IMG/VR virus record: IMGVR_UViG_2681813205_000017 | Location: 1 to 13,300 of that record | DNA: 13,300 nt | Source: a virus | Lineage: Duplodnaviria; Heunggongvirae; Uroviricota; Caudoviricetes | Reading direction: 5' to 3' (one strand) | Shown here: positions 1-13,300 of the stretch, in pieces | Layout of the letters: the number at the start of each line of letters is the position of its first letter | Position numbering within the stretch: the first letter of the stretch is position 1 | The notes under the pieces: model-generated | The model's input: only the letters and a program-made list of their open reading frames with translations | Told to the model about the DNA's origin: nothing | Databases searched by the model: none | Program-made: the position numbers and the translations under genes

Positions 1-162
1 ATTACTGCTTCAGGTTGGTGTATTGCTTGCATCTTTCCCTTTTCATTCATAAAGATAGATCAAACAACAAAACCACCACCACCCCCCTGAAAAGGCTCAT
101 AAATAGCGAAAATCCGCGAGGTCTCCGCCCCGTAACAGGTCCATATGCCGGAAAGGACCCGC

Positions 163-184
163 AAAAAAGCCGGATTTCTCCGGC
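163..184 (-). terminator. Intrinsic terminator ending the capsid operon (GCCGGA-GAAA-UCCGGC stem-loop plus U6 on the - strand)
   Basis: 6-bp GC-rich stem with a GNRA tetraloop followed by six U on the - strand RNA, 7 bp downstream of the stop of the 191..604 gene. Confidence 0.7.
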
Positions 185-190
185 CTTGTC

Positions 191-604
191 TCAGATGGTT
201 TTCAGTATGCGATCGATGTCGCCGTCATCGCCCGGGTTTCTGCCATCGTATGCCATGCCAGCTGATACGGCTTGTGGGCTGTGCATGTCCATAAAGTTTT
301 CAAAGGCTGCGGTAAGCTCTGGTGCAACCTTCGGGCGTTCCTGCTCTATGGTCATGTTCAGGATGTTTTTAGCCGTATCAACATCAATACAAGGCACGTT
401 TGCCATTGCACGTAACAGCGGCTGATAGTCGTCAGATTCATGAAGCGCCATAATCGCATCAGCGCGCGGCTTGTCCTTCTCTTCCAGGCTGTTAAGTTGA
501 TATACGGCCTCGTAGGTTGATAAACCTCTGTCAGCCATTGCCCGCGCTTCGGCTTTAAATTTACTCGCCAGCGGTAGCGTCATGATACTTTCATTCGTTG
601 CCAT
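191..604 (-). CDS. Hypothetical protein, last gene of the capsid operon (137 aa)
   Basis: ATG at 604 preceded by a GGGGG Shine-Dalgarno. Starts 13 nt after the stop of the decoration-like gene and is followed by an intrinsic terminator. The + strand ORF 15..425 overlapping it lacks such context. Confidence 0.6.
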   Translation of the reverse strand: MATNESIMTLPLASKFKAEARAMADRGLSTYEAVYQLNSLEEKDKPRADAIMALHESDDYQPLLRAMANVPCIDVDTAKNILNMTIEQERPKVAPELTAAFENFMDMHSPQAVSAGMAYDGRNPGDDGDIDRILKTI

Positions 605-616
605 CGTTCCCCCTGC

Positions 617-952
617 TTATCGCGCCAGCGGCTGAACGGATACGCCAGAACCCGCAAAGGCGGCGCATTTTTTCGCGTCGGTGTCGGCGCTCTCAGGCCA
701 GTTAACGGCGGCAATATTGAATATCCCCGTCTTGTAGCACTGTGCTGATTTCTGCGTCGACGTGTCCACGGGGTACGAGGTCAGATAAACAGCCTTGCCA
801 GATTCCTGACCATCCCACGGCTTAAACTCGCCATTTTCCGCCAGCATCAGCGGGGTAAATTCCTGAATAACGCCAGCATCAGCAGCAAAATGTACCAGCG
901 TCGTGGATACCTGCTGACTACCTGCAAATAACTCAATGTATGGAGTGTCCAT
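617..952 (-). CDS. Head decoration protein, lambda gpD-like (111 aa)
   Basis: Translation shares recalled gpD motifs (TPLML, WDG, YK-G-F, WPE, KK-AFAG-VSV) and similar length. GGGGGG Shine-Dalgarno 5 nt upstream of the ATG. Immediately downstream of the capsid gene. Confidence 0.7.
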   Translation of the reverse strand: MDTPYIELFAGSQQVSTTLVHFAADAGVIQEFTPLMLAENGEFKPWDGQESGKAVYLTSYPVDTSTQKSAQCYKTGIFNIAAVNWPESADTDAKKCAAFAGSGVSVQPLAR

Positions 953-964
953 AGAATCCCCCCG

Positions 965-2020
965 TTAACCAATTTTGACGATAACAAATTTGCGAATATC
1001 TGCCGGTACCGGCTGCGGTGCGCTGTGCGTCTGCACGTACTCAATCGCCGGATCGCCGTCCTCAATCCAGTTTTTCGGGTAAAACATGTTTTGCGTTGCG
1101 CCCGTTCTGACCGCTTCCTGATCCATAATCGCACCATAGGCCACCAGCCCTTTATTGTTGGTGTTACCCAGGACCAGCAAATCAGGCTCAAGGAAATATT
1201 TTTCGGTGCCGTCGCTGTCAGTGTATTTGCCGGAATAGACGACAAGGGCAATATCGCCCAGATAGCCTTTAAAGCTCACCACTTCACCCAGGTTTTTACA
1301 GGCCAGTTCTGCGGCGGATTCTGAACCACGGGAAAGGTCGTACAGTTCGCGGAATTTTTTAAAGCTGCGTAACGTGCGCCATACTTCAGCGCCCATAATC
1401 ATGACGTTTGCGGGGCAATTGCCCTGATCAGCATAAAGCTCGATGTCATAGATTGGATCGTGTGTTTCTTTATCCAGCTCAGACCATTTTTTACCGTCAG
1501 CCTGTTCTATGATATTGCTTTCCGGGATCTTCCAGTCGATTTCATAGCGTTCTATGCCTTCGCCCTCAATGAGGTTTTTTCCGGTCGTTACCGCATTCAC
1601 CGCCAGCCATTCCACGCGTGCCTTAATGGCGTTTATCTGGCGGCGCATGTTGCCAGTAATCAGGCGCATACGGCGATAGGTAGGATCGTTAAGCTGTGCC
1701 GGATCTTCTCCAGCCATGCGCATGATGGTTTTTGTTGGATCGATTTCGTGTTTGGGTTTCATGTAGCCTGGTTTAATCGTGCTGGTTTCGTACCCTTTAT
1801 CGCGCTGGACCTGACTACCCACCATAGGCGAACAGAACGCTGACATCGTAACCTCTTCAATGTCCAGGGTGTCCAGAATGATGTTCTGGGTGTTGAAGGT
1901 CGCCACGTTCGGGAAAAACAGCGTGGTAAACAGCGGACTGAATTTAAATTCTGCAATATCCCCGCGATTCAGGTACGCGAAAAGCTGGTTAGTGTTAAGT
2001 GCCGTTGCTTTGCCTGCCAT
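965..2020 (-). CDS. Major capsid protein, lambda gpE family (351 aa)
   Basis: Translation aligns along its length with recalled lambda gpE (FKF-PLF, PGYMKPKHE, DPTYRRMR, LRSFK, RGSES, VVYSGKY, LVLGNT, YPKNW, GDPA, SAP). GGAGGTG Shine-Dalgarno; start overlaps the upstream stop (TAATG). Confidence 0.85.
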   Translation of the reverse strand: MAGKATALNTNQLFAYLNRGDIAEFKFSPLFTTLFFPNVATFNTQNIILDTLDIEEVTMSAFCSPMVGSQVQRDKGYETSTIKPGYMKPKHEIDPTKTIMRMAGEDPAQLNDPTYRRMRLITGNMRRQINAIKARVEWLAVNAVTTGKNLIEGEGIERYEIDWKIPESNIIEQADGKKWSELDKETHDPIYDIELYADQGNCPANVMIMGAEVWRTLRSFKKFRELYDLSRGSESAAELACKNLGEVVSFKGYLGDIALVVYSGKYTDSDGTEKYFLEPDLLVLGNTNNKGLVAYGAIMDQEAVRTGATQNMFYPKNWIEDGDPAIEYVQTHSAPQPVPADIRKFVIVKIG

Positions 2021-2226
2021 TATTCACCTCCATGCGTCTGATTCATGCCCAGCGCCGCGCGTAAATAGGCGCGGACCTGCCAGCCTGTTGACGGCTCAAC
2101 CATCGCCAGCGGATCAAGTCCTGCCGCAATGCCTGCTTTTACGTTCTGCTGGTGGCGTTCCTTGAGCGCCTTCACGATGTCGGGGCTTATGTACACCGAA
2201 ACACCGCCTTTTTTCTCTTCAGCCAT
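2020..2226 (-). CDS. Hypothetical small protein, first gene of the capsid operon (68 aa)
   Basis: ATG at 2226 with a purine-rich ribosome-binding site. Stop overlaps the capsid start codon (translational coupling). Lies ~55 nt downstream of a near-consensus sigma70 promoter. Confidence 0.6.
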   Translation of the reverse strand: MAEEKKGGVSVYISPDIVKALKERHQQNVKAGIAAGLDPLAMVEPSTGWQVRAYLRAALGMNQTHGGE

Positions 2227-2282
2227 AGTAAGAAATTCCTCTTCGACTTAAAAAATCATAACTGGATGTTTATCCAGTCCTG

Positions 2283-2310
2283 ATTATAATCAGAATTGCA
2301 TTTTATGCAA
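2283..2310 (-). promoter_or_regulatory. Sigma70-type promoter of the capsid operon (-35 TTGCAT, 16-bp spacer, -10 TATAAT on the - strand)
   Basis: On the - strand, TTGCAT (complement of 2305..2310) and TATAAT (complement of 2283..2288) with a 16-bp spacer. Both hexamers sit inside perfect palindromes (TTGCATTTTATGCAA and CTGATTATAATCAG). Confidence 0.55.
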
Positions 2311-2390
2311 TGATATTGAGTTATGTTGCAAATTATGAAATGATTATCCCGATCACGAACGCCAGTGCATCCAAAAACCTCATATGCAAA

Positions 2391-2429
2391 AGCCCGATAA
2401 GAACCCTCTGACCTTATCGGGCTTTTTTT
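2391..2429 (+). terminator. Strong stem-loop with T7 tract (AGCCCGATAAG ... CTTATCGGGCT TTTTTTT); + strand intrinsic terminator geometry, possibly bidirectional
   Basis: 11-bp stem followed by seven T on the + strand. On the - strand the same hairpin is followed by UUUUG. No + strand gene upstream, so it may act mainly as a second - strand terminator or insulator. Confidence 0.5.
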
Positions 2430-2435
2430 GGGCGC

Positions 2436-2457
2436 AAAAAAGCCGGATTGCTCCGGC
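2436..2457 (-). terminator. Intrinsic terminator after the 74-aa gene (GCCGGA-GCAA-UCCGGC plus U6)
   Basis: Same module as 163..184 and 2799..2821 but with a GCAA tetraloop; lies 20 bp downstream of the stop at 2478. Confidence 0.7.
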
Positions 2458-2477
2458 TATGTGTGCTGTGTGCTGGC

Positions 2478-2702
2478 TCAGTCTCTGATCTCTTTCAGAA
2501 ATTCTATCAATGCATCTATCTGTTCAGGATTTACCGCCAGCATTTCACCGGACAGAGCACATCTCACAAAACCATGCTGATCCTTTTCAATCAGTGCGCC
2601 CGTCTCCAGGAATGCGCGGTAATCATTGATGCTCATCGTCTCCATGTTGTCAGCATGGTATTTATCACGCTGTTTTAATATCTCATCAAATTTCATCGGC
2701 AT
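2478..2702 (-). CDS. Hypothetical protein (74 aa), monocistronic moron-like cassette
   Basis: ATG at 2702 preceded by AGAGGA. The gene is bracketed by intrinsic terminators on both sides (2799..2821 upstream, 2436..2457 downstream). Confidence 0.6.
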   Translation of the reverse strand: MPMKFDEILKQRDKYHADNMETMSINDYRAFLETGALIEKDQHGFVRCALSGEMLAVNPEQIDALIEFLKEIRD

Positions 2703-2798
2703 TGTTTTTTTCCTCTGTTGTGTCTGTTTGTTTCAGATAGTAACTATGCCTGACCGTGACGAAAACCCGGTAATGCGCCATACCGTTTCAACTGGTGC

Positions 2799-2821
2799 AA
2801 AAAAAGCCGGATTTCTCCGGC
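2799..2821 (-). terminator. Intrinsic terminator after the PerC-like gene (GCCGGA-GAAA-UCCGGC plus U7)
   Basis: GNRA-tetraloop hairpin plus U-tract on the - strand, 8 bp downstream of the stop at 2829. Confidence 0.7.
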
Positions 2822-2828
2822 TGTTTGA

Positions 2829-3104
2829 TTAGCTGTCCTGGTAATTGCGCCATATTTCATCACCAGCACCATCTATACCCATTTCGGCATAAGTGCGATC
2901 GACTGCCTTTTTCAGGTCTCCGAAATTATCCGGCGGCTCCGGTGCCCTCTGTGCCTTCCTTGAACATTCCAGCCGTCGCATCGTGATGTGATGCCGTTCC
3001 TTGTCTGTCTCCACCAGCTGCATGACTTCACCCCATCGCGCCGCCGCCCTCCGGTAAAAGCCTTTCGCCTCTAGTTCCTCCGCTATGCGGTCATGTACCA
3101 TCGT
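2829..3104 (-). CDS. PerC-family transcriptional regulator (91 aa)
   Basis: N-terminal AEELEAKGFYRRAAARWGEVM matches the recalled PerC/Pch signature (LE-G-WRRAA-RW). The likely start is the ATG at 3104 (GAGGGGG Shine-Dalgarno, 8 nt after the SSB stop) rather than the ORF-track start at 3221, which would overlap ssb by 110 nt. Confidence 0.65.
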   Translation of the reverse strand, partial: TMVHDRIAEELEAKGFYRRAAARWGEVMQLVETDKERHHITMRRLECSRKAQRAPEPPDNFGDLKKAVDRTYAEMGIDGAGDEIWRNYQDS

Positions 3105-3111
3105 CACCCCC

Positions 3112-3522
3112 TCAGAACGAAATATCATCACCGTAAGGGTCATCGCCTCCCGCTGGTGGCTGATTACCCTGTGTGCCTGTGGTTTTGCGTCTGTTCCCGC
3201 CAGGACGTGCCGCACGGGCACTGATTACGCTGTCTGCAATAACCTGATACCCCTGCCGTGTTTCCCCGTTCTGTCCGGTCCACTGGCTTACCTGCATCGT
3301 GCCGGATACGCTGGCAACATCGCCTTTTTGATGTTTAGCCAGGAAATCGGCCTGTTTGCCAAATGCGATAACCGATAACCATAACGTCGCCTGTCCGTCA
3401 TGTGCCTGGCTGCATGGCAACGATACCGCCATACGCGCCAGAGTCATCGGTGTGCCCTTGCTGGTCTGTTTTACCTGCGGGTCGTCCACCAGCCGCCCGT
3501 AAGCGGCTATCTGTGCCGTCAT
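3112..3522 (-). CDS. ssb: Single-stranded DNA-binding protein (136 aa)
   Basis: OB-fold core resembles E. coli SSB (W-x-x-V-x-x-FGK ... KG ... W), followed by a Gly/Gln/Pro-rich linker and an acidic C-terminal tail DDPYGDDISF (E. coli SSB ends DDDIPF). GGAGAGGTG Shine-Dalgarno; ATGA overlap with the upstream gene. Confidence 0.85.
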   Translation of the reverse strand: MTAQIAAYGRLVDDPQVKQTSKGTPMTLARMAVSLPCSQAHDGQATLWLSVIAFGKQADFLAKHQKGDVASVSGTMQVSQWTGQNGETRQGYQVIADSVISARAARPGGNRRKTTGTQGNQPPAGGDDPYGDDISF

Positions 3523-3770
3523 AATTCCACCTCTCCGGTTTTAACGTTGATGGTTGTTACCTGTTCCGCTTCGGCAATCTCCCGTTCTGTCAGCGTGGCA
3601 AAGTTTGCCGCCGCCGTGGTCATGAATGCGCTTATCAGGTCGGGATGTTCCTTCGCGTATCCTTCCCGCGTGTGGCGGTCTATCGTTCTGATTGCCACCT
3701 TTAAGGTGTGCTCAGTCATGTCTAACGCTTTATATTTTGGCTCTGTTCTGTCTCTGCGTTTTTGGGTCAT
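3519..3770 (-). CDS. Hypothetical protein (83 aa from the ATG at 3770; alternative start at 3800 gives 93 aa)
   Basis: ORF translationally coupled to ssb (ATGA overlap). The ATG at 3770 has a GAGAGG ribosome-binding site and avoids overlap with the iterons. Confidence 0.5.
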   Translation of the reverse strand: MTQKRRDRTEPKYKALDMTEHTLKVAIRTIDRHTREGYAKEHPDLISAFMTTAAANFATLTEREIAEAEQVTTINVKTGEVEL

Positions 3771-3782
3771 TTCTCGCAACCT

Positions 3783-3973
3783 CTCACTTTTTCGCCTCAC
3801 TTTTTCAAGCGTCTCACTTCGTCGCAGCTGGGATTTTCGGTTTTTCTATGTGTGTGTTTCATAAGTATTTTTTTACCCCTCACTTTTGAGGATGTATACA
3901 GGTCGAAAAGTGAGGGAGAGCAGGCTAATTTTGGCCCTCTTTCTATCCACCTCGCTTTTGCTCCTCACTTTTA
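3783..3973. repeat. Putative replication origin: six CTCACTT(TT) iterons flanking an AT-rich stretch
   Basis: CTCACTT copies at 3783, 3796, 3813 and 3879, an inverted copy at 3906..3915 (AAAAGTGAGG) and another at 3963, plus a degenerate copy near 3950. AT-rich segment 3836..3876. Lies directly 3' of the helicase gene. Confidence 0.55.
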
Positions 3974-5371
3974 TAGCGGCGCTACATCATCCCCATCGAT
4001 ACGAATAACCCCATCTTTTTCCAGCTTGTACAGCCAGCGCCGGAAGTTTTTCATTTCATACCCCAGCTTTTTCATGTCATCACGTAACAGCGGGATCGTG
4101 CACTTGTCGCCGTTCTGTGTGCGTGAACGGATGCACCCCCATAGCGCGGTATGGTTTTCCGTCTTGTTCCCTGCCTCCTCGATGCGCTCCAGTTCAACAG
4201 GAGGGCGCGGATCATCCACCACCACCAGCGACGTGATTAATTCACCGTCAGCGTCGGTAAAAAGCTCCACCACGCGTAAGTCATATGCGGCTTCTTTGAG
4301 TTCCTCCGCGTCCTTCATTTTGGTGCATGAGATAACCAGCGCTTCGCTTCCTGCGTCCTCCCTGCGTATCCGGTATTCAGCATCCAGCGAAGCACGAAAT
4401 GCACTGGAACCGCGCGCGCCTTTCGTCTCATCCTTGCCGGAATGGTGAACCACCAGCACCGTGGCCCCTGTGCGTCGTTTCAGTTCGTCACAACCACGGA
4501 TAAACGCCCCCATATCACGGGAATCATTTTCATCATTCCCACCAAAGCAACGCGCCAGCGTATCCAGAATAATCATGCGTACAGGTTTACCCGTTTCCCG
4601 CTCCACCTGACGGGCAGCGATAACCATTTCATCAACATCAAGCGGGGCAGCCGGAAAGATGGGGCGGTTTACCAGATACAGATTTTTCACCTGCTCATCG
4701 TGCACAACCTCCCAGGCTTTTACACGACGCGGAACACCTATACCGCCTTCACCAACCACATAGAGAACCGCACCATGTGCAACCCTGCGGCCTCCCCACT
4801 GGCGACCAGTGGCAACATGGCACGCCCACGATCCGGCAAGGAATGATTTATAGGACCCGCTAGCCCCGTATATGCTGCATAGCGATACCGCCGGAATAAT
4901 CCCCTTAACCACGTAATCCAGTTGCGTGTCGTATCCGGTAGATCCAACGCTCATCGGTAGCGTGGTTTTTCGCTGGTGGTTTTTTTCTTCCGCCGGCTCT
5001 TTCCCGCGCACCCGTTCCAGGTATTCGCGCCAGTTCTCCCGCATATGGCTGTGCATCCCTTCGGGGTAATAATTCGCATCAGTTACACCCGCCGCCGCCA
5101 GCTTGTGCGCAATGGCATTAATATTTGATGGCCTGATGTGGCCTGCCTTGTACAGCCGGACACAATAGCGCCCCTCGTCGATGATTCTCAGGTCTGCCAG
5201 TTCATCCAGTTGATCATCAGCCAGCACAACGGGAGGCACATTATCGCCAGCCAGTCGCCCGTCCTGTTCCTGCCACTGTTTCGCATGTGCCCAGGCATCA
5301 CTACCCGCAAAAATAATGACTTCGGTCATCTTGTCGTAAGGCTGTTTTTTTAAGTTCGGTGCGCTTTTCAT
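3971..5371 (-). CDS. Replication initiator / replicative helicase, RecA-fold ATPase (RepA / AAA_25-like), 466 aa
   Basis: Walker A-like GASGSYKS, Walker B-like MIILDTLARCF, and VLVVHHSGKD typical of RepA/DnaB-like helicases of satellites and plasmids. ATGA overlap with the upstream gene; iterons immediately downstream. Confidence 0.75.
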   Translation of the reverse strand: MKSAPNLKKQPYDKMTEVIIFAGSDAWAHAKQWQEQDGRLAGDNVPPVVLADDQLDELADLRIIDEGRYCVRLYKAGHIRPSNINAIAHKLAAAGVTDANYYPEGMHSHMRENWREYLERVRGKEPAEEKNHQRKTTLPMSVGSTGYDTQLDYVVKGIIPAVSLCSIYGASGSYKSFLAGSWACHVATGRQWGGRRVAHGAVLYVVGEGGIGVPRRVKAWEVVHDEQVKNLYLVNRPIFPAAPLDVDEMVIAARQVERETGKPVRMIILDTLARCFGGNDENDSRDMGAFIRGCDELKRRTGATVLVVHHSGKDETKGARGSSAFRASLDAEYRIRREDAGSEALVISCTKMKDAEELKEAAYDLRVVELFTDADGELITSLVVVDDPRPPVELERIEEAGNKTENHTALWGCIRSRTQNGDKCTIPLLRDDMKKLGYEMKNFRRWLYKLEKDGVIRIDGDDVAPL

Positions 5372-5667
5372 TTCTTGCCCCTGAATCCGTTAATCATGGT
5401 TTTCAGCTTCTGGATGTTTGCCCGTGCCCTGGCGTTGCTGGTGGGCACGTTATGCGGCGCGGTCTGTACCAGAGAAAAATCACGCCGGAACTGATAAACA
5501 GGCATCACGCAATCATATTCGTAACCTTCACGGCGGTAGGTTACGCGCCGTTCTTCCACGCCCTTAATCATTACCGTGCCGCCGTACTGGTCGCGGTAAA
5601 TATCACCGCGCGTAAATTTAGGGTGAGTGTTGCCACTGGCAGTTAAGCCAGAATATTTAAGTTTCAT
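5368..5667 (-). CDS. Hypothetical protein (99 aa), translationally coupled to the helicase gene
   Basis: ATG at 5667; stop overlaps the helicase start (ATGA). Basic, Tyr/Arg-rich; no recognisable motif. Confidence 0.55.
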   Translation of the reverse strand: MKLKYSGLTASGNTHPKFTRGDIYRDQYGGTVMIKGVEERRVTYRREGYEYDCVMPVYQFRRDFSLVQTAPHNVPTSNARARANIQKLKTMINGFRGKK

Positions 5668-5672
5668 TATTT

Positions 5673-5906
5673 TTATTCTCCGGTGTGCTGTTCTTTATAT
5701 CTGTCGTGCAATAGATCTATTTCTTGCAGTTCCATTATTACAGGATCAAGAAGCGTTATTAATGCCGTGGCAATTCTTGATTTTTGTTTGTCGCGTTCAT
5801 TGTCGCCAAGTGTTTCAAGCCATATGCGCAATATTTCCAGCATGTTTTCACTGTGAGAAAGTGCAAGAAATGCGCGGTCTATTGTTTGGTGGTAAATATC
5901 ACGCAT
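5673..5906 (-). CDS. Hypothetical protein (77 aa)
   Basis: ATG at 5906 overlaps the stop of the upstream gene (ATGCGTGA). Part of the same coupled gene chain. Confidence 0.55.
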   Translation of the reverse strand: MRDIYHQTIDRAFLALSHSENMLEILRIWLETLGDNERDKQKSRIATALITLLDPVIMELQEIDLLHDRYKEQHTGE

Positions 5907-6357
5907 GGCTTACATCCTCAGGAAATTTTCTTCTATAACGCGCCTCTGCCACATATTCCGCATAATCGGCGGCGATATTCAGTACATCAAGCCCCGTTGA
6001 TTTATATTCTCTCGTGGAAAGTAAGAAAAAAGCCGCTCTAATAAGTTCTGGCATTGACGAAAGCGCATCAGCCGCATCATCAGGAACGCCGGAAAATTCC
6101 TGTTTCAGGGAATTAAAACGATCATCACGCATAACCCCCCCCCCATTTTCACAATCAGCAACAAGAATATTTTTAGCGTCATTCAGCGACCGCGTTGCGG
6201 TGTATCGGATACATTCCAGGGCGAATAGTGTGTATTCTTCCCTTTCTTCCCTTTCTTCCTTTTGTGCAAGCTCTGCTGTGCATTCAATATCAATAAGCGC
6301 GTGCATCAGCGTAGTGAGTGCGGCGGCGGCTGCGTCCGGTGTGGTTTTATTGCACAT
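5899..6357 (-). CDS. Hypothetical acidic protein (153 aa from the ATG at 6357) containing an in-frame G10 tract
   Basis: ATG at 6357 has a GGAGGGG Shine-Dalgarno 3 nt upstream. The ORF-track start at 6411 has no ribosome-binding site and would overlap the upstream gene by 65 nt. Contains an EEREEREE repeat and the Gly-Gly-Gly encoded by the C10 run at 6135..6144. Confidence 0.55.
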   Translation of the reverse strand: MCNKTTPDAAAAALTTLMHALIDIECTAELAQKEEREEREEYTLFALECIRYTATRSLNDAKNILVADCENGGGVMRDDRFNSLKQEFSGVPDDAADALSSMPELIRAAFFLLSTREYKSTGLDVLNIAADYAEYVAEARYRRKFPEDVSHA

Positions 6358-6577
6358 GTACCCCTCCGCATTTTTTTTCGTTAGAAATAAGCGTTCTTCT
6401 TTCCTGTTCATCGATCAGGAATACGCAGACCTCACCGCTAAGGCGTTTAAGTAAGCCGATGATTGCCCCTGATTCGCTGTCGGTCATCATGCCTGGGTAA
6501 TCCTCTGCCAGTGCGCAAATAACTTCGATTTGGTGGGCGCGTTCTACTGCCTGTTGTAGTGTGATTTCCTGGCTCAT
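6347..6577 (-). CDS. Hypothetical protein (76 aa)
   Basis: ATG at 6577 with a GGGGG ribosome-binding site; ATGA overlap with the candidate upstream ORF. Contains an A8 tract on the coding strand. Confidence 0.55.
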   Translation of the reverse strand: MSQEITLQQAVERAHQIEVICALAEDYPGMMTDSESGAIIGLLKRLSGEVCVFLIDEQERRTLISNEKKCGGVHVQ

Positions 6578-6774
6578 AAGCCTACCCCCTGACGAATACG
6601 GGCAGCGAATACCATCACGCAGCCAGCCGGGGATTGCAGGCGTGCTTCCTGTTCGCTGGTGGCCTCAATGGTAATCACGCGCGGTTGTGCAGTGCTCAGG
6701 GCGATAAAACGCCAAATGTATTTATTCAGGTTGTGCGAGTCCCGCCCTTGCGGGTGTGTGGTATGATTTCTCAT
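6574..6774 (-). CDS. Candidate small ORF (66 aa), putative first gene of the early operon
   Basis: Not listed separately in the ORF track; it is the C-terminal end of the spurious 381-aa ORF. ATG at 6774 with a GAGG ribosome-binding site 6 nt upstream; stop overlaps the next start (ATGA); ~100 nt downstream of the predicted - strand promoter. Confidence 0.4.
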   Translation of the reverse strand: MRNHTTHPQGRDSHNLNKYIWRFIALSTAQPRVITIEATSEQEARLQSPAGCVMVFAARIRQGVGL

Positions 6775-6872
6775 AGCTACCTCGATACTCTCGTTATCGT
6801 TGGTGGTTAGAAGCCCCGTTACTGCTCCTACAGTGCGGGGTTTCGTCGTTTCTGCACCTTGCATTAACAAGG

Positions 6873-6950
6873 TGTAAGTAACTTTATTTATAGGTGGCTT
6901 ACATGTCAATGCTTTTATGTAAGACTTTTTATGTGTATATTGTCTTACAC
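6873..6950. promoter_or_regulatory. Divergent switch region: four TGTAAG / CTTACA operator half-sites overlapping a - strand TTGACA-N17-TAAAGT promoter
   Basis: Half-sites at 6873 (TGTAAG), 6898 (CTTACA), 6919 (TGTAAG) and 6945 (CTTACA), alternating in orientation. On the - strand a perfect -35 TTGACA (complement of 6904..6909) and a -10 TAAAGT (complement of 6881..6886) with a 17-bp spacer. Confidence 0.5.
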
Positions 6951-6970
6951 TTTCATTGAGAGGATTACAG

Positions 6971-7276
6971 ATGGCTACAGGTTCAAAAAACGCAAAATCA
7001 CAATCACTGACAGCTCGGATCCCGCATGATGTTATTGAAGGCATGGAATCCGTAAAACTGGACGGTGAAAGCAACGCCGGATTCATAGTAACCGCCATGC
7101 GCGGTGAAATCGCCCGCCGCCAGGCAGAAGGAAGCGGAGAAAACCTCCTGATTTCTTCGCTCAATGCACTGGCGCAGGTGGAAAAACTCGGAATCAAAGC
7201 CGCCGAGGAGATCGGGCAGCTCGTCACTGTCGCACGTGAAGAACTCCAGCGCCGCAAGACTAAAGAACCAGAGTAA
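6971..7276 (+). CDS. Putative transcriptional regulator, candidate repressor of the early operon (101 aa)
   Basis: ATG at 6971 with a GAGAGGA Shine-Dalgarno. Divergent from the - strand operon and immediately downstream of the operator cluster. Function is inferred from position only. Confidence 0.55.
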   Translation: MATGSKNAKSQSLTARIPHDVIEGMESVKLDGESNAGFIVTAMRGEIARRQAEGSGENLLISSLNALAQVEKLGIKAAEEIGQLVTVAREELQRRKTKEPE

Positions 7277-7318
7277 TCACCATCAGCGCCGTGGTGTAAG
7301 GTATTACGGCGCATTGCT

Positions 7319-7507
7319 ATGCAGGACAACACAATGACCGATAAAGAATTGACCAAAACATTATCACCGGCACGGAAAAGACGGCGCAGAAAGATAGAGC
7401 ATGAATCAGAAAGATTCGCGCCATGTGCTTTTGCCCTTGAGCAATTCCTTAAAGAGTACAGGGAAAAGCGCTCATTGCAGGTATGGCAACGAACTGAACC
7501 AGACTGA
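7319..7507 (+). CDS. Small basic protein (62 aa; alternative start at 7334)
   Basis: ORF following the regulator on the same strand, with a Lys/Arg-rich stretch (ARKRRRRK). Followed by an intrinsic terminator at 7603..7630. Confidence 0.4.
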   Translation: MQDNTMTDKELTKTLSPARKRRRRKIEHESERFAPCAFALEQFLKEYREKRSLQVWQRTEPD

Positions 7508-7602
7508 TAGCATTGCCCACCAGCCTGATAGCGACTATCATTGCCGTTCTTATGTTTGGGATCACACACACAAACGGCGCAGCGGGTTATCTGTTCAGAA
7601 AG

Positions 7603-7630
7603 GCGGCTCCATTTCGGGGCCGCTTTTTTT
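7603..7630 (+). terminator. Intrinsic terminator for the + strand regulator genes
   Basis: GCGGCUCC ... GGGGCCGC stem (one G-U wobble) with a 5-nt loop, followed by seven T. Confidence 0.6.
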
Positions 7631-7776
7631 ATGTCTGAAAAACCCCAATTTTGTTGTTTTTCAGTTTCACCAGGGCGAACGAATCCCCGCCCACGTTCTG
7701 GCGTATATTCAATCTTCATGGTTATAGCTCTGTGTTCAGATGATTGATGTGTGGCGGCTGCGTGCCGCCAGCGTGA

Positions 7777-7965
7777 TTAATGAACTGCCTTGCAGCTATC
7801 CTTCCAGGCCAGAACCTCGGATAAAGACCAGCCAACGGAACGACCGCCAAGTTTACGACGTGATGGGAATTGTCCGGCCTTTTCCAGGCGGTAGCGACAC
7901 GTACGGCTAAGGCCGGTTAGTTTTTCGCATTCTTTTTCACGTATAAACCGATCAGTGCTTAACAC
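7777..7965 (-). CDS. alpA: AlpA-family phage regulator / excisionase-like protein (62 aa from GTG at 7965)
   Basis: CEKLTGLSRTCRYRLEKAGQFP ... GGRSVGWSLSEVLAWK matches the AlpA helix-turn-helix signature. The ORF track starts at a TTG at 8046, but a GTG at 7965 has an AGGGGGG Shine-Dalgarno and gives the typical AlpA length. Confidence 0.75.
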   Translation of the reverse strand: MLSTDRFIREKECEKLTGLSRTCRYRLEKAGQFPSRRKLGGRSVGWSLSEVLAWKDSCKAVH

Positions 7966-8238
7966 TATTGCCCCCCTTTCGTTTCTTAAAGAGTCATCAG
8001 GTGTCTTATTGTGTCGTATTGTTCCCGCTAGAGTGATGAATGGCAAATATTGAGGATGTATGATTTACAGAAAATGAAACAGTAAGAATAAAATCTTTTA
8101 AATTCATGTTAATACAAAGGCATAAAATATTGTTTCATGCCTTTTTTCTCACGCGTTAAAGCGTTATTCGCTAATGTATAAAAAAACAGTCACACAAATA
8201 AAATCAGTCACTTATAAACCTGTGTACTTTTTCGCCTC

Positions 8239-8288
8239 TTGTTCGTGGTTGTTCCACGTTGTTTCACATTGTTCGCCGTTGTATCTGT
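8239..8288. repeat. Five tandem 10-bp units each beginning TTGT (helically phased) between int and alpA
   Basis: TTGTTCGTGG TTGTTCCACG TTGTTTCACA TTGTTCGCCG TTGTATCTGT, an exact 10-bp period. Confidence 0.6.
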
Positions 8289-8330
8289 GTGCTTATCCAG
8301 TATGCGCATACTGAAAAAACACGAAAAAAA

Positions 8331-9548
8331 TTATTTTCTTCTGGCTGCTGGTAGTGCGGTTACGTTTTCATGTGTTCCCGCCAGTATCCCTAACCGCTCC
8401 ATCCACATATCCAGCGCATTGCGTTTAGCATCCAGATAACGGGAATGATTATAAACTCGCTGCATTCCTGGCATCTGGTGGCCTGTAAGCTGCTCCACGA
8501 CATGCGGATCAACGCCTAAATCGTTCAGCATGGTTGTAAAGGTGCGCCGGATGTCATGCAGTGACCAGTGAGGATGATTAAGCCTCCTGTGCGCTAATCT
8601 TCCATACTGCGATACGCTGGCCTCCTGTTTCACTTCCCCCAGCAATAAGCCCGTGTGCCTGTTCTGCTCCACCAGCTGCGTGACGAACGGCAGTATTGCT
8701 TCCGGTATGGGCCGGAATATTGCCACCTTCGTTTTGCTGTGTTCTTTCGGCACGGTCCAGAGCATTTCGGTAAAATCCCACTCGCTGATCTCCGATAACC
8801 TCAGTTCTACCGTCCGGCATCCGAACACAATCAGGAGGCGGATTAACGCGATGTAGTAGGGGGAGAATATTTTTTTGTCCAGTGCCTGCAATAATTCGCC
8901 CAGTTCTTTGGTGCTTAAGACACGCTCGCTTATATCCGGTTTTTTCCCAACGTCCGCCACACTCATATCATCAAGAACGTTGCTGATTGCATAGCGCCGC
9001 CTCCGGCAGAACTTAAGCGCCTGTTTGCACGTCTGTAGCAAGAATCCGGCAGTAACAGGCGTTCGCTTTGCCACCTGGTCAAAACAGGCCAGCCAGTGCC
9101 GTAGCTCGCATTTATCCAGCGGCATAGCACCAATGTGCTGTATTACGTGATTATTAAGTCGCCTTTTCAGGGCGATATAATCCACGCGGTTTTCCTTTAC
9201 GTAATACTCAAGCCAGTAGGTGAGCGCATCGCCAACCGTTACGGGCTTTAACGCTTCCTGTACGGTGTAATTCATCTCATGACGTGGATTTTTCCCCTCA
9301 GCCAGCCATGTGCGACACTGTGCGGCTTTTTCCCTGGCTGCTTTCAGGCTCAGATCAGGATAACTTCCCAGCTTAATGCGTTCGGGTCGTGTCTCCCTTC
9401 CCGTTCCGGCCCTGTATGTGAAATACCAGGTCAATTTCCCTGATGTTAAATATTTCACGCTCAGGTTTCCGCCATCACTATAAAACGTGTTTTTCTCCGC
9501 TGGCTTACCATGAAGTTTCCTTAGCAAGGTATCGCTCAGTTTGTTCAT
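8331..9548 (-). CDS. int: Tyrosine integrase, P4-like family
   Basis: N-terminal arm-binding-type motif (KPAEKNTFYSDGGNLSVKYL), C-terminal catalytic region with HDIRRT and VYNHSRY (R, H-x-x-R, Y). Start is probably the ATG at 9548 (MNKLSD...); the ORF track uses a GTG at 9560. It is the outermost island gene next to the junction. Confidence 0.85.
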   Translation of the reverse strand: MNKLSDTLLRKLHGKPAEKNTFYSDGGNLSVKYLTSGKLTWYFTYRAGTGRETRPERIKLGSYPDLSLKAAREKAAQCRTWLAEGKNPRHEMNYTVQEALKPVTVGDALTYWLEYYVKENRVDYIALKRRLNNHVIQHIGAMPLDKCELRHWLACFDQVAKRTPVTAGFLLQTCKQALKFCRRRRYAISNVLDDMSVADVGKKPDISERVLSTKELGELLQALDKKIFSPYYIALIRLLIVFGCRTVELRLSEISEWDFTEMLWTVPKEHSKTKVAIFRPIPEAILPFVTQLVEQNRHTGLLLGEVKQEASVSQYGRLAHRRLNHPHWSLHDIRRTFTTMLNDLGVDPHVVEQLTGHQMPGMQRVYNHSRYLDAKRNALDMWMERLGILAGTHENVTALPAARRK

Positions 9549-9584
9549 TGCTCTGCTCACGTTTTACCCCCTCTTTACGAAAAA

Positions 9585-9650
9585 GTGACTACACCAGTGA
9601 CTACACCGATCGTTGCACAAAGGGCTACAACGTGAAACAAGCTGGAACAA
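9585..9650. promoter_or_regulatory. int upstream region with a 12-bp tandem repeat (GTGACTACACC x2) and four 10-bp phased units ending ACAA; candidate arm-type or regulator binding sites
   Basis: GTGACTACACCA GTGACTACACCG at 9585..9608. CGTTGCACAA AGGGCTACAA CGTGAAACAA GCTGGAACAA at 9611..9650, which is the reverse complement motif of the array at 8239..8288. Confidence 0.45.
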
Positions 9651-9757
9651 GGAAAATCACAAATCTGTTGATAATCAAAAACATAATGCACAGCCTGAAA
9701 CATTATGAAACAGCAAAAAACACTAAATGATAAAATGCTGTTATTCTTAACCCGCTG

Positions 9758-10642
9758 GTGCAACACATGGTCCGCTGGCGAGTGCCGCGTGTACTGGCGG
9801 TGTCGATTTTGATGACCATCATCGTGATGGCGATGGTGTTGCTATTAGCTTATCTGGGTTCCGCGCTCAACGAGTTGACGCGGACGTTACCGCAATATCG
9901 CAACTCTATTATGACGCCGCTGCAAGCTCTTGAGCCGTTGTTGCAACGCGTAGGGATTGACGTCTCAGTTGACCAGCTGGCGCATTACATTGATCCGAAC
10001 GCGGCGATGACGTTGCTCACCAACTTATTGACGCAGTTATCTAATGCCATGTCATCAATATTTTTATTGCTGCTGACGGTGCTGTTTATGCTGCTCGAAG
10101 TGCCACAATTGCCCGGAAAATTTCAGCAAATGATGGCGCGTCCGGTTGAAGGGATGGCGGCGATTCAACGTGCAATTGACAGTGTTTCTCATTATCTGGT
10201 GCTGAAAACAGCCATCAGCATCATCACCGGCCTGGTCGCCTGGGCGATGCTCGCCGCACTCGATGTTCGCTTCGCTTTTGTCTGGGGATTGCTGGCCTTT
10301 GCGCTTAATTACATCCCTAATATTGGTTCAGTTCTCGCGGCAATCCCCCCTATCGCTCAGGTACTGGTGTTTAATGGCTTCTACGAAGCGTTGCTGGTGC
10401 TGGCGGGATATCTGCTGATTAATCTGGTCTTCGGCAATATTCTGGAGCCGCGCATCATGGGACGTGGGCTGGGGCTTTCCACATTGGTGGTATTTTTGTC
10501 GTTGATTTTTTGGGGATGGTTGTTAGGACCGGTGGGTATGCTGCTTTCCGTGCCGTTAACAATTATTGTCAAAATTGCGCTTGAACAAACAGCGGGAGGT
10601 CAAAGCATCGCCGTTCTGTTAAGCGATCTCAATAAAGAGTGA
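9758..10642 (+). CDS. tqsA: AI-2 exporter TqsA (YdgG), 5'-truncated by the island insertion (294 codons retained)
   Basis: Translation matches recalled E. coli TqsA from its internal [15 protein letters not shown] segment to the C-terminal SDLNKE. An in-frame TAA at 9731..9733 lies directly upstream and there is no native N-terminus or ribosome-binding site. The ORF-track start is an internal GTG. Confidence 0.8.
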
Positions 10643-10662
10643 CGGCCTCCGCAGAGGCCGTC
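10641..10662. terminator. Shared stem-loop between convergent tqsA and pntB (GACGGCCTC-cgca-GAGGCCGTC)
   Basis: 9-bp perfect GC-rich inverted repeat lying exactly between the two stop codons. Confidence 0.55.
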
Positions 10663-10666
10663 AGGG

Positions 10667-12058
<1,392 letters not shown>

Positions 12059-12065
12059 TTACCCC

Positions 12066-13300
<1,235 letters not shown>

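Follow-up and report, generated by a model that had tools for sequence, protein, structure and literature searches.

How should a locus be read in which a long open reading frame (ORF) runs antisense across two genes of the opposite strand and ends in what looks like a small gene of its own? The sequence analysed here is a 13,300-nt stretch of DNA (hereinafter, the window; features of the minus strand are given in window coordinates). In it, a 381-aa ORF of the minus strand, with a composition rich in Ser, Arg and Cys, is antisense to two plus-strand genes (Table 1). An earlier note on this DNA recorded both the overlap and the composition, correctly so, and both plus-strand genes turn out to have family matches; it concluded that the long ORF is implausible and spurious, and that only its last 66 codons, taken as the first cistron of an early operon, are likely to be real. 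The observations described below bear out the second part of this conclusion but not the first.

A phage satellite with a long antisense frame

The 701 bp around the 66-aa gene are 100% identical to E. coli chromosomes, e.g. NZ_CP027355, and this region was found in 1604 of the 5426 complete E. coli genomes, the number of places in complete E. coli genomes amounting to 2122; the island adjoins tqsA and pntBA. The minus strand carries, in this order, the integrase gene, alpA, the Icd-like gene, several small genes, a gene for a DUF4222 protein and the gene for a RepA-type helicase, after which follow genes for SSB, PerC-like activators, the major head protein and a head-decoration protein. Integrase, alpA and replication genes that share one strand, accompanied by head genes of the island's own, are the hallmark of PICIs and of their capsid-forming variety, and the same int, alpA, helicase/replication module and head genes are shared with the capsid-forming and Gram-negative PICIs that have been described (Fillol-Salom 2018; Alqurainy 2023). 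By gene content, then, the window carries a PICI-type phage satellite that brings along capsid genes of its own. In capsid-forming PICIs, alpA is needed for induction by the helper phage (Alqurainy 2023, preprint 10.1101/2022.09.08.507074). The cf-PICI and PICI papers that we examined contain no description of the bridging ORF or of the Icd-like gene, and 'Icd' occurs 0 times in the preprint 10.1101/2022.09.08.507074. The window does not extend to the terminase and HNH genes.

Directly upstream of the long ORF and in the same frame lies alpA, the TAA stop codon of which occupies positions 7777-7779. By its coordinates, the small gene, henceforth icd, forms the in-frame 3'-terminal part of an ORF that bridges alpA to the early/replication operon.

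Table 1. Features of the bridging region and its surroundings, in window coordinates (hairpin energies in kcal/mol)
Feature	Position	Strand	Evidence or remarks
RepA-type helicase (AAA_25)	3971-5371	-	
Next cistron, 76 aa, phrog_1478	6347..6577	-	
ATGA stop/start overlap with next cistron	6574..6577	-	TGA 6576-6574, ATG 6577-6575
kil/icd-like gene, 66 aa	6574..6774	-	NF033153, RefSeq, pN/pS
Long ORF, 381 aa	6574..7719	-	contains icd as its last 66 codons
Upstream, eta-like part of the 381-aa ORF	6775..7719	-	frame open to 7776, bounded by the alpA TAA
Shine-Dalgarno GAGG, 5 nt before ATG 6774	6780..6783	-	read from the sequence
One-way intrinsic terminator in the icd leader	6810..6853	+	hairpin 6810-6844, then UUUCGUCGUUUC; -21.9 vs -16.6 on the - strand
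Candidate internal promoter TTGACA-17-TAAAGT, within the long ORF	6881..6909	-	10/12 consensus matches
Four TGTAAG/CTTACA operator-like half-sites	6873-78, 6898-6903, 6918-23, 6944-49	.	flank the -35 and -10, divergent promoters
YlcI/YnfO-family gene (ylcI), 101 aa, divergent	6971..7276	+	NF041551, E 5.5e-20; own SD GAGAGGA
orf62, 62 aa	7319..7507	+	phrog_21027, E 1.6e-15 (residues 6-50)
One-way intrinsic terminator of the + genes	7602..7630	+	-21.7 and U7 tract; - strand -12.3, no U tract
alpA (homologue of P4 vis)	7777..7965	-	Pfam Phage_AlpA, 1.5e-16; RefSeq CDS
Integrase	8331-9560	-	Pfam match

The 66-aa gene and its expression signals

The last 66 codons of the long frame encode the protein MRNHTTHPQGRDSHNLNKYIWRF...RQGVGL, with an ATG at 6774-6772 and a TGA at 6576-6574. 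This protein matches the NCBIfam profile NF033153 (phage_ICD_like) along the whole profile (positions 1-48 of 48, aligned with residues 19-62) with a score of 69.1 bits (E 2.4e-19), the curated cutoff being 25 bits, and the RefSeq protein WP_001244083.1, named 'host cell division inhibitor Icd-like protein', has the same coordinates and the same sequence in NZ_CP027355. Homologous database entries of 66-68 aa are common; altogether, the entries for Icd-like proteins range from 66 to 116 aa, with disagreement on the start, because gene callers follow the open upstream frame to differing extents. A tblastn search of 50,697 phage records with the 66-aa protein gave a single weak match and missed P4, and BLASTP against P4 Kil yielded an E value of only 0.019; the link to P4 discussed below came through the NF033153 hidden Markov model.

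The earlier note had suggested conservation and codon-substitution analysis across related islands as a check, and this comparison clearly singles out the icd frame (0.27 against 1.2-2.0 in the other frames). Among 53 distinct homologous coding sequences, pN/pS was 0.26 in the icd frame versus 2.0 and 1.3 in the shifted frames; in a fuller alignment, the value for the icd frame was 0.27, those for the other two minus-strand frames were 1.98 and 1.17, and the antisense frame whose third positions coincide with those of icd gave 0.37. On the minus strand, purifying selection at icd is confined to the icd frame. Within the gene, the core codons 19-62 have a pN/pS of 0.19 and codons 1-18 a pN/pS of 1.0. 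The structure predicted by AF2 follows the same division: residues 19-61 form a beta-beta-alpha-beta fold with a pLDDT of about 80, in the one of five models that was confident, and the N-terminal 18 residues, with pLDDT <60, are predicted to be disordered. A Foldseek search of the PDB with this model returned nothing below an E value of 2.6. Judged by profile match, annotation and codon substitution, the 66-aa ORF is a genuine gene of the Kil/Icd family that is already annotated in RefSeq. Inhibition of cell division or killing is known from the literature for P1 Icd and P4 Kil, and by analogy with these two proteins the 66-aa protein may well act in the same way.

The start signals that the earlier note had pointed to, namely, the ATG, the GAGG ribosome-binding site, the ATGA overlap and a promoter some 100 nt upstream, are all present in the sequence and recur at homologous loci. 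The motif GTATCGAGG is unvarying across 27 distinct upstream-42 sequences, and the Shine-Dalgarno (SD) core is found in 55 of the 57 distinct upstream sequences. The junction with the next gene always consists of an overlapping stop and start, the ATG-to-stop overlaps in other variants measuring 4-11 nt. The candidate promoter is the sole strong sigma-70 match between positions 6200 and 8400; its -10 element ends 106 nt before the ATG, which leaves a leader of ~100 nt, and promoters of the TTGAC(A/G) type that end 100-130 nt before the ATG (median 109 nt) were detected in 46 of the 57 variants. Judged on their recurrence in homologous loci, the SD and the promoter of icd exceed chance, and the placement of the promoter, along with the conserved SD, supports the assignment of icd as the first cistron behind it.

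Genes, operators and terminators on the opposite strand

The long ORF passes antisense through a region with signals of its own. The gene of the YlcI/YnfO family is oriented divergently, operator-like half-sites flank the -35 and -10 elements of the divergent promoters, and the island variants each have their own repeat sequence at this position. The YlcI-like protein is a candidate regulator of these half-sites. A ribbon-helix-helix motif at its N-terminus (cf. P22 Arc and Mnt) was considered and dropped, as BLASTP against Arc and Mnt sequences, a PDB-sequence profile search and Pfam gave no match; residues 12-14 are variable in the alignment of YlcI-like proteins. The second plus-strand gene, orf62, probably starts at ATG 7334, behind an AGGA, and has no RefSeq annotation.

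Two hairpins with the appearance of intrinsic terminators are crossed as well, one downstream of the plus-strand genes and the other in the icd leader. The stems of the leader hairpin covary among 44 variants, with G.U pairs on the plus strand where the minus strand has C.A mismatches. Both hairpins fold well and carry U tracts on the plus strand only, so transcription of the minus strand should pass them.

The reading frame between alpA and icd

Throughout the interval between the end of alpA and the start of icd (6775-7776), the long frame contains 0 stops; the two remaining frames contain 25 and 22. The comparison drew on 80 related loci of viral contigs, to which 12 of other genera were added. 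In most of the 81 distinct sequences, the icd frame is open for 146-411 codons upstream of the ATG and the other two frames close within 0-10 codons. Over the complete distance from the alpA stop to the icd ATG, which spans 451-1270 nt in 61 loci, the icd frame usually has 0-1 stops, and each of the other frames has 10-28. A single stop-free run covers at least 90% of this interval in 38 of the 52 distinct intervals, including those of Hafnia and Kosakonia, and, among the 41 intervals no longer than 1300 nt, at least 75% in 39, although common descent links many of the E. coli loci and these counts do not represent independent samples. Beyond E. coli, the stop-free stretch upstream of the icd ATG, in the icd frame, amounts to 288 codons in Hafnia, 299 in Rahnella, 287 in Leclercia, 348 in Kosakonia and 191 in Serratia; among these five genera, only Rahnella (126 nt) and Serratia (111 nt) align with the window interval in blastn at E 1e-10. 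Some loci have a run that is not in phase with icd; such runs terminate 22 nt or 115-176 nt upstream of the icd ATG. A few loci (L007, L009 and L036) lack a bridging run. The possibility that the open frame reflects read-through of the alpA stop, or fusion with alpA, was rejected since the phase of alpA relative to the icd frame varies (28, 18 and 15 loci).

An obvious alternative is the one that the earlier note had adopted, namely, that the 66-aa gene alone is genuine, the 381-aa frame being a product of chance or a shadow of the genes on the opposite strand. The composition of the encoded sequence would suit this explanation, as would the outcome of a Pfam search with E values up to 1, which found no domain in the long ORF of the window. 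To put numbers on it, we employed a null model in which the amino acid sequences of the plus-strand genes are kept and the non-coding parts are shuffled (5000 resamples). Under this model, few stops are indeed expected opposite ylcI (1.25, P(0) 0.24) and opposite orf62 (0.14, P(0) 0.86). The openness of the frame opposite the plus-strand genes being expected anyway, what carries the signal are the non-coding segments and the recurrence across variants. The non-coding segments are free of stops too, despite an expectation of 4.8 stops in the promoter/leader segment (P(0) 0.006) and of 3.7 in the segment 7508-7776 (P(0) 0.017); for the window interval as a whole, 10.4 stops are expected, and none of the 5000 resamples was without a stop. 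Together with the recurrence of the open frame over unrelated sequence in other genera, the many stops in the two other frames and the dedicated SD and ATG that many variants have right behind alpA (see below), this makes a chance or shadow ORF highly improbable. As judged from these sequence comparisons, the long frame is kept stop-free and is not a chance ORF.

Selection on the frame and on its product

Where translation of the long frame would start can be seen best in variants other than the window. In many of these, including Hafnia and Kosakonia, a strong SD and an ATG follow the alpA stop at a distance of 8-14 nt, as in gcgTAAagggggagtatATG. In the window variant, the first ATG (7719) comes 57 nt past the alpA stop, with AGAG as a weak SD in front of it; coupling to alpA is consequently less obvious here than in P4 or in the other variants.

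The amino acid sequence upstream of icd shows no sign of being maintained. In the part that adjoins alpA (7580-7776), pN/pS of the long frame is 0.83, similar to the values for every other frame there. Where the long ORF faces ylcI, its pN/pS is 0.28, compared with 0.16 for the plus-strand frame; where it faces orf62, its pN/pS is 0.58, compared with 0.36. Since third codon positions on one strand lie opposite those on the other, the low values of the long ORF in these parts mirror the selection on the plus-strand genes. The scale of such mirroring is apparent at icd itself, where 0.27 in the gene goes along with 0.37 in the antisense frame, and the values opposite the plus-strand genes represent no larger effect. 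Furthermore, the variants have mosaic upstream sequences that are unrelated to one another. This lack of selection at the protein level upstream of icd is what a shadow ORF would display as well; given the openness documented above, selection appears to act on the openness of the frame rather than on the upstream amino acid sequence. The odd composition and the antisense position point to a product other than a conventional folded protein, which does not by itself render the frame meaningless.

These observations also bear on a different explanation, under which the long ORF encodes a functional long protein that consists of an Icd-like domain and an active N-terminal extension, for instance, an effector of a programmed-cell-death or exclusion system, with the short form being secondary. 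A fusion product would arise at most loci, given that the run is in frame with icd there, and P4 Eta, which carries the Pfam domain Phage_ASH, is treated as a 'Bro network' protein in the passages of Silas et al. that concern it. However, a pN/pS of 0.83 in the unique upstream part and the mosaic, unrelated upstream sequences are not what an active extension would lead one to expect; the run of some variants lies in another frame than icd and terminates ahead of it, no domain is recognizable in the window ORF, and the unvarying internal SD is an argument for production of the short form. Transposon insertions would also be polar on icd and the genes downstream of it, and polarity would explain such insertions equally well. 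We consider a functional long protein unlikely. The noteworthy feature of this locus is a conserved bridging frame that is indifferent to its product and runs over a real antisense gene, the icd gene itself being ordinary.

Comparison with phages P4 and P1

The arrangement is not without a counterpart. In the P4 genome (NC_001609), the minus-strand ORF 8168-8812 ends in a 65-aa segment, MATTLTPSHPEFVFVF...VVEVSRA (8168-8365), that matches NF033153 with 76.1 bits, and the ATGATGATG start codons of this ORF overlap the TGA of vis/ORF88, the alpA homologue. The ORF and its 65-aa end are the eta and kil genes of Forti et al. 1999 (J Bacteriol 181:5225), the abstract of which reportedly gives ORF sizes of 65 aa and 197-199 aa, in agreement with the P4 sequence. 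According to the passages on P4 in PMC10111431, an internal promoter drives kil (there with reference to Forti et al. [quoted passage not shown] Thus, at least as those passages present it, P4 has a like arrangement with a demonstrated function, which is another argument against a chance origin of the long frame in the window.

The parallels extend to several features. The Kil homologues belong to the same NCBIfam family and are of nearly the same size, 65 aa in P4 and 66 aa here; both make up the 3' end, in the same frame, of a longer ORF; an internal promoter lies within the long ORF, with the kil homologue as the first translated gene behind it, in the window by sequence evidence; and the long ORF follows the alpA/vis homologue and is itself followed by replication genes on the same strand. 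The differences are equally clear. Between the P4 promoter and kil there are the CI/C4 RNA with its seqA/seqC targets and an isrK-like element; the Rfam families RF01695, RF03163 and RF01394 detect the RNA, its a1b1 target and the isrK-like element at 8420-8705 of P4, whereas an Rfam search of the whole window with E values up to 1 revealed no C4/CI, isrK or other known RNA. With the P4 immunity RNA absent, the regulatory logic may differ, and the half-sites around the icd promoter look like a protein-operator switch that replaces RNA immunity. The Phage_ASH domain of P4 Eta (4.5e-23) has no equivalent in the window ORF, which is about twice as long, runs antisense over two plus-strand genes and crosses two one-way terminators; and the window ORF begins at a distance from alpA, whereas the P4 start overlaps the vis stop. 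From this comparison of gene arrangements, the kil/eta-type pair in the window is a variant of the nested-gene design of P4 in a PICI-type satellite.

Phage P1 provides the namesake of the family, Icd, a small protein encoded by the first cistron of an operon and translationally coupled to the next gene. The P1 operon, immI, is reported to have the order c4 RNA - icd - ant (Riedel, Heinrich and Schuster 1993). The window shares with P1 a small protein of the Icd family, its position as first cistron and the coupling to the following gene, but differs in having no C4 RNA in the Rfam search and in the nature of that following gene, which in P1 encodes an antirepressor and here a 76-aa protein (phrog_1478) without a match to the Ant/Bro family. 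We know of no description of a long upstream frame as a feature of P1 icd.

Possible function of the bridging frame

The best explanation of these observations, which we regard as probable on the strength of the analogy to P4, is that a Kil/Icd gene is nested in a bridging frame that would be the functional analogue of P4 eta. Two kinds of transcript could then reach icd. The first would begin at the operator-flanked promoter (6909-6881) and have icd as its first cistron, translated from its own SD and ATG and coupled to the next gene via the ATGA. The second, modelled on P4, would enter through alpA once the helper phage switches alpA on; ribosomes would translate the long frame antisense across the YlcI-like gene, the two one-way terminators and the promoter region, and arrive at icd still translating, those on frame-shifted variants stopping 22 to about 170 nt short of it. 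By analogy with P4 eta, this continuous translation would prevent Rho from terminating transcription along ~1 kb of RNA that ribosomes would otherwise leave untranslated, and transcription from upstream could then enter the early operon independently of the operator-controlled promoter. Both the anti-termination and the use of an upstream promoter are features that we infer from P4.

The frame might also be open for a reason other than anti-termination. The translating ribosomes could unfold the two hairpins or displace a repressor; alternatively, convergent transcription and translation could silence the YlcI-like gene, in which case read-through into icd would be incidental. That the long ORF runs antisense through a candidate regulator gene and its operators is in line with such roles, and a scan of the minus-strand RNA for C-rich, G-poor stretches, taken as a proxy for Rho loading, revealed no clear loading region, the proxy itself being uninformative. 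However, the run consistently reaches the icd start, or nearly so, rather than ending past ylcI, and these roles are compatible with the eta-like one. As the reason for the open frame in place of anti-termination, we deem them very unlikely.

Conceivably, several of these elements act jointly. Under this somewhat doubtful scenario, a bridge ORF that works through translation only would replace the RNA immunity of P4, and a separate cis-antisense RNA would gate translation of the Kil-like protein. Helper-induced alpA transcripts would cross the regulator gene in the antisense direction as well as the two one-way terminators, so that the regulator would be silenced and its operators bypassed at once. 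The antisense RNA, of ~85 nt, would be transcribed from the plus strand between about 6774 and 6853, starting at an extended -10 element inside codons 2-5 of icd and ending at the covarying hairpin, and would control translation of the toxic protein.

Should the bridging frame act like P4 eta, translation-dependent anti-termination, known so far from one phage, would be general in the PICI-type satellites of Enterobacteriaceae, with implications for the switch of these islands from silence to helper-induced replication and for reports of 'long Icd-like' cell-death effectors. The locus would then also provide a clear-cut natural example of a frame whose openness is under selection but whose product is not, in a region that overlaps a real gene on the opposite strand. 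A practical consequence of the open upstream frame is already seen in genome annotation, where it leads PGAP to call a false 'pseudogene' over 7168-7719.

Nucleotide-level conservation at the 5' end of icd

When examining the Kil/Icd-like 66-aa gene icd, we observed that its first 18 codons, together with the preceding 42 nt, are conserved at the nucleotide level, this block being 91-97% identical across islands with mosaic flanks. In these 18 codons, pS and pN have the same value, 0.044, which compares with a pS of 0.17 for the conserved core of the gene. This conservation points to a nucleic-acid element, for example the candidate antisense RNA described below or a structure involved in translation initiation, and not to protein-level constraint. 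Residues 1-18 of the protein are predicted by AlphaFold to be disordered.

On the opposite strand, a candidate cis-antisense RNA faces the ribosome-binding site and the start codon of icd. The predicted fold of the 85-nt RNA has an energy of -35.2 kcal/mol (z -4.7). Across 44 variants, the stems of its hairpin covary, and the form on the plus strand is the more stable one, since positions that pair as G.U there are C.A in the sense strand. The antisense promoter is clear in the E. coli and Serratia types but in no others, and a search of Rfam gave no match for the candidate RNA.

Features of the window and of the compared island (window positions unless another locus is named)
Feature	Position	Strand	Remark
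Head module, window	191-2020		major head protein (phrog_29) and head-decoration protein
Head module, NZ_CP027355	1-3245 of that locus (L001)		major capsid protein, HK97-family protease and portal
Conserved block	6721-6816	-	icd codons 1-18 and preceding 42 nt
Candidate cis-antisense RNA, with its extended -10	6759-6853	+	RNA of about 85 nt, opposite SD and ATG of icd
Extended -10, TGgTATGAT	6759-6767	+	within icd codons 2-5
Hairpin, then U tract	6810-6844	+	downstream of the extended -10
Variant-specific repeats	6873-6949		around the TTGAC-N17 promoter; examples among the variants GTGTTCAACAC, TGTGCGCACA, GTGGCTGACACC
PGAP pseudogene	7168-7719	-	7869-8420 of L001
62-aa ORF	7319-7507	+	phrog_21027 match over residues 6-50
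GC-rich hairpin, TGGCGGC-ACGCA-GCCGCCA	7752-7770	-	few nt past alpA stop
tqsA	9758-10642	+	adjoins integrase end of island
pntB, then pntA	10667-13295		beyond tqsA

Annotation of icd relatives

The upstream portion of the 381-aa frame that contains icd at its 3' end is annotated by RefSeq/PGAP as a pseudogene, [quoted passage not shown]. The database homologues range in length from 66 to 116 aa, and the pseudogene is an annotation artefact that originates from the long-form database entries. Another label, "transcriptional repressor", is carried by PHROGs 6196, 1743 and 6928, which are Icd/Kil families, and appears to derive from the old annotation of phage P4, in which cI was a 137-aa protein. 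The frame of that protein is identical to that of the nested genes eta and kil (8168-8812 of the P4 locus, L094). The P4 cI is an RNA, placed by Rfam at 8420-8507, and the Pfam family Phage_ASH matches residues 37-161 of P4 Eta, a span whose coding DNA includes the cI RNA region.

Promoter region and neighbouring genes

The short repeats around the TTGAC-N17 promoter of icd differ between island variants, occupying the same place in the homologous loci L003-L093, and in the alignment of the divergently encoded YlcI-like protein, residues 12-14 are variable. Together, the repeats and these residues look like a set of immunity specificities, although their association may reflect linkage as much as co-variation. 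The 62-aa ORF, with a pN/pS of 0.36, is absent from the RefSeq annotation; its better start is probably the ATG at 7334, 7 nt past an AGGA. The hairpin that follows alpA lacks a U tract on either strand and is found in the alpA variants nearest to that of the window.

Island boundary and late genes

In RefSeq, tqsA is annotated as incomplete, missing its N-terminus, and the insertion site of the island seems to be the 5' end of this gene. The late genes of the island family are also mosaic: despite 100% identity around icd, the window and NZ_CP027355 carry different head modules, and a 5-nt shift between their gene coordinates is present as early as the helicase.

Follow-up and report, generated by a model that had tools for sequence, protein, structure and literature searches.

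In the immI region of phage P22, two repressors, Mnt and Arc, act at the divergent promoters Pant and Pmnt alongside the sar antisense RNA, and Mnt combines a ribbon-helix-helix N-domain with a C-terminal helical oligomerisation domain. In Gram-positive PICIs, including SaPIs, the master repressors Stl and Rpr are larger helix-turn-helix proteins. The repressor gene of these islands is divergent from the early (replication) operon, and its product acts on the intergenic region (PMC6092414). For P4, the part of PMC10111431 that draws on Forti et al. 1999 describes an immunity region with the PLE/PLL promoters, nested kil/eta, the CI RNA and Vis. As summarised there, eta is a long gene that begins beside an alpA homologue, ahead of an internal early promoter, and ends with the short kil; translating eta keeps transcripts initiated at the upstream promoter from terminating. 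Gram-negative PICIs are known to be activated by AlpA (PMC6092414): helper phages turn on alpA, and induction depends on its product (PMC6092414; 10.1101/2022.09.08.507074), a requirement that holds for the cf-PICI EcCIEDL933 too (10.1101/2022.09.08.507074), and overexpressed AlpA induced EcCICFT073 (PMC6092414). The gene downstream of alpA in cf-PICIs has been reported as variable and "of unknown function" (10.1101/2025.02.11.637232). From sequence comparison, we describe here a candidate for a known kind of switch, newly placed in a satellite class to which the literature searched assigns no repressor; the analysis proposes which protein is the repressor, where it would bind and which of its residues would set specificity.

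The 13.3-kb stretch of DNA analysed here (the window) holds a PICI-type satellite island of the Gram-negative kind, inserted in tqsA on the E. coli chromosome, with a truncated tqsA and pntB as neighbours. The genes int (8331-9560), alpA (7777-7965, 62 aa; PF05930, E 5.4e-17) and AAA_25 helicase (3971-5371), together with those for SSB, PerC, capsid E and decoration D, all lie on the - strand. Co-oriented int, alpA and replication genes, an att-site location and captured phage head genes place the island among PICIs/cf-PICIs, for which a matching gene order has been described (PMC6092414; PMC10111431; 10.1101/2022.09.08.507074); helper-phage induction and packaging have been shown in the related EcCICFT073 and EcCIEDL933 (PMC6092414; 10.1101/2022.09.08.507074). 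A 1.5-kb query around the operator region was 99.5% identical to E. coli 2013C-4991 (locus L001), whose annotation lists an integrase, a helix-turn-helix regulator, an "Icd-like" pseudogene, a YlcI/YnfO family protein and an Icd-like protein, followed by small hypotheticals, DUF4222, a RepA-family helicase, SSB and PerC, beside truncated tqsA and pntBA. At 191-2020, the window has lambda-type genes for capsid E and decoration D, and L001 carries an HK97-type capsid, protease and portal at 1-3245. Since regulatory regions of 99.5% identity are thus joined to unlike capsid genes, one switch module is combined with different late modules. This module is present in 415 of 5426 complete E. coli genomes (~8%), which means that not every such island has it, and it also occurs in several other genera.

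A consensus scan of positions 6500-7400 returned a single sigma-70-like promoter, hereafter P(-), which spans 6881..6909 on the - strand and faces the early operon. It consists of the -35 TTGACA (6909..6904), a 17-bp spacer and the -10 TAAAGT (6886..6881), with a predicted start at ~6874, in full agreement with the consensus -35 that the initial annotation had read at this place. The layout TTGAC/T-17-TAAnnT recurs in homologous loci, as read by eye. On the + strand, we infer a promoter of the divergent gene, P(+), at 6913..6941 from a -10-like TATATT (6936-6941) preceded by a poor -35, TTTTAT (6913-6918), given that the consensus scan makes no call there and that no recognisable -35 is present. 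P(+) is the mirror image of P(-) around ~6911, and its TGTGTATAnT motif is conserved in all loci compared. The divergent gene itself begins at the ATG at 6971, preceded by the ribosome-binding site GAGAGGA.

Exact TGTAAG hexamers map to this region at 6873-6878 and 6918-6923 on the + strand and at 6898-6903 and 6944-6949 on the - strand, with starts 25, 20 and 26 bp apart. Two of the four positions initially assigned to them (6873 and 6898) are therefore correct and the other two (6919 and 6945) one base off, while the alternating orientation described for the hexamers within the window is indeed seen. The central inverted pair, at 6898..6923, also exists, with a 14-nt rather than a 15-nt spacer (CTTACA-N14-TGTAAG); the -35 TTGACA, which had been described as overlapped by this pair, lies within the spacer and adjoins CTTACA, sharing no base with either hexamer. 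What had to be abandoned was the view of the hexamers as half-sites of two palindromes. They are instead the cores of four separate 11-bp sites that resemble GTGTAAGACAC, each a pseudo-palindrome of the form GTGT-N3-ACAC, whose starts are 22, 23 and 23 bp apart, that is, about two helical turns.

Site 1 (GTGTAAGTAAC) occupies 6872..6882 on the + strand, at -99 from the ylcI ATG, a position conserved in all specificity types (see below), and covers the last two bases of the P(-) -10 as well as the predicted start. Site 2 (ATGTAAGCCAC; 6894..6904, - strand, conserved at -77) starts at the last base of the P(-) -35, the only one shared, and fills the adjoining spacer. On the other side, site 3 (ATGTAAGACTT; 6917..6927, + strand, conserved at -54), the weakest copy in every type, falls in the P(+) spacer and adjoins the poor -35 position at 6913-6918, whereas site 4 (GTGTAAGACAA; 6940..6950, - strand, conserved at -31/-32), the best copy, covers the last two bases of TATATT and the predicted P(+) start, at ~6948. 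Against GTGTAAGACAC, these four copies rank as the best in the 13.3-kb window (1-3 mismatches). The sole other match with two mismatches or fewer lies at 8913, inside int, and a scan of the window for further operator copies near alpA or int found none above chance.

We then asked how readily such a cluster arises by chance. Four copies of one hexamer or its complement within 80 bp are found nowhere else in the 13.3-kb window. A four-copy cluster of some hexamer appeared somewhere in 25 of 300 shuffles of the whole window, which lends a chance origin in an A+T-rich intergenic region some initial plausibility, yet when the 196-bp intergenic region itself was shuffled, only 1 run in 2000 produced one. 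The comparative data refute this explanation, as the same positions are occupied in related loci despite differing sequence, with site 3 missing in some, and we regard its probability as negligible.

The proposed repressor is the 101-aa product of the + strand gene at 6971..7276. It belongs to the YlcI/YnfO family by its match to NCBIfam NF041551 (YlcI_YnfO_N; 71.1 bits against a cut-off of 30, E 5.5e-20, residues 9-50), and PGAP gives its L001 counterpart the same name; we found no functional assignment or characterisation of this family in the searchable literature. The predicted fold comprises a ribbon-helix-helix at about residues 9-54 and a long C-terminal helix at 59-98, the former with the strand-helix-helix order over ~45 residues that defines the Arc/MetJ/CopG superfamily. 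Significant sequence matches to curated ribbon-helix-helix families were not obtained: no Pfam family matched the window protein at E 0.01, and PF07704 gave weak matches to 20 of 30 homologues (best E 0.0011). Alignment by hhalign to Arc, likewise non-significant, reached E 0.013 at a probability of 3%, pairing LTARIPHDV with FNLRWPREV in a sensible register; with Mnt the register was again sensible at a non-significant E of 0.16. The Arc register presumably puts S12, T14 and R16 at the base-contacting Q9, N11 and R13 of Arc. Foldseek with the full-length model retrieved no PDB match, as the long C-terminal helix dominates the model, and in a sequence-profile search of the PDB the one match was marginal, between residues 45-86 and the Hef helix-hairpin-helix domain (E 0.008). 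No match to the repressor was found by tblastn among 50,697 phage records.

To look for coupling between protein and sites, we compared 91 loci, 11 from other species and 80 from viral contigs, covering Escherichia, Enterobacter, Yersinia, Photorhabdus, Xenorhabdus, Pantoea and other genera. The site positions, at -99, -77, -54 and -32 from the ATG, are fixed in all specificity types, with site 3 missing in some, while the sequence of the sites follows residues 11-18 of the protein. QSLTARIP (type A, SLTA) accompanies the core GTGTAAGACAC in 24 loci and QLTTVRVP (type B, LTTV) the core GTGTGTTTCA in 44, the type B counterpart of the GTGTAAGACAC site being GTGTGTTTCAC. Likewise, KQISIRIP occurs with GTGTGATTCA (5 loci), QMTTIRVP with GTGTAT(A/C)TCAC (11 loci), QIKNVR- with GTGTGCAT / GTGTGTAT (2 loci) and QQLNARFP with GTGCGATTCA (1 locus); the remaining strand types go with other cores. 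The match between strand and core holds across genera, with Photorhabdus L003 grouping with the E. coli-type loci L035 and L036, and Yersinia L004 with L034. Site orientation varies between specificity types, so the alternation seen in the window is not essential. In 117 homologues, residues 12-15 show an entropy of 1.9 bits, against 0.4-0.7 around them, and S10, R16 and P18 are invariant or nearly so. Predicted as a monomer, the protein may form homodimers that insert their paired N-terminal strands into the major groove, for which the hypervariability of strand residues 12-15 and their coupling to the operator core are indirect support.

The operators and the first 20 repressor codons together form a specificity cassette (~6822..7030), the sole diverging stretch between near-identical islands, in which identity drops to 37-57% (window versus L050, L043, L034 and L056). 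Where E. coli genomes match the module only in part, the match begins at codons 6-17. As operators and N-terminal codons are adjacent, part of the covariation could reflect co-inheritance; however, within each locus all three to five copies of the site change in concert, for which co-inheritance alone is insufficient. The initial annotation had named the 6971..7276 product as repressor of the early operon. Of this proposal, the specific association stands, since, among nearby features, site sequence co-varies solely with the predicted DNA-reading strand of this protein, and binding and repression are what we infer from it: the four sites are likely its operators.

The same comparison bears on whether another factor of the island or helper occupies the sites, leaving the ribbon-helix-helix gene a bystander. 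AlpA would be the natural candidate, being an experimentally established regulator that activates downstream genes (PMC6092414), and the literature consulted yielded no definition of AlpA sites in E. coli PICIs. Nonetheless, L043, L050 and L056 encode AlpA 98-100% identical to that of the window and have a different operator type, namely type B, whereas type-A operators accompany AlpA alleles of 58-98% identity, including divergent ones of 58-69%. The alleles of the Icd-like protein, encoded by the first early gene, are likewise uncoupled from operator type, and the diverged cassette ends within the ribbon-helix-helix gene, at codon 20. Moreover, placement of the sites on core promoter elements is a geometry of repression rather than activation. 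Binding by such another factor is accordingly improbable.

Arrays of this appearance may also serve replication or partition. Ribbon-helix-helix ParR and omega proteins bind promoter-flanking repeat arrays, and 11-bp sites repeated every ~22 bp in an A+T-rich stretch do resemble iterons. A role as iterons or as a ParR/omega-type centromere is nevertheless very improbable, inasmuch as the repeats co-vary with the adjacent ribbon-helix-helix strand and not with distant genes, the + unit encodes no ParA/ParM-type partner, and PICI origins have been reported downstream of pri/rep (PMC10111431).

A further gene of the + unit is relevant to a third possibility. Downstream of the repressor gene lies an unannotated 57-aa reading frame, ORF57 (7334..7507, +; phrog_21027, E 1.2e-15), probably co-transcribed with it. 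Its protein is conserved at 51-100% in E. coli-type loci. ORF57 has a basic N-terminus and an ERFAPCAFALE-FLKEY motif, and is duplicated in L055. Were it the toxin of a type II toxin-antitoxin pair, with the ribbon-helix-helix protein as antitoxin, the sites would be merely autoregulatory. This is unlikely: ORF57 is absent from loci of other genera that retain the full operator array, lies 58 nt from the repressor gene with no overlap, and matches no toxin family, so that no conserved adjacent toxin was found; besides, two of the four sites sit on the divergent consensus -35 promoter, which pure autoregulation would not need.

We thus favour, with fairly good confidence, an autoregulated ribbon-helix-helix repressor of the early promoter, existing in specificity types, as the explanation of the whole. 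Dimers would read each 11-bp site through the N-terminal beta-strand, where the GTG/CAC frame, which is constant, is probably recognised by the invariant R16 and the variable centre by residues 12-15, with possible cooperativity through the C-terminal helix. Occupancy of the sites would close P(-) and limit P(+), as expected of an autoregulated maintenance or immunity repressor, and the many specificity types would keep co-resident or incoming islands from cross-talk. This reading predicts immunity-like specificity types among satellites and offers naturally orthogonal repressor-operator pairs.

The likeness to P22 immI lies in small ribbon-helix-helix repressors with operators on core elements of divergent, overlapping promoters, in the C-terminal helix that, as in Mnt, is predicted to follow the ribbon-helix-helix domain, and in a repressed operon that opens with a small regulator- or killer-type gene whose ribosome-binding site is covered by a putative antisense RNA. 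On the other hand, the protein has no significant sequence similarity to Arc or Mnt, four or five single-dimer sites with a period of 22-23 bp replace the two half-sites one turn apart of P22, and one regulator, not two, serves a satellite with AlpA rather than an immunity region controlling an antirepressor. With CopG, ParD and RelB, the locus shares the predicted fold and operators that overlap the repressor's own promoter; it differs from them in having no conserved toxin partner, in an array that also covers a divergent promoter, and in specificity cassettes diversified like phage immunity types. As in SaPIs, the repressor gene is divergent from the early operon. The small ribbon-helix-helix protein has no detected relation to Stl or Rpr, however, and its gene, which converges with alpA, is flanked by alpA on one side and the early operon on the other. 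Stl, furthermore, is relieved by helper-phage antirepressors, whereas induction of islands of the present kind runs through AlpA.

The first early gene (6574..6774, -) encodes a 66-aa Icd-like protein (NF033153, E 2.4e-19; also so annotated by PGAP in L001), with the ribosome-binding site GAGG at 6783..6780. The protein also matches PHROG families annotated as "transcriptional repressor" (phrog_6196, E 2e-44). In a tblastn search of the phage collection, it matched vB_KppS-Ant alone, the presence of P4 in this collection being unconfirmed. The gene is the 3' end of a longer reading frame of 381 codons (6574..7719, -) that has no stop codon across the leader, the operators and the stretches antisense to the repressor gene and ORF57. 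PGAP labels the 5' part of this long ORF an Icd-like pseudogene, and its translation has the appearance of antisense junk, with no domain found. Across 42 distinct intergenic regions, the frame of the long ORF contains 52 stops in total and is stop-free in 30, whereas the other two frames contain 196 and 242 stops, mostly 3-9 in each region, and are stop-free in none and two, respectively. The commonest type-B variant is not open, so an open long frame is frequent rather than universal.

The long ORF starts at an ATG 58 nt past the alpA stop; in many loci, it begins 5-60 nt from that stop, or overlaps it. Starts only 5-11 nt past the stop, or overlapping it, as seen in some loci, suggest translational coupling to alpA. 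In the window, alpA and the long ORF share a reading frame, with only the alpA stop codon between them. As in P4, a long ORF comes after the alpA homologue, has an internal early promoter and ends, at its 3' end, as a short (~65-aa) first early gene; by the nesting of the 66-aa gene within the 381-codon ORF (7719..6574) beside alpA, we propose the long ORF as a counterpart of P4 eta and the Icd-like gene as that of kil. A long frame kept open would be expected if translation shields upstream-initiated transcripts from termination. The two systems differ in that P4 immunity relies on the CI RNA (Rfam C4/isrK), no such RNA being found in the window, and in that a protein repressor gene lies here antisense inside the long ORF.

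The leader itself folds into a conserved pair of hairpins, much more stably on the + strand than on the - strand. Its consensus fold reaches -27.1 kcal/mol on + against -9.6 on -, and the single sequence -35.2 kcal/mol (z -4.7) on + against z -1.6 on -. Stem-loop 1 (6774-6809) is antisense to both the ribosome-binding site and the ATG of the Icd-like gene, and is followed by a terminator-like hairpin (6810-6844) with a T-rich tail. Among 279 cells of the terminator helix, 271 are paired on + and 234 on -; the + strand helix includes 37 G.U pairs, and 10 of its predicted pairs are kept by two-sided compensatory changes. These features suggest a cis-antisense RNA of ~80 nt at 6774..6856 (+). Its promoter is only a candidate, an extended -10 (TGGTATGAT) at 6759-6767, because this motif overlaps conserved codons. 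Rfam yielded no match at the gathering score over the whole window and, up to E 10 over 6400-8300, no C4, isrK or other credible family. Farther upstream with respect to the early operon, the strong hairpin GCGGCTCC/GGGGCCGC at 7602..7630, with T7 on + and a weaker CTTTCTG tail on -, separates the convergent alpA and repressor units as a terminator; its stem shows in weak Rfam alignments on both strands, and the consensus terminator scan missed it.

The initial annotation had further made the repressor the island's induction checkpoint. As stated, this finds no support and goes beyond the evidence, since published induction of Gram-negative PICIs and cf-PICIs runs via AlpA and we found no paper assigning a function to a YlcI/YnfO protein; that AlpA overexpression alone induces EcCICFT073 means that the repressor is not obviously limiting. 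The local architecture suggests rather that the repressor may be bypassed by AlpA-driven read-through, not inactivated. In the quiescent state, the antisense RNA would keep the Icd-like gene from being translated. Upon induction, AlpA-dependent transcripts from upstream would cross the 7602-7630 terminator, as P4 and AlpA antitermination in Pseudomonas (PMC7969949; PMC9371919) suggest by analogy. The long ORF would then be translated across the operators, so that the early operon could be expressed despite the repressor, and convergent transcription would silence the repressor gene, a bypass requiring no antirepressor. A three-layer switch contained in one translated frame, comprising an antisense repressor gene with its operators, an antisense RNA on Icd and AlpA read-through as bypass, remains a tentative proposal that we consider rather less than even in likelihood. 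If true, it would explain why Gram-negative PICIs apparently need an activator and no antirepressor, and it provides a testable tie between AlpA activation and P4-style translation-coupled read-through.

Several minor features of the locus were also recorded. Another TGTAAG, at 7295, was rejected as an operator, its surrounding stretch being 100% identical between operator types A and B. In the C-terminal part of the repressor, residues 59-87 (7144-7230) include an invariant G74, located in what the AlphaFold model shows as one uninterrupted helix. Superficieibacter and Xenorhabdus encode shorter proteins of 59-61 aa, in which a basic tail accompanies the ribbon-helix-helix domain and the C-terminal helix is lacking (L009, 3001-3186; L010, 1126-1308; L011, 899-1078; L012, 1019-1198). 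Their loci have three strong sites, at -102/-99, -77 and -32, so the C-terminal domain is dispensable for the basic layout. Loci L036, L035, L006, L055 and L082 show a fifth phased site at -121, 22 bp beyond site 1 and inside the early leader. Where some types carry this fifth site, the window has the inverted repeat CACCTTG-N6-CAAGGTG (6855-6874), which would give the early transcript a 5'-terminal hairpin.

Follow-up and report, generated by a model that had tools for sequence, protein, structure and literature searches.

The integrase gene of the island described here lies between two arrays of short, helically phased DNA units that mirror one another. What protein reads these arrays, and does their position on either side of int have a meaning of its own? 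The window in which they occur (the whole stretch of DNA that was analysed, 13,300 nucleotides) is the int–alpA end of an EcCICFT073-like phage-inducible chromosomal island (PICI) of E. coli, inserted in tqsA. AlpA is the master switch of Gram-negative PICIs, and these islands spread virulence and defence genes.

The island and its insertion site

The genes and the junction to which the arrays are referred are as follows.

7777..7965, minus strand: alpA, encoding a 62-aa AlpA-family winged-helix protein (PF05930, 61.8 bits)
8331..9560, minus strand: int, encoding a P4-family heterobivalent tyrosine integrase of 409 aa (PF13356 Arm-DNA-bind_3 and PF00589 Phage_integrase)
9736..9744, no strand: core/crossover region at the island–tqsA junction, an identity block (TGCTGTTAT) common to both island junctions
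9737..10642, plus strand: 3' part of tqsA, the chromosomal flank (annotation)

The start of alpA is the GTG given by the annotation of its RefSeq homologues; a longer open reading frame from a TTG, reaching 8046, probably extends the gene too far. In homologues the other end of the island carries the first ~144 bp of tqsA. Copies of the identity block occur at 2996 and 18038 in the comparison island L001, and sequence identity to an island at phoQ/roxA stops at 9736..9744. There is no tRNA in the window, and a tRNA-linked att site was dropped on that account; the target is tqsA.

Two mirror-image arrays

The arrays themselves read as follows, in the direction of their ACAA core.

8239..8288, minus strand: internal (int-distal) array, units ACAGATACAA CGGCGAACAA TGTGAAACAA CGTGGAACAA CCACGAACAA, direction toward alpA
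9611..9650, plus strand: att-arm array, block 1, four 10-bp units CGTTGCACAA AGGGCTACAA CGTGAAACAA GCTGGAACAA, each ending ACAA

On the plus strand the internal array is TTGTTCGTGG TTGTTCCACG TTGTTTCACA TTGTTCGCCG TTGTATCTGT, five units that each start TTGT; on the minus strand, the units of block 1 run TTGTTCC/TTGTTTC... and point at int. The sequence-only reading had described just these units, five TTGT-first and four ACAA-last, at an exact 10-bp period, and re-reading the DNA bears this out. It had also called the units exact. The period is exactly 10 bp in both arrays, but only TTGT/ACAA is invariant and the units otherwise differ, so the word holds for the period and not for the unit sequence. 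The mirror symmetry is substantial: CGTGAAACAA GCTGGAACAA agrees with the reverse complement of 8250–8269 (TGTGAAACAA CGTGGAACAA) at 17 of 20 positions. Since int occupies 8331..9560 on the minus strand, one array lies just downstream of it and the other just upstream, as had been claimed.

When all 256 4-mers were scanned at periods 7–13, runs of at least four units in the 13.3-kb window proved to be these two arrays and no others, and the two are reverse complements of each other. First-order Markov simulations of the window rule out a chance origin: a TTGT/ACAA run of at least four at period 10 appeared in none of 2000 simulations, and a run of at least four of any 4-mer in 2 of 200. Tandem Repeats Finder (TRF) reports period 10 at 8248–8282, and an inverted-repeat search pairs the arrays in three registers 10 bp apart (25–35 nt, 76–79% complementary). 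Both mirror arrays are real and, as described below, conserved. Four further features had escaped the sequence-only reading: a 12-bp tandem, a second block near the core, a short run by alpA, and a full array at the other island end. The arrays number three to four per element, not two.

The att arms

Two of these features lie with block 1 on the att arm.

9584..9607, plus strand: doubled 12-mer, AGTGACTACACC twice (ACTACACC twice), an exact 12-bp tandem adjoining block 1, 23 bp ahead of the start codon of int
9694..9723, plus strand: att-arm array, block 2, beside the core, three units CCTGAAACAT TATGAAACAG CAAAAAACAC

In homologous islands at five chromosomal sites a third full array, of 3–4 units, occurs at the far island end, outside the window; comparison with that end had been proposed as a check on the arrays. 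A second, co-oriented pair of 12-mers occurs there too. Both att arms have the same composition, a pair of 12-mers, 3 nt, and then the 10-bp units, in one register (7 elements, 5 integration sites), and the units begin at +13, +23, +33 and +43 after the 12-mer pair in all 7 elements. Block 1 is identical in the tqsA and phoQ/roxA islands. Block 2, which is 63 bp from block 1 (6 helical turns at 10.5 bp), is kept in L002–L006, where the motif of L006 is CGAACAC. The sequence-only reading had made its case depend on homologous islands having the periodicity, and they do: islands at five sites in E. coli keep it, as do those of other genera, and the layout is conserved across Enterobacterales.

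The unit consensus, CGTG(G/A)AACAA, is weak, with 4–5 positions conserved; in L006 and in other genera the unit core is GTTCG. Spacing is kept far more strictly. Among 65 non-redundant loci from many genera, all read relative to int, GTTY pairs upstream of int number 91 at 10 bp, with a single pair each at 9 and 11 bp; this peak is strand-specific with respect to int, and the int coding sequence, used as control, is flat. [quoted passage not shown] That these are helically phased protein-binding arrays of a site-specific recombination module, as first proposed, is supported.

Might the arrays nonetheless work without sequence-specific recognition, as phased AACAA tracts that curve the DNA or attract IHF, Fis or H-NS, and so fold the att arms? 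A-rich pentamers phased at exactly 10 bp can bend DNA; P4-family and lambda-type systems need host bending proteins, and H-NS silences the alpA promoter of Shewanella. We consider the idea very unlikely all the same. The core includes G and C (CGTG(G/A)AACAA, or GTTCG in other genera and in L006). Across the 65 loci its strand is fixed with respect to int, which curvature alone does not require, and the units do not match the IHF consensus but do match mapped sites of the excisionase TorI.

The doubled 12-mers are a different matter. A pair near the int start was scored in 50 of 61 loci, and in L001 and L002 the centres of the pairs lie ~143 and ~90 bp away from that of the core. Tandem, co-oriented 12-bp pairs, placed asymmetrically on both sides of the core, are the attP architecture of the P4 family, and the P4 record labels the equivalent pairs ‘attP arm sequence repeat’. 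The 12-mer variant tracks the allele of the Int N-terminal domain on both arms, also where AlpA is constant; in Xenorhabdus, for example, the 12-mer differs while AlpA does not. Because they co-vary with the arm domain of Int, we read the 12-mers as the more likely arm-type sites, judging from sequence comparison.

This bears directly on whether the 10-bp arrays could be the arm-type sites instead, with the internal array allowing Int to regulate alpA. Int does carry an Arm-DNA-bind_3 domain. The arrays occupy both att arms, as arm sites do, and the lambda sites P'1–P'3 are also ~10 bp apart; P4 Int and IntS use arm sites to repress their own promoters. Adjoining each att-arm array, however, is a better candidate, the doubled 12-mer, which would supply a tetramer with its four half-sites, is close in style to the arm motif mapped for IntS, and has a P4 counterpart annotated as the attP arm repeat. 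It is the 12-mers that change with the Int N-terminal domain, whereas the array core GTTY/RAAC stays unchanged across ~9 12-mer/N-domain variants. The R-arm array goes with the core-binding/catalytic lineage of Int rather than with its N-domain allele, and 8239–8288 lies outside att. Arm-type function for the arrays is accordingly quite unlikely.

Two other motifs were set aside. GTGACT in the int–alpA spacer (8180–8210) was considered as a set of extra Int sites and dropped, since it is the same whatever the N-domain allele. A phased GATATT run in L006 was considered as an allele-specific AlpA operator; a GTTCG-type inverted run is present there too, so the GATATT run does not discriminate.

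The region upstream of alpA

The internal array is in the upstream region of alpA, 1.4 kb away from the core, together with two smaller features.

7999..8028, minus strand: short phased run just upstream of alpA, GCGGGAACAA TACGACACAA TAAGACACCT (TRF period 10 at 8001–8022)
8119..8141, no strand: hairpin lying between alpA and the internal array, GGCAT...ATGCC, its stem kept in 5 diverged islands

The internal array has 5–6 units in L001–L005, and the ACAA core alone is fixed. In EcCICFT073, the PalpA reporter fragment that AlpA activates corresponds to 17132–17587 of L003, and the homologous array lies inside it, at 17474–17533. The array and the short run, both upstream of alpA and inside that fragment, were looked at as a second, promoter set of operators. 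The short run overlaps a conserved promoter-like element (TTGCCA at 8046–8041, a 17-bp spacer, AACAAT at 8023–8018); a consensus search for Pint and PalpA yielded weak candidates only. The hairpin is followed by a T-run on the plus strand (8142–8147), the T-tract on the minus strand being weak. Rfam has no match in the window, and an RNA structure within the array (a hairpin at 8244–8258) was discarded as not conserved in CFT073.

Other genera have an extra gene between int and alpA and lack the long int-distal array, which makes this array lineage-specific. Inverted RAAC motifs in 49 int–alpA spacers peak at spacings of 10, 20 and 30 bp, and also at 8 bp, peaks that are inflated because the spacers were not de-replicated and include near-identical long arrays (L045/L046 and L051/L052).

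Autoregulation had been suggested from the position of the arrays, and it fares differently at the two promoters. The int-distal array fits the AlpA-activated PalpA fragment. AlpA had no effect on the Pint reporter of EcCICFT073, and the fragment in that reporter, which we mapped here, includes the att-arm array; control of the int promoter by the arrays is thus unsupported for EcCICFT073-like PICIs. For DNA looping across int, the other architecture proposed, we found nothing in support, and the arrays are three to four rather than a facing pair. Int is flanked by arrays because one is part of the att arm and the other of the upstream region of alpA; the flanking as such probably does not constitute a functional unit.

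The same geography invites comparison with replication iterons bound by an island initiator. P4 has type-1 iterons (TGTTCACC), unit-like and ~10 bp apart, near attP (crr) and upstream of vis (ori). Yet each rep gene has an iteron cluster of its own directly downstream: six copies of CTCACTT in the window (3523–3970) and in L002, TAACCCGCA in L001 and L004, GGTAGAYA in L003 and L005, and TGTTCACC in L006. All these islands share the ACAA arrays, in which none of those iterons occurs, and PICI origins are reported downstream of pri. The module-specific clusters exclude an iteron role, to which we give next to no credence.

AlpA as the proposed binding protein

We think it rather probable that the arrays are operators for AlpA, serving excision at att and autoregulation at alpA. 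In this reading the 62-aa AlpA is both an RDF and the transcriptional activator of the island, and alpA supplies within the element the small winged-helix RDF gene that an RDF array calls for. Its AlphaFold2 model (pLDDT 86) is an excisionase-type winged helix. The best match in the PDB is the GIsul2 excisionase, 8C3T (TM 0.83/0.90; sequence match E = 2e-6), for which we found no describing paper in the literature searched; next among small RDFs come RdfS, Pukovnik Xis and TorI. In EcCICFT073, overexpression of AlpA leads to Int-dependent excision. In PICMIs, where AlpA is TorI-like, it is required for excision and suffices for it; AlpA is also the excisionase of CP4So and CP4-57. The sequence-only reading had left the choice between integrase arm-type and AlpA-like excisionase arrays; the second is now the better supported, and the first has lost ground to the 12-mers that co-vary with the Int N-terminal domain.

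Comparison of loci points the same way, with qualifications. Long GTTY runs occur with the class of AlpA that has an LGGRxVGW wing, and one such locus has a different 12-mer; since the 73 loci sampled do not fully separate AlpA class from Int clade, the association is not independent of phylogeny. The Shewanella loci and one Rosenbergiella locus, which lack an AlpA-profile match within a ~7-kb locus (3 kb either side of int), still have 2–3 phased units, so that as a negative control they are only partly clean.

We infer that AlpA is the protein that binds, and that binding would be cooperative and would bend the DNA. Monomers would bind head-to-tail, one per helical turn, on weak CGTG(G/A)AACAA units. 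At att, each arm would have an array of about four units directly beside two 12-bp arm-type sites for Int, and the AlpA filament may shape the arm and aid loading of the Int N-terminal domain, favouring attL × attR excision. The inverted array downstream of int, with the short run at the alpA start, would be the target through which AlpA exerts its known positive autoregulation. It is more usual for RDF sites to be confined to a single arm, which counts against the model.

The binder could instead be a different small DNA-binding protein, either another island product or a protein of the helper phage such as its own excisionase. A helper-phage factor induces alpA transcription; cross-talk between PICI and helper-phage excisionases has been shown, and RDF-type proteins have relaxed specificity. 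Set against this, AlpA alone, supplied from a plasmid without helper phage, activates the array-containing PalpA fragment of EcCICFT073 and induces excision; moreover, the array motif is kept across genera with different helpers, and the conserved neighbour is AlpA. We regard a different binder as unlikely.

Significance of the arrays

If AlpA is the binder, the operator model is of CGTG(G/A)AACAA units at a 10-bp period, with four arrays per element in fixed register with doubled Int arm sites. Such a model of arrays and 12-mers could sharpen the delimitation of att sites in satellite-finding software. One further step is most unlikely to be right but would have consequences: an excisionase-type protein of the helper, produced when the prophage is induced, might nucleate on the int-distal array and there recruit or replace AlpA, and the excisive complex might hold RDF on both arms. 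The int-distal array would then be the entry point for induction by helper phage, which would explain how Gram-negative PICIs are switched on, and the arrays beside arm-site pairs on both arms would mark a two-arm RDF complex, unlike the one-arm paradigm of lambda, P2 and KplE1.

Comparison with known systems

No new principle is involved here, since winged-helix excisionases that act at dual sites are well known. Xis, Cox, Apl and Vis bind direct repeats one helical turn apart, with low specificity, and often have one set of sites at att and another at a promoter. The arrangement is of this known kind; in the literature searched we found neither its mapping for EcCICFT073-like PICIs nor a paper that maps AlpA operators in PICIs. 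A close likeness is to the att set of KplE1 (CPS-53). The TorI sites mapped in its attL are GTTCG/GATCG/GTCCG; three of them, spaced exactly 10 bp apart, lie between core and intS and point at intS, which agrees with 9611–9650 in core, period, position and orientation (Panis et al. 2010, PMC2951348). The TorI sites fall into two blocks (I1;2 and I3;4;5) that adjoin IntS arm-type sites, and the island has two blocks as well (PMC2951348); IntS has the same domain architecture as the island Int. There are differences. TorI sites occupy one arm only, torI itself is located at the opposite prophage end, and TorI represses PintS, whereas EcCICFT073 AlpA leaves Pint unaffected. TorI scores below the Pfam threshold for AlpA, so the match of motifs is an analogy between distant winged-helix proteins.

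P4 has the same geometry. Its doubled 12-mers are ~75 and ~134 bp from the core, compared with ~90 and ~143 in the island, and an int-proximal pair is followed by a 10-bp phased run toward the core, as here. The motifs differ from those of the island (ATGCCCCC; ...CGG/A), the second pair has no phased run, and vis is far from int, so that P4 has no mirror flanking int. Vis, an AlpA-family excisionase and regulator of late promoters, represses Pint. Cali et al. in 2004 are said to have found that Vis is needed for P4 excision and binds between int and core; reportedly, it also regulates its own late promoter (Polo et al., 1996).

Among more distant systems, Cox and Apl of P2 and 186 bind low-specificity phased repeats cooperatively, in att and promoter sets, as we propose for the island. 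RdfS of integrative and conjugative elements binds a 40-bp stretch adjoining an Int arm site, plus its own promoter, with no recognisable motif, unlike the island arrays. These proteins are unrelated to AlpA or distant from it. The regulatory sign varies: Apl and Cox repress promoters, and TorI and Vis repress those of int, whereas RdfS activates its own and AlpA is an activator. The AlpA of Pseudomonas aeruginosa shares its name with the island protein. It is a Q-like antiterminator that recognizes a single 6-bp element, GGGACG, between –35 and –10, contacts DNA through residues 128–142 and inserts an N-terminal segment into the RNA exit channel. Antitermination of this type was rejected for the island, where a 62-aa winged helix and multi-unit arrays do not fit it.

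A last comparison is with the HE-PICIs, whose integrases form a related PICI clade. Their attP has a doubled 12-bp motif (tgTGTATTGCa twice), co-oriented, 81 and 132 bp from the attP centre, but its sequence is not that of the island 12-mer (PMC10111431). The binder was there left as the Int arm domain, AlpA or another protein, and no adjacent phased arrays were described (PMC10111431). The covariation reported here links this previously unassigned doubled motif to the N-terminal domain of Int.

The island and its genes

With EcCICFT073, the reference phage-inducible chromosomal island (PICI) of Gram-negative bacteria, the window shares an int–alpA module at 86% identity; its backbone is 99.3% identical to an O26 island. 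These identities make the window the right-hand portion of a PICI of the EcCICFT073 type, inserted in tqsA, the left end of which lies outside the window.

Genes of the window
7777..7965, minus strand: alpA, 62 aa, Pfam Phage_AlpA
8331..9560, minus strand: int, 409 aa, Arm-DNA-bind_3 plus tyrosine-recombinase catalytic domain
Right of int: 5'-truncated tqsA and pntBA (annotation)
Left, all minus strand: Icd-like, DUF4222, RepA-type helicase, SSB, PerC, major capsid E, decoration protein

The tqsA gene (AI-2 transporter) is split by the island, with ∼144 bp of its 5' end at the far end (2868-3011 in the homologous locus L001) and the remainder at the int end (window 9737-10642), and so is probably inactivated in carriers. 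A query of 7700-10000, spanning alpA, int and the junction with tqsA, is matched over at least 80% of its length in 876 of 5426 complete E. coli genomes, a count that takes in islands at other sites, such as phoQ/roxA. A 381-aa ORF at 6574-7719 (minus strand) has no family match and is probably spurious; it overlaps a region where RefSeq homologues have a plus-strand YlcI/YnfO-family gene (6956-7276) and a pseudogene fragment.

Phased repeats in the window

Direct reading of the window strand bears out the coordinates of the two arrays.

Repeat arrays
8239-8288, window strand: internal array, five units, TTGTTCGTGG TTGTTCCACG TTGTTTCACA TTGTTCGCCG TTGTATCTGT
9611-9650, window strand: att-arm array, four units, CGTTGCACAA AGGGCTACAA CGTGAAACAA GCTGGAACAA

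The units had been described as exact 10-bp repeats. The period is exactly 10 bp, but the units themselves vary, and only TTGT/ACAA is invariant. The arrays are clearly non-random. A run of at least four TTGT or ACAA units arose in none of 2000 Markov simulations, and a scan of all 4-mers at periods 7-13 found no other run of at least four units in the 13.3-kb window. In a repeat search the two arrays pair as inverted repeats, in three registers that differ by 10 bp. An exact tandem of AGTGACTACACC (two copies, 9584-9607), absent from the sequence-only reading, adjoins the upstream array. The int side also has a second block of three units (9694-9723) next to the core, set six helical turns (63 bp) away from the att-arm array.

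Two adjacent array-type units, TCTGAAACAA ACAGACACAA, occur at 2718-2737 (minus strand), directly upstream of the RBS of a small ORF (2478..2702) that heads the capsid gene block; they may mark another AlpA site or have arisen by chance.

Replication iterons were considered as an identity for the arrays and rejected: every rep module comes with an iteron cluster specific to it, whereas the arrays are shared by all the islands. The iterons of P4 (TGTTCACC) do look like array units, and have a similar geography. The module-specific clusters are putative replication origins.

Iteron clusters, all just downstream of rep (L001 to L006, homologous loci; L003, CFT073)
Window 3523-3970, also L002: CTCACTT, six copies
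L001 11599-11970, also L004: TAACCCGCA
L003 12431-12718, also L005: GGTAGAYA
L006 13185-13471: TGTTCACC, identical to the P4 type-1 iteron

The rep proteins of the window (3971-5371), L001 and L003-L006 are of three architectures (a 466-aa RepA-type helicase, 582-605-aa primases and ∼710-aa DUF927 proteins), alike only in their N-terminal ∼100-130 residues (59-72% identity), which suggests a common, swappable N-terminal module.

The arrays in homologous islands

Islands were compared from five chromosomal sites: tqsA, phoQ/roxA, yifB/ilvL, smrA/abgR and clpS/cspD. Comparison with the other island end had been proposed as a check, and both ends of every island compared bear the same co-oriented module: a 12-mer pair (N4-ACTACACC twice), 3 nt, and 10-bp units with their ACAA ends at +13, +23, +33 and +43. 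The period is thus kept at all five sites; in the far-arm array, the first unit is degenerate. The junction identity block is short (TGCTGTTAT at tqsA, AAATATGTCC at phoQ/roxA), and the 12-mer pairs are centred ∼143 bp from its centre on the int side and ∼90 bp on the far side.

The int–alpA spacers of the E. coli/Shigella islands contain 5-6 units in the orientation opposite to that of the att-arm units, with the ACAA core alone fixed and the remaining positions drifting. Some 45 bp upstream of where alpA starts is a conserved TTGCCA-17-NACAAT element, and a shorter phased run overlaps it. The mirrored arrangement around int that had been remarked upon holds in this lineage, but other genera have an extra gene of ∼250 aa between alpA and int and lack the long int-distal array; the mirror image is therefore an E. 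coli/Shigella-lineage feature. Nothing was found in support of DNA looping between the arrays, which had also been suggested.

Hairpins occur in the same region. In the alpA leader, the stem of one (8119-8141) is kept in diverged islands. The hairpin resembles a terminator, chiefly on the plus strand (T-run, 8142-8147), and its loop in the window holds a high-scoring array-type unit, CATGAAACAA, that is not conserved in CFT073. In other genera (L013, L016-L018; less complete in L015, L019 and L039), a strong GCCCTCG...CGAGGGC hairpin with a T-run adjoins the alpA ATG (within the ∼60 bp before the start), with a likely Shine-Dalgarno sequence (GAGGG) in its 3' half and a conserved CGAAC-N5-CGAAC pair in its loop; it may act as a terminator or as an RBS-sequestering control of alpA.

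Probable arm-type sites of the integrase

The 10-bp arrays had been put forward as possible integrase arm-type sites. This reading is disfavoured, because one array lies outside att and because of the pattern of covariation. Int has two alleles of its N-terminal domain, and these have been reassorted against the core-binding and catalytic domains; in L004 and L005, for example, the latter are 96-99% identical whereas the N-terminal domains differ. On both arms the 12-mer variant tracks the N-domain allele (A[AG]T[GA]ACTACACC versus ATT[AG]ACTACACC), but the array between the int-side pair and the core tracks the core-binding/catalytic lineage instead. As this covariation is non-contiguous, it argues that the adjoining 12-mers are the arm-type sites.

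A scan of one genome per species gave 73 loci whose Int relative is 42-93% identical. Of the 61 loci scored, 50 have a doubled 12-mer near the start of int, and its sequence takes about nine forms. Among Xenorhabdus loci in which AlpA hardly differs, the 12-mer is GTATAAACA or TGGGGTAATC depending on Int N-domain type. Equivalent tandem pairs in the P4 record are annotated ‘attP arm sequence repeat’, and in a related PICI clade (HE-PICI) the motif TGTATTGC occurs doubled at distances of 81 and 132 bp from the centre of attP, its binder having been left open (PMC10111431).

Integrases 95-99% identical in their core-binding and catalytic domains (window 8331-9560; L001 16633-17862; L002 16993-18222) occupy different sites, tqsA versus phoQ/roxA. 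Their junction blocks (TGCTGTTAT versus AAATATGTCC) are unrelated, and their differences cluster in the N-terminal arm domain; integration-site choice seems to shift while the catalytic half of Int hardly changes.

The conserved 10-bp core

Pooled over 65 non-redundant regions upstream of int, GTTY pairs number 91 at 10 bp, against one each at 9 and 11 bp, and 34 at 20 bp. The reverse complement is almost absent from these regions, and spacing in the int coding region, a control, is flat. That the arrays reflect DNA curvature, or sites for a host nucleoid protein, is argued against by this core, which is strand-specific and G/C-containing. Counts of the inverted motif, RAAC, in 49 int–alpA spacers are raised at 10, 20 and 30 bp, a weaker result because near-identical long arrays (L045/L046, L051/L052), not de-replicated, inflate them, and because there is a peak at 8 bp too.

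The loci with long upstream runs (3-4 units in succession, 4-7 in total) have an AlpA with an LGGRxVGW wing, and one of these loci has a different 12-mer; the other AlpA class has two-unit pairs only, an association limited by the confounding of AlpA class with Int clade in the sample. Aeromonadaceae loci that lack alpA are without phased units; alpA-absent Shewanella loci and one Rosenbergiella locus keep 2-3, making this an imperfect control. Very long 10-bp arrays lie upstream of alpA in Klebsiella/Enterobacter capsid-forming PICIs (L008 7128-7225 and 7270-7330; L045; L046), composed of ATTCAACAGC and ACGTAACGAC units followed by inverted TGTTCATC units; the copy number of ATTCAACAGC depends on the strain (3 versus 5).

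AlpA as the proposed binder

As a rule, recombination directionality factors (RDFs) bind with low specificity to direct repeats arranged head-to-tail at one-turn spacing, and their sites are often split between att and a promoter; RdfS, for example, binds a 40-bp stretch adjoining an Int arm site, and its own promoter. The solved structure that best fits the AlpA model (pLDDT 86) is the GIsul2 excisionase (TM 0.83/0.90), and further matches include RdfS, Pukovnik Xis and TorI. Overexpression of EcCICFT073 AlpA leads to Int-dependent excision and replication, leaving Pint activity unchanged. When the published reporter primers are mapped onto CFT073, the AlpA-activated fragment (L003 17132-17587) contains the internal array (17474-17533), and the unresponsive Pint fragment (about 18245-19092) contains the att-arm array, 12-mers and core. 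In PICMIs, AlpA is necessary and sufficient for excision, and its likeness to TorI has been remarked; AlpA is also the excisionase of CP4So and CP4-57. Binding of the arrays by another island protein, or by a helper-phage protein, is improbable, given published assays in which AlpA alone is enough for activation and excision.

From array to AlpA binding, bending and cooperating with Int is a step that we infer. AlpA monomers would polymerise head-to-tail along the phased units, such that on each att arm a filament adjoins the Int arm-site pair in fixed helical register. The filament would bend the arm and aid loading of the Int N-domain for attL x attR recombination, and the inverted arrays upstream of alpA would mediate positive autoregulation. 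Assigning the arrays to a protein of the recombination module was right in kind, as were the excisionase option, given the RDF-like binding mode, the TorI parallel and the AlpA fold, and autoregulation, given the internal array within the AlpA-activated fragment.

Comparison with known systems

Putative operator arrays of a winged-helix RDF lie beside Int arm sites, and a further such set lies at the gene of the RDF itself: an architecture of a well-known kind, of which this example was previously unmapped. IntS of KplE1 has its full domain architecture in common with the window Int. TorI, the KplE1 excisionase, and AlpA are only distant winged-helix relatives. Mapped TorI sites are GTTCG, GATCG and GTCCG (PMC2951348). 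Three of those in K-12 lie between intS and the core with a period of exactly 10 bp (ACAGTTCGTCA TGGTTCGCTT CAGATCGTTG) and are oriented toward intS, and two more are nearer the core; beside the phased three can be set the int-proximal array of the window, read toward int: TTGTTCCAGC TTGTTTCACG TTGTAGCCCT TTGTGCAACG. In P4, Vis, an AlpA-family excisionase, represses Pint. The interval from int to the core reportedly holds two boxes to which Vis binds (Cali and colleagues, 2004). The P4 layout is that of the window island, with sequences that are P4's own.

Follow-up and report, generated by a model that had tools for sequence, protein, structure and literature searches.

A phage-inducible chromosomal island integrated within tqsA of Escherichia coli at a known attachment site

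Phage-inducible chromosomal islands (PICIs) that use tqsA as their attachment site have been described before. Table S1 of Fillol-Salom et al. 2018 (PMC6092414) lists EcCI042 (11 kb) and EcCIK1516 with the att sequence ATAACAGCA in tqsA; loss of the gene's function is not discussed there. Bobay, Rocha and Touchon 2013 (PMC3603311) reported that tqsA, which is otherwise close to being a core gene in E. coli, is disrupted by integration. (They classed the inserted element as a prophage, but it is a phage satellite, a PICI.) Mageeney et al. [quoted passage not shown] Our literature search found no paper that joins tqsA and PICIs in its main text; the link sits in a supplementary table (PMC6092414). 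The insertion site and the disruption of the gene are already published, and what we describe here is a rediscovery at the level of sequence.

We analyzed a stretch of 13,300 bp (the window), which is the whole of draft contig JXWM01000029.1 (assembly GCA_000932215.1). The contig ends inside an island, of which 9.7 kb is visible. The features that we assigned are in Table 1. Our main reading is that a PICI has integrated site-specifically into tqsA, that no full-length TqsA is left while the island is integrated, and that excision would restore the gene. We give this reading a probability of roughly 0.88.

Table 1. Features of the window and their positions.
Feature	Position	Strand	Basis or remark
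PICI, visible part	1-9735	-	closest relative EcCI042; left end and attL beyond contig end
Lambda-E-like capsid protein	within 1-9735	-	
gpD-like decoration protein	within 1-9735	-	
137-aa head-related protein	within 1-9735	-	
PerC	within 1-9735	-	
DUF4222 gene	within 1-9735	-	
Icd-like gene	within 1-9735	-	
SSB	3112-3522	-	assigned island gene
RepA/AAA_25 helicase	3971-5371	-	assigned island gene
AlpA-like excisionase/transcriptional regulator	7777-8046	-	phrog_2790, phrog_66; ORF limits
Tyrosine integrase, 409 aa	8331-9560	-	Pfam Arm-DNA-bind_3, Phage_int_M (below cut-off), Phage_integrase
60-aa ORF, RefSeq hypothetical protein WP_001332680.1	9548-9730	+	tqsA frame, ends at TGA
Two tandem 12-bp arm-type repeats (AGTGACTACACC x2)	9584-9607	+	integrase-proximal arm of attR
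Stop pair, TGA 9728-9730 and TAA 9731-9733	9728-9733	+	in frame, island side; kept in all sampled attR junctions
att core TGCTGTTAT, attR copy	9736-9744		attB/attL/attR comparison; identical in 8/8 other carriers
tqsA 3' remnant, codons 44-344 and stop, without promoter or start codon	9737-10642	+	translation, K-12 comparison, PF01594
Nearest in-frame restart candidates, GTG 9758 (Val51) and ATG 9767 (Met54)	9758-9769	+	
G+C-rich hairpin, terminator-like	10640-10663		between convergent tqsA and pntB; untouched by insertion

Everything to the left of 9736 is a PICI of the EcCICFT073/EcCI042 type. A tyrosine integrase lies at one end, 175 bp from a specific att site, and that site is identical to the one in described PICIs (EcCI042 and EcCIK1516). 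There is an AlpA-type regulator near int, the island has its own replication module, and transcription runs in one direction: all of the assigned island genes are transcribed away from the tqsA remnant. (The actual start of the AlpA-like gene is probably internal to its ORF; the equivalent gene in a relative carries PF05930, Phage_AlpA.) The gene order is that of EcCI042-type islands (int, alpA, icd-like, DUF4222, helicase, SSB, perC, the capsid-E homologue, and the gpD-like decoration protein). In the way of phage structural or lysis genes, 042-type islands have only the capsid-E and gpD homologues and a few small proteins, and some relatives have a small terminase subunit; in EcCICFT073, too, a homologue of the capsid protein and a head decoration protein are encoded (Fillol-Salom et al. 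2018, PMC6092414). PICIs of this type are about 10-15 kb in size. Without its left end, the island occupies 9.7 kb of the window, as compared to 10.9-14.9 kb for the islands of relatives. Among complete genomes, E. coli 042 has the closest relative, an island that covers 92% of the window at 97.4% identity. The island in the window is a mosaic variant, and no complete RefSeq genome matches it throughout. EcCI042 and EcCIK1516 have the core, the target gene, the position, and the integrase clade in common with it, and the lineage-specific residues of the integrase fit the clade that targets tqsA. The arm-type repeats of the attR arm are also found as a pair in the attL arm of relatives, which is the pattern expected of arm-type integrase sites. 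Nothing relevant came from PADLOC for several further island ORFs, or from scanning the window with Rfam and for tRNAs.

We then examined the junction between the island and tqsA. The leftmost base of the window that aligns to uninterrupted E. coli genomes is 9736 (position 437 of the query 9300-10700). In the translation of 9707-10645, the Ala44 codon (GCT) is at 9737, within the att core, and this is where the host gene resumes, at the position that the original prediction had given. Beyond the junction, this translation continues uninterrupted to the normal C-terminus of TqsA (...LSDLNKE and a stop), ending at 10642. To define the core, attB was taken from intact K-12-type tqsA, attL from the left junctions of two island-bearing genomes, and attR from the window. 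The resulting sequence, TGCTGTTAT, is present once in attB and once at each end of the integrated island. We derived this sequence independently, and the published ATAACAGCA is its reverse complement. In terms of tqsA, the core starts at the third base of codon 43, covers codons 44 and 45, and ends at the second base of codon 46. Since the duplication of the core takes in codons 44-46, codons 1-46 make up the left piece of the gene and codons 44-344 the right piece. About 50 codons had been predicted to be cut off; the N-terminus is indeed separated, but it is 43 codons that the right piece is missing. Similarly, the in-frame TAA that had been noted upstream of the resumption point is present, but it is the second of two consecutive stops rather than a single one (the order at the junction is TGA, TAA, AAT, and then GCT). 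Because both stops are in frame on the island side, an in-frame fusion with an island ORF is ruled out.

Could the junction be an artefact of assembly? The 13.3-kb window is a draft contig in full, and its end falls within the island, in a module that other genomes have in islands elsewhere. Islands at a different chromosomal site in other genomes encode a capsid protein identical to the window's; if this strain has a second island of that kind, this would account for the break in the contig. Nevertheless, we consider an artefact to be extremely improbable. We searched 5,426 complete E. coli genomes and found the same junction between the integrase and tqsA in 247 of them. These are closed genomes, and in the carriers that we sampled there is a matching attL 10.9-14.9 kb away. 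An identical junction in 247 complete genomes is neither chance nor a feature of assembly. More broadly, of 5,423 complete genomes with tqsA, the attB region is uninterrupted in 5,170 and split in 253. Given 253 split genes and 247 junctions, nearly all of the splits at this position can be attributed to this family of PICIs. Overall, about 4.7% of the complete genomes, from many hosts, carry a split tqsA.

The site-specific insertion would inactivate tqsA unless the other junction repaired it, as the original prediction had put it. The window's own attL lies on another contig, so we turned to relatives, namely eight complete genomes with the same right junction (isolates from humans, cattle, chicken, and fish, among others). 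All eight have their crossover at this 9-bp core, and their islands have eight different lengths (10.9-14.9 kb). In all eight, the product at attL is a stub of 48-54 amino acids, which comprises TqsA residues 1-46 and 2-8 residues encoded by the island. The tails of the stubs (IYN, IYNLF, IYNLLHITR, or IYNLFHLTH, each followed by a stop) vary with the island, which indicates that they are not a selected fusion. Since only stubs are found at attL in these relatives, tqsA is not restored in them. Could the island supply a surrogate for the N-terminus of TqsA? We found none in the visible 9.7 kb (the best tblastn hit had E = 0.71 and was far from the junction). And in the 253 genomes with a split tqsA, there is no second copy that spans attB. 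All of this agrees with the predicted inactivation, and by analogy to the relatives, we infer that tqsA is probably not restored in the window's own strain either.

Next, we considered the state of the remnant and whether it might be expressed. As compared to codons 44-344 of the K-12 gene, the remnant has 10 synonymous differences and no amino-acid differences, and it matches positions 32-326 of the 327 positions in the Pfam model PF01594 (AI-2E_transport). It is not a complete 344-codon ORF with its own start and the entire domain. A truncated TqsA (from Met54 to Glu344, or from a later start) might nonetheless be made from a weak promoter that points outward from the attR arm; in that case partial transport would be retained, and the gene would be attenuated instead of lost. 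The ORF at 9758-10642 is open, and the gene caller of the source assembly did report a 291-amino-acid AI-2E_transport protein that starts at ATG 9767 (annotated as 1379-2254 in the locus record). The proposed substrate pocket (HP1, H5, and H6) is in the C-terminal domain (Khera et al. 2022), which the remnant retains. Reading the sequence by eye, we noticed that TGATAAAAT at 9728-9736 looks like an extended -10 promoter element. This candidate could be the source of some transcription into the remnant. (The same element belongs to a conserved attP arm and is also present in a sister lineage of islands, which we describe below.) A scan for the sigma-70 promoter consensus on both strands of 9200-10750 had no match.

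The prospects for translation are also poor. We computed the energy of the anti-Shine-Dalgarno (anti-SD) duplex over the 20 nucleotides before 9737, with the mean inside the gene (-2.45 kcal/mol) as the background. The native start of tqsA has an energy of -5.7 kcal/mol, as compared to +0.6 kcal/mol for the junction, which bears out the claim that there is no ribosome-binding site there. The values for GTG 9758 and ATG 9767 are +1.5 and -2.8 kcal/mol, respectively, and we found no Shine-Dalgarno sequence above the gene-internal background at either of these starts. Furthermore, the island's genes all point away from the remnant, and the counterpart of the remnant in every relative that we examined is annotated in RefSeq as a pseudogene ("missing N-terminus"). 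Together with the structural considerations below, these observations make a functional truncated TqsA very unlikely. The short ORF that ends at the junction is probably not a gene: searches of Pfam, PADLOC, and NCBIfam with its 60- or 95-amino-acid versions found nothing relevant. As it has no family match, lies inside the attP arm, and overlaps the start of the integrase, we take it to be an artefact of annotation.

The cryo-EM structure of TqsA (PDB 7NB6; Khera et al. 2022) clarifies what the remnant lacks. TqsA is a pentamer. Helix H1 (Thr7-Phe29) of each of the five protomers is entwined around the fivefold axis, which forms the main cytoplasmic contact between protomers and the central opening. 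Helix H2 (Ala31-Trp57) runs horizontally within the inner leaflet. The break, after Ile46, takes away the whole of H1 (which is absent from the attR piece) along with 16 of H2's 27 residues. This is close to the one and a half membrane segments that had been predicted. A product that restarted at Met54 would begin just before H3. Its N-terminus would still be cytoplasmic ahead of H3, so insertion into the membrane is possible. But H1, the element that holds the pentamer together, would be missing, and so loss of function is the most likely outcome.

Putting these results together, we propose the following mechanism for the insertion. The tyrosine integrase of the island would recombine attP with the 9-bp core TGCTGTTAT at codons 43-46 of tqsA. 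The attL piece, which is outside the window, would have the promoter, the start codon, codons 1-46, and then island sequence with a stop after 2-8 codons. The attR piece (9736-10642) has codons 44-344 behind two stops, with no start, ribosome-binding site, or inward-reading island gene. In the integrated state there would be no full-length TqsA, and any product of a restart at Met54 or later would lack H1 and most of H2. If the island excised precisely, tqsA would be whole again. Nothing here departs from the usual site-specific integration by which a known phage satellite enters its known target.

We have two pieces of evidence that the insertion may be reversible. First, by sequence comparison, the left half of attL and the right half of attR together make up an intact allele of tqsA. 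As the recombination is conservative and the remnant is undamaged, precise excision would rebuild the gene. Second, we found the joined attP (the attR arm, TGCTGTTAT, and the attL arm) in two contigs, neither of which contains any tqsA sequence. One is an IMG/VR contig of 11,098 bp with a terminal overlap of 119 bp, which indicates a circular assembly. The other is a metagenomic contig of 11,271 bp in which the island is circularly permuted and attP is in the middle. A joined attP without tqsA flanks fits with precise excision at this core and might represent excised or concatemeric satellite DNA. A caveat is that tandem copies of the island in the chromosome could, in principle, give the same attP junction. 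By extension, the insertion in the window's strain may be reversible. The two contigs also lend indirect support to the possibility that a helper phage induces, replicates, and packages the island.

How does the island come to be in tqsA? A sister lineage of PICIs, found in 544 genomes, is integrated between roxA (ycfD) and phoQ, and its integrase is 93% identical. In this lineage (for example, EcCIRM12579 and O157-type islands), the core is AAATATGTCC/GGACATATTT, unlike the core TGCTGTTAT of the tqsA site, and the arm repeats are TTAACTACACC, which differ from those of the tqsA lineage. The roxA-phoQ site is intergenic and no gene is disrupted, whereas the tqsA lineage splits a gene. In other respects the lineages are similar: the attP arms are conserved, the cargo modules are interchangeable, and the capsid protein is identical. 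Around the core, about 35 bp differ between the attP sites of the two lineages, and the arms are alike. We compared 10 integrase sequences from the tqsA site to 4 from the roxA site and found 22 positions with no residue in common between the lineages. All but one of these positions are in residues 1-133: 18 are in residues 1-58 (the arm-binding domain) and three are at positions 121, 129, and 133. The remaining one is at position 314. The window's integrase is a natural chimera: residues 1-133 match the tqsA type, and much of what follows (the C-terminal part) matches the roxA type. The chimera and the fixed differences imply that site choice goes with the integrase's N-terminal part together with the attP core.

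In an alignment of the two attB sites, flanking bases on the right agree (AT.CTT.AC), and the blocks of identity overlap by 7 bp. This suggests that the overlap region is TGCTGTT. We also considered whether tqsA might be an off-target site of the roxA-phoQ integrase. We rejected this, since both the attP core and the fixed integrase residues are peculiar to the tqsA lineage. As judged from these sequences, tqsA is a dedicated target of its integrase/attP lineage. When we scanned genome contigs for the same integrase beyond E. coli, we found it at one locus only, in Shigella flexneri; this locus is of the roxA-phoQ lineage, and its int gene is interrupted by a stop.

We then asked what the loss of TqsA would mean for carriers of the island. 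In K-12, deletion of tqsA is reported to raise biofilm formation, motility, intracellular AI-2, and lsr expression (Herzberg et al. 2006, as described in Khera et al. 2022). An effect on quorum sensing or biofilms in carriers, which the original prediction raised as a possibility, is plausible, but the case for it is weaker than it may look. Our literature search found no paper on the phenotype of carriers, nor experimental data on excision in response to a cue. Alternatively, tqsA might be split with no consequence for the host. If TqsA is dispensable or redundant, or is a minor route for AI-2, then the gene would be a tolerated landing site and its disruption would be silent. AI-2 "still remains a probable substrate" of TqsA, and E. 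coli has three paralogues of TqsA, namely YhhT (46% identical), YdiK, and PerM (Khera et al. 2022). The roughly 4.7% of complete genomes with a split tqsA come from many hosts and live without the intact gene. Also, in strain 2015C-3905, a further frameshift has arisen in the remnant near codon 250, which is in keeping with a gene that the cell no longer needs. On the other hand, the K-12 deletion is reported to have the phenotypes just described, tqsA is otherwise nearly a core gene (Bobay 2013, PMC3603311), and in the other seven of the eight sampled carriers, the remnant is open and almost free of amino-acid changes. We give a silent disruption somewhat less than an even chance.

If the phenotype is real, then about 1 in 20 sequenced E. 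coli would differ in their handling of AI-2 and in biofilm formation because of a phage satellite. Among the carriers are O26 enterohemorrhagic E. coli and 042, the reference strain for enteroaggregative E. coli. In that event, loss of the island by curing or excision would undo the difference, and the island would offer a useful case, found in nature, of a mobile element that controls a signalling gene.

A stronger version of this idea is that integration serves as a regulated switch, of the kind called "regulated gene integrity" or active lysogeny, in which excision driven by a cue turns tqsA on and carriage of the island is selected for its control of AI-2 export. The inclusion of tqsA among the candidates of Mageeney 2020 (PMC7192596), the intact remnants in 7/8 carriers, the occurrence of joined attP forms in nature, and the demonstrated spontaneous excision of the related PICI EcCICFT073 all fit with such a switch. 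So do two features of the locus itself: the same position is used by related integrases in several independent elements (247 genomes), and a conserved domain is disrupted without restoration. But excision of PICIs is normally tied to induction of a helper phage and ends in lysis of the cell, so a restored tqsA would rarely benefit that cell. Furthermore, the sister lineage uses a harmless intergenic site, which suggests that the target reflects drift of the integrase and attP rather than selection for a switch. Selection for regulated excision therefore seems unlikely to us.

It is also conceivable that carriage is not neutral because the loss of TqsA raises intracellular AI-2 and lsr expression, while spontaneous or helper-triggered excision restores export. 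The island would then be a reversible and heritable AI-2 switch, which might benefit the satellite, for instance via induction of the helper prophage. The intact remnants in most carriers, the existence of excised forms, and the dedication of the integrase/attP lineage to this site are compatible with this idea. We consider it distinctly unlikely.

Finally, we compared this locus to other elements that split genes. Mageeney 2020 (PMC7192596) describes three elements in tqsA (Eco33.11.tqsA, Eco557.15.tqsA, and Eco282.16.tqsA, identified by TIGER). These are 11-16 kb in size, have integrases from one tyrosine-integrase clade, and disrupt the UPF0118/AI-2E domain without restoring it. The inference in that study and the kind of evidence are the same as ours; what we add is how often the split occurs among genomes, what the break means for the structure, and the attP contigs. 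The classical gene-splitters discussed by Mageeney 2020 (PMC7192596) are phi10403S in comK of Listeria, skin in sigK of Bacillus subtilis, and elements in mlrA of E. coli. As with the island in tqsA, a conserved coding region is split by an element with an integrase and would be made whole again if the element excised precisely. What sets the classical splitters apart is that regulated excision and a role in the phenotype have been shown experimentally for them.

A residue comparison between lineages shows that the integrase in the window is a natural chimera of two parts. One part is of the tqsA type, and the other is typical of the sister lineage of PICIs (phage satellites) at the intergenic roxA-phoQ site. 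Throughout residues 1-133, the protein has the tqsA-lineage residue at every position that is specific to that lineage. Within residues 142-405, the protein has residues that are typical of the roxA-phoQ lineage (L174, M199, S200, I237, C248, S259, A402, and A405). Across the two lineages, the arm-binding N-terminus, A314, and the attP core (attP being the joined island site) co-segregate with the choice of target, but the rest of the catalytic domain does not.

Features discussed in the text, with coordinates in the sequence or locus named
Feature	Sequence	Coordinates	Strand	Description
Open frame	window	6574-7719	minus	381 aa; ~290-aa stretch without assignment, plus Icd-like domain
Integrase	window	8331-9560	minus	
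Imperfect direct repeat	window	9627-9726		37 nt, 70% identity, copies 63 bp apart
Island	O26 RM10386	5559-20445 of locus L001		14.9 kb
Island	E. coli 042	5469-16511 of locus L003		11-kb EcCICFT073-like PICI
tqsA remnant	2015C-3905	15081-15985 of locus L008		

The attR arm also contains an imperfect direct repeat with many GAAACA motifs, located between the core and the arm-type repeats. An accessory factor, for example an excisionase or IHF, may bind within it.

We found the joined attP, with no tqsA flank, in two environmental contigs (IMGVR_UViG_3300045988_152974 and CYGL01000683.1). Each is about one island length in size, and one of the two has a 119-bp terminal overlap. These contigs are likely to be excised or packaged satellite genomes.

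In E. coli 2015C-3905, the tqsA remnant has an extra 1-base frameshift near codon 250, within a run of C. Either the split gene is genuinely decaying in this carrier, or the frameshift is a sequencing error. In Shigella flexneri SFBU1023, the integrase of the roxA-phoQ-type island has a stop codon at residue 116, so this island is probably immobilised.

Variation within the island is greatest in the alpA-icd interval. It includes a long open frame whose residues 334-377 form an Icd-like cell-division-inhibitor domain. Of this frame, no more than the 66-aa Icd part is called as a gene in the source assembly, together with a YlcI/YnfO-like gene on the opposite strand; most relatives have a pseudogene annotated at this position.

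The window is a complete draft contig (JXWM01000029.1), and its position 1 falls within the island. In a comparison of loci L013-L017, the 351-aa capsid protein of the window recurred unchanged in PICIs that other genomes carry at roxA-phoQ, so a repeated module is the probable cause of the assembly break.

Finally, the int-attP(tqsA) module is common to two distinct types of satellites. The first type is the EcCICFT073-like PICI, which is found in E. coli 042 and in the window. The second is the island of O26 RM10386, which encodes an HK97-type capsid, a portal, a protease, head-tail connectors, an HNH protein, and the large and small terminases. This island is similar to capsid-forming PICIs.
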